DNA of 64,000 bases, from the sequence record OR999189.1. The stretch is one strand, 5' to 3'. Positions within the stretch are counted from its first letter, which is position 1, and every line of letters starts with the position of its first letter. A program made the translations under genes and the position numbers. Below are positions 1-64,000 of this stretch, piece by piece. Source of the stretch: Enterobacteria phage P922. A model generated the notes under the pieces. It was not told the origin of the DNA and did not search any database. It worked only from the letters and a program-made list of their open reading frames with translations.

Positions 1-475
1 TGATGAAAGTCTTTCTGGAAGATTTTCTAGAGGTAAAAAGTCTTTAATACGTCCTGGAATACTCATTAACAGTATTGAATCAATTCATTCATTGACGTGT
101 GATTTTGATGTTGAATTTACTGATTTCATTTCTCCTGAATGGACAGTTTGTTATTTAAATGACGATTATGATTATCTTGGCGTTTATAGTTTAAGTGACG
201 CGTGGTTTAGACGTAATTTACAAAAGTCAAATTTATTTTATATTGATACTACGGTAAAATTTCAGGGAAAGAAATATTTCTTTACTCTTATAGTTGACTC
301 TGAAACAAAATATGAAAATAAGCGTATTCTTAATAAAAGGAATATCTTGACTATTATTGATGATCTTTTTGATAAATTCGTGGAAAATCCTAATTTTGAA
401 AGCGATTTATTACTAGAAAAATTTGTTAAGGAATGTAGAGAATATGTCAAAGCCATCACTATACCTTCCAAGTAA
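1..475 (+). CDS. hypothetical protein, 5' end outside window; first member of a tandem paralog family
   Basis: Frame open from base 2 to stop at 473-475; C-terminal tail EKFVKECREYVK resembles tails of the next three ORFs. Confidence 0.5.
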   Translation, partial: DESLSGRFSRGKKSLIRPGILINSIESIHSLTCDFDVEFTDFISPEWTVCYLNDDYDYLGVYSLSDAWFRRNLQKSNLFYIDTTVKFQGKKYFFTLIVDSETKYENKRILNKRNILTIIDDLFDKFVENPNFESDLLLEKFVKECREYVKAITIPSK

Positions 476-836
476 ACCTGTGAAGTATGAACTAAAGCGC
501 CAGATAATTTCTACCGATGTATTAATGGGTCCTGTGGTAGCTGTATCATTTGTGATTCTGCTAATTGCTGGAATGGTTATAGACGTTATGACTGATATTG
601 AATCCGGTGTAATATTTGGAGCAACGCTAATTCTTCCATTAATAATTCCGCTTTTATTAGTACCTGTAAATTGGGTAGGATACTGGTATCAAGGAAGACA
701 TTATCGTAAACGCGTACGTGAATGGAAAGCTCAGTGTAAAAAGATTAAAAAGGAACACCAGCTTAAACTAGATATGTATGAATTTAACGAAATTATGAAA
801 TTTGTTAAGGAATCACGATGCAAAAGCCAAAACTAA
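444..836 (+). CDS. small membrane protein, paralog family (C-terminal FVKESRC tail)
   Basis: ORF track 423..836; ATG at 444; hydrophobic helices; start uncertain (TTG 423 alternative). Confidence 0.5.
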   Translation: MSKPSLYLPSKPVKYELKRQIISTDVLMGPVVAVSFVILLIAGMVIDVMTDIESGVIFGATLILPLIIPLLLVPVNWVGYWYQGRHYRKRVREWKAQCKKIKKEHQLKLDMYEFNEIMKFVKESRCKSQN

Positions 837-1180
837 ATAAAGTCAAATATTCGTTTCTCGAGGCAATGTTAATTCTTGCTGTATCAGTATTTGCAGCTCT
901 TGCGGGTAGTCTTATTGGATTAATGATTGACTGTTTTATTTTAAACGTCGATGGTTCAGCAATTATAACAGAGGTTTGGAGTGAACTTCGTTTTACTATA
1001 GCAATTTCATTATTTTCATTCTTTGGCACTATATTATATTTTCATTATGATAATTTTAAAATAAATTGGCAAAGAAAAAAGGATTACAAAATACAATTAA
1101 AAGAATATAATAACTACATGTCTTATATTGAAAATGAATCAATGAAAGAGTTTGTGAGTGATTGTAGGAAAATTAAATGA
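818..1180 (+). CDS. small membrane protein, paralog family (C-terminal FVSDCRK tail)
   Basis: ORF track; AAGGA 6 nt upstream of ATG 818; two hydrophobic segments. Confidence 0.6.
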   Translation: MQKPKLNKVKYSFLEAMLILAVSVFAALAGSLIGLMIDCFILNVDGSAIITEVWSELRFTIAISLFSFFGTILYFHYDNFKINWQRKKDYKIQLKEYNNYMSYIENESMKEFVSDCRKIK

Positions 1181-1665
1181 TTTTAAAAACTCGCTGGTAT
1201 GATTTAGATGATGGGGACGATGGCATTTCAGTTGATGGAGTTGACTGGAGTGGCTGTTCCGAAGATATGAAAAATTTGCTGATTAGGGAGTTTAGAATGG
1301 GATATCAACCAGTTAAGCCATCTACTGCAACAAATGATAAATTCGTGTGTATTCATAATGGTCGCGCTAAATTAACGAACGCTGATTGGTTCACAGATAA
1401 AATTATGATTCTGTGGTACATTATTAGTTTTCCTGTGACATCATTTGTATTTTGCTTCTTTGGAGAAAGTCCAGTAGGCAGAACGGGAGATTGGATTATT
1501 TTAACCATACTTGTTAATATTTTTACAGCAGCAATATTATCTGGGATATGGTACACGTTCATTGAAATGCCATGGCGGCTACGCAGACAACAAAAGATTT
1601 TTGATGAAAAGAAATATACTCAAAATTTAAATAACTTTATCACTGAATGCAGGAAATTAAAATGA
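1177..1665 (+). CDS. membrane protein, paralog family (C-terminal FITECRK tail)
   Basis: ORF track; ATGA start/stop overlap with previous ORF; hydrophobic segments. Confidence 0.6.
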   Translation: MILKTRWYDLDDGDDGISVDGVDWSGCSEDMKNLLIREFRMGYQPVKPSTATNDKFVCIHNGRAKLTNADWFTDKIMILWYIISFPVTSFVFCFFGESPVGRTGDWIILTILVNIFTAAILSGIWYTFIEMPWRLRRQQKIFDEKKYTQNLNNFITECRKLK

Positions 1666-2102
1666 AAACATTATCAGCTGGTATTATCTTTATGACAGAA
1701 GATAAAGATTTATTTATGGGTCGGGTTACTGGTTCTCGTAAGCCTGGAATGATGGCACATCGCTGGGATATTCCAAAGGGCCGTGTAGAAAATTCTGATT
1801 TAAGCGCATTAGATGCAGCACGAAGAGAATGTTTAGAAGAGACTGGTTTTAACAATTATAATCCAGATCTTCTAGAAGACCTAGGTGTATTTAAATATTC
1901 TAGTAATAAAGACCTACAGTTATTTTATTATACGATTCCAGTAGAGCATGAGATGTTTAGAAATTGCTATTGCGAGTCTTATTTTGAAAATAAAGATGGC
2001 GTTATGATTCCAGAGATGGATGCTTTTGCTCTTATTCCTCGTACCCAGTGGCAATATGTGATGGGCCCTTCACTTTACCGAATAATGAACAGCCTCTTTT
2101 AA
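1662..2102 (+). CDS. nudE: Nudix hydrolase (T4 NudE / e.1-like)
   Basis: Nudix box RRECLEETGF; AGGAA RBS before ATG 1662 (ATGA overlap with upstream stop); immediately upstream of lysozyme as in T4. Confidence 0.85.
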   Translation: MKTLSAGIIFMTEDKDLFMGRVTGSRKPGMMAHRWDIPKGRVENSDLSALDAARRECLEETGFNNYNPDLLEDLGVFKYSSNKDLQLFYYTIPVEHEMFRNCYCESYFENKDGVMIPEMDAFALIPRTQWQYVMGPSLYRIMNSLF

Positions 2103-2905
<803 letters not shown>

Positions 2906-2963
2906 TGTTTACTTCCTCCAAGGGTTTTGATACTATACATTCATCAACTACTTGGAGGAAATT

Positions 2964-3377
2964 ATGACCCGTATCAATTTAACACTTGTTTCTGAATTGG
3001 CCGACCAACATCTTATGGCTGAGTATCGTGAATTACCACGCGTATTTGGTGCAGTCCGTAAACATGTTCAAAACGGTAAATGTGTAAAGGATTTTAAAAT
3101 CTCTCCAACATTTATATTAGGCACAGGTCACGTAACATTCTTTTACGACAAACTCGAATTTTTACGTTTACGTCAAATCGAGCTAATCGCTGAATGCTTG
3201 AAACGTGGTTTCAAAATCAAGGACACGACTGTCCAGGATATTTCCGACATCCCTGCCGAATTTCGTAATAATTATGTCCCGGACGAAGCGTCCATTGCGA
3301 TAAGTCAAGCACGCTTAGATGAAAAAATTGCTCAACGTCCTACTTGGTACAAATACTATGGTAAATCAATTTACTAA
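2964..3377 (+). CDS. denV: endonuclease V, pyrimidine dimer DNA glycosylase (DenV)
   Basis: [34 protein letters not shown]... matches T4 DenV; GGAGG RBS before ATG 2964. Confidence 0.92.
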
Positions 3378-3389
3378 GGAAAAATTAAA

Positions 3390-3644
3390 ATGTATCAAGA
3401 ATTTATCGCTGAAGCAGATGCCAAAGGCCCCAAATTTAAAGTTAAAGCTTTCATTGGTGATGCCGAAGATTTTGGCTCATTAAAACGTAATGGGTATTCT
3501 TTCTCAGGCGGCAATGGTAAAGAAATAAACACCTATGCAAAACGTAGTGAAATTGCTTATGTTGTAGTAAGCCCTAAAGTAGATGTTGACGATATTGGAT
3601 ACGATTTTAACAACTTCGGAATTATTTCTGGCGGTAAAGCTTAA
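3390..3644 (+). CDS. internal protein-like small protein
   Basis: Starts MYQEFIAEA, a CTS-like motif lacking the KT dipeptide; 84 aa. Confidence 0.55.
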   Translation: MYQEFIAEADAKGPKFKVKAFIGDAEDFGSLKRNGYSFSGGNGKEINTYAKRSEIAYVVVSPKVDVDDIGYDFNNFGIISGGKA

Positions 3645-3705
3645 ACAGTTTACGCTTAAGTATTAATATGGTATAATTACTCTATCAAAACAAACAAGGA
3701 AACAC

Positions 3706-4281
3706 ATGAAAACGTATAAAGAATTTATCGCTGAAGCTTCTGTGGAAAAGGCCAAAGGCATTAATAAAGATGAGTGGACTTACCGAGGAAATGGTTTTGA
3801 CCCTAAAACAGCCCCTATTGAACGATACTTAGCTACAAAAGCTTCCGACTTTAAAGCTTTCGCTTGGGAAGGACTTCGCTGGTGTACTGATCTAAATATT
3901 GAAGTTGATGGGCTTAAATTTGGCCATATTCAAGATGTTGTTGCTAGTAACTTGGACGCAGCTTTTGTTAAAGCTGACGGTGACCTTCGTCGCTGGAATT
4001 TAAAATTATTCTCTAAACAGAAAGGCCCAGTGTTTGTGCCTAAAGCTGGTAAATGGGTTATTGATAATAAATTAGCTAAGGCTGTCAACTTCGCCGGTCT
4101 TGAATTTGCCAAGCACAAATCGGCATGGAAAGGTCTTGATGCAATGGCTTTCCGTAAAGAATTCGCCGAGGTTATGACTAAAGGCGGCTTTAAGGCAGAA
4201 CTAGATACCTCTAAAGGTACGTTTAAAGACGCTAATGTTCAGTATGCTTACGCCGTTGCTAATGCAGCCCGTGGTAATTAA
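3706..4281 (+). CDS. ipIII: internal protein III-like (IPIII)
   Basis: MKTYKEFIAEASVEKAKGINKDEWTYRGNGFDPKTAPIERYLATKASDFKAFAWEGLRW... resembles T4 IPIII; CTS present. Confidence 0.8.
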   Translation: MKTYKEFIAEASVEKAKGINKDEWTYRGNGFDPKTAPIERYLATKASDFKAFAWEGLRWCTDLNIEVDGLKFGHIQDVVASNLDAAFVKADGDLRRWNLKLFSKQKGPVFVPKAGKWVIDNKLAKAVNFAGLEFAKHKSAWKGLDAMAFRKEFAEVMTKGGFKAELDTSKGTFKDANVQYAYAVANAARGN

Positions 4282-4283
4282 TA

Positions 4284-4306
4284 AGGCCGATACTTAGGCC
4301 TATTTA
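4284..4306 (+). terminator. hairpin after IPIII gene (weak terminator candidate)
   Basis: AGGCC-8 nt loop-GGCCT followed by TATTT. Confidence 0.35.
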
Positions 4307-4458
4307 CATTCAAATAACATGGGAACAAGCTGGACCTCATGATTCTATGAGAGATTCCCGCCAACCTGTAATAAGGTCGAGCCCAAGTGCGGTAATGGGT
4401 AAATACAGAAATGGACAATTCATGCGCCATGGAATGGCCCAAATTTAGAGAGAATAAA

Positions 4459-5001
4459 ATGAGAACATTTTTAACTGGTCCTTATCTATCCCTGATGAAT
4501 GCTTTTACACACCATTCTGATGCTAGAGTAGAAGAAATTTGTAATAGTGGATTTTATGTACCTGATTCGTCGCATTTATTTAAAGAATATTGTACACTTC
4601 GTTTAGATGGTGGCAGACAATCTGGTAAATCAACTGCAGTAACTAATTTTGCCGCTAATTGGTTGTATGACGGTGGAACAGTTATTGTTCTTTCTAATAC
4701 TTCAGCTTACGCTAAAATTTCTGCGGGCCACATTAAAAAAGAATTTTCGCGTTATTCTAGCGATGATATTCGATTCCGCTTATTTACTGATTCTGTGCGC
4801 AGTTTTATTGGGAATAAAGGAAGCAAGTTCAGAGGTTTATCGCTTTCGCGGATTTTGTATATAATCGATGAGCCTGTTAAATCTCCTGATATGGATAAAA
4901 TTTACGATATTCATATTGAAACTGTGCACCACTGTTGCAATAGTAAATGCTGCATTGGCGGTATTACTCGTCCGCAGTTTTTCGTAATTGGGATGCAATG
5001 A
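4459..5001 (+). CDS. small P-loop NTPase (Walker A GGRQSGKST, Walker B LYIIDEP)
   Basis: ORF track 4411..5001; start at ATG 4459 chosen for weak GAGAG RBS; ATGs at 4411/4429 also possible. Confidence 0.55.
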   Translation: MRTFLTGPYLSLMNAFTHHSDARVEEICNSGFYVPDSSHLFKEYCTLRLDGGRQSGKSTAVTNFAANWLYDGGTVIVLSNTSAYAKISAGHIKKEFSRYSSDDIRFRLFTDSVRSFIGNKGSKFRGLSLSRILYIIDEPVKSPDMDKIYDIHIETVHHCCNSKCCIGGITRPQFFVIGMQ

Positions 5002-5327
5002 TGACAGATACGCAACTTTTCGAATATCTTTATTTTTCGCCAAAAACTATTAAAAATAAATTGGTGAATCATTTTGAAATTTTGGCAAATAACAACGTCT
5101 TGAGCGAATTTTATCCCAAGCAATACAAATTACAAAAAGGTGTATTCAAAGGATGCAGAGTTTTGTGCACTGCTCCTAATGCAAGATTAATGAATAAAAT
5201 TCCATATTTTACCATGGAATTTATTGATGGACCTTTTAAAGGACTAATCACCCAAAGTTTAATGGCATATGATTCTGAGCCATTTTTAATTAAAGAACAA
5301 TCTTGGATAAATTTATTTTCTAATTGA
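4998..5327 (+). CDS. hypothetical protein
   Basis: ORF track 4947..5327; ATG 4998 overlaps upstream stop (ATGATGA). Confidence 0.45.
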
Positions 5328-5335
5328 GAGGTTAT

Positions 5336-5698
5336 ATGAAAGCATACCAAATTCTTGAAGGCACACATAAAGGTACTATTTATTTTGAAGATGGTATTCA
5401 AGCACGAATTATTGTTTCTAAAACCTTTAAAGAGGATTCTTTTGTAGACCCAGAAATTTTCTATGGTTTGCATGCCCGTGAAATTGAAATTGAAACACAA
5501 CCTACAGTTAAAATCGAGGGTGGTCAACACCTGAACGTTAACGTTCTGCGTCGTGAAACTCTGGAAGATGCAGTTAAGCATCCGGAAAAATATCCGCAGC
5601 TGACCATCCGTGTATCCGGTTATGCAGTTCGCTTTAACTCTCTGACTCCGGAACAGCAGCGCGACGTTATCGCTCGTACCTTTACTGAGAGTTTGTAA
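5336..5698 (+). CDS. GrcA/YfiD-like autonomous glycyl-radical cofactor
   Basis: C-terminal ~60 aa [59 protein letters not shown] with RVSGY glycyl radical motif; GAGAGG RBS. Confidence 0.85.
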
Positions 5699-5919
5699 TG
5701 GCAAAGATAATTATTGAAGGTTCTAAAGATGTGCTAAATGCTTTCGCCGAGTGGTTTAGTAATTCAGGCGAACAGCAATTTAATGAAGCATGGAACATGG
5801 GTGATATTAGTGGAATTTATCCTACGACAGAAATTTCTGTTCAGGGATATGGCATTCATGAACCTATTCGTTTAGTTGAATATGATTTGGGTACTGGTGA
5901 GGAAGTAAAATATGATTGA
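5698..5919 (+). CDS. hypothetical small protein
   Basis: ORF track; ATG overlaps upstream stop. Confidence 0.45.
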   Translation: MAKIIIEGSKDVLNAFAEWFSNSGEQQFNEAWNMGDISGIYPTTEISVQGYGIHEPIRLVEYDLGTGEEVKYD

Positions 5920-6178
5920 AGATATTAAGGGTTATAAGCCACATACTGAAGAGAAAATCGGTAAAGTGAATGCTATCAAAGATGCTGAAGTTCGTTTAGG
6001 ACTTATCTTTGACGCTTTATACGATGAATTCTGGGAAGCACTAGATAATTGCGAAGACTACGAATTCGCAAAGAATTATGCTGAAAGCCTCGATCAGCTA
6101 ACTATTGCTAAAACGAAACTCAAAGAAGCCAGTATGTGGGCTTGTCGTGCTGTGTTCCAACCAGAGGAAAAATATTAA
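5912..6178 (+). CDS. hypothetical small protein (vs.4 position by gene order)
   Basis: ORF track; position between denV cluster and regB. Confidence 0.45.
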
Positions 6179-6456
6179 TGGCTCAATTAAGCGCAGGGTT
6201 TGGTTATGAGTATTATACTGCCCCTCGTCGTGTATCTGTTGCTCCTAAGAAAATTCAAAGTCTTGATGACTTCCAGGAAGTAGTCCGCAAAGCTTTCCAG
6301 GACTATGCACGTTATCTTAAAGAAGATTCACAGGACTGTCTCGAAGAAGATGAAATTGCTTACTATGAGCAGCGTCTTGAACAGCTTAAAAACCTACATG
6401 AGGTTCGTGCAGAAGTTACAAAGTCTATGAATAAATTGATTAGATTTAAAGAATAA
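6178..6456 (+). CDS. hypothetical small protein
   Basis: ORF track 6136..6456; ATG 6178 overlaps upstream stop (TAATG). Confidence 0.45.
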
Positions 6457-6458
6457 TT

Positions 6459-6488
6459 GTTTACTTTTCCTCTTGACTGTGGTATAAT
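6459..6488 (+). promoter_or_regulatory. T4-type early promoter upstream of regB
   Basis: GTTTAC 6459-6464, 18 nt spacer, TGGTATAAT with -10 at 6483-6488; AGAGGAG RBS follows. Confidence 0.6.
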
Positions 6489-6515
6489 TTTTCTATCAGT
6501 TAAGAGGAGAATAAC

Positions 6516-6977
6516 ATGACTATCAACACAGAAGTTTTTATCCGTCGAAATAAGCTCCGTCGTCACTTTGAGTCGGAGTTTCGTCAAATTAACAATGAGA
6601 TTCGTGAGGCATCAAAAGCAGCAGGGGTCTCATCGTTTCATCTAAAATATTCTCAGCATCTTCTTGATCGTGCAATTCAACGGGAGATTGATGAGACATA
6701 TGTTTTTGAATTATTCCACAAAATAAAAGACCATGTTTTAGAAGTTAATGAATTCCTGAGTATGCCTCCGCGTCCTGACATTGACGAGGATTTTATTGAT
6801 GGGGTTGAATATCGTCCTGGGCGTTTAGAAATCACAGATGGAAATCTTTGGCTTGGATTTACAGTTTGTAAACCTAATGCGAAGTTCAAAGACCCGTCGC
6901 TTCAGTGCAGGATGGCAATTATTAACAGTCGTCGTTTACCAGGAAAGGCTTCTAAAGCAGTAATTAAAACTCAATGA
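6516..6977 (+). CDS. regB: RegB site-specific endoribonuclease
   Basis: 153 aa, MTINTEVFIRRNKLRRHFESEF...; size and position match T4 RegB. Confidence 0.8.
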   Translation: MTINTEVFIRRNKLRRHFESEFRQINNEIREASKAAGVSSFHLKYSQHLLDRAIQREIDETYVFELFHKIKDHVLEVNEFLSMPPRPDIDEDFIDGVEYRPGRLEITDGNLWLGFTVCKPNAKFKDPSLQCRMAIINSRRLPGKASKAVIKTQ

Positions 6978-6984
6978 GGTAAGC

Positions 6985-7530
6985 ATGAGAAAAGCACTAC
7001 TCGCTGGTCTATTGGCCATTTCAATGATGGCACATAGCTCCGAGCATACTTTCAGTAATGTCCAACTCGATAACATGCGTTACGCATATCAATTCGGGGA
7101 ACAATTTTCTAAGGATGGAAAATATAAAACACACAAAAATATCCACAAGAGTGGATTAGGTCATATAATGGCTGCTATTTTATGGCAAGAAAGCTCTGCC
7201 GGAGTTAATTTAAAATCTAAACCAAAGCATCATGCCTATGGAATGTTCCAAAATTATTTGCCGACCATGCGAGCAAGAGTTAAGGAACTTGGTTATAATA
7301 TGACCGATGCTGAAATAAAAAGAATGTTGAATAAACGGTCCAATTCAGCTTCCTGGGCGTACATTGAACTTTCTTATTGGTTAAATATACATAAGGGCGA
7401 TATAAGAAAGGCAATATCCTCTTATAATTCGGGATGGAATGTTAAAGCAGGTTCTAAATATGCTTCTGAAGTCCTAGAAAAGGCTAACTACCTTAAAAAT
7501 AATAAACTGTTGGAAATAGTAAATGACTAA
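6985..7530 (+). CDS. secreted/periplasmic protein with signal peptide
   Basis: N-terminal MRKALLAGLLAISMMAHSSEH signal peptide; 181 aa. Confidence 0.6.
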   Translation: MRKALLAGLLAISMMAHSSEHTFSNVQLDNMRYAYQFGEQFSKDGKYKTHKNIHKSGLGHIMAAILWQESSAGVNLKSKPKHHAYGMFQNYLPTMRARVKELGYNMTDAEIKRMLNKRSNSASWAYIELSYWLNIHKGDIRKAISSYNSGWNVKAGSKYASEVLEKANYLKNNKLLEIVND

Positions 7531-7864
7531 AATTTTGGTTTTATGTGTAGGATTAATTTCATTTTCTGCGTTAGCAAATACATCATACACTGAAATTAGA
7601 GAGTATGTAAACCGTACTGCCGCGGATTATTGTGGGAAAAATAAAGCATGCCAAGCTGAATTTGCGCAGAAATTAATATATGCATATAAAGACGGAGAAA
7701 GAGATAAATCAAGCAGATATAAAAATGATACTTTATTAAAACGATATGCTAAAAAGTGGAATACCTTAGAATGTTCAGTTGCGGAGGAGAAAGATAAAGC
7801 CGCTTGTCATTCAATGGTTGACCGTTTGGTAGATTCTTATAATCGAGGATTGAGTACTAGATGA
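7523..7864 (+). CDS. secreted/periplasmic small protein with signal peptide
   Basis: N-terminal MTKILVLCVGLISFSALA signal peptide; four Cys; 113 aa. Confidence 0.6.
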   Translation: MTKILVLCVGLISFSALANTSYTEIREYVNRTAADYCGKNKACQAEFAQKLIYAYKDGERDKSSRYKNDTLLKRYAKKWNTLECSVAEEKDKAACHSMVDRLVDSYNRGLSTR

Positions 7865-8340
7865 TTGTAAAATATATCAAGGGCGATATTGTCGCCCTAT
7901 TTCTTCAAGGTAATATTATTGCGCACGGATGCAACTGCTTCCACACAATGGGCTCTGGTGTAGCGGGTCAATTAGCAAGAGCCTATCCCAAAATTTTAGA
8001 AATAGATAAAACCACTACCGAATACGGTTCTCGTGATAAATTAGGCGATATGTCTATTGTTTTTAAGCATAGTCCTACGGGATTTGGTATATGCTATAAC
8101 CTGTATACGCAATACGAACCGGGTCCTAATCTTGATTATGGTGCTTTAGTAAATTGCATGATAGAATTAAATCTACAGGCAGAAACCCTTTTGTTTAAAC
8201 CAGTAATTTACATTCCACGCATAGGTTGTGGTATTGCTGGCGGTGATTGGGATAAGGTTTCTAAATTAATCGACATGTTTACTCCTGATATTGATTTAAT
8301 AGTGGTGGATTATGAAAGCACATTACCCACATCCGTTTGA
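7861..8340 (+). CDS. macro domain (ADP-ribose binding/processing) protein
   Basis: Motifs GCNCFHTMGSGVAGQLA and IGCGIAGGDWDKV resemble the two glycine-rich loops of macro domains. Confidence 0.65.
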   Translation: MIVKYIKGDIVALFLQGNIIAHGCNCFHTMGSGVAGQLARAYPKILEIDKTTTEYGSRDKLGDMSIVFKHSPTGFGICYNLYTQYEPGPNLDYGALVNCMIELNLQAETLLFKPVIYIPRIGCGIAGGDWDKVSKLIDMFTPDIDLIVVDYESTLPTSV

Positions 8341-8524
8341 CCCTAAAAATAAAGTGGAAATTATTCGTCAATGGGAACGCATTTGCCGTACTAAATGCCC
8401 AATTAATAGTCTACATGATGTAGATAAAGACTACATCGGAACATTCGTTGAATATACCTTTATTGATAAGAAAGGTCGTAAACAACATGTAGAAGAATAT
8501 TGCTTAAAGGTTACATGGTTATGA
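8312..8524 (+). CDS. hypothetical small protein
   Basis: ORF track; overlaps end of macro-domain gene. Confidence 0.4.
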   Translation: MKAHYPHPFDPKNKVEIIRQWERICRTKCPINSLHDVDKDYIGTFVEYTFIDKKGRKQHVEEYCLKVTWL

Positions 8525-8706
8525 GTTTAAGTAAAGAACAAAAAGACAGACTGTTTTCTCTTATTCACGAAGTTATGGATAAAAATAGTGAATTGGAAAA
8601 AGTTTGCGATGAATGCGGTCCTTTTAATACCGACGAATACGAAGAACTGTGTAAAGATTTCGACGATAAAGAACAAGAACTTATTGATTATATAAATTCC
8701 TTATGA
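8500..8706 (+). CDS. hypothetical small acidic protein
   Basis: ORF track. Confidence 0.4.
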   Translation: MLKGYMVMSLSKEQKDRLFSLIHEVMDKNSELEKVCDECGPFNTDEYEELCKDFDDKEQELIDYINSL

Positions 8707-8891
8707 TTACTCGCGAACAAAAGAATGAAATACGATTTTTAATCAGCGAAATTACTAGTTTAGAACGAGATTTATCTTTTGAATTGGCTTCGGATTATGG
8801 AGATGCTGAAACATACTACGAATTAGTAAAATCTATCGATAAAGCTGAAAATGATTTAGAAACATATTTAGAAAATTTAACTAAGGACTAA
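8703..8891 (+). CDS. hypothetical small acidic protein
   Basis: ORF track. Confidence 0.4.
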   Translation: MITREQKNEIRFLISEITSLERDLSFELASDYGDAETYYELVKSIDKAENDLETYLENLTKD

Positions 8892-8892
8892 G

Positions 8893-9474
8893 ATGGCGAG
8901 TTTAATTTTTACTTATGCAGCAATGAATGCTGGAAAATCTGCTTCTCTTTTGACTGCTGCACATAATTATAAAGAACGTGGAATGAGTGTATTAGTTCTT
9001 AAACCTGCTATTGATACTCGCGATTCTGTCTGTGAAGTCGTTTCTCGCATTGGAATTAAACAGGAAGCGAATATTATTACGGATGATATGGATATTTTTG
9101 AGTTCTATAAATGGGCTGAAGCACAAAAAGATATTCATTGTGTATTTGTAGATGAAGCACAGTTTTTAAAAACTGAACAGGTGCATCAATTAAGCCGAAT
9201 TGTCGATACATATAATGTTCCTGTTATGGCTTATGGTCTAAGGACTGATTTCGCCGGAAAATTATTTGAAGGTTCTAAAGAACTTTTGGCGATTGCGGAT
9301 AAACTTATTGAACTAAAGGCAGTTTGTCATTGCGGTAAAAAAGCGATTATGACAGCTCGATTAATGGAAGATGGAACACCAGTTAAAGAAGGTAATCAAA
9401 TCTGTATTGGTGATGAAATTTATGTTTCTTTGTGTAGAAAACATTGGAACGAATTAACTAAAAAGCTCGGTTAG
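8893..9474 (+). CDS. tk: thymidine kinase
   Basis: P-loop AAMNAGKSASLL, VFVDEAQF, zinc ligand CHCG; 193 aa as in T4 Tk. Confidence 0.95.
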   Translation: MASLIFTYAAMNAGKSASLLTAAHNYKERGMSVLVLKPAIDTRDSVCEVVSRIGIKQEANIITDDMDIFEFYKWAEAQKDIHCVFVDEAQFLKTEQVHQLSRIVDTYNVPVMAYGLRTDFAGKLFEGSKELLAIADKLIELKAVCHCGKKAIMTARLMEDGTPVKEGNQICIGDEIYVSLCRKHWNELTKKLG

Positions 9475-9483
9475 TGCAAAAGT

Positions 9484-9491
9484 TATAAATA
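9484..9491 (+). promoter_or_regulatory. late promoter motif TATAAATA
   Basis: Exact TATAAATA 26 nt upstream of ATG 9517. Confidence 0.45.
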
Positions 9492-9516
9492 GGTTTATCT
9501 AACTAAAGGGGTATAT

Positions 9517-9729
9517 ATGCTACAATTAACTGAAAAGCAACTTCGCAATCTTACTGTGCTTCAATTAGATGAAATTCGTAGGGAAGTTGGAAATATCATT
9601 TCAGCTTTGCGTCGAGAAGTATCACTCAACCAATCTCCGGCAGACTATACTAGATTGCGAAATTTTGAAAAATACCTTGATAAAGTTAAGGCCGTGCATC
9701 GGCATAAAGTAAATACAGGACAAAAATGA
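9517..9729 (+). CDS. hypothetical small protein (rI.1 position)
   Basis: ORF track; GGGG RBS. Confidence 0.5.
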
Positions 9730-9741
9730 TAGGAGGCCTTT

Positions 9742-10035
9742 ATGGCCTTAAAAGCAGCGGCACTTTTTGCCATGCTAGGATTGTCATTTGTTTTATCTCC
9801 ATCGATTGAAGCGAATGTCGATCCTCATTTTGATAAATTTATGGAATCTGGTATTAGGCACGTTTATACACTTTTTGAAAATAAAAGCGTAGAATCGTCT
9901 GAACAATTCTATAGTTTTATGAGAACGACCTATAAAAATGACCCGTGCTCTTCTGATTTTGAATGTATAGAGCGAGGCGCGGAGATGGCACAATCATACG
10001 CTAGAATTATGAACATTAAATTGGAGACTGAATGA
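9742..10035 (+). CDS. rI: lysis inhibition antiholin RI
   Basis: 97 aa, N-terminal signal-anchor MALKAAALFAMLGLSFVLSPSIEA, periplasmic domain with Cys pair; resembles T4 RI. Confidence 0.85.
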   Translation: MALKAAALFAMLGLSFVLSPSIEANVDPHFDKFMESGIRHVYTLFENKSVESSEQFYSFMRTTYKNDPCSSDFECIERGAEMAQSYARIMNIKLETE

Positions 10036-10418
10036 AATTCAGCGACTTTTCACAAAGTGGAAAACCTTCAAAGGCAGATGAATACTTAGGTTTATTAATG
10101 GCTGCGCAAGCTTATTTTCATTCTGCGCATTTTGAAACTAAAAGTTATGCTAGACACAAAGCATACGATTTTATTTTCTCTGAGTTGCCAGATTTGATTG
10201 ACAAATTTGGTGAGCAGTATTTGGGGTATTCTGGTAGAAAATACACACCTTCAATTCCAGATGCTAGTAAACTTCCTACCGACACAATTAAAATGATTGA
10301 TCGTATACTAGACCAATCTAACAGCATTTACAAAGAAATGCCTCCAGCCATTCAAAGCACGATAGATGATATTACTGGAATGTTTTATCAAAGTAAGTAT
10401 CTTCTTTCCCTCGAATAA
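10032..10418 (+). CDS. hypothetical protein (rI.-1 position)
   Basis: ORF track; ATGA overlap with rI. Confidence 0.5.
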
Positions 10419-10422
10419 CATT

Positions 10423-10446
10423 AGTCTCCTTCGGGAGACTTTTTTC
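10423..10446 (+). terminator. rho-independent terminator
   Basis: AGTCTCC-TTCG-GGAGACT followed by TTTTT. Confidence 0.75.
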
Positions 10447-10455
10447 ATTTTACCG

Positions 10456-10490
10456 GTTTACTTTCCATTTGAGCTGTGATACTATACAAC
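10456..10490 (+). promoter_or_regulatory. early promoter
   Basis: GTTTAC at 10456-10461, -10-like GATACTAT ~18 nt downstream; GAGGAG RBS before ATG 10514. Confidence 0.55.
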
Positions 10491-10513
10491 CATCGGATAA
10501 AGAGGAGAACATC

Positions 10514-10702
10514 ATGAAAATTGAAGCACTTAATCAAGAAGGAAATATCTACGTCATCATTAATGGTGATTTTTTCGTCGACATGGATGAAGTTACTAGT
10601 GAAGAACTTGAAGAACTTCTTAAGAAACGTTATGATATGTGTGATGAAGCTGCAACTCACATGGCGTGTGCAATATTCTCTCTTTCATATGTGGTGGAAT
10701 AA
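10514..10702 (+). CDS. hypothetical small acidic protein
   Basis: ORF track 10469..10702; ATG 10514 has RBS. Confidence 0.5.
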
Positions 10703-10905
10703 TGATTAGTATCGAACAAGCAGATAAAATTAAAGAATTGGTAGCTTTAATTCGCAAAGCAGATGGGGAACTTAGTGACTTTGGTTGGTTTTCGTCAGGT
10801 ATTGCAAATAAAGGTATTGAAGAATTTGAAGCTAAAGTTGATAATGCTGTAGAAGCTTTAGATATGTTTCTTGATGAAATTATCGATCATAATACGAGAG
10901 TTTAA
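10702..10905 (+). CDS. hypothetical small protein
   Basis: ORF track 10666..10905; ATG 10702 overlaps upstream stop. Confidence 0.45.
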   Translation: MISIEQADKIKELVALIRKADGELSDFGWFSSGIANKGIEEFEAKVDNAVEALDMFLDEIIDHNTRV

Positions 10906-10907
10906 GT

Positions 10908-11102
10908 ATGCTGACACACGAACAGTTTGAAAAAATCATTAAATTAGTACGTGATGTTGAAATAGATTCATATCAATTAGCAGTTGAGCATTGTGAAGGA
11001 TATTCATACGACGGTATAGAAGCAGCTAAAAGAGATTTGGATAAATCCAAAGCTAAGTTAGTTCAATATCTTGAAATGATTAGGTGGAATAATGAAAACT
11101 GA
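10908..11102 (+). CDS. hypothetical small protein
   Basis: ORF track. Confidence 0.45.
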   Translation: MLTHEQFEKIIKLVRDVEIDSYQLAVEHCEGYSYDGIEAAKRDLDKSKAKLVQYLEMIRWNNEN

Positions 11103-11265
11103 AAAGCAGATGTTTTTAATGAAGCTAATTGAAGAATATGCTAATGCAGTTTCTGACTATGAGTATTCTTCTCGTGAAAGAGGTACAGCTTTCGCAAAGG
11201 AAGAAATGAAAATTATGGTTGATGCTCACACAAAGCTTCAGAATTTTATTGAAAACGTCATTTAA
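11092..11265 (+). CDS. hypothetical small protein (57 aa)
   Basis: Manually translated MKTEKQMFLMKLIEEYANAV...; below track length cut-off; GGTGGAAT before ATG. Confidence 0.4.
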   Translation: MKTEKQMFLMKLIEEYANAVSDYEYSSRERGTAFAKEEMKIMVDAHTKLQNFIENVI

Positions 11266-11267
11266 CG

Positions 11268-11297
11268 GTTTACAAGTTGGCAAGGTTATGGTATAGT
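11268..11297 (+). promoter_or_regulatory. early promoter with inverted repeat around -10
   Basis: GTTTAC 11268-11273, 18 nt, TATAGT 11292-11297; imperfect inverted repeat flanks the -10. Confidence 0.55.
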
Positions 11298-11325
11298 AAT
11301 CTTGTCAACTGCTAAGGAGAAGAGA

Positions 11326-11430
11326 ATGAAAGTTTTGTTTGTTGTGTATGTGATGATTCAATATAATTACCCAATGTTTACTTATAATCTGGTGAACAAC
11401 ATTATTGATATTATTCAAAGGAGTATGTAA
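11326..11430 (+). CDS. 34-aa hydrophobic peptide
   Basis: MKVLFVVYVMIQYNYPMFTYNLVNNIIDIIQRSM; AAGGAGAAGAG RBS; first ORF after promoter. Confidence 0.35.
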   Translation: MKVLFVVYVMIQYNYPMFTYNLVNNIIDIIQRSM

Positions 11431-11432
11431 TT

Positions 11433-11990
11433 GTGAGTGAGTCGAAGAGAATCAATATGAAACGATTAGTACTAGAAGTTAGTTCACTTTTTGGTGAATT
11501 GGCTATAGAAAAAGTAAATAATATGTATCGTTTGACGCAAGAAGACGATATGCTATATTTTACGCCTAGCGAAATTATTCATTTAACCCAAATTGAAAAA
11601 CCTTACACTGATAAAATTGTAAGCATTAATGATGAGCATAAAATTCATTTCTATTCTTTATGCCCAGGATTTAACATTGAAAGCGAGTCAATATGCTTAT
11701 CAATTAATAATTGGGATAATTTTATAACTAAAATTAAATATTTTTATTATTCTAACGAAAGAAAACATGGTTTAAAATGGTTTAAAAATTGCAATGCTAT
11801 TATTACTAACGATTGCAATCAGAATGATGAAACTCTTTTAAATGTATCAAAATGTTATGAAGAGGGAGATGTCTTAACTATTCGTCAAATTGATGATTTT
11901 CGATCACATATTGTCACATTTACCAAAGACGAAGCTATTGCGCTAAAGACTTATCTTGATTCTGTCATTCCAACTATGATTTCAAAGTGA
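11433..11990 (+). CDS. hypothetical protein, tandem paralog A
   Basis: GTG start with AAGGAG RBS 9 nt upstream (ATG 11457 alternative); C-terminal KDEAIALKTYLDSVIPTM resembles the next ORF. Confidence 0.55.
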   Translation: MSESKRINMKRLVLEVSSLFGELAIEKVNNMYRLTQEDDMLYFTPSEIIHLTQIEKPYTDKIVSINDEHKIHFYSLCPGFNIESESICLSINNWDNFITKIKYFYYSNERKHGLKWFKNCNAIITNDCNQNDETLLNVSKCYEEGDVLTIRQIDDFRSHIVTFTKDEAIALKTYLDSVIPTMISK

Positions 11991-11996
11991 GGAAAT

Positions 11997-12518
11997 ATGT
12001 TTATTTCAAGTGAAAGCGGTTTAATTCGTGTTGAATTTAAAAATGACATCTTCCTTATTCAAGGAGATGATATTATTAAAATGAGTTATGACGAAATCAA
12101 GAAAATTTGTCATATTCTTGAAAGTCGTGGAAAAGGAAATGCTACTATCGATATAGGTGATTTATGGGTGACACTTTATGAAGTATCCGAAGGATTTAAC
12201 ATTGAAGATGAAAACAACATCTTAGCTATTGATAAAAGAAGTGATTTGTTTGATGTGTTAAAAGTTTATGAACAGTCAAACGGTGGAAGAAAAGCTGCAT
12301 TGATTTATCAAAAACCACATTCATGTGGAACTGCTTCAATCATTTCAAATATTGAAGATGAAACTGATACTTATATGTGTGTTTTAAAAGCTGGTGGTGA
12401 CCGTCATCCGGATTTTATTTCTATTCGTCAAAACAATGGAGAAATTTCATTATCAAAATCAGAAGCTGAAGCTATGATTAAGTATTTAACAACTGTTACA
12501 CCTTCAATGAAAGGATAA
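11997..12518 (+). CDS. hypothetical protein, tandem paralog B
   Basis: C-terminal KSEAEAMIKYLTTVTPSM similar to preceding ORF; GAGGAAAT RBS. Confidence 0.55.
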   Translation: MFISSESGLIRVEFKNDIFLIQGDDIIKMSYDEIKKICHILESRGKGNATIDIGDLWVTLYEVSEGFNIEDENNILAIDKRSDLFDVLKVYEQSNGGRKAALIYQKPHSCGTASIISNIEDETDTYMCVLKAGGDRHPDFISIRQNNGEISLSKSEAEAMIKYLTTVTPSMKG

Positions 12519-12520
12519 TT

Positions 12521-12982
12521 ATGATTATTAATGAAAGCTCTTGGCACTATAAATTATTCAAAATGTTTAATGATGAATGGAAACGACCTAAGACACTGTG
12601 TGCATACTTTTGGTCTATTGTTATCCCTACATTTTTCGTTTCTTTTTTCGGATGTACTATACTCGCAGGTCTAACTATTATCTGTGCAGAAATCATGCAG
12701 AAATGGTTTATTTATGGTAGTTTATGGACTCTTATTCCATCAGCATTTATACTTGCTATTTTGCTTGTTTTACTTATTATTGGTTCATTTGTTATTCCTG
12801 CACAACTACATGAAAAATATAAAGATTATAAATGGAAAAAGGATTATGCTTTACATGTAGAAAATATTGATAGGGCGTATAAAGGTTTACCTCCTATTCA
12901 ACCCAAGAAATCTATTATCGTCGAATTTTTAAAAACGCGTAAAGCTAAAGTATGTCCTGTTATTGAATATAAGGCTGAATGA
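12521..12982 (+). CDS. polytopic membrane protein
   Basis: Several long hydrophobic stretches; 153 aa. Confidence 0.55.
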   Translation: MIINESSWHYKLFKMFNDEWKRPKTLCAYFWSIVIPTFFVSFFGCTILAGLTIICAEIMQKWFIYGSLWTLIPSAFILAILLVLLIIGSFVIPAQLHEKYKDYKWKKDYALHVENIDRAYKGLPPIQPKKSIIVEFLKTRKAKVCPVIEYKAE

Positions 12983-13992
12983 TGAAAACAGTAATGAAAA
13001 GCTATTTCGGTAGTCATCTTTATGGAACTTCTACTCCAGAATCTGATGTAGATTTTAAAGAAATCTTTGTTCCTCCTGCTCGTGATATTCTTATCGGAAA
13101 TGTTAAAGAGCATATGAGTAAAAACACTAACAACACATCATCTAAAAACACTAAAGATGATATTGACCATGAACTATACAGTCTTAAGTATTTCTTTAAA
13201 TTAGCAGCAGATGGTGAAACTGTAGCATTGGATATGCTTCACACTCCACCTGAGCTAGTGGTTAAATCTGATTTGCCTGATGTATGGAAGTTTATTCAAG
13301 ACAATCGTTCTCGTTTTTATACGACTAACATGAAATCCTATTTAGGATATGTCCGCAAGCAAGCTTCTAAATATGGTGTTAAGGGTTCTCGTTTGGCTGC
13401 ATTACGTGATGTATTGAAAGTAGTTAATCAAATCCCCGATCAGTGGGTTGATTACCGAGAAGATGGAACACAAGGACAACGTCGTACTAAAGTTGAAGAT
13501 ATTAAGCATCGTCTTCCAGAGAACGAATTCTGCGAATGGGTATTCCATAATCATGAGAAAACAGGCCCACAGACGTTCTACACAGTGTTGGGTCGTAAAT
13601 ATCAGACAACGCTTTCTCTTATTGAGCTTAAGCAGTCACTGAACAAATTAGATGCTGAATACGGTGAACGTGCTCGTAAGGCCGAAGCCAATGAAGGTAT
13701 TGACTGGAAAGCTCTGAGTCATGCTTGCCGTGGTGGACTCCAACTATTGGAAATTTACAAAACTGGTGACTTGGTTTATCCACTCCAAGATGCTCCATTT
13801 ATTCTCGACGTGAAGTTGGGTAAACATCCATTTAAAACGGTTCAAGAGTTTTTGGAAGATGTGGTCGATCAAGTAGAAGCAGCATCTACTGAAGCTTCTA
13901 AGAACGGTATGCAGCAAAAAGTAGACATGGGTTTTTGGGATGACTTCCTTGAGAGGGTTTATCTTGAAAACCACCGAAGTTATTATAAATGA
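12979..13992 (+). CDS. nucleotidyltransferase-fold protein (Pol-beta-like GS...DxD motif) with helical C-terminal domain
   Basis: YFGSHLYGTSTPESDVDF matches the G-S-x(10)-D-x-D pattern; 337 aa. Confidence 0.6.
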   Translation: MMKTVMKSYFGSHLYGTSTPESDVDFKEIFVPPARDILIGNVKEHMSKNTNNTSSKNTKDDIDHELYSLKYFFKLAADGETVALDMLHTPPELVVKSDLPDVWKFIQDNRSRFYTTNMKSYLGYVRKQASKYGVKGSRLAALRDVLKVVNQIPDQWVDYREDGTQGQRRTKVEDIKHRLPENEFCEWVFHNHEKTGPQTFYTVLGRKYQTTLSLIELKQSLNKLDAEYGERARKAEANEGIDWKALSHACRGGLQLLEIYKTGDLVYPLQDAPFILDVKLGKHPFKTVQEFLEDVVDQVEAASTEASKNGMQQKVDMGFWDDFLERVYLENHRSYYK

Positions 13993-13994
13993 TA

Positions 13995-14019
13995 GGGAGC
14001 CTTCGGGCTCCCTTTTTTA
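13995..14019 (+). terminator. rho-independent terminator
   Basis: GGGAGCC-TTCG-GGCTCCC then TTTTTT. Confidence 0.8.
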
Positions 14020-14042
14020 TTTCAAAAATTTTTCACAAAATT

Positions 14043-14072
14043 GTTTACAAGCATAAAGCTTTATGGTACTAT
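14043..14072 (+). promoter_or_regulatory. early promoter
   Basis: GTTTAC 14043-14048, 18 nt, TACTAT 14067-14072; shares flanking sequence with promoter at 41870. Confidence 0.55.
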
Positions 14073-14109
14073 ACAACTATCAAAACAAACACTTAAACGG
14101 AAAAACAAA

Positions 14110-14259
14110 ATGAAAATTACACCAATTGAAGTAAAAAAGTTGATTGACACAGAAGAAATTTCAGAGTGTTTTGAAAGTTTCTTAGAAGATGCAACTGAAG
14201 ATAATGCAGTTTATCTCGCTCAGAAAATTATCGAAACTTATTTGGAGAAGAATCAATGA
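14110..14259 (+). CDS. small acidic protein (49 aa)
   Basis: ORF track 14041..14259; ATG 14110 downstream of promoter. Confidence 0.45.
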   Translation: MKITPIEVKKLIDTEEISECFESFLEDATEDNAVYLAQKIIETYLEKNQ

Positions 14260-14519
14260 CAGTTTACGTAGATGTTTTAATGAATCATGGATGGAAACTT
14301 CGCGGTCATCCAACTAAAAATTGTCATATGTTCACTGATGGAGATATTGAAGAGCTTCATGAAATGGCAGAAGCAATAGGAATGAAACGTTCTTGGTTTC
14401 AAGATAAACGCATTAAACATTATGACTTACACGCTCGGCGACGCCAAAAAGCTATAGAACTTGGCGCCGTAGAAGTATCTCGTCGCGAAGCAGTAAAAAT
14501 TTGGCAAACATTAAAATAA
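14256..14519 (+). CDS. conserved small protein (possibly DUF4031-type)
   Basis: MTVYVDVLMNHGWKLRGHPTKNCHMFTDGD...RSWFQ...HYDL pattern; assignment from memory only. Confidence 0.45.
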   Translation: MTVYVDVLMNHGWKLRGHPTKNCHMFTDGDIEELHEMAEAIGMKRSWFQDKRIKHYDLHARRRQKAIELGAVEVSRREAVKIWQTLK

Positions 14520-14522
14520 ATT

Positions 14523-14552
14523 GTTTACAGCAGGGTAGTAGTGTGATACTAT
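14523..14552 (+). promoter_or_regulatory. early promoter with inverted repeat around -10
   Basis: GTTTAC 14523-14528, 18 nt, TACTAT 14547-14552; GGGTAGTA...TACTATTACCC imperfect inverted repeat. Confidence 0.55.
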
Positions 14553-14588
14553 TACCCTATCAAAACAAATGTAAAATTGGAGAATAAA

Positions 14589-15557
14589 ATGAAAACTGTA
14601 ACTATCAATAAGGGTATCTACTTCGGTAAAGAAATCTCTGGAACTTTTGAGCTCTTAGGTGAATGGTTCCCAGATAATGCTCCGGTAGATGCACAAGGAG
14701 ATGGTAAAGTTTTTGTTGAAATTGACGGTAAGCGTCGCGGTGTTTGGGTTTACAAATCAGACATTTCATATGATGGTGTAAAAGTTGAAGAAGTTAAAGA
14801 ATCATATGAAGATATGAAAACCCGCATTAATAAAAGATTTAATGTTATGGGAATGATGACGAATGGTATTATTAACGGAAATATTCGTTCATTAATTATC
14901 TCTGGTGCGGCGGGTATTGGTAAAACGTATTCTTTAGATAAAGCTTTGAATAAAGCAAATGATAATGGATACATTGAATATAAAAGCATTAATGGTAAAA
15001 TCTCTGGTATCGGTCTTTATGAACAGCTTTGGAATAATCGTGAAGAGAATTCTGTCCTTTTGATTGATGATGTGGATGTTTTCTCTGATATGGACATTCT
15101 TAATCTTCTGAAAGCTGCTCTGGACACTGGAGAGACCCGTAAAGTCTGCTGGAGCACCGCATCTTCTTACTTAGAAGAAAAAGGCATTGAGCGTGAGTTT
15201 GAATTTAAAGGAACGATTGTTTTTATCACAAACGTTGACATTGACCGCGAATTAGACCGTGGTACTAAACTTGCTCCACATTTACAAGCATTAGTGTCCC
15301 GCTCGGTTTATTTGGATTTGGGTGTTCACACTAATGAAGAAATTATGGTCAGGGTTGAAGATGTTATTCTTTCAACTGACATGATGCAAAAGCGCGGTCT
15401 TTCTGATGAAGAAACTTATAAAGCATTATCATGGATGAAAGTTAATGTTAATCGTTTACGCAATGTTTCACTGCGTACTGCTCTTTATCTTGCTGACTTT
15501 ATTATGACCGACAAAAACGGTTGGGAAGAAATTGCTGAGGTTACTCTTCTGAAATAA
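14589..15557 (+). CDS. AAA+/P-loop ATPase
   Basis: Walker A ISGAAGIGKTYS, Walker B VLLIDDVD, sensor-like VFITN; GGAGAATAAA RBS. Confidence 0.65.
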   Translation: MKTVTINKGIYFGKEISGTFELLGEWFPDNAPVDAQGDGKVFVEIDGKRRGVWVYKSDISYDGVKVEEVKESYEDMKTRINKRFNVMGMMTNGIINGNIRSLIISGAAGIGKTYSLDKALNKANDNGYIEYKSINGKISGIGLYEQLWNNREENSVLLIDDVDVFSDMDILNLLKAALDTGETRKVCWSTASSYLEEKGIEREFEFKGTIVFITNVDIDRELDRGTKLAPHLQALVSRSVYLDLGVHTNEEIMVRVEDVILSTDMMQKRGLSDEETYKALSWMKVNVNRLRNVSLRTALYLADFIMTDKNGWEEIAEVTLLK

Positions 15558-15655
15558 TTCATAAGAGGACTTCTATGACAAAAAGGCAGTTCAGAAATAG
15601 ATTATATGGACTGCCATTAAAAAGATAACTAGAATTAAACTGGTGAATGGAGGTA

Positions 15656-15961
15656 ATGATGTTATACTCAAAGGCTCGTGAAATTTACGAAACTAAAATT
15701 AAAGAAGCAGTATTTAAGTTCGCAACGACAATGCGATGGACAAATGACTGGGAGTATTCAAAAAATCATAAGAAGCCCATGGTGACAAGAAAGGCTCATA
15801 TGTTAGTGTTAATAGACCGTGAGCAGATTAAAGCCCGAGAAGCCCTCCAGAATCATAAAAAGGCTGCCTTTGAATGGTTTATGGATAACACTGCTCCTGA
15901 GACTAAGAAAGCAGTGAGCGCATGGTTCAGTGGAAAAAATTGTGAAAGAAGTTTCTTTTAG
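15656..15961 (+). CDS. hypothetical protein
   Basis: ORF track 15647..15961; GGAGG RBS favours ATG 15656. Confidence 0.5.
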   Translation: MMLYSKAREIYETKIKEAVFKFATTMRWTNDWEYSKNHKKPMVTRKAHMLVLIDREQIKAREALQNHKKAAFEWFMDNTAPETKKAVSAWFSGKNCERSFF

Positions 15962-15963
15962 TG

Positions 15964-15993
15964 GTTTACAAGACTGTTCCTCTGTGGTACTAT
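15964..15993 (+). promoter_or_regulatory. early promoter
   Basis: GTTTAC 15964-15969, 18 nt, TACTAT 15988-15993. Confidence 0.55.
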
Positions 15994-16021
15994 ACAACTA
16001 TCAACTACGGAGGAACACAAA

Positions 16022-16549
16022 ATGAACGCTAAAGATATTTTCAACCTGGTAAATTACAACGATGGTAAATTTAAATCTGAAGCGCAAAGCAAGTTCTTTA
16101 ACGACATCTCAATCGGAGGTGAAATCACTGTTGATGGAGGACAAATTTACAAATCCCGTTGGAATTGGATCGTTATTATTGATGAGATCGGTATTGTAGA
16201 AATTTACAAGAATACGAATAAAAATCGTACATTACACTGGTCTCGTGATACTAACGAACAGTACAAAAAGGATAAAGCATCTAAAATGTCTCGTGTAACT
16301 CAAGAAGATATTGAGTTCATCAAGAAAGATATTTTAATGTATGATAACTTAATTGCTGAAGAGCAAGCTGTTATTGATAAATTTGACGAGATTAAAGCTT
16401 CTCGTGAAATTCCTGATTTTATGAAAGAATCAGTAAATGAACGATACTCTCTCATTTCAGAGCGTATTGAAACTTACAAAAAGCAAAGAGCTGAACGCCA
16501 AAATACTCTTCGGAAGTTTGAAGAACGGTTAAAGACGGTACTCGCATAA
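16022..16549 (+). CDS. hypothetical protein
   Basis: ORF track; GGAGGAAC RBS. Confidence 0.5.
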   Translation: MNAKDIFNLVNYNDGKFKSEAQSKFFNDISIGGEITVDGGQIYKSRWNWIVIIDEIGIVEIYKNTNKNRTLHWSRDTNEQYKKDKASKMSRVTQEDIEFIKKDILMYDNLIAEEQAVIDKFDEIKASREIPDFMKESVNERYSLISERIETYKKQRAERQNTLRKFEERLKTVLA

Positions 16550-16604
16550 CCGCTTTATACCAAGGATGGTATAATGGTTCTAAGCCCTTTTAATTGAGAT
16601 TATT

Positions 16605-17012
16605 ATGAAACGGTTGATAATTAAAAGATTGAATTTATTGATATGTTGTTTATGTATAGTAGTTGCATATGGTTATTACGCAATTAATGATTATATGCAT
16701 TATAAAGATTATGATGTTACTGTAGTTAATACTATTACAGGAACTCAAGGAAAAGGGTCTAGTTTATCGTTTATTGCCGTATATGAACTCAAAGACGGTT
16801 ATAGATTTAGTGAATATATTTCCCCAGAGATGTATTCTTCAATAGAAAAAGGTGATAATATTACTGTAAGTTTACGTCCTTTCGACGTAAAACAGACACT
16901 GTTTGATAATATTGTTTGGTTCTTTGGGATGGTATTAGTTCAATCCGTGTGTGGCGCTTATGTAGTTTGTTCAATCATATTCTGTGTATTTAGTAAAATT
17001 GAAATTGAGTGA
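16605..17012 (+). CDS. membrane protein (N- and C-terminal hydrophobic helices)
   Basis: ORF track; hydrophobic LNLLICCLCIVVAYGYYAI and IVWFFGMVLVQSVCGAYVVCSIIFCVF. Confidence 0.5.
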   Translation: MKRLIIKRLNLLICCLCIVVAYGYYAINDYMHYKDYDVTVVNTITGTQGKGSSLSFIAVYELKDGYRFSEYISPEMYSSIEKGDNITVSLRPFDVKQTLFDNIVWFFGMVLVQSVCGAYVVCSIIFCVFSKIEIE

Positions 17013-17019
17013 GGAAAAT

Positions 17020-17910
17020 ATGTCAGTAGTAATTAATAATGTCAATGCAGTAATTAAATCTTTAGTTAATAAAAAAATGATGAATGAATGGACTGTACTT
17101 CGTCGTGGAGAGCCAGATAAATTTTTTCATAGATTTAACCCAACTTTGGATTTGAATGTTATTGATAAAGATGTTCATGCCGAAATTTTAGATAAGTTTA
17201 AAGTTGATATTGGATTTGGATTAGAAAAACATTTGCAGCGAACAAGCGGATCTGGAATGAGTTTATCTAATCGCATTATGAAAGCCCTTAATAAAATTGG
17301 AGCATTGTCTCGTATTAACGCGAGTGAAATCCTTCGTAATTATAATAAAGGATATGACCTTTATGGTCGACTGATGCCAAAATTATCATTCGATCAAATG
17401 ATAGCGGATTTGTGGGAAAATCAAAGACGATTATTAGCATTAGGCGCTCGATTAGCTAAAGGTTTAGATAAACAAATGATTTTTAAGACCAATAATACAG
17501 AAGACCTTAAATGCTTTAAATTTAGTATTCGTGGAGATGATTATTACATCAGAGCTCACTCTACAGATTATGCTAATATGGGGCATCATCTCTGTTTAGC
17601 TTTTGAAGTTTTAAAAGAAGCTGGAACATTAGAATATACGTCTGGTGCTAAATGCCCTATTGGTTCAAGTTGTATTTTAATTTATCGCCCGGATGAATCC
17701 AGTTCAACTAAATTGCCTACAAAACCTGTACCGGTTCGTAGTAACGAAAAACATTCTGAACAAATTGATTATTTTAATAAGCAGATTGAAGAGCTGAATA
17801 TTTCTATTCAACAATATGATGATGAAATTTTCAGACTATCTGGATTGAGTAGTAAAGCTAAATCTGAGCGTGAAAAGTTAATTAAAATTGTTGATTTACT
17901 TAAATCTTAA
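17020..17910 (+). CDS. coiled-coil-tailed protein, tandem array member 1
   Basis: ORF track 16984..17910, ATG 17020 with GAGGAAAAT RBS; C-terminal ~40 aa heptad-like helix. Confidence 0.55.
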   Translation: MSVVINNVNAVIKSLVNKKMMNEWTVLRRGEPDKFFHRFNPTLDLNVIDKDVHAEILDKFKVDIGFGLEKHLQRTSGSGMSLSNRIMKALNKIGALSRINASEILRNYNKGYDLYGRLMPKLSFDQMIADLWENQRRLLALGARLAKGLDKQMIFKTNNTEDLKCFKFSIRGDDYYIRAHSTDYANMGHHLCLAFEVLKEAGTLEYTSGAKCPIGSSCILIYRPDESSSTKLPTKPVPVRSNEKHSEQIDYFNKQIEELNISIQQYDDEIFRLSGLSSKAKSEREKLIKIVDLLKS

Positions 17911-17918
17911 GGAACACC

Positions 17919-18947
17919 ATGAAAACTCGTTCTCAAATTGAAGATATGGTTCGTAATGCCAGTTATACTCGTGATGTTATGACATTTTTGTGTGAAAATA
18001 ATTTAGACCCTGATAAAGTTAATCGTGTTATTCATCACTTTAAGTATACGAATAGCAGTGAATGGGTGCGTAATTTTAGTAAAGCGGGATATATTACACA
18101 AATGACTGCTCGTGAGCAACTCACCGATTTCTGTAAAACTATTGATTATAAAAATCCTTTATTTGTTCAAGGCGTTGGTCAAAGTAAGGTCGATTTATCA
18201 TCTGGATTTTTCAATCCAAATCATTATCGTATTGAATGGAGATTTATTGCTCTGTTCCGTAGACAATTAAAGCAAATTTTATCAACTGCGAGTCGATTAA
18301 AAGGTTCTGATATTAACTTAAAGAACCTGAAATTTGATGGTTATACTCTTCAGATGGAAGTAAGACCATTAAAAGAAAATAATAGAACTGCACGAATTAG
18401 CTTTAAACCTAATACAAAAAATTCTCTTTCAATTTGCGAATGCCTTAAATCGCAGTTGACAGAAGCATTTAAGTATATGGATGTTGTTGCCGCTGTTCAG
18501 TCTAAGATTTTACCTCATTTTGAGCGAAATTGGGAACATACAACAACGTATGAACTTGATATGATCGTTTCATTTAAATACGATTTTTTGAGAAAGGACG
18601 AAGTCACGCAAGAGAAAAAGCAAGAAGTGCAAGATAACTTAAATTTAAATTTATCTAATTACTCATCAAACGATCCTAAATTTTGGATGTATAGTTCAGG
18701 TAATAAGGATGCATGGAAATTCAATAAAGTGAATTTTCTTCCTGTTGAAAATCCGAGTCTTAAACCTGTTGAAAAATGGCATGCAGATGCGATTGAGAAG
18801 TCTATCAAGGCAGTAGATGATGAACTCGTTAAAGCAACTAATGAAGTGCTAGAAGCTGAAAAGATGCTAGAAAAAGCTCAAGAAAAAGTCAAAAATCTTA
18901 CGAAGCAACGTTCTAAACTGAACAATGCACTAAATGCACTAAACTAG
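17919..18947 (+). CDS. coiled-coil-tailed protein, tandem array member 2
   Basis: Starts MKTRSQIEDMVRN; C-terminal VDDELVKATNEVLEAEKMLEKAQEKVKNLTKQRSKLNNALNALN. Confidence 0.55.
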   Translation: MKTRSQIEDMVRNASYTRDVMTFLCENNLDPDKVNRVIHHFKYTNSSEWVRNFSKAGYITQMTAREQLTDFCKTIDYKNPLFVQGVGQSKVDLSSGFFNPNHYRIEWRFIALFRRQLKQILSTASRLKGSDINLKNLKFDGYTLQMEVRPLKENNRTARISFKPNTKNSLSICECLKSQLTEAFKYMDVVAAVQSKILPHFERNWEHTTTYELDMIVSFKYDFLRKDEVTQEKKQEVQDNLNLNLSNYSSNDPKFWMYSSGNKDAWKFNKVNFLPVENPSLKPVEKWHADAIEKSIKAVDDELVKATNEVLEAEKMLEKAQEKVKNLTKQRSKLNNALNALN

Positions 18948-18976
18948 TTTACTTTGCCACAAGGATGTGGTATAAT
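18947..18976 (+). promoter_or_regulatory. early promoter (near-identical copy at 63732)
   Basis: GTTTAC 18947-18952, 18 nt, TGTGGTATAAT with -10 at 18971-18976. Confidence 0.6.
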
Positions 18977-19004
18977 GTTCTTACTTTCTACTGAGGAGAT
19001 TAAT

Positions 19005-20006
19005 ATGACTCGTAACGAATATATCAAATCATTCAATAGCGTTATTGATGATAAAGTTAAACCTATGTCTAGTCAGAATAGTGTTCTTTCTATTATCAAT
19101 CAATGGCTCAATAATATTGATGTAAGCATTGTTTCTTCCAACAGATTTATTCACGAAGTTCGTGAAATTTCTAGTCGTACAGATAAAGATGACATTAAGA
19201 AAACCTTTAAAGGGTCTCGTCTTCTTTCATACTTAGTCAACAGAGATATTCTTGGTAAATTTGGGAAAGAAATTAAACGAACTAAAGATGTAGTAGGATA
19301 TAATTGGTTCGGTGATGTTAATTCTTATCATCTTAATAATAAAGAAGACCCTGAGAATATTTTTACTCGTCGTTGGATTAGTAATTTCAGACTTTTCAAA
19401 GGACAAATTCTAAAATCAGCTTCTAAATTATGTTATGGCGATTATCGTCAAATTCATCCTTTGGCTTCTGATATGATTATCGTAAAAGAATATGAACTTG
19501 ATAAAAATAAAGTAGCTATTTTTGTGAATTATGGATTTTTTACACCAGACGCTAACCAAAAGAATATTAATAAATTTTTCTCAATTGCTAGCACTATAAC
19601 TTATCAATTAGAGGCGGCTTTGGGCTGTATGGAAACCGTAAAAAGTATTCATACTTATCCTTTTAAAAATATGTGCGGTTGGGAAGGATATAAAATTATA
19701 ATTAGCCTCCGTGAAGTGAAACGTACGTACTCACCGACTGATAAAGAAATTTACCAACAAAAATGTGATGAAATTGTGAATACTCCTAAAGAAGAAACTA
19801 CCCTTGAAGAACTAATGGAATGTCTTGACGATTCGCCTGAACCGATAGAAATTCGTCCAGAAGTTATTGCACTAGAAAAAGCTTATAAAGAAGTTCTAGA
19901 AATTTCTAATAAAGCGCAGAAAGATTATGAGAAGGCTAAAAGGATTTGGGAAGAATCTGTTAATCGCCTTGATCGTTTGGAACAAGCTTTACAGTTAATT
20001 AAGTAA
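19005..20006 (+). CDS. coiled-coil-tailed protein, tandem array member 3
   Basis: ORF track 18954..20006, ATG 19005 with GAGGAG RBS; C-terminal coiled coil. Confidence 0.55.
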   Translation: MTRNEYIKSFNSVIDDKVKPMSSQNSVLSIINQWLNNIDVSIVSSNRFIHEVREISSRTDKDDIKKTFKGSRLLSYLVNRDILGKFGKEIKRTKDVVGYNWFGDVNSYHLNNKEDPENIFTRRWISNFRLFKGQILKSASKLCYGDYRQIHPLASDMIIVKEYELDKNKVAIFVNYGFFTPDANQKNINKFFSIASTITYQLEAALGCMETVKSIHTYPFKNMCGWEGYKIIISLREVKRTYSPTDKEIYQQKCDEIVNTPKEETTLEELMECLDDSPEPIEIRPEVIALEKAYKEVLEISNKAQKDYEKAKRIWEESVNRLDRLEQALQLIK

Positions 20007-20058
20007 TTTAAAGCCAAGGATGGCTCGGAGTATAAATCATTAACCAAGTGAGAAGAAC

Positions 20059-20985
20059 ATGAAAACTCGTAAACATTATATTGATTATTTTGACAGTCTT
20101 ATTACTAAACATCGTAATTATCAGATAGGACATAGAGCAGTAATCAATAATATTCTTCGTGATTTTTTAGACTATATTGGATGGGAAAACCATATTTGTA
20201 AAGATACACAAAATGCGTATTCACATTCTCTTGGTTCTTTGCTAGAGTGGTTCAAACGTTCCCGATTACTATCTTCTGTGATAGCTGTTAATAATGTTAA
20301 AAAATTTATGTATCCAAGCTACATTGAGACTAATGTATCAAATGCTAATGTTGTTACATTTAATATTATTAATGACGTGAAAAGAACTTATTTAGAAGAA
20401 TGGTTTTCTAAAAATAGTAAAGAAAAATTTGCTAGTGAGTTTTCACATGAATTTAATAATAATGTGAATATGCTTTTTAAGCATTCTCGTAGACTGTTTT
20501 GTCATGGCGATGACCGTACTATTAATGTAAATGTAAAAGATTGGGTTACGGCTAAATTTATTCCATCATCACAGAATGGACCATTTGAATTGTCAATTAT
20601 TGTTTGTGCTCCGCATGAAATATATAAAAATCTTCCATATATGAAACCGCGTGAAGCTAATAAACATAATAAAACGATTCGTTCTTTGACTTATAATCTT
20701 CGTACGTTATTGTCTAAAATGGACGTAGTTGAATCCTTTGATGATAATACGAATTATGGTCTTTCACTGTTTGAAACTAAAGTTGTTATTAAGTTAAAGG
20801 ACCCTAGTAAATTTAAACCTACACCAAAGCCCAATCATGGGAATGATACTATGAAAGAAGAACGCGAATATCTCAGTGCCCGTTTGATTGAAGTTGAAAA
20901 ACAGATTGAAGAGCATACTAAAGTTATTAAGGCTTTAACCGCCAAAGCAAATGGTTTACGTGATGCTATTGAGGTACTGAAATGA
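20059..20985 (+). CDS. coiled-coil-tailed protein, tandem array member 4
   Basis: Starts MKTRKHYIDYFDS, like member 2; C-terminal coiled coil. Confidence 0.55.
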   Translation: MKTRKHYIDYFDSLITKHRNYQIGHRAVINNILRDFLDYIGWENHICKDTQNAYSHSLGSLLEWFKRSRLLSSVIAVNNVKKFMYPSYIETNVSNANVVTFNIINDVKRTYLEEWFSKNSKEKFASEFSHEFNNNVNMLFKHSRRLFCHGDDRTINVNVKDWVTAKFIPSSQNGPFELSIIVCAPHEIYKNLPYMKPREANKHNKTIRSLTYNLRTLLSKMDVVESFDDNTNYGLSLFETKVVIKLKDPSKFKPTPKPNHGNDTMKEEREYLSARLIEVEKQIEEHTKVIKALTAKANGLRDAIEVLK

Positions 20986-21299
20986 AAAAGCGTTTATTAG
21001 AAGATATTGCAGCTTCAAGTAATTCCAGTCTAATTAAAATTATTATGGCTGGTGAAGAAGACGATCTAGAAATGCGTGGAAAGATTCATGGTTGTGACGA
21101 TCTAGACTTTAAACCTCCAGCTTGGGATGCCATTATGGTTATGGTTGAACGTCGCGAAAGGGCTTCTAAAAACGTTCCTAATTGTCCTGAATGCGGTACT
21201 GAACAGGTTCAATTAGTCCATTGGCAGACTAGTAATCTTCGTTATAAATGCCGTCATTGCAAACACCGATTTAACCGAGAAGAAAATGACAAAGCGTAA
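20982..21299 (+). CDS. zinc-ribbon protein
   Basis: C-terminal CPECGTEQ...(x)...CRHCKH CxxC...CxxC ribbon. Confidence 0.5.
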
Positions 21300-21528
21300 A
21301 GAATATATGGAGACTGCTGAAAAGGCAGTCCGTGAATTAGCAATAGCGTATTATAATGAACACGGTAAATTTCCTGATAGATACAGCGTGCTTAAATCTG
21401 CTTTAACTCGTTCATATAAAAATATGCTATCAGAAGTAAGTGATATTATATACAAACATAAAGAACAAACAGGTCAAAGTCTTGATTACGACGAGACTTT
21501 TAAACAAGTACTAGGAATTAAGGAATAA
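21286..21528 (+). CDS. hypothetical small protein
   Basis: ORF track. Confidence 0.45.
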
Positions 21529-21529
21529 T

Positions 21530-21793
21530 ATGTTTAAAGTATATGGCTATGATAGCAACATCCACAAATGTGTGTATTGCGATAATGCAAAACGTCTTTT
21601 GACTGTGAAGAAACAGCCGTTTGAATTTATCAACATTATGCCGGAAAAAGGTGTTTTTGATGACGAGAAAATTGCTGAGCTTCTGACGAAACTAAGTCGT
21701 GATACTCAAATCGGATTGACGATGCCACAAGTATTTGCTCCTGATGGAAGTCATATTGGTGGATTTGACCAATTGCGGGAATACTTTAAATGA
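21530..21793 (+). CDS. nrdC: glutaredoxin/thioredoxin NrdC
   Basis: 87 aa, CVYC active site; matches T4 NrdC as I recall it. Confidence 0.9.
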   Translation: MFKVYGYDSNIHKCVYCDNAKRLLTVKKQPFEFINIMPEKGVFDDEKIAELLTKLSRDTQIGLTMPQVFAPDGSHIGGFDQLREYFK

Positions 21794-22098
21794 TAGAATT
21801 AAATGAACAGACTATTTTTCTAGGCGATGGCACAGAAGACGAACTGGAATATAAACTATATGAATATATGGTTTGGTTAGCTAAAGCAGAAGGTATAGAC
21901 TTTGTTGTGGCTAACCCGTATGGCGAGAACACGGTTGTAATCGGTGGTACTGCTTATGAAGTCCAATGGCAATACGTTGGGCTTGAATCTGAAGAATTTG
22001 AAGAAGATGAGCATGGTGATTGGCATCCAGTGGGTCCTTGGTATTGGGAAAACGGTGAACCTGATTTTGAAGTGTCGAGTTGGTGGTGTGATAAATGA
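21790..22098 (+). CDS. hypothetical acidic Trp-rich protein
   Basis: ORF track. Confidence 0.45.
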   Translation: MIELNEQTIFLGDGTEDELEYKLYEYMVWLAKAEGIDFVVANPYGENTVVIGGTAYEVQWQYVGLESEEFEEDEHGDWHPVGPWYWENGEPDFEVSSWWCDK

Positions 22099-22415
22099 CT
22101 ATTGAAAATAAATTAGATGTTGATGCAGTTCTGAGTGAAATCATTGAAGACCATGATGCATTTTCAGAAAATTATGATTTTGATTTTTCAGACTATCTTA
22201 AACCTGTCGAAATAGAAGACTGGGTACAAGATGGCAAATGTCAATATCGGCAGTGTGTTTATTTTAGCCCAAAACATAATGTACATGTTTCCGTAAATGA
22301 ATGCCGTTCAGGTTCTTACCATTCTGACTGGTATTATGCAGTTCCGACTGTTGAATTAGTCGAGCCCCGTGAACGTGTAGTAACTCAGACAATACGAGAA
22401 TGGATTACGCTATAA
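22095..22415 (+). CDS. hypothetical acidic protein
   Basis: ORF track. Confidence 0.45.
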   Translation: MTIENKLDVDAVLSEIIEDHDAFSENYDFDFSDYLKPVEIEDWVQDGKCQYRQCVYFSPKHNVHVSVNECRSGSYHSDWYYAVPTVELVEPRERVVTQTIREWITL

Positions 22416-22538
22416 AACCTTGGTGGGCGGCTAGATGGGAAACAGTAGAGCCAGAGCCGGAAGAACCGGTTTACACTGATGAAGAAACAGTATATAATGA
22501 ACCTACGATAAATGACTTAATTGATATGGAGATGGGAC

Positions 22539-22985
22539 ATGATTACAGTAGATAAGTGGTTTAGAATTAATCGTGCTGATAAAGGGCTATGTAATTATTG
22601 GCCAGAACTTAGTGCAGGTACTGTCTTTAAAGTTCGTGAACTCGCAAAAGAATGCGAAGATGATATAGAACCTGATACTGGAATTATTGAAATTGAACTT
22701 TCTGATGGAAAGATTATTAACATCTATGATAAGCCAATTACGTATTGGTGCTTGTGGAATACTGAATCAGTAGAAAATGGCGAGATTGAAGAAGTTGTAG
22801 AACGAGTTGATCAAGCTATTCATAAACCTAAAGCCGCTTTTCAAGGTGAACGCATTTCATATGCATTAGCTAAATTAGCTGCGCAAGAAAACAACGATGG
22901 CTATGAAGGAAATTTGATGCAAGCTGCGGCAGAATATATTGAATGGCTTGAAACTCAAATTTCTTTTTCTGACCGAGCATTTTAA
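22539..22985 (+). CDS. hypothetical protein (pin position by gene order)
   Basis: ORF track 22521..22985; internal ATG 22539 chosen. Confidence 0.45.
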   Translation: MITVDKWFRINRADKGLCNYWPELSAGTVFKVRELAKECEDDIEPDTGIIEIELSDGKIINIYDKPITYWCLWNTESVENGEIEEVVERVDQAIHKPKAAFQGERISYALAKLAAQENNDGYEGNLMQAAAEYIEWLETQISFSDRAF

Positions 22986-23161
22986 TGAAAACTGAATTGG
23001 TTTATACTGAAAAGTTAAATGGTGGTAAGGTTTGGAAACTTTTTATTAAAGGAAGTCCTACCGACTCTAATATGACCACTTGTGTAGGAACTTATTCTCG
23101 TCCTACTAAAAAGATGATTCGGCAATATAAGCGATTGCATCGAATGTTTTACAATACTTGA
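22985..23161 (+). CDS. hypothetical small basic protein (58 aa)
   Basis: Manually translated MKTELVYTEKLNGGKVWKLF...; TAATG overlap with upstream stop. Confidence 0.4.
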   Translation: MKTELVYTEKLNGGKVWKLFIKGSPTDSNMTTCVGTYSRPTKKMIRQYKRLHRMFYNT

Positions 23162-23202
23162 AAATAATAAATACCCTTATCTATTTAAGGTAAGGGTTTA
23201 TT

Positions 23203-23676
23203 ATGTTATTGACTGGCAAATTATATAAAGAAGAAAAACAGAAATTTTATGATGCACAAAACGGTAAATGCTTAATTTGCCAACGAGAATTAAATCCTGA
23301 TGTTCAAGCTAATCACCTTGACCATGACCATGAATTAAATGGACCGAAAGCAGGAAAGGTACGTGGATTGCTTTGTAATCTCTGCAATGCTGCAGAAGGT
23401 CAAATGAAACATAAATTTAATCGTTCTGGTTTAAAGGGACAAGGTGTTGATTATCTTGAATGGTTAGAAAATTTACTTACTTATTTAAAATCCGATTACA
23501 CCCAAAATAATATTCACCCTAACTTTGTTGGAGATAAATCAAAGGAATTTTCTCGTTTAGGAAAAGAGGAAATGATGGCTGAGATGCTTCAAAGAGGATT
23601 TGAATATAATGAATCTGACACTAAAACACAATTAATAGCTTCATTTAAGAAGCAGCTTAGAAAGAGTTTAAAATGA
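23203..23676 (+). CDS. 49: endonuclease VII (Holliday junction resolvase, gene 49)
   Basis: 157 aa, zinc-binding Cys cluster CLICQ...CNLCN and HLDHDH; matches T4 gp49. Confidence 0.92.
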   Translation: MLLTGKLYKEEKQKFYDAQNGKCLICQRELNPDVQANHLDHDHELNGPKAGKVRGLLCNLCNAAEGQMKHKFNRSGLKGQGVDYLEWLENLLTYLKSDYTQNNIHPNFVGDKSKEFSRLGKEEMMAEMLQRGFEYNESDTKTQLIASFKKQLRKSLK

Positions 23677-25490
23677 CAATTGAAAAAGAAATTGAAGGAT
23701 TGATTCATAAAACTAATAAAGACCTTTTAAACGAGAATGCTAATAAAGATTCTCGTGTTTTTCCAACTCAACGGGACCTTATGGCTGGTATTGTGTCTAA
23801 ACACATTGCCAAAAATATGGTCCCGTCTTTTATTATGAAAGCGCATGAAAGCGGAATTATCCATTTCCACGATATTGATTATTCCCCTGCTCTTCCATTT
23901 ACTAATTGTTGTTTAGTAGATTTAAAAGGAATGCTTGAAAACGGATTTAAGCTCGGCAATGCACAGATTGAAACTCCTAAATCAATCGGCGTTGCTACTG
24001 CAATTATGGCACAAATTACTGCACAGGTTGCTTCCCATCAATACGGTGGAACGACTTTTGCGAATGTAGATAAAATCCTTTCTCCTTATGTTAAACGCAC
24101 CTATGCAAAACATATTGAAGACGCGGAAAAATGGCAAATCACTGATGCGTTGAATTATGCCCAATCTAAAACAGAAAAAGACGTATACGATGCATTCCAA
24201 GCTTATGAATATGAAGTAAATACTCTCTTTAGTTCAAACGGACAAACGCCTTTTGTAACAATTACATTTGGTACGGGAACTGACTGGACTGAACGAATGA
24301 TTCAGAAAGCAATTCTGAAAAATCGTATTAAAGGTCTTGGTCGTGATGGGATAACTCCTATTTTCCCTAAGCTTGTTATGTTCGTTGAAGAAGGTGTTAA
24401 TCTTTATAAAGACGATCCGAACTATGATATTAAGCAGCTTGCTCTAGAGTGTGCAAGCAAAAGAATGTATCCTGACATCATTTCGGCTAAGAACAATAAA
24501 GCTATCACCGGTTCATCTATTCCTGTTTCTCCAATGGGTTGTCGTAGTTTCTTGGGCGTATGGAAAGATTCGACTGGTAATGAAATTCTTGATGGACGTA
24601 ATAATCTTGGTGTTGTAACACTAAATCTTCCTCGTATTGCGTTAGATTCTTATATTGGAACACAGTTCAATGAACAGAAATTTGCCGAATTGTTCAATGA
24701 ACGAATGGATTTATGTTTTGAAGCATTGATGTGTAGAATTAGTTCCTTAAAAGGAGTTAAAGCTACTGTTGCTCCTATTCTTTACCAAGAAGGCGCATTC
24801 GGGGTTCGTCTTAAACCTGATGACGATATAATTGAGTTATTTAAAAACGGTAGAAGTTCAGTGTCCTTAGGATACATTGGTATTCACGAATTGAATATTC
24901 TTGTCGGTCGTGATATTGGACAAGAAATTTTAACTAAAATGAATGCTCATCTTAAGCAGTGGACTGAAAGAACCGGTTTTGCTTTTAGTTTGTATTCTAC
25001 ACCTGCTGAAAACCTGTGCTATCGCTTCTGTAAACTTGATACCGAAAAATATGGAAGTGTAAAGGATGTTACTGATAAAGGCTGGTACACTAACAGTTTC
25101 CACGTTTCAGTAGAAGAAAATATTACTCCGTTTGAAAAGATTTCTCGCGAAGCCCCATATCATTTCATTGCGACAGGTGGTCACATTTCTTATGTTGAAC
25201 TTCCTGATATGAAAAATAACCTAAAGGGTCTTGAGGCTGTATGGGATTATGCTGCACAACATTTAGATTATTTTGGTGTTAATATGCCAGTAGATAAATG
25301 TTTTACATGTGGAAGTACCCATGAAATGACTCCTACTGAAAACGGATTTGTTTGTTCTATTTGTGGAGAAACTGATCCTAAAAAGATGAACACAATAAGA
25401 AGAACTTGTGGTTATTTGGGAAATCCGAATGAACGCGGATTTAATCTCGGCAAAAATAAAGAAATCATGCATAGGGTTAAACACCAATGA
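23673..25490 (+). CDS. nrdD: anaerobic ribonucleotide reductase NrdD
   Basis: 605 aa; C-terminal Zn ribbon CFTCGS...CSICG and glycyl radical region RRTCGYLG; uninterrupted. Confidence 0.95.
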   Translation: MTIEKEIEGLIHKTNKDLLNENANKDSRVFPTQRDLMAGIVSKHIAKNMVPSFIMKAHESGIIHFHDIDYSPALPFTNCCLVDLKGMLENGFKLGNAQIETPKSIGVATAIMAQITAQVASHQYGGTTFANVDKILSPYVKRTYAKHIEDAEKWQITDALNYAQSKTEKDVYDAFQAYEYEVNTLFSSNGQTPFVTITFGTGTDWTERMIQKAILKNRIKGLGRDGITPIFPKLVMFVEEGVNLYKDDPNYDIKQLALECASKRMYPDIISAKNNKAITGSSIPVSPMGCRSFLGVWKDSTGNEILDGRNNLGVVTLNLPRIALDSYIGTQFNEQKFAELFNERMDLCFEALMCRISSLKGVKATVAPILYQEGAFGVRLKPDDDIIELFKNGRSSVSLGYIGIHELNILVGRDIGQEILTKMNAHLKQWTERTGFAFSLYSTPAENLCYRFCKLDTEKYGSVKDVTDKGWYTNSFHVSVEENITPFEKISREAPYHFIATGGHISYVELPDMKNNLKGLEAVWDYAAQHLDYFGVNMPVDKCFTCGSTHEMTPTENGFVCSICGETDPKKMNTIRRTCGYLGNPNERGFNLGKNKEIMHRVKHQ

Positions 25491-25957
25491 ATTACGATAG
25501 ATTTTATCCCTGCGATTTTGTAAATGGCCCTGGATGCAGGGTCGTTCTTTTCGTTACGGGGTGTTTGCATAAATGTGAAGGGTGTTATAATAAATCAACA
25601 TGGAATGCTAGAAATGGCGTTCCATTCACTGGTGAAACACTAGAACAATTAATTGAATGTTTGAATAATGATTATATAGAAGGATTAACTATAACTGGAG
25701 GAGACCCTCTTTATCCTGATAACCGAGATGATGTTCATTGCATTGTTCAAACGGTAAAAAATCTTTATCCGAATAAAAGCATTTGGTTGTGGACAGGATA
25801 TAAGTTTGAAGATATTAAACAACTAGAAATGCTTAAATATGTTGATGTTATTATTGATGGGAAGTATGAGAAAAATCTTCCGACCAAAAAGCTGTGGCGA
25901 GGTTCAGATAATCAGCGGCTTTGGTCAAATACCGATGGGGTGTGGAAACATGATTAA
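25487..25957 (+). CDS. nrdG: anaerobic RNR activating enzyme NrdG (radical SAM)
   Basis: Cys cluster CLHKCEGCYN near the N-terminus; 156 aa; ATGA overlap with nrdD. Confidence 0.9.
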   Translation: MNYDRFYPCDFVNGPGCRVVLFVTGCLHKCEGCYNKSTWNARNGVPFTGETLEQLIECLNNDYIEGLTITGGDPLYPDNRDDVHCIVQTVKNLYPNKSIWLWTGYKFEDIKQLEMLKYVDVIIDGKYEKNLPTKKLWRGSDNQRLWSNTDGVWKHD

Positions 25958-26047
25958 ACTGAATTATATTATTGATACTATAAATGATATGGTTTTTCAT
26001 TTTGGTCCAGAATTTTATTCGCAGTATAGTTTAGTACTTATCAATGC

Positions 26048-26287
26048 TTGGTTAATAAATTAAGGGTAAATATGTATAAATTTCGTAAAGGTTTAGCTGA
26101 TTTTCTTACAACTGTGACGTTCTTTTTGTTTATGGCAGTTGGTGCTATTTTTCTTATTCCTTTTATTGCTATATTTTTCGTGATTAGTTTGATTTCTCCA
26201 GAAAAAGGCTTATCTTCTAGCGAGTTCAATGAGCGTCTGGATAAAATTACTAACAAACTGAATTCTGTTCTTGACAAAAAGGCTTAA
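26048..26287 (+). CDS. small membrane protein
   Basis: Hydrophobic core TVTFFLFMAVGAIFLIPFIAIFFVISLI. Confidence 0.5.
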   Translation: MVNKLRVNMYKFRKGLADFLTTVTFFLFMAVGAIFLIPFIAIFFVISLISPEKGLSSSEFNERLDKITNKLNSVLDKKA

Positions 26288-26289
26288 TT

Positions 26290-26601
26290 ATGATTAGTTT
26301 TGAGCGGTATGTGGTAGAGAGTTGGAAGGGTTTTGATATGTTCGGTAATGACTATTATTTCTATGAATGTAGTCTAAATCCTAGTTTTTGGGCTGGACGA
26401 GAACGAGAACTCGAAGAAATTAATAACCGTGCTGAATTGTTAGGTGAATTACCTACGGTTTATTTTACCTTTGATGCATCTGGATTTGTTATCCAGGTTT
26501 ATTTTCCTGAAGAAAATTCTGGCGATGATTCTGTTAACCCGCCATACTGGGCTTATCAAGGAATTATTTCTCGTGGAACAAAACTCGAACTTAAAGAATA
26601 A
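26290..26601 (+). CDS. hypothetical protein
   Basis: ORF track. Confidence 0.5.
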   Translation: MISFERYVVESWKGFDMFGNDYYFYECSLNPSFWAGRERELEEINNRAELLGELPTVYFTFDASGFVIQVYFPEENSGDDSVNPPYWAYQGIISRGTKLELKE

Positions 26602-26602
26602 G

Positions 26603-26896
26603 ATTGAAGTCTATGGAATTCCAGATGAAGTAGGTCGTTGTCCTGGATGTCAATCAGTTACAAAACTTCTAAAGGAGCTCAATGCTCCTTTTACTTTCTA
26701 TAAAGTTCTTACAAATAATGGTAAGATTGAGTATGATCGTCCACTGATTGTATCTCTTGCTAAACGCGCTGGATTCACATCTCTTAACATTCGTTATCCA
26801 GTCATTTTCATCAATGATTCTAGACAAAAGAACATTAAACACTTCAAAGAAACTCTCATTTCACTTGGATATGATAGAGATATCATAGAAGACTAA
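26603..26896 (+). CDS. nrdH: thioredoxin-fold redoxin (NrdH position; CPGC motif), start codon uncertain
   Basis: Conserved-looking KIEVYGIPDEVGRCPGCQSV... begins right after the upstream stop; no in-frame ATG/GTG/TTG nearby, and the nearest in-frame ATG (26444) lies inside the upstream gene. Confidence 0.5.
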   Translation: MEVYGIPDEVGRCPGCQSVTKLLKELNAPFTFYKVLTNNGKIEYDRPLIVSLAKRAGFTSLNIRYPVIFINDSRQKNIKHFKETLISLGYDRDIIED

Positions 26897-26899
26897 GAC

Positions 26900-26920
26900 G
26901 GGCCCTCTGGGCCTTTCTTT
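26900..26920 (+). terminator. rho-independent terminator (short stem)
   Basis: GGCCC-TCT-GGGCC followed by TTTCTTT. Confidence 0.5.
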
Positions 26921-26992
26921 CTCACATTCTGTATATTACCATTCTAACTATCATTCACTTCTTATCATTCCCTAAAATAATTTCACAAAGTT

Positions 26993-27022
26993 GTTTACAA
27001 CAAGTTCAAACTGTGGTATTAT
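26993..27022 (+). promoter_or_regulatory. early promoter
   Basis: GTTTAC 26993-26998, 18 nt, TATTAT 27017-27022. Confidence 0.5.
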
Positions 27023-27052
27023 TAACATATGAATTGCCTTTGAGGATTTGAT

Positions 27053-27235
27053 ATGGTTGTGGTTGATAAAGAGATTAAAAAGGGGCAATATTATTTTATT
27101 AATGGTAATGTTGTTCGTGTTACTTATGTAAACGGTTTTGAAGTTTATTATCTTATACTCAAGTTACATAAACAGATGATTTGTGATCGTGCTGTATTTA
27201 GTTCAGTTGCTAAGGAAATTAAACTCCATGGGTAA
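27053..27235 (+). CDS. hypothetical small protein
   Basis: ORF track; GAGGATTTG RBS. Confidence 0.45.
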   Translation: MVVVDKEIKKGQYYFINGNVVRVTYVNGFEVYYLILKLHKQMICDRAVFSSVAKEIKLHG

Positions 27236-27521
27236 AACGTATCGTCGTAAAGATTTAAAAGTACGTGATTATGACTATTTCGGAAAGCGTAAAGCTCCTG
27301 ATGGTGTAAGTCATAAAGATATGGTTGAAAACATTTTTCGCTCTGATAAATGGCGTAGAATGAAAGGAATTGATTCAGAAGTTAAAGATGAGTTAAATCG
27401 TCAATTACGTAGTGAAGTAAGAAAGTTGAAAAAATCAGTTTACATTGATGACGATTTTGATTATAATACTTCTCAACGAGTTGCTAAGCGTAAATCAAAC
27501 GAGTGCTATCGTTACAGCTGA
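27228..27521 (+). CDS. hypothetical basic protein
   Basis: ORF track 27183..27521; ATG 27228 with AAGGAAAT RBS. Confidence 0.5.
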   Translation: MGKTYRRKDLKVRDYDYFGKRKAPDGVSHKDMVENIFRSDKWRRMKGIDSEVKDELNRQLRSEVRKLKKSVYIDDDFDYNTSQRVAKRKSNECYRYS

Positions 27522-27528
27522 GGAAAAT

Positions 27529-27660
27529 ATGAATATCAAACGCATGCTTTTTAAACAAGGATTATACACTTTAAATGTTGCTCCAAAAGGCGATACGACC
27601 AAGTGGTCAGTAAATGACTGGATTAAATTCATTGATGAAAACGGTAACTGGAAAATTTAA
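27529..27660 (+). CDS. hypothetical 43-aa protein
   Basis: GAGGAAAAT RBS before ATG 27529; internal start of track ORF 27445..27660. Confidence 0.4.
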   Translation: MNIKRMLFKQGLYTLNVAPKGDTTKWSVNDWIKFIDENGNWKI

Positions 27661-27861
27661 ATGAATCCTGAATCTAAATTATCACAACGAATTGCCGAAG
27701 CTCGTCGTCAGTTCTTTGAAAATATGATAGCCCAAGGTATTGATGACGAAGTTTTTCTGAACTGGTTTTGGAATCACAAATATTCAAAATGCGCAGGAGC
27801 AATATTAATATCAGCTGCAATGATGTACGAAGGCTGGAAGGGTGCCAAACGGTTTAGCTAA
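27661..27861 (+). CDS. hypothetical small protein
   Basis: ORF track. Confidence 0.45.
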   Translation: MNPESKLSQRIAEARRQFFENMIAQGIDDEVFLNWFWNHKYSKCAGAILISAAMMYEGWKGAKRFS

Positions 27862-27878
27862 GGGCTTCGGCCCTTTTT
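27862..27878 (+). terminator. rho-independent terminator
   Basis: GGGC-TTCG-GCCC followed by TTTTT. Confidence 0.7.
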
Positions 27879-27913
27879 GGATAATAAAATTTTAACGCAA
27901 TTGAGGATAATGT

Positions 27914-28240
27914 ATGACTATTCAAATTAAAAACGCCATCAATTCTTATGCATATGATAAAGTAGTTTCTTTGCTAGAAAAAGGCGATATTGTAACTCCT
28001 CAAATTTTGGATAAATGGGAAAAAGAGCTTCATCAGACGATGAAACAGAATGATCAGAAAATTGGACGCAATACTATCCGTGAATTGTTGGTTCAATATA
28101 TCCTGTCAGAATTTGATGTTAAAGCTTTTGGTGTAGAATCTAAAGCTTATCAAAAACATGAAATTTCCGATAAAACTATTCGTCGTATGAAAAATCAACG
28201 CAAGAAAAAATTTGCTGACCTGAAAATTACTAAGGCATAA
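27914..28240 (+). CDS. hypothetical protein
   Basis: ORF track; GAGGATAAT RBS. Confidence 0.5.
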   Translation: MTIQIKNAINSYAYDKVVSLLEKGDIVTPQILDKWEKELHQTMKQNDQKIGRNTIRELLVQYILSEFDVKAFGVESKAYQKHEISDKTIRRMKNQRKKKFADLKITKA

Positions 28241-28242
28241 TT

Positions 28243-28458
28243 ATGAACGAAGCTCTTATTAACGATTTACGTCTTGCCGGATATGAAGTAAATATAAACG
28301 GCGTTGGTTTAACTCAAATTGAAGGAAATGGATTCATCCTTGAGTATGAATTTAGCCAATGGTGGTTATATGCCAATTACGGTAAACTGATTGAATATGT
28401 TGACCAATTTGATTCACTAGATGCAGCTCTTGAAGCGGCTAAGTTGATGAATGCATGA
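28243..28458 (+). CDS. hypothetical small protein
   Basis: ORF track. Confidence 0.45.
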   Translation: MNEALINDLRLAGYEVNINGVGLTQIEGNGFILEYEFSQWWLYANYGKLIEYVDQFDSLDAALEAAKLMNA

Positions 28459-28724
28459 AATTTATTAATATTTCTATTACTATTGAAAATTATGGAATTT
28501 TCTATGTTGACCAATATATGAAAATTTCATTTTTCCCAAATAAGACTGGTGTTGGATATTGGGAAAGCCATGTTTCTGAATTAAATGAAAGTGAATATGT
28601 TAGCACACATGAAAAGTTTTTAGACTTTTTATATCATGCTGATTTAACTAGTCATTACATAGATATTCATGAATTTAAAAAGATGATGGAGAAAGTGTTC
28701 CAAGCATACTGTTTACTTAGATAA
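28455..28724 (+). CDS. hypothetical small protein
   Basis: ORF track. Confidence 0.45.
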   Translation: MKFINISITIENYGIFYVDQYMKISFFPNKTGVGYWESHVSELNESEYVSTHEKFLDFLYHADLTSHYIDIHEFKKMMEKVFQAYCLLR

Positions 28725-28804
28725 CTGATTCATCCTCTATGCTTTAAGATAGATCTTCAAATATTATGATATAATAGATCTATGAATTGAGCTAAGAGGT
28801 GAAA

Positions 28805-29362
28805 ATGTCAGAAACTAAGCCTAAATATAATTACGTAAACAATAAAGAGCTTTTACAAGCTATTATTGATTGGAAAACAGAATTAGCAAATAATAAAGAC
28901 CCAAATAAAGTAGTTCGTCAGAATGATACTATCGGATTAGCCATTATGCTTATTGCAGAAGGCTTATCTAAACGTTTCAACTTTTCAGGATACACCCAAT
29001 CCTGGAAACAAGAAATGATTGCAGATGGTATAGAAGCTTCTATTAAGGGGCTTCATAATTTTGACGAAACGAAATATAAAAACCCACATGCATATATAAC
29101 TCAAGCTTGTTTTAATGCATTCGTCCAACGTATTAAAAAAGAACGTAAGGAAGTTGCAAAGAAATATAGTTACTTCGTTCACAATGTCTATGACAGTCGT
29201 GACGACGATATGGTTGCGTTAGTAGATGAAACTTTTATTCAAGACATCTACGATAAAATGACGCATTACGAAGAATCAACCTATAGAACACCGGGGGCTG
29301 AAAAGAAAAGTGTTGTAGACGATTCTCCTAGTTTGGATTTTTTATATGAGGCTAACGATTAA
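28805..29362 (+). CDS. 55: late-transcription sigma factor gp55
   Basis: 185 aa, [24 protein letters not shown]...; ATG 28805 follows GAGGTGAAA RBS. Confidence 0.93.
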
Positions 29363-29564
29363 CCTCTCCGGATTCTTGGAAGAAATACCTGAAGTTGAAG
29401 CTATTCCCTATTTACTTAAAATGTATCTCAGGGAAGTTTTAGCTCTTGACATTGATATTGATCCAGAAAATCCGTATGATACCGCTTTTAAATCTAATGG
29501 TGTAGAATTAAACTATCGGTATCATTTAACAGATGATGATTTTTATTTTATATTAGAGAAATAA
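29346..29564 (+). CDS. hypothetical small protein
   Basis: ORF track. Confidence 0.4.
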
Positions 29565-29565
29565 T

Positions 29566-29883
29566 ATGACTGATAAACCCGAAATTAATGATGAAGTGGA
29601 AAAGCTTATTTCTTCTATTGAAGAAAAGAACCGTCTTGAAGCAGAAAGAAAAGCAAATAAGTTATTGTCTAAAAATAAACGCGAACTGAACCGTCTTTAT
29701 AAACACGCTCAGATTGCAGCTGAAAACAATAATTTTGCTCAATACGAATATGCTATCAAGAAAAGTCGGGATATTCTAAAACAGCCATATAACGATGAAC
29801 TTATTAGTATTCTTTGGAAGACTACTAGATCGCAGATTGAGGATATGATTGATGCTTACACACGTAAAATTCAAGCGTCTTAA
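29566..29883 (+). CDS. hypothetical protein
   Basis: ORF track. Confidence 0.45.
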   Translation: MTDKPEINDEVEKLISSIEEKNRLEAERKANKLLSKNKRELNRLYKHAQIAAENNNFAQYEYAIKKSRDILKQPYNDELISILWKTTRSQIEDMIDAYTRKIQAS

Positions 29884-30055
29884 AATTAATGCAGGATTTA
29901 CTGAATCTTTGAATGGTCATCTTTGCGTGAAAATTTCTGAAAAAGAATACCATGATAGTTCAATCAAAGAAGTTAATCCTCCTATTGTAAGAGCAGACCC
30001 TAATATGAAAGTGTGGGTTGATTCTTATCAAGTCAAAAAATGGTGGCAACTGTGA
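29849..30055 (+). CDS. hypothetical small protein
   Basis: ORF track; overlaps previous ORF. Confidence 0.4.
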   Translation: MMLTHVKFKRLKINAGFTESLNGHLCVKISEKEYHDSSIKEVNPPIVRADPNMKVWVDSYQVKKWWQL

Positions 30056-30231
30056 AAGATGAACACCAGACTTCTGAAATAGATTATAATAAAATTCGTT
30101 CCTCTAAAGTAGAAATGATGAGACGCTTTAAAGAGGCTCATGATAAAGCTAAAGCAGAAGGAACTATAACGTATAAGCGCATAAAATTTAGAAGCTCTAA
30201 TGAGCCTCTGTATGGTGTATTATGCGGATAG
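30040..30231 (+). CDS. hypothetical small protein
   Basis: ORF track. Confidence 0.4.
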   Translation: MVATVKDEHQTSEIDYNKIRSSKVEMMRRFKEAHDKAKAEGTITYKRIKFRSSNEPLYGVLCG

Positions 30232-30250
30232 GAGCTTCGGCTCCTATATT
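30231..30250 (+). terminator. hairpin terminator candidate
   Basis: GGAGC-TTCG-GCTCC, weak T tract. Confidence 0.45.
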
Positions 30251-30297
30251 GCTTTATAAATTTTTGGTAAAATAAACCAAAACAATGAGGACATTAA

Positions 30298-31500
30298 ATG
30301 AAAGTATGTATTTTTATGGCTCGAGGTCTTGAAGGTTGTGGTGTAACTAAATTTTCTCTTGAGCAGCGTGATTGGTTTATTAAAAATGGTCATGAAGTAA
30401 CTTTGGTTTATGCTAAAGATAAATCATTTACTCGTAATTGCGCGCATGATTATAAGTCATTTTCAATTCCGGTTTTATTGGCAAAAGAATACGATAAAAC
30501 GCTTAAGCTGGTAAATGATTGTGATATTCTAGTTATCAATTCAGTTCCTGCTACTTCAGTCGAAGAAGACACAATTAATAACTATAAAAAAATTATTGAT
30601 AACATTAAACCTTCGGTTCGTGTTGTAGTTTATCAGCATGACCATTCTTCTCTTTCTTTGCGTCGAAATTTGGGATTAGAAGAAACTGTTCGTCGAGCTG
30701 ATGTTATTTTTAGCCATTCTGATAATGGTGACTTTAATAAAGTTTTGATGAAAGAATGGTATCCGGAAACTGTTTCTTTGTTTGATGATATTGAAGAAGC
30801 ACCGACCGTATATAACTTTCAGCCTCCTATGGATATTGCGAAGGTTCGATCAACCTACTGGAAAGATGTTTCTGAAATTAACATGAATATCAACCGTTGG
30901 ATTGGTCGTACTACTACATGGAAAGGCTTTTATCAGATGTTTGATTTTCATGAAAAACATCTTAAACCTGCAGGACTAAGTACTATTATGGAAGGTCTGG
31001 AACGTTCTCCAGCATTTATTCCTATTAAAGAAAAAGGAATTCCATACGAGTATTATCGTCTTCATCAAGTAGACCAAATTAAAATTGCTCCTAATTTGCC
31101 AACGCAAATTCTCGACCGTTATGTAAATAGCGAAATGCTTGAACGCATGAGTAAATCCGGATTTGGTTATCAGCTGAGTAAATTAGATAAAAAATATCTA
31201 CAGCGTTCTTTAGAATATACTCATCTCGAGCTTGGTGCATGCGGAACAATTCCAGTATTTTGGAAATCTACTGGCGAAAATTTAAAATTCCGTGTTGATA
31301 ATACTCCGTTAATTTCTCATGATAGCGGTATCGTTTGGTTTGATGAAAATGACATGGAATCAACATTTGAACGTATTAAAGAACTGTCATCTGACCGAGC
31401 TCTTTATGACCGTGAGCGAGAAAAAGCGTATGAATTTTTGTATCAACATCAAGATTCAAGCTTCTGCTTTAAAGAACAGTTTGACATTATTACAAAATAA
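30298..31500 (+). CDS. agt: DNA alpha-glucosyltransferase
   Basis: 400 aa, MKVCIFMARGLEGCGVTKFSLEQRDWFIKNGHEVTLVYAKDKSF... matches T4 alpha-GT as I recall it. Confidence 0.93.
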   Translation: MKVCIFMARGLEGCGVTKFSLEQRDWFIKNGHEVTLVYAKDKSFTRNCAHDYKSFSIPVLLAKEYDKTLKLVNDCDILVINSVPATSVEEDTINNYKKIIDNIKPSVRVVVYQHDHSSLSLRRNLGLEETVRRADVIFSHSDNGDFNKVLMKEWYPETVSLFDDIEEAPTVYNFQPPMDIAKVRSTYWKDVSEINMNINRWIGRTTTWKGFYQMFDFHEKHLKPAGLSTIMEGLERSPAFIPIKEKGIPYEYYRLHQVDQIKIAPNLPTQILDRYVNSEMLERMSKSGFGYQLSKLDKKYLQRSLEYTHLELGACGTIPVFWKSTGENLKFRVDNTPLISHDSGIVWFDENDMESTFERIKELSSDRALYDREREKAYEFLYQHQDSSFCFKEQFDIITK

Positions 31501-31501
31501 A

Positions 31502-31516
31502 GGGCTTCGGCCCTTT
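31502..31516 (+). terminator. rho-independent terminator
   Basis: GGGC-TTCG-GCCC then TTT. Confidence 0.65.
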
Positions 31517-31539
31517 AGCTTTATACGGAGTTTGATATA

Positions 31540-31680
31540 ATGATATTTCTTGGATATGTGATACTTTTTCTTGCATTTTATCTATTCACTAGAGCATGTT
31601 GGATTGGATTCTTTAGCACTCCAGATGGATTTATTTCAATAATTTTATTTTGCATTTCAATGACGGTTCTTGATATATGA
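31540..31680 (+). CDS. 46-aa hydrophobic peptide
   Basis: MIFLGYVILFLAFYLFTRACWIGFFSTPDGFISIILFCISMTVLDI; ATGA overlap with following GIY-YIG gene. Confidence 0.35.
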   Translation: MIFLGYVILFLAFYLFTRACWIGFFSTPDGFISIILFCISMTVLDI

Positions 31681-32300
31681 AAAAATATATAACTTATTTA
31701 ACAATATATAGTGGAGATAAACTTCCTCCTTTTTATATTGGATCTACATCTTTAGACAGGCATTTAGCCGGATATCATGGATCAGTTTTATCTAAAAAGT
31801 ATAAGAAAATTTATAATGAAGAACTTTCAAATAACCCACATTTATTTGATTCATGCATTTTAGATGAATTTGATACGCGCGAAGAAGCTATTAAATGCGA
31901 GCTATATTATCAACGTTTGCATGATGCGGTTAAAAATCCATTGTTCTTTAATATGTCATATGCTGCTCCAAAAGGTTCATTTGGAAGAGATATTAAAGGA
32001 CAAAATCATCCATTATATGGTTCTCATAATTGTAAAGGAAACATACATTCACATGACCCATTAACAGGAAAATCTGCCTTTTTACCATATATTCCAGAAG
32101 GTTATGTAAAAGGAAGGTCAAATAAATTTAAAGCTTCATCACATAATAAAGGTAAAAAATGGTATAATAATGGAGTTAAGCAAATGTTATGTCATGAACC
32201 TCCTGGTCCTGAATGGACAAAAGGAAAAATTAAAGAACTAGTTTCAAAAGCAGCTAAATTAGGATGGAAAAGATACCATGAAAATATTAAACTTGGGTGA
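31677..32300 (+). CDS. GIY-YIG homing endonuclease (Seg-like, free-standing)
   Basis: ITYLTIYSGDKLPPFYIGSTS...R...E...N GIY-YIG pattern; Lys/Gly-rich C-terminal region. Confidence 0.7.
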   Translation: MKKYITYLTIYSGDKLPPFYIGSTSLDRHLAGYHGSVLSKKYKKIYNEELSNNPHLFDSCILDEFDTREEAIKCELYYQRLHDAVKNPLFFNMSYAAPKGSFGRDIKGQNHPLYGSHNCKGNIHSHDPLTGKSAFLPYIPEGYVKGRSNKFKASSHNKGKKWYNNGVKQMLCHEPPGPEWTKGKIKELVSKAAKLGWKRYHENIKLG

Positions 32301-33297
32301 TTGGCATTTAGGCGTTAAAGCTGATGATGAATGGATTCGCGGTATTCAAATTGATGGAATTAAACAAGCGATAGAATATTCTAAGAAAAATGGAATTACT
32401 GTATGGATTCAATACGGTGATATTTTTGATGTACGAAAAGCGATCACGCATAAAACTATGGAGTTTGCTCGTGAAATAGTTCAAATGCTTGATGACGTTG
32501 GAATCACATTACATACTATTGTAGGAAATCACGATCTCCACTATAAAAATGTAATGCATCCAAATGCTTCTACTGAGCTTTTGGCTAAATATCCTAATGT
32601 TAAAGTATATGATAAGCCTACTACAGTAGATTTTGACGGATGTTTAATTGATTTAATTCCTTGGATGTGTGAAGAAAATACTGGTGAAATTCTTGAGCAC
32701 ATCAAAACTTCATCTGCTTCTTTTTGCGTCGGTCACTGGGAACTGAATGGATTTTATTTTTATAAAGGAATGAAATCTCACGGTCTTGAACCTGATTTCC
32801 TTAAGACTTATAAAGAGGTGTGGTCTGGTCACTTCCATACTATCTCTGAGGCTGCTAACGTCAGATATATTGGGACACCATGGACACTAACTGCAGGTGA
32901 CGAGAATGACCCTCGTGGGTTCTGGATGTTTGATACAGAAACAGAACGAATGGAATTTATTCCAAACAACACTACCTGGCATCGTAGAATTCATTATCCA
33001 TTTAAAGGAAAAATTGACTATAAAGATTTTACAAATCTATCAGTACGTGTTATAGTAACTGAAGTAGACAAAAATCTAACGAAGTTCGAATCTGAACTAG
33101 AAAAAGTTGTGCATTCATTACGAGTTGTGTCAAAGATTGATAACTCTGTCGAGTCAGATGACAGTGAAGAAGTTGAAGTTCAATCTCTTCAGACGTTGAT
33201 GGAAGAATACATTAATGCAATTCCAGACATCACTGATTCTGACCGTGAAGCACTTATTCAATATGCAAATCAGTTATATGTAGAGGCAACACAATGA
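32278..33297 (+). CDS. 47: recombination nuclease subunit gp47 (Mre11/SbcD-like)
   Basis: 339 aa; phosphoesterase motifs LGDWHLG, GNHD, GHWE...GH. Confidence 0.93.
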   Translation: MKILNLGDWHLGVKADDEWIRGIQIDGIKQAIEYSKKNGITVWIQYGDIFDVRKAITHKTMEFAREIVQMLDDVGITLHTIVGNHDLHYKNVMHPNASTELLAKYPNVKVYDKPTTVDFDGCLIDLIPWMCEENTGEILEHIKTSSASFCVGHWELNGFYFYKGMKSHGLEPDFLKTYKEVWSGHFHTISEAANVRYIGTPWTLTAGDENDPRGFWMFDTETERMEFIPNNTTWHRRIHYPFKGKIDYKDFTNLSVRVIVTEVDKNLTKFESELEKVVHSLRVVSKIDNSVESDDSEEVEVQSLQTLMEEYINAIPDITDSDREALIQYANQLYVEATQ

Positions 33298-33557
33298 CTT
33301 TTGATGAATTTAAAAATGTTATGATGAGTCAGCATTTTGAATGCGAAGTAAAAGATGATATTGGGCATAAAGAAATTATTGAATATTGGTTTGAACCGCT
33401 AGAGGTTGAAGATAATTGTATTAAAAAGGTCACGGTCTGCACTGACTGGGCTGTATCTTTTAACTTCAACATTTTAGATAATGACACACCTAAATCATTG
33501 CGAGATATGGCCGTATCTTGTATTAAGGATGCATACTGTGAAGTTTTCGACATTTGA
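33294..33557 (+). CDS. hypothetical small protein
   Basis: ORF track. Confidence 0.45.
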   Translation: MTFDEFKNVMMSQHFECEVKDDIGHKEIIEYWFEPLEVEDNCIKKVTVCTDWAVSFNFNILDNDTPKSLRDMAVSCIKDAYCEVFDI

Positions 33558-33744
33558 CATTAATGATGAATTCATAGCAAACATTGATTATACCGAAGAA
33601 GATTCTAGATATGTTGGAATAATTTATATTACATCAAAAACAGCACAAGGCGTTGTTTGCATGGCTGAATTTGATGAATACTTTTTAGATTATGATGATA
33701 TGATAGAATGGTCTAAAAGATACATTAAAAGGAATCTTTTGTGA
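33481..33744 (+). CDS. hypothetical small protein (start uncertain)
   Basis: ORF track; overlaps previous ORF, no clear RBS. Confidence 0.4.
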   Translation: MTHLNHCEIWPYLVLRMHTVKFSTFDINDEFIANIDYTEEDSRYVGIIYITSKTAQGVVCMAEFDEYFLDYDDMIEWSKRYIKRNLL

Positions 33745-35423
33745 AGAATTTTAAACTAAACCGAGTTAGGTATCAAAATATAATGTCAGTAGGTGGAAAT
33801 CCTATTGACATTCAATTAGATAAGGTTCAAAAAACTCTTATTACTGGACGAAATGGCGGTGGTAAGTCTACTATGTTAGAAGCCATCACATTTGGGCTTT
33901 TTGGCAAGCCATTTCGTGATGTAAAGAAAGGTCAATTAATAAACAGCACAAATAAGAAAGAACTTTTAGTTGAACTGTGGATGGAATATGATGAGAAAAA
34001 GTACTATATCAAAAGAGGACAAAAACCGAATGTTTTTGAAATCACCGTTAACGGTACACGTCTTAATGAATCTGCCAGCAGTAAAGATTTCCAAGCAGAA
34101 TTTGAACAGCTTATCGGAATGTCATATGCCAGTTTCAAACAGATCGTCGTACTCGGCACGGCTGGATATACCCCTTTTATGGGCCTATCCACTCCTGCAA
34201 GAAGAAAACTCGTCGAAGACCTGCTCGAGGTAGGAACATTAGCTGAAATGGATAAGCTTAATAAAGCACTAATACGTGAATTAAATTCACAGAACCAAGT
34301 GCTTGATGTTAAAAAAGATAGTATTATCCAGCAAATTAAAATATATAATGATAACGTTGAACGCCAGAAAAAATTAACTGGTGATAACCTTACTCGTCTG
34401 CAGAATATGTACGATGATTTGGCAAAAGAAGCTAGAACGCTAAAATCGGAAATAGAAGAAGCTAATGAAAGATTAGTTAATATTGTTTTGGATGAAGACC
34501 CGACTGATGCATTTAATAAAATCGGTCAAGAAGCATTTTTAATTAAATCAAAAATTGACTCGTATAATAAAGTCATTAATATGTATCACGAAGGTGGATT
34601 ATGTCCAACCTGTTTGTCACAATTAAGTTCCGGTGATAAAGTTGTTTCTAAAATTAAAGATAAAGTTTCTGAATGTACGCATTCATTTGAACAGCTTTCA
34701 ACACATCGTGATAATTTAAAAGTTCTTGTTGATGAATACCGAGATAATATTAAAACCCAGCAGACGTTGGCAAATGATATTCGCAATAAAAAGCAATCCT
34801 TAATCACGACGGTAGATAAAGCTAAAAAGGTTAAAGCGGCTATAGAAAAAGCATCATCTGAGTTTATTGACCATGCTGATGAAATAGCACTGCTTCAAGA
34901 AGAACTTGATAAAATTGTTAAGACAAAAACTAATTTAGTAATGGAAAAATACCACAGAGGAATTTTGACTGACATGCTCAAAGATTCTGGTATTAAAGGC
35001 GCTATTATTAAAAAGTACATTCCATTATTTAATAAGCAGATTAACCATTATCTTAAAATAATGGAAGCGGATTATGTGTTTACATTAGATGAAGAATTTA
35101 ATGAGACAATTAAATCCCGTGGTCGTGAAGATTTTAGTTATGCTTCATTTAGTCAAGGTGAAAAAGCACGAATTGATATTGCTCTTTTATTTACTTGGCG
35201 TGATATTGCTGAAAAAGTTTCAGGTGTTAAAATAAACACACTAATTCTTGATGAAGTTTTTGATTCAGCAACCGATGTTGAAGGTGTAAAAGCTATTTCA
35301 ACTATTTTAGATAGTTTAAAAAATACTAATGTTTTTGTTATTTCACATAGAGACCACGACCCGCAAGCATATGGTCAGCATCTTCAAATGAAGAAAGTTG
35401 GTCGATTTACTGTAATGGTTTAA
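33741..35423 (+). CDS. 46: recombination ATPase gp46 (Rad50/SbcC-like)
   Basis: 560 aa; Walker A GRNGGGKST, central coiled coil with CPTC zinc hook, C-terminal LILDEVFDS. Confidence 0.93.
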   Translation: MKNFKLNRVRYQNIMSVGGNPIDIQLDKVQKTLITGRNGGGKSTMLEAITFGLFGKPFRDVKKGQLINSTNKKELLVELWMEYDEKKYYIKRGQKPNVFEITVNGTRLNESASSKDFQAEFEQLIGMSYASFKQIVVLGTAGYTPFMGLSTPARRKLVEDLLEVGTLAEMDKLNKALIRELNSQNQVLDVKKDSIIQQIKIYNDNVERQKKLTGDNLTRLQNMYDDLAKEARTLKSEIEEANERLVNIVLDEDPTDAFNKIGQEAFLIKSKIDSYNKVINMYHEGGLCPTCLSQLSSGDKVVSKIKDKVSECTHSFEQLSTHRDNLKVLVDEYRDNIKTQQTLANDIRNKKQSLITTVDKAKKVKAAIEKASSEFIDHADEIALLQEELDKIVKTKTNLVMEKYHRGILTDMLKDSGIKGAIIKKYIPLFNKQINHYLKIMEADYVFTLDEEFNETIKSRGREDFSYASFSQGEKARIDIALLFTWRDIAEKVSGVKINTLILDEVFDSATDVEGVKAISTILDSLKNTNVFVISHRDHDPQAYGQHLQMKKVGRFTVMV

Positions 35424-35478
35424 TTTATAAGAGATTATGCTTTAATTTATTAGAGTATAATCTCTATGGAGGAAAAAC

Positions 35479-35667
35479 ATGGAATATTCAACTGGACAGC
35501 ATCTATTAACTATTCCCGAAATAAAACGATATATTCTGAGAAATAATTTTTCTAATGAAGAGCATATAGTTACTGAATCTATGCTTAAGAATGCATTTAA
35601 ATCAGAATATACGAAAATAATGTCCAACAGAAATGAAGCTTGGACTGTTACTGATTATTATGACTAA
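35479..35667 (+). CDS. hypothetical small protein
   Basis: ORF track. Confidence 0.45.
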   Translation: MEYSTGQHLLTIPEIKRYILRNNFSNEEHIVTESMLKNAFKSEYTKIMSNRNEAWTVTDYYD

Positions 35668-35676
35668 AGGTGTATT

Positions 35677-36066
35677 ATGACTAAAATTACTGTGAATTAT
35701 AGTGTTGATGTAAAAGATATTCAGCCAAAACACGTGCGTTCTGAATCAAATCCACAAAACCAAAATAAAATTCGTCGAGCATGGGTTTTGTCTCTTTCTG
35801 ATAACGCGATGGAAGTTATTCAGAGCAAAATTAAATCTGCACCTGCTCGTCATGCGTATTATGAAGCTATCGATCGTGAAGTGAGTGATAAATGGATTGA
35901 ACTAATGCGCAAACATACGTCAGAATCTCTAAATGCTGGTGCTAAATTTATTATGACTTCATGTGGTGAACGCCTTGAAGACGATTATTGTGGTAATGCA
36001 GATGAACGTCTAATTGTTGCTGCTCAAATTGTTGCGGAAACAATTGCTGCTGATTTTAATCGTTAA
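35677..36066 (+). CDS. rpbA: RNA polymerase binding protein RpbA
   Basis: 129 aa, upstream of gene 45 as in T4. Confidence 0.7.
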
Positions 36067-36090
36067 TTGCTTTATTAAATTAGTTATAAA
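36065..36090 (+). promoter_or_regulatory. candidate MotA-dependent middle promoter for gene 45
   Basis: MotA-box-like AATTGCTTTA 36065-36074, then TATAAA 36085-36090. Confidence 0.4.
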
Positions 36091-36121
36091 ATTAAATCTC
36101 ATTTGAATTGAAGGAAATTAC

Positions 36122-36808
36122 ATGAAACTGTCTAAAGATACTACTGCTCTGCTTAAAAATTTCGCTACTATTAACTCTGGTATTATGCTTAAATCCGGTC
36201 AATTTATTATGACTCGCGCGGTTAATGGTACAACTTATGCGGAAGCAAATATTTCTGACACTATTGATTTTGATGTAGCAATTTACGATTTGAACGGTTT
36301 TCTCGGTATTCTGTCTCTAGTTAATGATGATGCAGAAATTTCCCAGTCAGAAGATGGTAATATTAAAATTGCTGATGCTCGTTCAACAATTTTTTGGCCA
36401 GCAGCCGATCCGAGTACAGTAGTTGCTCCTAATAAACCAATTCCATTCCCGGTAGCATCTGTTGTTACTGAAATTAAAGCTGAAGACCTTCAACAGCTGT
36501 TGCGTGTATCTCGTGGTCTGCAGATTGATACAATTGCTATCACAGTAAAAGAAGGTAAAATCGTAATTAACGGTTTTAATAAAGTAGAAGATTCTGCTTT
36601 GACCCGTGTTAAATATTCTTTGACTCTTGGTGATTATGATGGCGAAAATACATTTAATTTCATTATCAATATGGCAAATATGAAAATGCAACCAGGAAAT
36701 TATAAACTTCTGCTCTGGGCAAAAGGTAAACAAGGTGCTGCTAAATTTGAAGGTGAACACGCGAATTATGTAGTAGCTCTTGAAGCTGATTCTACCCACG
36801 ACTTTTAA
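36122..36808 (+). CDS. 45: sliding clamp gp45
   Basis: 228 aa, MKLSKDTTALLKNFATINSGIMLKSGQFIMTRAVNGTTYAEANISD... matches T4 gp45. Confidence 0.96.
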   Translation: MKLSKDTTALLKNFATINSGIMLKSGQFIMTRAVNGTTYAEANISDTIDFDVAIYDLNGFLGILSLVNDDAEISQSEDGNIKIADARSTIFWPAADPSTVVAPNKPIPFPVASVVTEIKAEDLQQLLRVSRGLQIDTIAITVKEGKIVINGFNKVEDSALTRVKYSLTLGDYDGENTFNFIINMANMKMQPGNYKLLLWAKGKQGAAKFEGEHANYVVALEADSTHDF

Positions 36809-36812
36809 TAAA

Positions 36813-36827
36813 GGGCTTCGGCCCTTT
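36813..36827 (+). terminator. rho-independent terminator
   Basis: GGGC-TTCG-GCCC then TTT. Confidence 0.65.
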
Positions 36828-36859
36828 ATAATTTACACTAAAACTTGAATGAGGAAATT

Positions 36860-37819
36860 ATGATTACTGTAAATGAAAAAGAACACATTCTTGAACAGAA
36901 ATATCGTCCATCTACTATCGATGAATGTATTCTTCCCGCCTTTGATAAAGAAACCTTTAAATCTATTACAAGTAAAGGTAAGATTCCACATATTATTCTT
37001 CATTCTCCTTCTCCAGGAACAGGTAAAACAACCGTAGCAAAAGCATTGTGTCATGATGTAAATGCTGATATGATGTTTGTGAATGGGTCAGATTGTAAAA
37101 TTGATTTCGTTCGTGGTCCTTTGACTAATTTTGCTAGTGCAGCTTCATTTGATGGTCGTCAAAAAGTAATCGTCATTGATGAATTTGACCGTTCAGGATT
37201 AGCAGAGTCTCAGCGACATCTTCGTTCCTTTATGGAAGCTTATAGTTCAAACTGTAGTATTATTATTACTGCTAACAATATTGATGGTATTATTAAACCG
37301 CTTCAGTCACGCTGCCGAGTTATTACGTTCGGTCAACCGACCGATGAAGATAAAATTGAAATGATGAAGCAGATGATTCGTCGATTGACTGAAATCTGTA
37401 AGCGTGAAGGAATTGCTATAGCTGATATGAAAGTTGTAGCAGCTTTGGTTAAAAAGAATTTTCCTGATTTTCGTAAAACTATCGGCGAGCTCGATAGTTA
37501 TTCATCTAAAGGTGTTTTGGATGCTGGTATTTTATCACTGGTTACTAACGATCGTGGTGCTATTGATGATGTTCTTGAGTCTCTCAAAAATAAAGATGTT
37601 AAACAACTCAGAGCTTTAGCACCAAAATATGCGGCTGATTATTCGTGGTTCGTAGGTAAACTTGCCGAAGAAATTTATACACGCGTAACTCCGCAAAGTA
37701 TTATTCGTATGTATGAAATTGTTGGTGAAAATAACCAGTATCATGGAATTGCGGCTAATACTGAATTACATTTAGCATATCTTTTCATTCAATTGGCATG
37801 CGAAATGCAGTGGAAGTGA
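36860..37819 (+). CDS. 44: clamp loader large subunit gp44
   Basis: Begins [22 protein letters not shown]; Walker [11 protein letters not shown]; 319 aa. Confidence 0.95.
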
Positions 37820-37820
37820 T

Positions 37821-38384
37821 ATGAGCTTATTTGAAGATGATATTCAATTAAACGAGCATCAAGTTGCTTGGTATTCAAAAGATTGGACAGCTGTCCAATC
37901 TGCTGCTGATTCTTTTAAAGAAAAAGCTGAAAATGAGTTTTTTGAAATAATTGGAGCTATTAATAATAAAACTAAATGCTCTATTGCTCAAAAAGATTAT
38001 TCAAAATACATGGTTGAGAATGCATTATCACAATTTCCGGAGTGCATGCCAGCTGTATATGCTATGAATTTAATTGGATCAGGTTTAAGCGATGAAGCCC
38101 ATTTTAATTATCTGATGGCTGCTGTTCCTCGTGGTAAAAGATATGGTAAATGGGCAAAACTGGTTGAAGATTCTACCGAAGTATTGATTATTAAGTTACT
38201 TGCTAAGCGGTATCAAGTTAATACAAATGATGCAATTAACTATAAATCAATTCTTACTAAAAATGGAAAACTTCCTTTAGTATTAAAAGAACTAAAAGGT
38301 TTAGTCACGGATGATTTTTTGAAAGAAGTGACTAAGAATGTAAAAGAACAGAAACAACTCAAAAAACTAGCATTGGAATGGTAA
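37821..38384 (+). CDS. 62: clamp loader small subunit gp62
   Basis: 187 aa immediately after gene 44. Confidence 0.9.
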
Positions 38385-38385
38385 A

Positions 38386-38754
38386 ATGATTGAAATTACT
38401 CTTAAAAAACCTGAAGATTTTCTGAAAGTTAAAGAAACCTTGACTCGCATGGGAATTGCTAATAATAAAGATAAAGTTCTGTATCAATCCTGTCATATTC
38501 TCCAGAAAAAAGGACTATACTATATCGTCCATTTTAAAGAAATGCTTCGTATGGATGGTCGCCAGGTTGAAATGACAGAAGAAGATGAAGTTCGTCGTGA
38601 TTCGATTGCATGGCTGTTAGAAGATTGGGGACTGATTGAAATCGTTCCTGGTCAAAGAACTTTTATGAAAGATTTAACCAATAACTTCCGAGTTATTTCT
38701 TTTAAACAAAAACATGAATGGAAACTCGTTCCAAAATATACGATTGGTAATTAA
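38386..38754 (+). CDS. regA: translational repressor RegA
   Basis: 122 aa, MIEITLKKPEDFLKVKETLTRMGIANNKDKVLYQSCHILQKKGLYYIVHFKEM... Confidence 0.9.
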   Translation: MIEITLKKPEDFLKVKETLTRMGIANNKDKVLYQSCHILQKKGLYYIVHFKEMLRMDGRQVEMTEEDEVRRDSIAWLLEDWGLIEIVPGQRTFMKDLTNNFRVISFKQKHEWKLVPKYTIGN

Positions 38755-38755
38755 T

Positions 38756-38977
38756 ATGACTGCTATAACCCCACAAGAATACATGGCGTCTCTTAAAGAA
38801 AAATATAATCTTTCTGCAACAGAAACACTTTTTGATTTACCAGAAAATCTCCAACTAAAATTTCAGGTAGAATTTCAAAAATTAGTTCACCCAGAACAAA
38901 AACACTTTACCGCAGTGGTTAAGTCAATTAATGCAGATGGATTGACAATTTTTCACCGACAAATGGTATTAATTTAA
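38756..38977 (+). CDS. hypothetical small protein
   Basis: ORF track 38714..38977; ATG 38756 overlaps regA stop. Confidence 0.45.
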   Translation: MTAITPQEYMASLKEKYNLSATETLFDLPENLQLKFQVEFQKLVHPEQKHFTAVVKSINADGLTIFHRQMVLI

Positions 38978-38981
38978 GCAA

Positions 38982-39000
38982 GGGGCTTCGGCCCCTTATT
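38982..39000 (+). terminator. rho-independent terminator
   Basis: GGGGC-TTCG-GCCCC then TTATTT. Confidence 0.7.
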
Positions 39001-39017
39001 TGGAGTATAATATATCA

Positions 39018-39055
39018 AGAGCCTAATAACTCGGGCTATAAACTAAGGAATATCT
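39018..39055 (+). promoter_or_regulatory. gene 43 translational operator-like hairpin plus RBS
   Basis: AGAGCCTAATAACTCGGGCT hairpin then AAGGAA RBS directly upstream of gene 43; resembles the T4 gp43 autoregulatory operator as I recall it. Confidence 0.45.
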
Positions 39056-41752
39056 ATGAAAGAATTTTATATCTCTATCGAAACAGTCGGAAATAATATT
39101 GTTGAGCGTTATATTGATGAAAACGGAAAGGAACGTACTCGTGAAGTAGAATATCTTCCGACTATGTTTAGGCATTGTAAGGAAGAGTCAAAGTACAAAG
39201 ACATTTACGGTAAAAATTGCGCTCCTCAAAAATTTCCATCAATGAAAGATGCACGAGATTGGATGAAACGAATGGAAGACATCGGTCTCGAAGCTCTTGG
39301 TATGAACGATTTTAAACTCGCTTATATCAGTGATACATATGGTTCAGAAATTGTTTATGACCGAAAATTTGTTCGTGTAGCTAACTGCGACATTGAGGTT
39401 ACTGGTGATAAATTTCCTGACCCAATGAAAGCAGAATATGAAATTGATGCTATCACTCATTATGATTCAATTGACGACCGTTTTTACGTCTTTGATTTGT
39501 TGAATTCAATGTACGGTTCAGTATCAAAATGGGATGCAAAGTTAGCTGCTAAGCTTGACTGTGAAGGTGGTGATGAAGTTCCTCAAGAAATTCTTGACCG
39601 AGTAATTTATATGCCATTCGATAATGAGCGTGATATGCTCATGGAATATATTAATCTCTGGGAACAGAAACGACCTGCTATTTTTACTGGTTGGAATATT
39701 GAGGGATTTGACGTTCCGTATATCATGAATCGTGTTAAAATGGTTCTCGGTGAACGCAGTATGAAACGTTTCTCTCCAATCGGTCGAGTAAAATCTAAAT
39801 TAATTCAAAATATGTACGGTAGCAAAGAAATTTATTCTATTGATGGCGTATCTATTCTTGATTATTTAGATTTGTACAAGAAATTCGCATTTACTAATTT
39901 GCCATCGTTCTCTTTGGAATCAGTTGCTCAACATGAAACCAAAAAAGGTAAATTACCGTACGATGGTCCTATTAATAAACTTCGTGAGACTAATCATCAA
40001 CGATACATTAGTTATAACATTATTGACGTAGAATCAGTTCAAGCAATTGATAAAATTCGTGGGTTTATCGATCTAGTTTTAAGTATGTCTTATTACGCTA
40101 AAATGCCTTTTTCTGGTGTAATGAGTCCTATTAAAACTTGGGATGCTATTATTTTTAACTCACTGAAAGGTGAACATAAGGTTATTCCTCAACAAGGTTC
40201 GCACGTTAAACAGAGTTTTCCAGGTGCATTTGTGTTTGAACCTAAACCGATTGCTCGTCGATACATTATGAGTTTTGACTTGACGTCTCTGTATCCTAGC
40301 ATTATTCGTCAGGTTAACATTAGTCCTGAGACTATTCGTGGGCAGTTTAAAGTTCATCCAATTCATGAATATATCGCAGGAACAGCTCCTAAGCCAAGTG
40401 ATGAATATTCTTGTTCTCCGAATGGATGGATGTATGATAAGCATCAAGAAGGTATCATTCCAAAGGAAATCGCTAAAGTATTTTTCCAACGTAAAGATTG
40501 GAAAAAGAAAATGTTCGCTGAAGAAATGAATGCCGAAGCTATTAAAAAGATTATTATGAAAGGTGCAGGGTCTTGTTCAACTAAACCAGAAGTTGAACGA
40601 TATGTTAAGTTCAATGATGATTTCTTAAATGAACTATCAAATTATACTGAATCTGTTCTTAATAGTCTGATCGAAGAATGCGAAAAAGCTGCTACACTTG
40701 CTAACACAAATCAGCTGAACCGTAAAATTCTTATTAACAGTCTTTATGGTGCTCTTGGTAATATTCATTTCCGTTACTATGATTTGCGAAATGCTACTGC
40801 TATCACAATTTTCGGTCAAGTTGGTATTCAGTGGATTGCTCGTAAAATTAATGAGTATCTAAATAAAGTGTGTGGAACTGATGGTGAAGATTTCATCGCC
40901 GCGGGTGATACTGATTCGGTATATGTTTGTGTAGATAAAGTTATTGAAAAAGTAGGTCTTGACCGCTTTAAAGAACAAAATGATTTAGTTGAATTCATGA
41001 ATCAGTTTGGTAAGAAAAAGATGGAACCTATGATTGATGTTGCATATCGTGAGTTATGTGATTATATGAATAACCGCGAGCATCTGATGCATATGGACCG
41101 TGAAGCTATTTCTTGCCCTCCGCTTGGTTCAAAGGGCGTTGGTGGATTTTGGAAAGCGAAAAAACGTTATGCTCTGAACGTTTATGATATGGAAGATAAG
41201 CGATTTGCTGAACCACATCTAAAAATCATGGGTATGGAAACTCAGCAGAGTTCAACACCAAAAGCAGTACAAGAAGCTCTCGAAGAAAGTATTCGTCGTA
41301 TTCTTCAGGAAGGCGAAGAGTCTGTCCAAGAATACTATAAGAACTTTGAGAAAGAATACCGTCAACTTGACTATAAAGTTATTGCTGAAGTAAAAACCGC
41401 GAACGATATAGCGAAATATGATGATAAAGGTTGGCCAGGGTTTAAATGCCCGTTCCATATTCGTGGTGTACTAACTTATCGTCGAGCTGTTAGTGGTTTA
41501 GGTGTAGCTCCAATTTTGGATGGAAATAAGGTAATGGTTCTTCCATTACGTGAGGGAAATCCATTTGGTGACAAGTGTATTGCTTGGCCGTCGGGCACAG
41601 AACTTCCAAAAGAAATTCGTTCTGATGTACTGTCTTGGATTGACTACTCAACTTTGTTCCAAAAATCGTTTGTTAAACCGCTTGCGGGCATGTGTGAATC
41701 GGCAGGTATGGACTATGAGGAAAAAGCTTCGTTAGACTTCCTGTTTGGCTGA
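39056..41752 (+). CDS. 43: DNA polymerase gp43 (family B)
   Basis: 898 aa; exonuclease and polymerase motifs DxxSLYPS, KILINSLYGALG, GDTDS. Confidence 0.97.
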   Translation: MKEFYISIETVGNNIVERYIDENGKERTREVEYLPTMFRHCKEESKYKDIYGKNCAPQKFPSMKDARDWMKRMEDIGLEALGMNDFKLAYISDTYGSEIVYDRKFVRVANCDIEVTGDKFPDPMKAEYEIDAITHYDSIDDRFYVFDLLNSMYGSVSKWDAKLAAKLDCEGGDEVPQEILDRVIYMPFDNERDMLMEYINLWEQKRPAIFTGWNIEGFDVPYIMNRVKMVLGERSMKRFSPIGRVKSKLIQNMYGSKEIYSIDGVSILDYLDLYKKFAFTNLPSFSLESVAQHETKKGKLPYDGPINKLRETNHQRYISYNIIDVESVQAIDKIRGFIDLVLSMSYYAKMPFSGVMSPIKTWDAIIFNSLKGEHKVIPQQGSHVKQSFPGAFVFEPKPIARRYIMSFDLTSLYPSIIRQVNISPETIRGQFKVHPIHEYIAGTAPKPSDEYSCSPNGWMYDKHQEGIIPKEIAKVFFQRKDWKKKMFAEEMNAEAIKKIIMKGAGSCSTKPEVERYVKFNDDFLNELSNYTESVLNSLIEECEKAATLANTNQLNRKILINSLYGALGNIHFRYYDLRNATAITIFGQVGIQWIARKINEYLNKVCGTDGEDFIAAGDTDSVYVCVDKVIEKVGLDRFKEQNDLVEFMNQFGKKKMEPMIDVAYRELCDYMNNREHLMHMDREAISCPPLGSKGVGGFWKAKKRYALNVYDMEDKRFAEPHLKIMGMETQQSSTPKAVQEALEESIRRILQEGEESVQEYYKNFEKEYRQLDYKVIAEVKTANDIAKYDDKGWPGFKCPFHIRGVLTYRRAVSGLGVAPILDGNKVMVLPLREGNPFGDKCIAWPSGTELPKEIRSDVLSWIDYSTLFQKSFVKPLAGMCESAGMDYEEKASLDFLFG

Positions 41753-41765
41753 TAGAATAAATCTA

Positions 41766-41787
41766 GGGACCTCCGGGTCCCTTTTTC
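41766..41787 (+). terminator. rho-independent terminator
   Basis: GGGACC-TCCG-GGTCCC then TTTTT. Confidence 0.8.
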
Positions 41788-41869
41788 ATACAAGTAATAT
41801 AAATCTATACTTAGGAAAAATAGATGATTCTGGACCTCTGGAATTCATTAAAAAATTTTTCACAAAACT

Positions 41870-41899
41870 GTTTACATCCCGGTTCCTTTGTGGTACTAT
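41870..41899 (+). promoter_or_regulatory. early promoter
   Basis: GTTTAC 41870-41875, 18 nt, TACTAT 41894-41899; flanks shared with promoter at 14043. Confidence 0.55.
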
Positions 41900-41933
41900 A
41901 CAACTATCAACTGATGCGGATTTGGAGAATGAA

Positions 41934-42314
41934 ATGAAAATCGCTATTTTGGTTATTGCATTGGGTCTTACTGGTTGTGTAGCTCAAGGACCAGTAGTAA
42001 ATCAGTCTGATGTAGGAAAAATTGTAAACTGTTCAAGCAAATTTTATAATCCTAACGTCAAGTGTTATAAAGAGGCTCCAAAACAGACAGTAGAACAAAT
42101 GCAGGCGAATTTTGACGAAGCTATTCGTCCAGATGAATCTGCACAAGCATATCGTAATTCAGATGTGATTACGCGTGAAGAAAAAATTGAAAACTACTGT
42201 GCTGAACTTTGGGCAAATTGGGCTAATAATTACCAATGGCGTACTGGTAAAAATGCTCCGATGGAGTATGTAGTAAATTCTTATAATTCATGTGTAAAAA
42301 ATTTGACTAAGTGA
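41934..42314 (+). CDS. lipoprotein (imm.1 position)
   Basis: MKIAILVIALGLTGC signal peptide with lipobox; ATG 41934 inside track ORF 41745..42314. Confidence 0.6.
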   Translation: MKIAILVIALGLTGCVAQGPVVNQSDVGKIVNCSSKFYNPNVKCYKEAPKQTVEQMQANFDEAIRPDESAQAYRNSDVITREEKIENYCAELWANWANNYQWRTGKNAPMEYVVNSYNSCVKNLTK

Positions 42315-42321
42315 GGAAAAC

Positions 42322-42573
42322 ATGGAAACTTTAGTAGCAGGTTCAATTTTTATGGTTTTAGTTTCAGGCGTGTTGGCTATTATTATATACATGCTTCCGT
42401 GGTTCATCGCCTTGATGCGTGGGTCAAAATCGACAGTAGGAATCTTTTTCACGTCTTTACTGTTTAACTGGTCAATTATTGGTTGGTTTATTACCTTTAT
42501 TTGGTCAATTGCGGGTGAAACTAAAAAATCTGTACAGCAAAATCAAGTAATTATCATCAGAGAGAAGGAATGA
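42322..42573 (+). CDS. imm: superinfection immunity membrane protein Imm
   Basis: 83 aa, two hydrophobic helices; matches T4 Imm in size and position. Confidence 0.75.
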   Translation: METLVAGSIFMVLVSGVLAIIIYMLPWFIALMRGSKSTVGIFFTSLLFNWSIIGWFITFIWSIAGETKKSVQQNQVIIIREKE

Positions 42574-42719
42574 AAAGCAAAATTTTAGCAGTATTGCTTT
42601 TAATCTTGATGATTATAATAAGTATATACTATAGCGTAACAGTTCCTTGTATGATTCCAACGCTTATTATAGGGTGGAGTTTATTACTGTTACAAGTTAA
42701 ATATGAATGCATCAATTGA
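42570..42719 (+). CDS. 49-aa membrane peptide
   Basis: MKSKILAVLLLILMIIISIYYSVTVPCMIPTLIIGWSLLLLQVKYECIN; GAAGGA RBS; ATGA overlap with imm stop. Confidence 0.35.
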   Translation: MKSKILAVLLLILMIIISIYYSVTVPCMIPTLIIGWSLLLLQVKYECIN

Positions 42720-42726
42720 GGTTTAA

Positions 42727-43467
42727 ATGATTAACGATTATATGACAGTTGAAGAAATCCGTCTTGATTTGGGTCTTGCATTAAAGGAAAAAGATTTCGT
42801 AATTGATAAAACCGGTGTTAAAACTATTGAAATTATTGGTGCATCATTTGTAGCAGATGAACCTTTTATTTTTGGCGCTCTTAATGATGAATACATTCAG
42901 CGTGAACTTGAATGGTATAAGTCTCAAAGTTTGTTTGTTAAAGATATTCCAGGTGAAACACCAAAGATTTGGCAGCAGGTAGCATCTTCTAAAGGCGAAA
43001 TTAACTCGAATTATGGTTGGGCCATCTGGTCAGAAGATAACTATGCCCAATATGATATGTGTTTAGCTGAACTTGGTCAAAATCCTGATTCTCGACGTGG
43101 TATCATGATTTATACTCGTCCATCCATGCAGTTTGACTACAATAAAGATGGCATGTCAGATTTCATGTGTACGAATACAGTACAGTATCTGATTCGTGAT
43201 AAGAAAGTCAATGCAGTAGTAAGCATGCGTTCAAATGACGTGGTCTTCGGATTCCGTAATGATTATGCATGGCAAAAATACGTACTAGATAAATTAGTAT
43301 CTGATTTGAATGCAGGTGATTCAATTCGTCAGTATAAAGCAGGTTCCATTATATGGAATGTCGGAAGCCTTCATGTGTATTCCCGTCATTTTTATTTGGT
43401 TGACCATTGGTGGAAAACTGGCGAAACTCATATTGCGAAAAAAGATTATAACGGTGAGTGGAAATGA
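42727..43467 (+). CDS. 42: dCMP hydroxymethylase gp42
   Basis: 246 aa, thymidylate-synthase-like; between imm and the glucosyltransferase. Confidence 0.93.
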   Translation: MINDYMTVEEIRLDLGLALKEKDFVIDKTGVKTIEIIGASFVADEPFIFGALNDEYIQRELEWYKSQSLFVKDIPGETPKIWQQVASSKGEINSNYGWAIWSEDNYAQYDMCLAELGQNPDSRRGIMIYTRPSMQFDYNKDGMSDFMCTNTVQYLIRDKKVNAVVSMRSNDVVFGFRNDYAWQKYVLDKLVSDLNAGDSIRQYKAGSIIWNVGSLHVYSRHFYLVDHWWKTGETHIAKKDYNGEWK

Positions 43468-44306
43468 TTCAATTCGTAATTCCAAGTTATCAACGCGTAG
43501 GGGCAGTTTCTGCCCTTGATATGTTTCCATCTGATTATGAACCTCATATTGTAGTACGTAAACACGAAGAAAAAGCTTATTATGATGCTTATGGGTCTAG
43601 AGCTAAAATTATAACTATTCCTGATGATGTTAATGGAATTGCTGGTACTCGTAAAGCAATTACTGATATGTATGCAGGCCAACGAATCTGGATGATTGAT
43701 GATGATACTACTATTCGTATGAGTTCAATGCGAAAGAAAGATGATCGTCGTTGCGTAGATAAAATTAATCAATTAACTCGTGAACAGTTCTATGAATTGA
43801 TTCAATACGTTGAAGATGCCATGGATTGTGGGTATTATCACGGTCATGCTCGTCTACCTATTTTTAAAATTACTTCATCTTGGGGTAATTATCGTGAAAA
43901 TTCATATGGATTCACGAATACCTGGTATGACCTCGGAAAACTTACAACAGAACAAATTGGGTATGGAAAAATTGATTTATGCGAAGATATGTATGCATTT
44001 CTCAATTTAATTAATCAAGGTTATCCGCATTTGGCCTTGTTCAAATATCTGGTTGTATCTGGAAAAGCACAAGCTCCAGGCGGATGTAGCTCAATTCGTA
44101 GTAATTCTAAACATAATAGAGCTCTTGAGCAAATCAATAGAGAGTTTCCAGAGCAAGCTCGTTGGAAAACATCGAATATTGAAAAGAGAAAATCGTTGGG
44201 TGAAGAAGACGAGCCATTAAAGGTTCTTCGCATGTGTGTTTCGCGCAAAGAAAAATCAGAAGCGTTTCATAAGTTTAATGCTATTCATCCAATAGCAGTT
44301 GATTAA
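43464..44306 (+). CDS. glycosyltransferase at the beta-gt locus (non-T4 type)
   Basis: 280 aa, DxD-like WMIDDDTTI; does not resemble T4 beta-GT as I recall it. Confidence 0.6.
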   Translation: MIQFVIPSYQRVGAVSALDMFPSDYEPHIVVRKHEEKAYYDAYGSRAKIITIPDDVNGIAGTRKAITDMYAGQRIWMIDDDTTIRMSSMRKKDDRRCVDKINQLTREQFYELIQYVEDAMDCGYYHGHARLPIFKITSSWGNYRENSYGFTNTWYDLGKLTTEQIGYGKIDLCEDMYAFLNLINQGYPHLALFKYLVVSGKAQAPGGCSSIRSNSKHNRALEQINREFPEQARWKTSNIEKRKSLGEEDEPLKVLRMCVSRKEKSEAFHKFNAIHPIAVD

Positions 44307-44383
44307 TGCCTAAATTTATTGTGTTATAATTACTCTATCTTTAACCAGTGAGGAAAATATAATGATGCCTATGGAAAAAATGA

Positions 44384-45565
44384 ATGTCTATTGCAGATTT
44401 AAAATCCCGTTTGATTAAAGCTTCCACTTCTAAAATGACTGCTGAACTGACTACATCTAAATTCTTTAATGAAAAGGATGTAATCCGTACAAAAATCCCA
44501 ATGCTTAATATCGCTATTTCCGGTGCGATTGATGGTGGAATGCAGTCTGGTTTAACCATTTTTGCAGGTCCTTCTAAACACTTTAAATCAAATATGTCTT
44601 TGACTATGGTTGCGGCGTATTTGAACAAATATCCTGACGCGGTATGTTTATTCTATGATAGCGAATTTGGTATTACTCCAGCTTATTTGCGATCCATGGG
44701 AGTTGACCCGGAACGAGTAATTCATACACCAATTCAGTCAGTTGAACAGCTGAAAATTGATATGGTGAATCAGCTTGAAGCTATTGAGCGCGGTGAAAAA
44801 GTTATTGTATTCATCGACTCAATCGGTAATATGGCTTCTAAGAAAGAAACGGAAGATGCCTTGAATGAAAAATCTGTGGCAGATATGACTCGTGCTAAAT
44901 CACTGAAGTCATTATTCCGTATTGTTACTCCTTATTTTAGTATTAAAAACATTCCATGTGTTGCGGTTAACCATACAATTGAAACAATTGAAATGTTTAG
45001 TAAAACCGTGATGACAGGTGGTACAGGCGTAATGTATTCGGCTGATACTGTATTCATTATCGGTAAGCGCCAGATTAAAGATGGTTCTGATCTTCAGGGG
45101 TATCAATTTGTTCTAAATGTAGAAAAATCTCGTACTGTTAAAGAAAAAAGTAAATTCTTTATTGATGTTAAATTTGACGGTGGTATCGATCCTTATTCTG
45201 GATTGTTAGATATGGCTCTTGAATTAGGATTTGTAGTAAAACCTAAAAATGGTTGGTATGCTCGTGAATTTCTTGACGAAGAAACCGGTGAGATGATTCG
45301 CGAAGAAAAATCTTGGCGTGCAAAAGATACCAATTGCACTACATTCTGGGGTCCTTTATTTAAGCATCAACCATTCCGAGATGCTATTAAACGTGCTTAT
45401 CAGTTAGGTGCTATTGATAGTAATGAAATTGTTGAAGCTGAAGTCGATGAATTGATTAACTCAAAGGTTGAAAAATTTAAATCTCCAGAAAGTAAAAGTA
45501 AATCAGCAGCTGATTTAGAAACTGACCTAGATCAGTTAAGTGATATGGAAGAATTTAATGAATAA
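44384..45565 (+). CDS. uvsX: recombinase UvsX (RecA-like)
   Basis: 393 aa, MSIADLKSRLIKASTS..., Walker A GPSKHFKS. Confidence 0.96.
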   Translation: MSIADLKSRLIKASTSKMTAELTTSKFFNEKDVIRTKIPMLNIAISGAIDGGMQSGLTIFAGPSKHFKSNMSLTMVAAYLNKYPDAVCLFYDSEFGITPAYLRSMGVDPERVIHTPIQSVEQLKIDMVNQLEAIERGEKVIVFIDSIGNMASKKETEDALNEKSVADMTRAKSLKSLFRIVTPYFSIKNIPCVAVNHTIETIEMFSKTVMTGGTGVMYSADTVFIIGKRQIKDGSDLQGYQFVLNVEKSRTVKEKSKFFIDVKFDGGIDPYSGLLDMALELGFVVKPKNGWYAREFLDEETGEMIREEKSWRAKDTNCTTFWGPLFKHQPFRDAIKRAYQLGAIDSNEIVEAEVDELINSKVEKFKSPESKSKSAADLETDLDQLSDMEEFNE

Positions 45566-45902
45566 AGATGATTTAGATTTAGATCTAGAGACTATCGATG
45601 AATCCCCCTCTTCGGAGGGGGAAGAAGAAAGAAAAGAACGTCTTTTTAATGAATCTCTTAAGATAATTAAATCTGCTATGGAAAATGTTATCCAGGAGAT
45701 TGTTATTAAACTAGAAGACGGTTCTACACACATTGTGTATGTGACAAAATTAAATTGGGTTGATGGAAAAGTCGTAATGGACTTTGCTGTTCTTGACCAA
45801 GAAAGAAAAGCTGAATTAGCTCCTCATGTAGAAAAATGTATTACAATGCAACTACAAGATGCATTTAATAAAAGGTCAAAGAAAAAATTTAAATTCTTTT
45901 AA
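45558..45902 (+). CDS. 40: head vertex assembly chaperone gp40
   Basis: 114 aa; ATG 45558 overlaps uvsX end. Confidence 0.65.
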   Translation: MNKDDLDLDLETIDESPSSEGEEERKERLFNESLKIIKSAMENVIQEIVIKLEDGSTHIVYVTKLNWVDGKVVMDFAVLDQERKAELAPHVEKCITMQLQDAFNKRSKKKFKFF

Positions 45903-45911
45903 GGAGTAAGT

Positions 45912-47339
45912 GTGGTAGAAATTATTCTTTCTCATCTCATATTTGATCAAGCTTATTTTTCAAAAGTTTGGCCATATATGGATTCAGAATATTTTGAAAG
46001 TGGTCCAGCTAAAAATACATTCAAATTAATTAAATCTCATGTCAATGAGTACCATAGCGTTCCATCTATTAATGCGTTAAATGTTGCATTAGAAAATAGT
46101 TCATTTACTGAAACAGAATATTCTGGTGTAAAAACACTTATTTCGAAACTAACCGATTCTCCGGAAGACCATAGCTGGTTAGTAAAAGAAACAGAAAAAT
46201 ATGTTCAGCAAAGGGCGATGTTTAACGCCACATCTAAAATAATTGAAATTCAAACTAATGCTGAGCTTCCTCCGGAAAAACGAAATAAGAAAATGCCAGA
46301 TGTAGGTGCTATTCCTGACATCATGCGTCAAGCATTATCAATTTCATTTGATAGCTACGTTGGTCATGATTGGATGGATGACTACGAAGCACGTTGGCTA
46401 TCTTATATGAATAAAGCTCGTAAGGTTCCATTTAAACTCAAAATTCTAAATAAAATTACTAAAGGTGGAGCTGAGACTGGAACACTGAACGTTTTAATGG
46501 CTGGTGTTAACGTTGGTAAGTCATTAGGTCTGTGTTCATTGGCAGCAGATTATTTACAGCTCGGTCATAATGTTCTTTACATTTCAATGGAAATGGCAGA
46601 AGAAGTCTGTGCTAAGCGTATTGATGCTAATATGCTTGATGTTTCTCTTGATGACATTGATGATGGGCATATTTCTTACGCTGAGTATAAAGGAAAAATG
46701 GAAAAATGGCGTGAGAAATCTACTCTCGGTCGTTTAATCGTTAAACAGTATCCTACTGGTGGAGCAGACGCTAATACATTTCGATCGCTTTTAAACGAAT
46801 TAAAGCTCAAGAAGAATTTTGTTCCAACAATCATTATTGTTGACTATCTAGGTATTTGTAAATCTTGCCGCATCAGAGTTTATTCAGAAAATAGTTACAC
46901 AACTGTTAAAGCTATCGCAGAGGAATTGCGTGCTCTGGCTGTTGAAACCGAAACTGTTCTTTGGACTGCAGCGCAGGTTGGTAAGCAAGCTTGGGATTCT
47001 TCTGATGTTAACATGAGCGATATTGCAGAATCTGCCGGTCTTCCAGCAACAGCCGATTTTATGCTTGCGGTCATTGAAACCGAGGAGTTAGCAGCGGCTG
47101 AACAACAACTCATTAAGCAAATCAAATCACGATATGGTGATAAGAATAAATGGAATAAGTTTTTGATGGGTGTTCAAAAAGGAAATCAGAAATGGGTAGA
47201 AATTGAACAAGATTCTACTCCAACTGAAGTGAACGAAGTAGCAGGTTCACAGCAGATTCAGGCTGAACAGAACCGCTATCAAAGAAATGAATCGGCTCGA
47301 GCTCAGTTAGATGCTTTAGCAAACGAATTAAAATTTTAG
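45912..47339 (+). CDS. 41: replicative DNA helicase gp41 (DnaB-like)
   Basis: 475 aa, GTG start, MVEIILSHLIFDQAYFSKVW...; Walker A GVNVGKS. Confidence 0.96.
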   Translation: MVEIILSHLIFDQAYFSKVWPYMDSEYFESGPAKNTFKLIKSHVNEYHSVPSINALNVALENSSFTETEYSGVKTLISKLTDSPEDHSWLVKETEKYVQQRAMFNATSKIIEIQTNAELPPEKRNKKMPDVGAIPDIMRQALSISFDSYVGHDWMDDYEARWLSYMNKARKVPFKLKILNKITKGGAETGTLNVLMAGVNVGKSLGLCSLAADYLQLGHNVLYISMEMAEEVCAKRIDANMLDVSLDDIDDGHISYAEYKGKMEKWREKSTLGRLIVKQYPTGGADANTFRSLLNELKLKKNFVPTIIIVDYLGICKSCRIRVYSENSYTTVKAIAEELRALAVETETVLWTAAQVGKQAWDSSDVNMSDIAESAGLPATADFMLAVIETEELAAAEQQLIKQIKSRYGDKNKWNKFLMGVQKGNQKWVEIEQDSTPTEVNEVAGSQQIQAEQNRYQRNESARAQLDALANELKF

Positions 47340-47368
47340 TTTACAAGCTGACAAGACTATGGTATAGT
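47339..47368 (+). promoter_or_regulatory. early promoter with inverted repeat around -10
   Basis: GTTTAC 47339-47344, 18 nt, TATAGT 47363-47368; CAAGACT...AGTCTTG flanks the -10. Confidence 0.55.
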
Positions 47369-47397
47369 AGTCTTGTTGGTTAAATGAGGAGATTGTT

Positions 47398-47580
47398 ATG
47401 GAATTGGTAAAGGTAGTTTTTATGGGGTGGTTTAAGAATGAAAGCATGTTTACTAAAGAAATCACAATGATGAAAGATGACGTTCAATGGGCTACTACTC
47501 AATATGCTGAAGTTAATAAAGCATTAGTTAAAGCTTTCATTGATGACAAGAAAGTATGCGAAGTGGATTGCCGAGGATAA
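47398..47580 (+). CDS. dmd: Dmd-like antitoxin (61.5 position)
   Basis: 60 aa, first ORF after gene 41 as in T4; identity from position and size. Confidence 0.65.
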   Translation: MELVKVVFMGWFKNESMFTKEITMMKDDVQWATTQYAEVNKALVKAFIDDKKVCEVDCRG

Positions 47581-47581
47581 T

Positions 47582-47824
47582 ATGCACATTGTTTTATTTA
47601 AACCTACTCCGTATAATGTCAGGAAAAATACTCAATTCAAAGCACTTGTTGCAGATACGTGGGAATTGGTGTTAGATATTCCAGCAGAAGAAAGTCCTCC
47701 ATTTGGTCGAGTGGAATTTATTAAGTTTGCTGTGCGCCCTACGAAGCGACAGATTCGCCAATGCAAAAGATACTTTCGTAAAATCGTCAAGTTAGAGAAA
47801 CAGTTATTGATGCTAGTAAAATAG
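47582..47824 (+). CDS. hypothetical small basic protein
   Basis: ORF track 47540..47824; ATG 47582 with GAGGATAAT RBS. Confidence 0.5.
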   Translation: MHIVLFKPTPYNVRKNTQFKALVADTWELVLDIPAEESPPFGRVEFIKFAVRPTKRQIRQCKRYFRKIVKLEKQLLMLVK

Positions 47825-47826
47825 TA

Positions 47827-47856
47827 GTTTACAAGCTGATAGAGTTGTGTTATAGT
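47827..47856 (+). promoter_or_regulatory. early promoter with inverted repeat around -10
   Basis: GTTTAC 47827-47832, 18 nt, TATAGT 47851-47856; CTGATAG...CTATCAG inverted repeat. Confidence 0.55.
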
Positions 47857-47887
47857 AATTCTATCAGCTAATCGCGGAGAAAAGAAA

Positions 47888-48142
47888 ATGATGCTAGTTA
47901 ATAGAGAATATCAGTTTAAATCAGAAGAACATTTGGAAAAATTCGCAAGTGGTTGTGAACTGAATAGACGCACAGCTAAAGTCATAGGATTAAAACCCTT
48001 TACAGTTCTAGATTGTGAAGTTTCTAAATTCCGCAGAGGGTGTTCTATTAGCGGTCATGCTCTGGTTGATGGGAACACATTTTTCTTTGTTTTTAGCGTC
48101 AGAGAACTTTTATTGATTAACGAACTTGAGGAAATAAAATAG
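47888..48142 (+). CDS. hypothetical small protein on its own promoter cassette
   Basis: ORF track; GGAGAAAAG RBS. Confidence 0.5.
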   Translation: MMLVNREYQFKSEEHLEKFASGCELNRRTAKVIGLKPFTVLDCEVSKFRRGCSISGHALVDGNTFFFVFSVRELLLINELEEIK

Positions 48143-48200
48143 TTTACTTTTGTTGGAAATTGAGATACTATTATAAACATAAACTACTGAGGAGATTATC

Positions 48201-48494
48201 ATGAAAAAATTTGTTTTTGCTGCAATTTTTGCTTTGGCTTCTTGTACTGCTCAGCCTGCTATGGCAGGTTATGATAAAGATTTGTGCGAATGGTCTATGA
48301 CTGCAGATCAGACTGAGGTTGAAACTCAGATTGAAGCAGATATTATGAATATCGTTGAGCGTGATCGCCCTGAAATGAAAGCTGAAGTACAAAAACAGCT
48401 TAAATCTGGTGGTGTAATGCAGTATAATTATGTTCTGTATTGCGATAAAAACTTCAATAATAAAAATATCATCGCTGAAGTGGTAGGTGAATAA
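48201..48494 (+). CDS. sp: Spackle-like periplasmic protein (61.3 position)
   Basis: 97 aa with signal peptide MKKFVFAAIFALASCTAQPAMA; size and position match T4 Sp. Confidence 0.65.
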   Translation: MKKFVFAAIFALASCTAQPAMAGYDKDLCEWSMTADQTEVETQIEADIMNIVERDRPEMKAEVQKQLKSGGVMQYNYVLYCDKNFNNKNIIAEVVGE

Positions 48495-49120
48495 TGCTTT
48501 ATCAAATGCACAAGTGCAAAGACACGTACAAATATAAAGGTGCCCAGTGTTATATCATTAATCGTGAAAACGCAGGTCCAGGTCATTCGCATCAATCGCG
48601 GTTTGTATTCGTTAAAAACAACGAAATTATAGCAGTTGCTAATTACATGCTTGCGACTAGTGATGTTAATCCGGTGCCTTTCACATATTATAATCTAATG
48701 GACTTGGCGTACGATTATAATTGGTTTAATCATGATAATTTGGCTCATATTGAAGGCGTAGGATTTGACATCTCTTATTCTAGTTACTCGTTGTGTCCTA
48801 TGAGCCGAGCTCATAAAGAGCCTGAATATTTTTCATTTCGTCGGCGTGTAGACTTTGAACGCAGCACAGAGTATATCGGTGGAATCTTTGTTAAAGATAA
48901 TCGAATTACTCGCATTATTTATCCTTTGGGCTGTGGTCAAAAAGATATTGATGTTGATTTAGACTTTACTGAAAACATCATTAATCATATTGCTTCTGTG
49001 TATTTTGATATTGATCATAAAATTGTAATATGTGGATATGAATTACCATCAGAAAAACAGTCTAAAGTGAATGTTTCTATTGATGACCAAATTTTTAATG
49101 CTTTTATGAATAGAGGTTAA
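48494..49120 (+). CDS. hypothetical protein (61.2 position)
   Basis: ORF track; 208 aa. Confidence 0.55.
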   Translation: MLYQMHKCKDTYKYKGAQCYIINRENAGPGHSHQSRFVFVKNNEIIAVANYMLATSDVNPVPFTYYNLMDLAYDYNWFNHDNLAHIEGVGFDISYSSYSLCPMSRAHKEPEYFSFRRRVDFERSTEYIGGIFVKDNRITRIIYPLGCGQKDIDVDLDFTENIINHIASVYFDIDHKIVICGYELPSEKQSKVNVSIDDQIFNAFMNRG

Positions 49121-49121
49121 T

Positions 49122-49286
49122 ATGAAAACATATAAAGAATTTATCAAAGAAGATATGGTCGCTGGAGATTCAGGTGGTAATCCTGAAAATATCTCTATTG
49201 GAACAACGTCAGGTGCTGTAGTAAATAAAGGTCCTGAACAGATTCCTAAAAAGAAAAAAGAGGAATCTAAAGAAAAAGAAGAGTAA
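49122..49286 (+). CDS. 54-aa protein with internal-protein-like capsid targeting sequence
   Basis: MKTYKEFIKEDMVAGDSGGNPENISIGTT...KKKKEESKEKEE; below track cut-off; AGAGG RBS. Confidence 0.45.
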   Translation: MKTYKEFIKEDMVAGDSGGNPENISIGTTSGAVVNKGPEQIPKKKKEESKEKEE

Positions 49287-49288
49287 AA

Positions 49289-50317
49289 ATGTCATCAATA
49301 CCTTGGATTGATAATGAGTTTGCATATCGTGCGTTAGCTCATTTACCTAAATTCACACAAGTAAATAATAGTTCAACTTTTAAATTACGGTTTAGATGCC
49401 CTGTTTGTGGAGATTCAAAAACCGATCAAAATAAAGCCCGTGGATGGTATTATGGTGATAACAATGAAGGAAATATTCACTGTTATAACTGTAACTATCA
49501 TGCGCCAATCGGAATATATTTAAAGGAGTTTGAACCTGATTTATATCGTGAGTATATCTTTGAAATAAGAAAAGAAAAAGGTAAAAGTCGTCCAGTAGAA
49601 AAACCTAAAGAACTTCCTAAACAACCTGAGAAGAAAATAATTAAATCTCTTCCGTCATGCATTAGATTAGATAAACTGGCGGAAGACCATCCAATTATAA
49701 AATACGTAAAAGCTCGCTGTATTCCAAAGGATAAATGGAAATATCTTTGGTTTACAACCGAATGGCCTAAATTGGTTAATAGTATAGCACCGGGAACATA
49801 TAAAAAGGAAATATCTGAGCCTCGTCTTGTTATTCCAATTTATAATGCTAATGGAAAAGCTGAGTCTTTTCAAGGACGTGCATTAAAGAAAGATGCTCCT
49901 CAAAAATATATCACCATCAAAGCTTATCCTGAGGCAACAAAAATCTATGGTGTTGAACGAGTTAAAGATGGTGATGTATATGTTTTAGAAGGACCTATAG
50001 ATTCACTTTTTATTGAAAATGGTATAGCTATTACAGGTGGTCAATTAGACCTAGAAATTGTTCCATTTAAAGATAGACGTGTGTGGGTTTTAGATAATGA
50101 ACCTCGTCATCCTGATACTATTAAACGAATGACTAAATTAGTTGATGCAGGAGAAAGGGTTATGTTTTGGGACAAATCTCCCTGGAAATCAAAAGATGTT
50201 AATGATATGATTAGAAAGGAAGGTGCAACCCCTGAACAAATTATGGAATATATGAAAAATAATATTGCGCAGGGGTTGATGGCTAAAATGCGGCTATCTA
50301 AATATGCTAAGATTTAA
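49289..50317 (+). CDS. 61: DNA primase gp61
   Basis: 342 aa; N-terminal zinc ribbon CPVCGDS...CYNCNYH. Confidence 0.93.
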   Translation: MSSIPWIDNEFAYRALAHLPKFTQVNNSSTFKLRFRCPVCGDSKTDQNKARGWYYGDNNEGNIHCYNCNYHAPIGIYLKEFEPDLYREYIFEIRKEKGKSRPVEKPKELPKQPEKKIIKSLPSCIRLDKLAEDHPIIKYVKARCIPKDKWKYLWFTTEWPKLVNSIAPGTYKKEISEPRLVIPIYNANGKAESFQGRALKKDAPQKYITIKAYPEATKIYGVERVKDGDVYVLEGPIDSLFIENGIAITGGQLDLEIVPFKDRRVWVLDNEPRHPDTIKRMTKLVDAGERVMFWDKSPWKSKDVNDMIRKEGATPEQIMEYMKNNIAQGLMAKMRLSKYAKI

Positions 50318-50514
50318 ATTAACCCAACTAAAGCAAATGCTAAATCTACGAATGTATCGAGAGTAATTACTGGAATATTAACGCCATGAGCAATAGCAAT
50401 TGGTGATAAAACAAAATTCCAGAGTAAAATTCCTATCATAGCAGAAATAGTAAAAGCTATACGTTTTTTATTACCTTTTATGGCATTAACAAGTGCCATT
50501 AATTTTTGTACCAT
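50314..50514 (-). CDS. small hydrophobic membrane protein on the opposite strand
   Basis: Only minus-strand ORF lying in an intergenic gap; GGAGG 4 nt upstream of ATG on the minus strand; two hydrophobic segments. Confidence 0.5.
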   Translation of the reverse strand: MVQKLMALVNAIKGNKKRIAFTISAMIGILLWNFVLSPIAIAHGVNIPVITLDTFVDLAFALVGLI

Positions 50515-50524
50515 ATGTCCTCCT

Positions 50525-50551
50525 TATTGCTTTATATATTTATTGTATAAT
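50525..50551 (+). promoter_or_regulatory. candidate MotA-dependent middle promoter for gene 56
   Basis: MotA-box-like TATTGCTTTA 50525-50534, then TATAAT 50546-50551. Confidence 0.4.
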
Positions 50552-50585
50552 TAATCTACTAACCCATGAATTGAAAGGAAAAATA

Positions 50586-51104
50586 ATGGCTTACTTTAAT
50601 GAATGTTCGCAACTGATCGAAGGCGCTGATAAAGCTCAAAATGAATACTGGGATATTCTCGGTGACGAAAAAGACCCACTGCAAGTTATGCTTGATATGC
50701 AGAAATCTTTGCAGGTTCGTTTAGCTAAAGATAAACCTGAATATAACCGTCATCCTGATGATTTGGCTACTGCAGGTGAAGTTGTTGATTGGCTGCGTAA
50801 TCAGAAAGATTATATTGACGATGAATTCCGTGAACTTCTGACTTCTCTTGGTGGTATGAGCAATGGTGAAAAAGATGCATCTGCTGTATGGAAGCCTTGG
50901 AAGTCGCAGCATGGTGAACGTCGTGAAACTCTGATTACTGATTTGTCTCCACAAGACCAGTTGGAAATTAAATTCGAAATGATTGATATTCTTCATTTCG
51001 TTCTGAACATGTTCCAAGGTCTCGGCCTTACTGCTGAAGAAATCTTTAAACTTTATTATCTGAAGAATGCTGAAAACTTCGCTCGTCAAGACCGAGGTTA
51101 TTAA
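50586..51104 (+). CDS. 56: dCTPase/dUTPase gp56
   Basis: 172 aa beginning MAYFNECSQLIEG; ATG 50586 within track ORF 50493..51104. Confidence 0.9.
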   Translation: MAYFNECSQLIEGADKAQNEYWDILGDEKDPLQVMLDMQKSLQVRLAKDKPEYNRHPDDLATAGEVVDWLRNQKDYIDDEFRELLTSLGGMSNGEKDASAVWKPWKSQHGERRETLITDLSPQDQLEIKFEMIDILHFVLNMFQGLGLTAEEIFKLYYLKNAENFARQDRGY

Positions 51105-51139
51105 ATATAAACGACGGCTTAAAAGCTGTGAGAATTTAT

Positions 51140-51147
51140 TATAAATA
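51140..51147 (+). promoter_or_regulatory. late promoter TATAAATA upstream of soc
   Basis: Exact TATAAATA 31 nt upstream of soc ATG. Confidence 0.6.
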
Positions 51148-51177
51148 GTCATGTAATTTAAATAAAAGGAGAATTAC

Positions 51178-51423
51178 ATGGCTAGTACTCGCGGTTATGT
51201 TAATATTAAAACATTTGAGCAGAAATTAGATGGAAATAAGAAAATTGAAGGAAAAGAAATTTCTGTAGCTTTCCCTCTTTATTCTGACGTTCACAAAATT
51301 TCTGGTGCTCATTACCAGATATTCCCTTCAGAAAAAGCAGCATATACTACTGTATACGAAGAAAATCAACGTGATGCATGGATTGCTGCAAACGAAGATT
51401 TGTGGAAAGTAACTGGTGGTTAA
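51178..51423 (+). CDS. soc: small outer capsid protein Soc
   Basis: 81 aa, MASTRGYVNIKTFEQKLDGNKKIEGKEISVAFPLYSDVHKISGAHYQIFPSEK... Confidence 0.9.
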   Translation: MASTRGYVNIKTFEQKLDGNKKIEGKEISVAFPLYSDVHKISGAHYQIFPSEKAAYTTVYEENQRDAWIAANEDLWKVTGG

Positions 51424-51431
51424 TAATTCAA

Positions 51432-51456
51432 GGACTCCTTCGGGAGTCCTTTTTTC
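51432..51456 (+). terminator. rho-independent terminator
   Basis: GGACTCC-TTCG-GGAGTCC then TTTTTT. Confidence 0.8.
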
Positions 51457-51465
51457 ATTTTACTG

Positions 51466-51495
51466 GTTTACTTTCCAAAATGAGTATGGTATAAT
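51466..51495 (+). promoter_or_regulatory. early promoter
   Basis: GTTTAC 51466-51471, TGGTATAAT 51487-51495; terminator-promoter arrangement resembles 10423-10490. Confidence 0.55.
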
Positions 51496-51521
51496 AAAAT
51501 TATCTTATAGAGGAGAGCACT

Positions 51522-51728
51522 ATGTTAAATCGTTGGATTAAACCAAATGAAGATTTAGATATTATCATTTCACGACATGTAATGAAGAAATATGAACTAC
51601 AGCCATGGTCTACAGAAGTTGTTGTACATTCATTTATGATGTACGCAGATGGTTCTGTCGAATTTAATGCAGAGATTCGATATGATTATGGTGAGAAGCA
51701 AGTTGAATTCAAGAGAGGCTTTTTGTAA
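51522..51728 (+). CDS. hypothetical small protein
   Basis: ORF track; GAGGAGAG RBS. Confidence 0.5.
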   Translation: MLNRWIKPNEDLDIIISRHVMKKYELQPWSTEVVVHSFMMYADGSVEFNAEIRYDYGEKQVEFKRGFL

Positions 51729-52066
51729 TGTTTATCTTTAATTGGTTTAAAAGTTTCTTTACGGATTTTTTCTCTACAACTCCCGGAGAAGGTGTAGTTC
51801 CTATTTCAAATGACTACCTTCCTTTAACTGTAGTTGAATATGTTTATATGGGAGATGGAACAGTAGAAGCAGTTACTATGACTTATGAAGAAGCCCAAGA
51901 ATATTATAAAAATCCTTGGCGCTGGTCAACACCTACATCATCTAATACGCAGAATACACAGTCTAGTTCTGATTCATATGACACTAATGTTCCTGTTCAT
52001 GTATGGGCAGGCGATTCGTGTGGAAGTTCTTGTGATTCTAGTTGTTCATCTACATCTTGTGATTGA
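51728..52066 (+). CDS. hypothetical protein with Ser/Cys-rich C-terminal tail
   Basis: Tail [17 protein letters not shown]; hydrophobic N-terminus. Confidence 0.45.
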
Positions 52067-52560
52067 GGAAAATTATGGAAGCGATTTTGTTTGAAATGTA
52101 TATTAGCAGTAATAGTTTGTCGTTTGCTAAAGACGTTCCAATTACCGTAGCAGTAATGATTGATAAGGGTTATTGTGACCCAATGTATCTCGTAGAAAAT
52201 TTCGTTTCAATGCCAGTTCCAGAAGATGCTGAAATAAAACTTAAAAAGATTGGTATTATTGAAACTGTGCCAAATATTCCGTTTAGAGCAATTGAAGCAT
52301 TTACTAAATCAGAATACATTAATGTTAGCGCAGAACAATATAATGATAAACCTTTATCTTTTTATTCGTATGATTCAGTATATAGTTGGAAAATAGATAA
52401 AGGAAATAAATTTATAATTGCGAGTGAAGATGCTTTATCATACTTTATTTCTTCTATATGGAATAGTTTACATCCAAATTTGCTAAAAATTCATGAATTT
52501 GATGATGCTCCTACTGTTGTTTTAGGTAAAACAAATGAAAGTTCTGAAGAAAATGCTTGA
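52063..52560 (+). CDS. hypothetical protein
   Basis: ORF track. Confidence 0.5.
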
Positions 52561-52738
52561 ATGGTTCAGTAGACCAAACTCAATGTATATTGACGATGGT
52601 TGGGTTGAACAAGCAAATAAAGAAATGCAGAACGAATCAGAAGAATGGATGAAATCAATGATTGCTGCTGAGAAAGAAAAGAAATTAGAACGCTCAGCGC
52701 TTAAATTGATGAGAGACATCTATGGGGATAAATCGTGA
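52535..52738 (+). CDS. hypothetical small protein
   Basis: ORF track; overlaps previous ORF. Confidence 0.4.
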
Positions 52739-52891
52739 ACAGAGATATGACGTTAGAAGAGGCTAAAGCTAAAGCAAATGAAGCAATGGATTTGCTTCTT
52801 AAAATTGGCAGTAAAATGATGGAAGAAAATGAGAAATACATTCAGGAAAACAAAATTCCTGACGGCCCATTAGTAGGCAAGAGGAAATCAC

Positions 52892-53374
52892 ATGATTGAA
52901 GTAGCAAAACATTATTCAATAGAATTTATGTCTAAAGAAGGTAAATCAGTAAATACACTTGATAAAAAGTGCTCATTAATTATTCCTTTAGCAGAAAATC
53001 CGGATATTTTAATTAAAGATATAAAAGAAAGAAAATATCCAGAAAATGTTATTCTAATTATAAAGCATACTGAAGATATTTTGCAGAATACTGATTCACC
53101 GTTTTCTTCTTCTGAAGCTTTAACTATTAAAGGATATAAAAGAGCTCATGAATATGGTCTTTTTGACCTGTTTGAAGATGATAACGTTAAATTAGCACTT
53201 AATTTAGCAGGTCAACTTTCTAAAAGTAAAACATTCATTATTGAAGATATTAAAGATATAAATGCATTTGTTAAGATGGTCTGGGCTCATTTTGATGTTG
53301 GACTACGCTGGAGAATGTCCGAAGAAGAAAGAAAAATTATTGAAGCTAATCGTTATTTTGGTTTTTATCGCTAG
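52892..53374 (+). CDS. hypothetical protein (mrh position by order and size)
   Basis: 160 aa, upstream of modB. Confidence 0.45.
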
Positions 53375-53382
53375 GAATTAAT

Positions 53383-53565
53383 ATGGATTTATTTGAGATG
53401 TTAGAAGATAATCATTCTACGAATATCCAGAATGATTCTAGTGATTATAAGAAAGAGTACCGTATAGTATTACAGAATTATGGAATTGAAGCCCCAGATG
53501 CTCTTCTAGAAGAACTAGCTTCATACCATCTTGACCCTCCGCCCTGGGCTCCCTGGGCAAAATAA
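53383..53565 (+). CDS. hypothetical small acidic protein
   Basis: ORF track. Confidence 0.4.
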   Translation: MDLFEMLEDNHSTNIQNDSSDYKKEYRIVLQNYGIEAPDALLEELASYHLDPPPWAPWAK

Positions 53566-53576
53566 TTCAAAAAGTT

Positions 53577-53606
53577 GTTTACTTTCCTTCCTAACAATGA
53601 TATGAT
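53577..53606 (+). promoter_or_regulatory. early promoter
   Basis: GTTTAC 53577-53582, 18 nt, TATGAT 53601-53606. Confidence 0.5.
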
Positions 53607-53632
53607 AGCTTCTGAAGTATATGGAGGCTATC

Positions 53633-54256
53633 ATGATTATTAATCTTGCAGATGTTGAACAGTTATCTATAAAAGCTGAAAGTGTTGATTTTCAATATGA
53701 TATGTATAAAAAGGTCTGTGAAAAATTTACTGATTTTGAACAGTCAGTTCTTTGGCAATGTATGGAAGCCAAAAAGAATGAAGCTCTTCATCGGCAGTTG
53801 AATAAAATCATTAAAAAGCATTTAACTAAATCACCTTATCAGCTATATCGTGGTATATCAAAATCGACAAAAGAGCTCATTAAAGATTTACAAGTCGGAG
53901 AAGTGTTTTCAACGAACAGGGTAGATTCATTTACTACTAGTTTGCATACAGCGTGTTCTTTTTCTTATGCTGAATATTTTACTGAAACAATACTTCGCTT
54001 AAAAACTGATAAAGCTTTTAATTACTCTGACCATATCAGCGATATTATACTTTCTTCTCCTAATACTGAGTTTAAGTATACATATGAAGATACTGATGGA
54101 TTAGATTCAGAACGTACTGATAACTTAATGATGATTGTGCGTGAACAAGAATGGATGATTCCAATTGGAAAGTATAAAATAACTTCTATTTCAAAAGAAA
54201 AATTACACGATTCATTTGGAACATTTAAAGTGTATGATATTGAGGTAGTTGAATGA
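53633..54256 (+). CDS. modB: mono-ADP-ribosyltransferase ModB-like
   Basis: R-S-ExE pattern: YRGIS, STS-like region, REQEWMIP; 207 aa. Confidence 0.75.
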   Translation: MIINLADVEQLSIKAESVDFQYDMYKKVCEKFTDFEQSVLWQCMEAKKNEALHRQLNKIIKKHLTKSPYQLYRGISKSTKELIKDLQVGEVFSTNRVDSFTTSLHTACSFSYAEYFTETILRLKTDKAFNYSDHISDIILSSPNTEFKYTYEDTDGLDSERTDNLMMIVREQEWMIPIGKYKITSISKEKLHDSFGTFKVYDIEVVE

Positions 54257-54855
54257 AATATTCAGCAATGCAATTAAAAGATTTTAAAATCAAATCAATG
54301 GATGCATCGGTGCGTGCTTCTATTCGTGAAGAATTACTTTCTGAAGGATTTAATTTATCCGAAATTGAACTTTTAATTCATTGTATTACTAATAAGCCAG
54401 ACGACCACTCTTGGTTAAATGAAATAATCAAATCTCGTTTGGTTCCAAACGATAAACCTCTTTGGAGAGGTGTTCCAGTTGAGACTAAGCAGGCGTTAAA
54501 TCAAGGAATTGATATTATTACATTTGATAAAGTAGTATCAGCTTCATATGATAAAAATATAGCTCTACATTTTGCTTCTGGATTAGAATACAACACACAA
54601 GTTATTTTTGAATTCAAAGCTCCTATGGTATTTAATTTCCAGGAATATGCTATAAAAGCTCTACGTTGTAAAGAATATAGTCCAAGTTTTAAGTTTCCGG
54701 ATAGTCATCGCTATCGTAATATGGAATTAGTTTCAGATGAACAAGAAGTAATGATACCAGCTGGAAGTGTATTTAGAATTGCGGATAGATATGAGTATAA
54801 AAAGCATTCAACATACACTATCTATACTCTTGATTTTGAAGGATTTAATCTATAA
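54253..54855 (+). CDS. modA: mono-ADP-ribosyltransferase ModA-like
   Basis: Paralog of the previous ORF: WRGV, SAS, DEQEVMIP; 200 aa. Confidence 0.75.
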   Translation: MKYSAMQLKDFKIKSMDASVRASIREELLSEGFNLSEIELLIHCITNKPDDHSWLNEIIKSRLVPNDKPLWRGVPVETKQALNQGIDIITFDKVVSASYDKNIALHFASGLEYNTQVIFEFKAPMVFNFQEYAIKALRCKEYSPSFKFPDSHRYRNMELVSDEQEVMIPAGSVFRIADRYEYKKHSTYTIYTLDFEGFNL

Positions 54856-54911
54856 TGGAAGGACTTAGATTCATTATACCATGAAAGTTTTAAAGCATTT
54901 TTCATAAAGTT

Positions 54912-54941
54912 GTTTACAAGCTGAAGTAAAAATGATATAGT
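54912..54941 (+). promoter_or_regulatory. early promoter
   Basis: GTTTAC 54912-54917, 18 nt, TATAGT 54936-54941. Confidence 0.5.
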
Positions 54942-54970
54942 ATAAGTAGTTAACCGTCCGTGAGAAAAAT

Positions 54971-55717
54971 ATGAAACTGTCTAAAAATCAAATTCGTAAA
55001 ATTACACGTCGTCTAGAGCATACTCAGGCATCTGCAAAAAGACGTTCTAAAGATTTTAACTTAGACTTCAATTACATTAAGAACATTTTAGATCAAAAAG
55101 TTTGTGCTTACTCGGGAGAACCTTTTGATAATCGTATTGAAGGAGAGAAATTATCATTAGAACGTTTTGATAATAACGTTGGATACATTAAAGGGAATGT
55201 TATTGCAGTAAAGAAAAAGTATAATACATTTCGTTCTGATTATACTTTAGAAGAGTTGATTGAAAAGCGTGATTTATTTGCTTTGCGAATTGGTCGTTCA
55301 TCTGCGAAAAAAGTTCATAAACTAAATTTAGATGAAAAGAAATGGGCTAAAATCAAAAAGACTTATAATCAAATTAAAGCTATACAGAAAAAACGTGAAA
55401 ACCGAATTGAGCACATTTCTCAGCTTTCTAAATCAAAACAAACTTCTGACGTTAAGCTAACGATTATAGCACTCAAAGCTCGTATTGATGGTTCTCGTAT
55501 AGCAGAAGGCGCTGAAGTTGTTAAATTGAACGTTCTTCTTAAAGGCTCTGATTGGAAAACTGTGAAAAAGTTGTCAGAAGCAGAAATGCAATATGATATG
55601 TGTGATAAAATTATTCAGGGTGTAGAGCGGTATCAAAACTTGTCTTTTATTGATAAACTTAAACTGAAAAGAGGATACCCGCTAAATTGTTCAATTTTTA
55701 AACTTATCCGAGGATAA
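54971..55717 (+). CDS. hypothetical basic protein (srd position)
   Basis: 248 aa, between modA and dda. Confidence 0.5.
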   Translation: MKLSKNQIRKITRRLEHTQASAKRRSKDFNLDFNYIKNILDQKVCAYSGEPFDNRIEGEKLSLERFDNNVGYIKGNVIAVKKKYNTFRSDYTLEELIEKRDLFALRIGRSSAKKVHKLNLDEKKWAKIKKTYNQIKAIQKKRENRIEHISQLSKSKQTSDVKLTIIALKARIDGSRIAEGAEVVKLNVLLKGSDWKTVKKLSEAEMQYDMCDKIIQGVERYQNLSFIDKLKLKRGYPLNCSIFKLIRG

Positions 55718-55718
55718 T

Positions 55719-56030
55719 ATGTTTTATGTATATGCGATAGTGTATAGAGATAAAGATGGATTTGCGGTGCCTGTTCCTCTTGATGAACATCGTCCTGCTG
55801 TATTTTTTGAAAGGGAGATTGCTGATAAAGTATTTACCACTCTTAAAGAGCAGTATCGACTAGCTTTAGGTATGGGAATTCCTAGATTAGTCGAGACTCC
55901 ACGCAAGTTTTGGTTTAATAAAATAGAAGTTAAACATGTTAAGCCTGATGTAGACACACAAAGATTATATCAGCGAATTTTAGATACTGGGCGTATTGTT
56001 AGTATACCAATTGCAGGGAATTTACGATGA
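55719..56030 (+). CDS. hypothetical protein
   Basis: ORF track. Confidence 0.5.
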   Translation: MFYVYAIVYRDKDGFAVPVPLDEHRPAVFFEREIADKVFTTLKEQYRLALGMGIPRLVETPRKFWFNKIEVKHVKPDVDTQRLYQRILDTGRIVSIPIAGNLR

Positions 56031-57346
56031 CATTTGATGATTTGACCGAAGGCCAGAAAAATGCCTTTAACATTGTTATGAGGGCTATTAAAGAAAAGAA
56101 ACATCATGTAACTATTAATGGACCTGCTGGTACCGGTAAGACTACTCTTACTAAGTTCATCATTGAAGCTTTAATATCTACAGGCGAAACTGGCATTATT
56201 TTAGCAGCTCCTACTCATGCAGCTAAAAAGATTCTTTCAAAACTGTCAGGGAAAGAAGCGAGTACTATTCACAGTATTCTTAAAATTAACCCAGTAACAT
56301 ACGAAGAAAACGTTCTTTTTGAGCAAAAAGAAGTACCGGATTTAGCTAAATGCAGAGTATTAATCTGCGACGAAGTGTCAATGTATGATAGAAAGCTATT
56401 TAAAATTTTGCTTTCAACTATCCCGCCATGGTGTACTATAATTGGAATAGGCGATAATAAGCAAATTAGACCTGTTGACCCAGGAGAAAACACCGCTTAT
56501 ATCAGTCCATTCTTTACACACAAAGATTTTTATCAGTGTGAACTCACTGAAGTTAAACGCAGTAATGCTCCTATTATTGATGTAGCTACTGATGTTCGTA
56601 ACGGTAGGTGGATTTATGATAAAATTGTTGACGGACATGGAGTACGTGGATTTACTGGTGATACTGCTTTACGCGATTTTATGGTAAATTATTTTTCAAT
56701 CGTAAAATCACTAGATGATTTGTTTGAAAATCGTGTAATGGCATTTACGAATAAATCTGTTGATAAGTTAAATAGCATTATTCGCAAAAAGATTTTTGAA
56801 ACCGATAAAGATTTTATCGTTGGTGAAATTATTGTAATGCAGGAACCGTTAATTAAAACATATAAAATTGATGGAAAGCCTGTGTCAGAAATTATTTTTA
56901 ATAACGGACAATTAGTTCGTATTATAGAAGCAGAATATACATCGACGTTTGTTAAAGCTCGTGGTGTTTCTGGAGAATATCTAATTCGTCATTGGGATTT
57001 AACAGTAGAAACTTACGGCGATGATGAATATTATCGTGAAAAGATTAAAATAATTTCATCTGATGAAGAGCTATATAAGTTTAACTTATTTTTAGGTAAA
57101 ACGGCAGAAACTTATAAGAACTGGAATAAAGGCGGAAAAGCTCCGTGGAGTGATTTTTGGGATGCTAAATCACAGTTCAGTAAAGTGAAAGCACTTCCTG
57201 CATCAACATTCCATAAAGCTCAGGGTATGTCTGTAGACCGTGCTTTCATTTATACGCCTTGTATTCATTATGCAGATGCTGAATTGGCCCAACAACTTCT
57301 TTATGTTGGTGTAACACGTGGTCGTTATGATGTATTTTATGTATGA
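56027..57346 (+). CDS. dda: DNA helicase Dda (SF1)
   Basis: 439 aa; Walker A GPAGTGKTT, Walker B LICDEVSM. Confidence 0.95.
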   Translation: MTFDDLTEGQKNAFNIVMRAIKEKKHHVTINGPAGTGKTTLTKFIIEALISTGETGIILAAPTHAAKKILSKLSGKEASTIHSILKINPVTYEENVLFEQKEVPDLAKCRVLICDEVSMYDRKLFKILLSTIPPWCTIIGIGDNKQIRPVDPGENTAYISPFFTHKDFYQCELTEVKRSNAPIIDVATDVRNGRWIYDKIVDGHGVRGFTGDTALRDFMVNYFSIVKSLDDLFENRVMAFTNKSVDKLNSIIRKKIFETDKDFIVGEIIVMQEPLIKTYKIDGKPVSEIIFNNGQLVRIIEAEYTSTFVKARGVSGEYLIRHWDLTVETYGDDEYYREKIKIISSDEELYKFNLFLGKTAETYKNWNKGGKAPWSDFWDAKSQFSKVKALPASTFHKAQGMSVDRAFIYTPCIHYADAELAQQLLYVGVTRGRYDVFYV

Positions 57347-57352
57347 TTAAAT

Positions 57353-57613
57353 TTGAGGAAGCTATTCGTGGAAATAACTAAAGATCAGTTTTATCTTCTT
57401 CAAGATAAAGTAAGCGAAATTTATGAAATTGCTCATGGTAAAAATCGTAAAACTGTAAAAATTGAATCTAGTAAGTTGATGCTTCAATTAGAAGAAATTG
57501 AACGAGATTTAATTGCGTTAGAATTCTTTTGCGGTGAAGTGAAAACTGTTACAATCAATGATTACGTTTTAGGCGAAATTAGCTATCTTTATGAGGCGAT
57601 TATTAATGATTGA
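57353..57613 (+). CDS. hypothetical small protein, tandem paralog
   Basis: C-terminal LEEIERDLIALEFFCGEVKTVTINDYVLGEI resembles the next ORF. Confidence 0.5.
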   Translation: MRKLFVEITKDQFYLLQDKVSEIYEIAHGKNRKTVKIESSKLMLQLEEIERDLIALEFFCGEVKTVTINDYVLGEISYLYEAIIND

Positions 57614-57848
57614 ATTAAGTTGGTGGCAGTTTAAATCTCTTATGACAAGTGTTAAAGATGTCATTGAAGAAAATCCAGGTCCTGAAAATATTACTATTCG
57701 CGAAAAAGCTTCAAAGATAGTATACAGTCTTGAAGAGATACAAAAAGACATTGAATCTGTGGCAAAATTTATTGATGAGCCCATTAATAAAGTTTATATT
57801 CAAGACTATACTGTAGGTCAAATTCGCGATTTAGCAAGGAAAATTTAA
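57606..57848 (+). CDS. hypothetical small protein, tandem paralog
   Basis: ORF track 57591..57848; ATG 57606 overlaps upstream stop; LEEIQKDIESVAKFIDEPINKVYIQDYTVGQI. Confidence 0.5.
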   Translation: MIELSWWQFKSLMTSVKDVIEENPGPENITIREKASKIVYSLEEIQKDIESVAKFIDEPINKVYIQDYTVGQIRDLARKI

Positions 57849-58531
57849 TGTTTGATTTTATTATAGATTTTGAAACAATGGGAAGTGGTGAAAAAGCAGC
57901 TGTTATTGATTTGGCTGTAATTGCTTTTGACCCTAATCCAGAAGTCGTTGAAACATTCGATGAATTAGTTTCACGTGGCATTAAAATCAAATTTGATTTA
58001 AAAAGCCAAAAAGGACATCGTCTTTTTACTAAAAGCACTATCGAATGGTGGAAGAATCAATCTCCTGAAGCTAGAAAAAATATTGCACCGTCCGATGAAG
58101 ATGTAAGCACTATCGACGGTATTGCGAAATTTAATGATTACATCAATGCACATAATATCGATCCTTGGAAATCTCAAGGCTGGTGCCGTGGAATGTCGTT
58201 TGATTTTCCAATTTTAGTCGATCTCATTCGTGATATTCAACGTCTTAATGGTGTTTCTGAGAATGAACTTGACACATTTAAGTTAGAACCATGTAAATTC
58301 TGGAATCAGCGTGATATTCGTACCAGAATTGAAGCACTTCTACTTGTTCGTGATATGACAACGTGTCCCCTTCCAAAGGGAACTTTAGATGGATTTGTTG
58401 CGCATAATTCTATTCATGACTGTGCGAAAGACATCCTGATGATGAAGTATGCTTTGCGATACGCTATGGGTCTTGAAGATGCTCCATCAGAGGAAGATTG
58501 CGATCCTCTATCTCTTCCAACAAAACGATAA
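57848..58531 (+). CDS. dexA: exonuclease A (DexA, DEDDh family)
   Basis: 227 aa; N-terminal DFETMG exonuclease motif. Confidence 0.88.
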   Translation: MFDFIIDFETMGSGEKAAVIDLAVIAFDPNPEVVETFDELVSRGIKIKFDLKSQKGHRLFTKSTIEWWKNQSPEARKNIAPSDEDVSTIDGIAKFNDYINAHNIDPWKSQGWCRGMSFDFPILVDLIRDIQRLNGVSENELDTFKLEPCKFWNQRDIRTRIEALLLVRDMTTCPLPKGTLDGFVAHNSIHDCAKDILMMKYALRYAMGLEDAPSEEDCDPLSLPTKR

Positions 58532-58537
58532 AAAGTT

Positions 58538-58567
58538 GTTTACTTCCTCGGTTAGTTGTGGTATTAT
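58538..58567 (+). promoter_or_regulatory. early promoter
   Basis: GTTTAC 58538-58543, 18 nt, TATTAT 58562-58567. Confidence 0.5.
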
Positions 58568-58594
58568 AACACCATAGCTACTGAGGATAATAAA

Positions 58595-59095
58595 ATGAAA
58601 ATTTATCGTGTTGAATCATCTTTTAGTATTCTTAATAATGAAGATGCTATAACAATACGTCGAAATCTTTGTGTTCAAATAACGCCATACAGGAGTATAA
58701 TAGATTCATGGAGCGAAGAGTGGCTATTACACGTAGGTTATGACAGACCTAATTTTATGCATCATAGTAATGATAATAAAAGAATTCCTCTTCCACATGA
58801 AGACAAATTATTAGTTAAAAATGCTAATATCGTAATTAATACTAAGTTCAAGAAAGATTATGTTGGAGTAGAATATCATATTCCAGGATGGTTTATAGGT
58901 CTTTATCATTTTGCTTTCGCTAGCGAATATGATATGATGAGATGGTTCACACGAGAAGAGCGTGAAGAATTATCTTCTAAGGGATTTTATCTTGCTGTAT
59001 ACGAAGTGCCAGATGACCAAGTTATCATTGGCGGACGCCAAGTAATGTTCCGCAAATCGCATGCTGAACTCGTAGATTTTATTGAAATGAGATAA
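58595..59095 (+). CDS. hypothetical protein
   Basis: ORF track 58556..59095; ATG 58595 with GAGGATAAT RBS. Confidence 0.5.
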   Translation: MKIYRVESSFSILNNEDAITIRRNLCVQITPYRSIIDSWSEEWLLHVGYDRPNFMHHSNDNKRIPLPHEDKLLVKNANIVINTKFKKDYVGVEYHIPGWFIGLYHFAFASEYDMMRWFTREEREELSSKGFYLAVYEVPDDQVIIGGRQVMFRKSHAELVDFIEMR

Positions 59096-59097
59096 TT

Positions 59098-59640
59098 ATG
59101 AAATTTAATTATAATCCTGAATACACTCCAAATCCGGTAGCTAAACTGATTGATTTTGATGTTGTAAGCACTTATGTATGCCCTGTTAAACCGCTGGAAA
59201 TTAAGGAACCTACTATGACTACCGCTATTGAAATCGGCAAAACTTACAAACTGGTTGAACCTAAAATTAAAACTAATGCCTTGATTTCCGGCCATAAAAC
59301 TCTGACTGTTGTTTTTGGCGAAGGCGAATTTATTGTTGAAGACTTTGAAAAAAGTAAATGGTTTACTAAATCTTATATTGTCCACGGTCGTCGTTTAGAC
59401 AATAACAAAATAGAGAAAATCCTGGTTTATGAAGAAGAGTTCATCCTGTTCCAAGAAGTTGAAGAACAAGACCCTACTGACCTTCTAACTCGTGCTGTAG
59501 CTATTAAGACCCCATTTGTTTCGGTCTGTGGTTGGGTAACAGACCAGTGGATTGAAGATGGCGTTGAACTTCTGAATGTTGTTCATGCAGGTGATTTTAG
59601 TGTAGTACCTCGTAGTGCAGTGGTAGCTATTTTGAATTAA
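59098..59640 (+). CDS. hypothetical protein, paralog pair member
   Basis: C-terminal VCGWVTDQWIEDGVELLNVVHAGDFSVVP resembles ORF 59717..60214. Confidence 0.5.
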   Translation: MKFNYNPEYTPNPVAKLIDFDVVSTYVCPVKPLEIKEPTMTTAIEIGKTYKLVEPKIKTNALISGHKTLTVVFGEGEFIVEDFEKSKWFTKSYIVHGRRLDNNKIEKILVYEEEFILFQEVEEQDPTDLLTRAVAIKTPFVSVCGWVTDQWIEDGVELLNVVHAGDFSVVPRSAVVAILN

Positions 59641-59642
59641 TA

Positions 59643-59672
59643 GTTTACAAACTCTTGGGACCAGAGTATAAT
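59643..59672 (+). promoter_or_regulatory. early promoter with inverted repeat around -10
   Basis: GTTTAC 59643-59648, 18 nt, TATAAT 59667-59672; GGACCA...TGGTCC flanks the -10. Confidence 0.55.
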
Positions 59673-59716
59673 GGTCCTGTGGAGTATAAAATCTTTTTAA
59701 CAAGTGAGAGATAACT

Positions 59717-60214
59717 ATGATTATTAATATTGGTGAAATTGCTCGTGTATCTGATAAATCCCGTTCTAAAGCAGCAGGAAAATTGGTCGAAATTGTAAGC
59801 ATTCAGCTTAAACATGGGGTTAAAGATGAAGATTCTGAAGTAAAAGTGCGTATCATTCCTAAAGATGGAAAGTCTAAACCTCAGTTTGGCTATGTTCGTG
59901 CGAAATTTCTTGAATCTGCGTTTTTGAAAGCTGTTCCCGCTAAAGGAATTGAAACGATTGATACTTCGCATGTAGGTGTAGACTTTAAGTGGAAACTCGG
60001 TCAAGCTATTAAGTTCATTGCTCCTTATGAATTCGAATTTACTGAAGATGAGGAAGGGGTTGTTCAAAAACACCGTACTCGTGCTATGTGCGCATACATT
60101 ACCGATCAGTGGGTAGAAGATGGCGTTAAGTTGTACAACGCGGTATTTTTAGGAACATACAAAGTCATTCCTGAAAGTTGGATTAAACACTATAGCAAAG
60201 CTCGCTGTGCATAA
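59717..60214 (+). CDS. hypothetical protein, paralog pair member
   Basis: C-terminal MCAYITDQWVEDGVKLYNAVFLGTYKVIP. Confidence 0.5.
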   Translation: MIINIGEIARVSDKSRSKAAGKLVEIVSIQLKHGVKDEDSEVKVRIIPKDGKSKPQFGYVRAKFLESAFLKAVPAKGIETIDTSHVGVDFKWKLGQAIKFIAPYEFEFTEDEEGVVQKHRTRAMCAYITDQWVEDGVKLYNAVFLGTYKVIPESWIKHYSKARCA

Positions 60215-60243
60215 AGTTTAAAATTTTTCATAAAACTATATAC

Positions 60244-60286
60244 ATCAGTAGTTGATTATGGTACTATATCAATATCAACTACTGAT
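60244..60286 (+). repeat. perfect 13-bp inverted repeat enclosing a -10-like TGGTACTAT element
   Basis: ATCAGTAGTTGAT at 60244-60256 and its reverse complement ATCAACTACTGAT at 60274-60286. Confidence 0.7.
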
Positions 60287-60385
60287 ACAGAAAACAACTT
60301 GGAGAATAAAATGGATAATTCGTTAAAGGTGCTGATACTCTTCTGAAACGCATCGCTCCAATGTTCAATTAATGAGGAAATTGTA

Positions 60386-60601
60386 ATGAAACGTAAAATT
60401 GTTCAGAATTGCACTAATGATGAATTTGAAGATGTATTATTTGATCCAAATTTGGTAGTAGTTCAAAAGGAACATACTAGCAAGTTTACTCACTTGACTT
60501 CTGTTTATGTGTATGAGAAAGTCGGTGATAAACAACCAATTTATGGCGTATTTCGTGAAATCACTGAAGATGGTACAACTTACTGGAAGGAAATTTATTA
60601 A
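60386..60601 (+). CDS. hypothetical small protein
   Basis: ORF track; GAGGAAATT RBS. Confidence 0.5.
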
Positions 60602-61026
60602 TGGCTATTAAATTTGAAGTTAATAAATGGTATCAATTTAAAAATAAACAAGCTCAAGAAAAATTTATTAAATATCATACTGAAAACGGAATTTATGCAC
60701 GACGTTTAGGTATGGAACCTTTTAGAGTTACAGATATTGACTATCTTGGTCGTCCTACTAAACTTGTGACATCTAGTGGAAAATTGGCGTTATCTTCTGG
60801 TAAAGATATTTTGGATGAAGATTTTATCTGGCTTTCAGCGAGCGAAGCTGAGTTCTTTAATGAAGTGGAAAATCCATACCAGGCAGCCGAAGAGCAAGAG
60901 CAGGAAGAGAAAGAGCAAGAACAGATAGAAGATTTCACAGAATTCCCGGTCATGAAAGTTACTATTGAAAATAATGAACATGCGTGGTCCTTGTATCAGA
61001 TGTTGAAAGCTCACTTTAAGGAATAA
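60601..61026 (+). CDS. hypothetical acidic protein
   Basis: ORF track; Glu-rich segment [12 protein letters not shown]. Confidence 0.5.
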
Positions 61027-61028
61027 TT

Positions 61029-61205
61029 ATGCCTCTTTATGATTATAAATGTCAATCCAAAGACTGTGCAAAAGAATACGAAAAAATCAAGAAAATTTCT
61101 GAAAGGGATACTGATGTATGTCCTGATTGTCATCGGATTGCTATTCGGTTAGTTTCCGCTCCTAAGCATGTGAATGGTGGTTTTTACGACTTACTTAAAG
61201 GGTAA
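61029..61205 (+). CDS. 58-aa zinc-ribbon protein (FmdB-like CxxC...CxxC)
   Basis: MPLYDYKCQSKDC...CPDCH; below track cut-off. Confidence 0.45.
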   Translation: MPLYDYKCQSKDCAKEYEKIKKISERDTDVCPDCHRIAIRLVSAPKHVNGGFYDLLKG

Positions 61206-61207
61206 TT

Positions 61208-61579
61208 ATGTTTAAAATCGGTAAGAAGTATCGTATTCGCGAAGGCGAAGAAAAGAAATATCTAATGTCTGCTATTTATAGGAATGGTTCTATTAATGCC
61301 GTAATATCTACAAGCGAATTTATCGTTGAAGATATGAAAGGTAATAATGTTACAATGATTAGTACAGCATCTGGAAATGATGGAAAAATTCTTCACAGTT
61401 TTCAGAGTAATGTTCTAATTTATGATGAAGAATTTGACCTATTCGAAGAAGTTCCCGAAGATTTTGATTTTGAATGTACTATTACTATGAAATCTGGTGA
61501 CCCTCTTTCTTTTACAGTTAAAGATGAAAGAAGTCGCTTGAGAATTATTAGTCTTCTTCAAGCCATTAAATTTAAGTGA
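61208..61579 (+). CDS. hypothetical protein
   Basis: ORF track. Confidence 0.5.
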   Translation: MFKIGKKYRIREGEEKKYLMSAIYRNGSINAVISTSEFIVEDMKGNNVTMISTASGNDGKILHSFQSNVLIYDEEFDLFEEVPEDFDFECTITMKSGDPLSFTVKDERSRLRIISLLQAIKFK

Positions 61580-61845
61580 AAATTATGAAATATATTAATC
61601 GTTCTATTGCAGCATTAGTATTAGCAGTGTCTTTAGTAGGATGTACTGATGCTGATAATGCAACCAAAGTTTTGTCTTCAAGTGGTTTTACTAATATTGA
61701 AATCACTGGATATAATTGGTTCGGTTGTTCTGAAAATGATTTCCAACATACTGGATTTCGTGCTGTTGGACCTACCGGGCAGAAAGTAGAAGGAACAGTA
61801 TGTTCTGGGCTGTTCTTTAAGGATTCAACTATTCGTTTTAAATAA
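61576..61845 (+). CDS. small lipoprotein
   Basis: Signal peptide with lipobox LVGC (MKIMKYINRSIAALVLAVSLVGCTD). Confidence 0.55.
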   Translation: MKIMKYINRSIAALVLAVSLVGCTDADNATKVLSSSGFTNIEITGYNWFGCSENDFQHTGFRAVGPTGQKVEGTVCSGLFFKDSTIRFK

Positions 61846-61846
61846 A

Positions 61847-61863
61847 AGGCCTTCGGGCCTTTA
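61847..61863 (+). terminator. rho-independent terminator
   Basis: AGGCC-TTCG-GGCCT then TTT. Confidence 0.65.
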
Positions 61864-61914
61864 GCTTTATGATTACCGGAGTATAATATTCCCGAAACCA
61901 AACGAGGATAAGTG

Positions 61915-63732
61915 ATGATTAAGAATGAAATTAAAATTCTGAGCGATATTGAACATATCAAAAAGCGTAGCGGCATGTACATTGGCTCTTCCGCTAATGA
62001 AATGCATGAGCGCTTTCTGTTTGGTAAATGGGAAAGTGTTCAGTATGTACCTGGTCTTGTTAAGCTTATTGATGAAATTATCGATAACTCAGTAGATGAA
62101 GGTATTCGTACTAAGTTTAAATTCGCAAATAAAATTAATGTTACTATTAAAAACAATCAAGTAACAGTTGAAGATAACGGTCGCGGTATTCCACAGGCGA
62201 TGGTTAAAACACCTACTGGTGAAGAAATTCCTGGTCCTGTTGCTGCATGGACTATTCCAAAAGCAGGTGGTAACTTTGGTGATGATAAAGAACGCGTCAC
62301 TGGCGGTATGAATGGTGTTGGTTCTAGTTTGACAAACATTTTTTCTGTGATGTTTGTCGGTGAAACTGGTGATGGTCAAAATAATATTGTAGTTCGTTGT
62401 TCAAATGGCATGGAAAATAAATCATGGGAAACTATTCCAGGAAAATGGAAAGGAACTCGTGTTACTTTCATTCCTGATTTTATGTCATTTGAAACTAATG
62501 AGCTGTCCCAAGTTTATCTTGACATTACACTAGATCGTCTCCAGACACTTGCAGTAGTTTATCCTGATATTCAATTTACCTTTAATGGTAAAAAGGTTCA
62601 GGGCAATTTTAAGAAATATGCACGCCAATATGATGAGCATGCTATCGTTCAAGAACAAGAAAATTGCTCTATTGCGGTTGGTCGTTCACCGGATGGTTTT
62701 CGTCAATTAACTTATGTGAATAACATTCACACTAAGAATGGTGGCCATCACATTGACTGTGTTATGGATGATATTTGTGAAGACCTTATTCCACAAATCA
62801 AACGTAAGTTCAAAATTGATGTGACTAAAGCACGCGTTAAAGAATGTTTGACTATCGTTATGTTTGTCCGTGATATGAAAAACATGCGATTTGATTCTCA
62901 AACTAAAGAGCGTTTGACTTCTCCATTTGGTGAAATCCGTAGTCATATTCAACTTGATGCTAAAAAGATTTCACGTGCTATTCTAAATAATGAAGCAATT
63001 CTAATGCCGATTATTGAAGCTGCTTTGGCTCGTAAATTAGCGGCAGAAAAAGCAGCAGAAACTAAAGCAGCTAAAAAGGCTTCTAAAGCTAAGGTTCATA
63101 AACATATTAAAGCGAATCTTTGTGGTAAAGATGCTGATACTACTCTTTTCTTGACTGAGGGTGATTCGGCTATCGGATATCTTATTGATGTTCGTGATAA
63201 AGAACTTCACGGTGGTTATCCATTACGTGGTAAAGTTCTCAACAGTTGGGGTATGTCATATGCTGACATGCTTAAAAACAAAGAACTGTTTGATATTTGC
63301 GCAATCACTGGATTAGTTCTCGGTGAAAAAGCTGAAAACTTGAATTATCATAATATTGCTATTATGACTGATGCTGACCATGATGGTCTAGGAAGCATTT
63401 ATCCTTCTCTGCTTGGATTTTTTAGTAATTGGCCAGAACTGTTTGAGCAAGGACGAATTCGCTTTGTCAAAACTCCTGTAATCATCGCACAGATTGGTAA
63501 AAAACAAGAATGGTTTTATACAGTCGCTGAATATGAGAGTGCTAAAGATGCTCTACCTAAACATAGCATCCGTTATATTAAAGGACTTGGCTCTTTGGAA
63601 AAATCTGAATATCGTGAGATGATTCAAAATCCAGTATATGATGTTGTTAAACTTCCTGAGAACTGGAAAGAGCTTTTTGAAATGCTCATGGGAGATAATG
63701 CTGACCTTCGTAAAGAATGGATGAGCCAGTAG
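61915..63732 (+). CDS. 39: DNA topoisomerase II large subunit gp39, unsplit (39 plus 60-equivalent)
   Basis: ~605 aa continuous ORF with GHKL ATPase N-terminus and Toprim-like C-terminus; ATG 61915 after GAGGATAA RBS. Confidence 0.9.
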   Translation: MIKNEIKILSDIEHIKKRSGMYIGSSANEMHERFLFGKWESVQYVPGLVKLIDEIIDNSVDEGIRTKFKFANKINVTIKNNQVTVEDNGRGIPQAMVKTPTGEEIPGPVAAWTIPKAGGNFGDDKERVTGGMNGVGSSLTNIFSVMFVGETGDGQNNIVVRCSNGMENKSWETIPGKWKGTRVTFIPDFMSFETNELSQVYLDITLDRLQTLAVVYPDIQFTFNGKKVQGNFKKYARQYDEHAIVQEQENCSIAVGRSPDGFRQLTYVNNIHTKNGGHHIDCVMDDICEDLIPQIKRKFKIDVTKARVKECLTIVMFVRDMKNMRFDSQTKERLTSPFGEIRSHIQLDAKKISRAILNNEAILMPIIEAALARKLAAEKAAETKAAKKASKAKVHKHIKANLCGKDADTTLFLTEGDSAIGYLIDVRDKELHGGYPLRGKVLNSWGMSYADMLKNKELFDICAITGLVLGEKAENLNYHNIAIMTDADHDGLGSIYPSLLGFFSNWPELFEQGRIRFVKTPVIIAQIGKKQEWFYTVAEYESAKDALPKHSIRYIKGLGSLEKSEYREMIQNPVYDVVKLPENWKELFEMLMGDNADLRKEWMSQ

Positions 63733-63761
63733 TTTACTTTACCACAAGGATGTGGTATAAT
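63732..63761 (+). promoter_or_regulatory. early promoter (near-identical copy of 18947)
   Basis: GTTTAC 63732-63737, 18 nt, TGTGGTATAAT with -10 at 63756-63761. Confidence 0.6.
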
Positions 63762-63786
63762 TAATTGGGCAAATGAGGATATTGAA

Positions 63787-63990
63787 ATGAAATCATATAA
63801 AGTAAATTTAGAACTTTTTGATAAAGCAGTTCATCGAGAATATAGAATCATTCAACGCTTTTTCGATATGGGAGAAGCCGAAGAATTTAAAAACCGCTTT
63901 AAAGATATTAGAGATAAAATTCAATCCGACACTGCAACTAAAGATGAATTACTAGAAGTTGCTGAAGTTATTAAGCGTAATATGAATTAA
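63787..63990 (+). CDS. hypothetical small protein
   Basis: ORF track; GAGGATATTG RBS. Confidence 0.5.
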   Translation: MKSYKVNLELFDKAVHREYRIIQRFFDMGEAEEFKNRFKDIRDKIQSDTATKDELLEVAEVIKRNMN

Positions 63991-64000
63991 TGAGGAAATT

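Follow-up and report, generated by a model that had tools for sequence, protein, structure and literature searches.

The stretch of DNA analysed here (64 kb in full, referred to below as the window) belongs to a T4-type phage (Tequatrovirus). Between its genes for DNA primase (gene 61) and dCTPase/dUTPase (gene 56), both read from the plus strand, lies a short open reading frame (ORF) on the minus strand. The features of this interval are as follows.

49289..50317, plus strand: gene 61 (DNA primase), convergent with the ORF
50314..50514, minus strand: small membrane protein CDS (PHROG 2024; RB32ORF030w-like), 66 aa, ATG start
50480..50509, plus strand: terminator-like hairpin ATGGCATT-AACA-AGTGCCAT then TAATTTTTGT, within ORF codons 2-12
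50519..50523, minus strand: Shine-Dalgarno GGAGG, 4 nt 5' of the ATG (AAGGAGG at 50519..50525)
50525..50551, plus strand: putative gene 56 middle promoter (consensus match only)
50537..50544, minus strand: AATAAATA, predicted T4 late (gp55) promoter motif, A(-13) variant, ending 22 nt before the ATG
50586..51104, plus strand: gene 56 (dCTPase/dUTPase), divergent from the ORF

A sequence-only reading of this DNA had described a very small membrane-type gene in reverse orientation, equipped with a ribosome-binding site and two hydrophobic segments and divergent from a candidate middle promoter of gene 56, and this description is supported. The ORF listing returned the frame with exactly the position, strand and length given in that reading. 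Read along the minus strand, the order is AAGGAGG (50525..50519), ACAT and then the ATG (50514..50512), which bears out the GGAGG placed 4 nt before the start codon; AAGGAGG or AAGGAGA was present in all 16 sequences compared (the window and 15 further loci). The candidate middle promoter was also found, with a MotA box, TATTGCTTTA, at 50525..50534 and a -10 element, TATAAT, at 50546..50551, separated by an 11-bp spacer. These elements match the published middle promoter consensus, which is wwwTGCTTtA at a distance of 12 ± 1 bp from the -10 element (PMC2988021).

The ORF is unlike the chance ORFs of the AT-rich DNA in the window. When all minus-strand, ATG-start ORFs of 50 aa or more were taken as candidates across the window (n = 62), a strong Shine-Dalgarno sequence preceded the ORF at 50314..50514 and no other. 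Its overlap with plus-strand ORFs of at least 90 aa amounts to 2% of its length, and its stop codon overlaps that of gene 61 in a common TTAA at 50314..50317.

Conservation and family membership of the ORF

The 1.8-kb stretch from primase to dCTPase is 98.7% identical to that of Escherichia phages ECO4 and 132. The sequence-only reading had stated that the gene should be doubted if the ORF was not conserved in related phages with the same flanking sequence, and the gene came through this comparison well: the flanking stretch matches 727 phage records, while the ORF protein was matched by tblastn in 692, so that the ORF is conserved in essentially all relatives with the same flanks. Identity to the window protein was at least 90% in 500 of the 692 records and below 60% (about 50%) in 189, with just three records in between, and the matches extend over the genera Tequatrovirus, Mosigvirus and Gaprivervirus. 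Among the matches listed that are annotated at that position, a primase lies under or adjoining the match in all except VR26. Genes 56 and 61 share a strand and enclose the ORF, which is read from the opposite one, in all representatives examined, namely T4, vB_SsoM_113 and WL-3 (Tequatrovirus), JK42 (Mosigvirus), VR26 and TH40 (Gaprivervirus), ten IMG/VR contigs carrying the ORF, and two divergent metagenome lineages.

The pattern of substitution was assessed in a codon alignment of 14 distinct sequences. In the ORF frame, pN/pS was 0.17 within Tequatrovirus and 0.16 within Mosigvirus, and was relaxed to 0.50 in Gaprivervirus; between genera, pS reached 0.70, which is near saturation, at a pN of 0.34. 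Variable sites were concentrated at third codon positions, and the ORF frame was the only one of the six frames to be free of stop codons in all three genera. In addition, the Gaprivervirus phage VR26 carries a second, diverged copy in tandem (gp032), which belongs to the same PHROG, matches the family profile with an hhalign probability of 94.6% (E = 7e-8) and keeps the pattern LWN..V.PIA...GV.LP. The 66-codon reverse-strand ORF is a real, conserved protein-coding gene of T4-type phages.

The gene is already catalogued as hypothetical and is not new. Residues 2-66 of the ORF protein align with positions 1-65 of the 65-position phrog_2024 profile (E = 8.2e-31), and the Mosigvirus and Gaprivervirus orthologues and the paralogue match the same profile at E ∼1e-27. 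PHROG 2024 is a family of unknown function located on the opposite strand between genes 61 and 56, the position found here; its members ECO4 KMC03_gp056, VR26 gp031/gp032 and JK42_00026 share family, length, position and strand with the ORF. Most related GenBank records label the gene 'hypothetical protein', with 'RB32ORF030w' and 'putative membrane protein' used in others. In T4 itself the ORF is intact at NC_000866.4 17738..17938 (plus strand), inside the 309-bp gap between dam and gene 61, where nothing is annotated in either NC_000866.4 or AF158101.6. No publication on the gene came up in literature searches on ribosome profiling and transcriptomes of T4, on T4 genes that lack annotation and on ORF030w.

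When 1.84 billion cluster representatives were searched exhaustively with an HMMER profile, six clusters resulted, all of them the T-even family or fragments, and a word-indexed search of 5.8 billion proteins gave 33 matches, all hypothetical save one with the automated UniRef name 'Holin'. The family is narrow and confined to the T-even phages of E. coli and Shigella.

The relationship of the ORF to dam could be settled by comparison with T4. The sequence-only reading placed dam of T4 in the interval between genes 61 and 56 and considered it absent here; both points hold, as the T4 arrangement was confirmed and dam is missing from all 64 kb of the window. Its notion of a replaced locus does not hold, since the ORF is on the conserved primase side of the breakpoint and T4 has both the ORF and dam; a role for the ORF as a dam replacement was rejected because the two genes coexist in T4. 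The window and T4 are 96.5% identical from gene 61 through the ORF to 50525, their homology breaks at 50526..50545, and it resumes at 50546 in the gene 56 promoter at 76%. On this alignment, the variable slot is therefore between the ribosome-binding site and promoter of the ORF on one side and gene 56 on the other. The slot holds ∼20 bp in the window, a dam cassette of roughly 900 bp in T4 and a homing endonuclease gene in WL-3.

Predicted late transcription

Shortly 5' of the ORF lies a late-type promoter motif (TATAAATA-type, -13 to -6), from which transcription would be predicted to start at ∼50531 in the window, or near 17722 (plus strand) in T4. The sequence NATAAATA, with its ATAAATA core, occurs 16-25 nt 5' of the ATG in the window, T4, WL-3, JK42, VR26, TH40 and locus L017, and is kept in contexts whose upstream DNA is otherwise unrelated; in the window, the motif sits in the very segment (50526..50545) where homology with T4 breaks. 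The T4 version, GATAAATA, has G(-13) and ends 21 nt before the ATG. JK42 and L017 have the same AATAAATA as the window, at 23 nt and 25 nt, respectively, and WL-3 is as in the window. In the Gaprivervirus loci of VR26 and TH40 the motif is CATAAATA, with C(-13), at 16 nt. The exception is the divergent lineage L019, which has a one-mismatch TATTAATA 14 nt before the ATG.

Motifs of this kind are depleted approximately four-fold in the window, where 11 sites occur and shuffles lead one to expect about 40. Split by type and counted on both strands, these are five TATAAATA sites (∼10 expected) and six VATAAATA sites (∼30 expected). Each of the five plus-strand copies precedes an ORF, at 13-30 nt from its ATG; among these ORFs are soc.2 and two which, from their N-terminal sequences, we take to be lysozyme e and endonuclease VII (gene 49). 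The T4 genes soc/soc.2, e and 49, with their gp55 TATAAATA promoters, provide a close parallel, being late genes inside an early cluster, as the ORF would be, and having NATAAATA 13-30 nt before the Shine-Dalgarno sequence and ATG, as at the ORF. They differ in that the ORF is opposite to its neighbours' strand and that its candidate promoter is of the A(-13) type.

Transcripts that T4 makes in the early and middle periods all run in the same direction, and both strands are used by late transcripts alone (PMC2988020). As the ORF is antisense to genes 61 and 56, it should therefore be expressed late, and the promoter sequences point the same way: in all likelihood the gene belongs to the late class. 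The A(-13) variant is the commonest among T4 late promoters, accounting for 9 of 50 sites (PMC2988020), and it is also common in relatives of T4 (PMC1524935).

The late motif of the ORF is contained wholly within the spacer of the gene 56 middle promoter, on the other strand, and the two predicted starts are divergent and ∼27 bp apart. In T4, this middle promoter corresponds to the oriA region. Downstream of the ORF, no intrinsic terminator was found on the ORF strand within ∼4 kb, and late RNA from the ORF would therefore run antisense into gene 61. By the same arrangement of the three genes, an early transcript that extends past gene 61 to reach gene 56 would be complementary to the ORF. The hairpin on the plus strand (stem-loop at 50480..50499, then a T-run) may act as a weak terminator between these two genes. 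Its fold is also found in T4 and is absent from the Mosigvirus and Gaprivervirus loci, for which reason it was rejected as the cause of the conservation of the ORF.

Protein architecture and likely role

The Kyte-Doolittle profile of the protein (window of 15 residues) peaks at 1.5-2.1 in windows within about residues 17-42 and 47-66, which agrees with the two hydrophobic segments anticipated in the sequence-only reading. AlphaFold2, given an alignment of eight sequences, modelled helices at residues 2-14, 16-42 and 52-65 with a loop at 43-51 (mean pLDDT 76.5). Five lysine or arginine residues (K4, K13, K16, K17 and R18) fall within the N-terminal 18 residues, and the only charged residues thereafter are D53 and D57. 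The N-terminus would therefore be cytoplasmic by the positive-inside rule. The first hydrophobic segment (about 19-42) has the length needed to cross the membrane, whereas the second helix was modelled as just 14 residues (52-65). The latter appears too short for a clear second span, so that the protein could be N-in/C-out, with this helix at the interface, or could form a tight hairpin; in the case of a hairpin, N33 and D57 would be at similar depth. Across the family, which has a length of 65-66 residues, the first segment is variable in sequence and always hydrophobic. W32, N33, P38, G44 and P48 are invariant and D57 is near-invariant in the protein alignment, and the invariant residues are within or adjoining the hydrophobic segments.

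Similarity to characterised proteins was sought with several tools. There were no matches in Pfam, NCBIfam or PADLOC, permissive thresholds included, and ten of ten family members lacked a Pfam match at E ≤ 10. A profile search of PDB sequences returned insignificant membrane-helix matches only (best E = 0.18), a Foldseek comparison of the AlphaFold2 model with the PDB gave nothing below E = 8, and Rfam had no match in the region.

Taking the evidence together, we consider it likely that the ORF is a genuine T-even gene whose product is an inner-membrane protein made late and with an accessory, non-core role. The gp55-RNA polymerase would transcribe it late in infection from the ATAAATA-type promoter ∼22 nt 5' of the ATG, and translation would proceed from the strong AAGGAGG site. 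The basic N-terminus of the product would remain in the cytoplasm while residues 19-42 or so cross the membrane; the conserved turn from G44 to P48 would then lead into the short hydrophobic C-terminal helix with its conserved acidic residues D53 and D57, which may fold back into the bilayer as a hairpin or lie on the periplasmic face. W32, N33, P38, G44, P48 and D57 can be read as a surface for helix packing or partner binding, and the helix-helix contacts so formed may serve self-association or docking on a partner. The most plausible role would be in tuning envelope or lysis behaviour, or in engaging a host membrane protein. Because the family is confined to T-even phages of E. coli and Shigella, its product is probably an accessory and not a core component of lysis or assembly. 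The antiholin RI, for comparison, was found in 1115 records, including phages of Klebsiella, Enterobacter and Cronobacter, against 692 for the ORF family.

A different possibility, which we regard as rather unlikely, is that the protein is itself a permeabiliser similar to a holin, antiholin or toxin, which either oligomerises in the inner membrane late in infection, with a direct part in the timing or inhibition of lysis, or is a small toxin checked early by the antisense transcript. Class II holins and pinholins, such as S21-68 of phage 21, are proteins of ∼65-70 residues with two hydrophobic segments that are made late. The ORF protein is alike in size and in its two hydrophobic segments, has conserved intramembrane Asn and Asp residues and is predicted to be late, while the one UniRef homologue named 'Holin' and the antisense orientation of early transcripts from gene 61 to gene 56 would suit a holin and a toxin, respectively. 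However, it lacks a typical charged cytoplasmic tail, as its C-terminus is hydrophobic (..FALVGLI) with no charge after D57; it has no conserved dual-start motif, with the Mosigvirus protein beginning MFKL; the endolysin/lysozyme gene starts at 2139, about 48 kb away; and there is no Pfam holin match even at E ≤ 10. Kinship to an antiholin could be argued from a weak local similarity between the first transmembrane segment and the SAR domain of T4 RI (8/20 identities, pairwise E = 0.007), yet this resemblance is not conserved across the ORF family. The signal fades in T4 and vanishes in the other genera, where shuffled sequences reached the RI score in 244 of 2000 cases for JK42 and 388 of 2000 for VR26, and RI has the wider distribution noted above. 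We have therefore set it aside as a compositional or chance similarity.

Superinfection exclusion or immunity, put forward in the sequence-only reading, would have the protein block entry of secondary phage DNA in the manner of T4 Imm or Sp, and we think this quite improbable. The product of the ORF is probably a small protein of the inner membrane, a type of protein that the phage employs, and the ORF is in the same genomic neighbourhood as sp. Imm and Sp are likewise small envelope proteins of the same phage group, but they are early and encoded on the early strand, whereas the ORF is on the opposite strand and has a conserved late-promoter core. Its predicted late timing therefore sets it apart from these two, given that exclusion needs early promoters and expression within minutes (PMC2988020). 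Nor is there any sequence relationship, as Pfam gave no similarity to the Imm or Spackle families, although it does recognise Spackle (PF25676) in genes of related loci, and no similarity to exclusion or defence families was found; moreover, the ORF is not a dam replacement. Finally, it is scarcely tenable that the conserved element is non-coding and the ORF incidental to a terminator or to a late antisense promoter or RNA directed against the 3' end of the gene 61 message, since the unterminated late transcript into gene 61 and the hairpin on the other strand that would favour this are set against a hairpin absent outside Tequatrovirus, no Rfam match, a diverged tandem paralogue that keeps the same residues, and frame-specific substitutions (pN/pS 0.16-0.17, with the protein still recognisable at near-saturation of synonymous sites) of a kind that, on the codon alignment, a non-coding explanation cannot produce.

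The late-made, non-core membrane protein that we favour can also be taken a step further, to a reading that we find doubtful. According to this, the overlooked T4 late gene would encode a new intramembrane regulator, for example an extra component alongside holin T, RI and RIII in the network that sets lysis timing and lysis inhibition, or an inhibitor of the host whose target would be an E. coli membrane protein or a membrane-acting defence. Such a regulator would act via its invariant Trp-Asn, Pro and Asp residues, and antisense early RNA, along with the overlap of late and middle promoters, would gate its expression.

The gene is subject to purifying selection and occurs in about 700 related genomes, but is lacking from the curated T4 reference (NC_000866/AF158101). 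It has therefore not been probed by screens or omics studies that rely on the T4 annotation; CRISPRi-ART, for instance, targeted annotated CDSs only. The locus would also provide a compact example of a candidate gp55 late promoter nested, in the opposite direction, in the spacer of a MotA-dependent middle promoter. Should the protein prove to affect the timing of lysis, or a membrane target in the host, a system already under intense study would gain a further component.

The T4 copy of the ORF and the slot beside gene 56

An intact 66-aa copy of the small membrane protein ORF is present in phage T4, in the gap that separates dam from gene 61 (L001 2739..2939, equivalent to positions 17738..17938, + strand, of NC_000866.4), with AAGGAGG and GATAAATA upstream. 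It carries no annotation in either of the curated T4 records, NC_000866.4 (L001) and AF158101.6 (L023), and annotation-based T4 screens therefore left it uncovered. The stretch from the ribosome-binding site of the ORF to gene 56 is a variable slot, with the following contents:

Window, 50526..50545: about 20 bp
T4, L001 1787..2738: dam methyltransferase cassette
WL-3, L021 1527..2248: homing endonuclease gene

A homing endonuclease gene also occupies the slot in RPN226 and LH2, and the whole window lacks a dam homologue.

Gene 61 junction, paralogue and upstream locus

At its other end the ORF converges on gene 61, the two stop codons overlapping within TTAA (window 50314..50317). Any knockout of the ORF must be designed to leave the final part of gene 61 intact. 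The divergent metagenome lineages L017 and L019 have a 14-nt overlap and a 9-nt gap, respectively, at this junction. In Gaprivervirus phages the ORF and the primase gene are separated by a strongly diverged tandem paralogue of the ORF (VR26 gp032), as follows:

VR26, L004 1495..1692 and 1701..1901: tandem copies
L015, about 2734..2898: second copy, its N-terminal part apparently lost

A motif search did not find the second copy in TH40 (L005). For the first copy, pN/pS is relaxed in Gaprivervirus (0.50).

Just upstream of the primase gene, the interval between sp and 61.1 is a further small replacement locus, its gene varying among close relatives. In the window this gene is a 208-aa ORF (48494..49120, +) that matches T4 61.2 in size and position; in vB_SsoM_113 it is the 118-aa 'RB32ORF033c' (L002 1976..2332).

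Late-promoter octamer, hairpin and the gene 56 promoter

The late-promoter octamer NATAAATA is depleted approximately four-fold across the whole 64-kb window, which contains 11 sites where about 40 would be expected:

+ strand: 2105, 2118, 9484, 23166, 51140
minus strand: 1711, 5377, 12709, 48916, 50537, 61273

Each of the five copies on the + strand has the ATG of an ORF 13-30 nt downstream; these ORFs are:

2139: lysozyme e
9517: 70-aa ORF
23203: endonuclease VII
51178: soc.2

The ORFs at 2139 and 23203 are presumed to be lysozyme e and endonuclease VII from our own reading of their sequence. Only one of the six minus-strand copies, the 50537 site, has a credible ORF downstream.

Codons 2-12 of the minus-strand ORF contain a terminator-like hairpin with a trailing T-run (50480..50509, +), placed on the early strand directly ahead of the gene 56 promoter; this hairpin also occurs in T4 and is absent from Mosigvirus and Gaprivervirus. 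The late promoter motif of the ORF (50537..50544, -) falls wholly inside the gene 56 middle promoter (50525..50551), in the 11-bp spacer that separates its MotA box from its -10 element; the T4 counterpart of this gene 56 promoter region is annotated as the replication origin oriA. The predicted late promoter of the ORF and the candidate middle promoter of gene 56 could interfere with one another.
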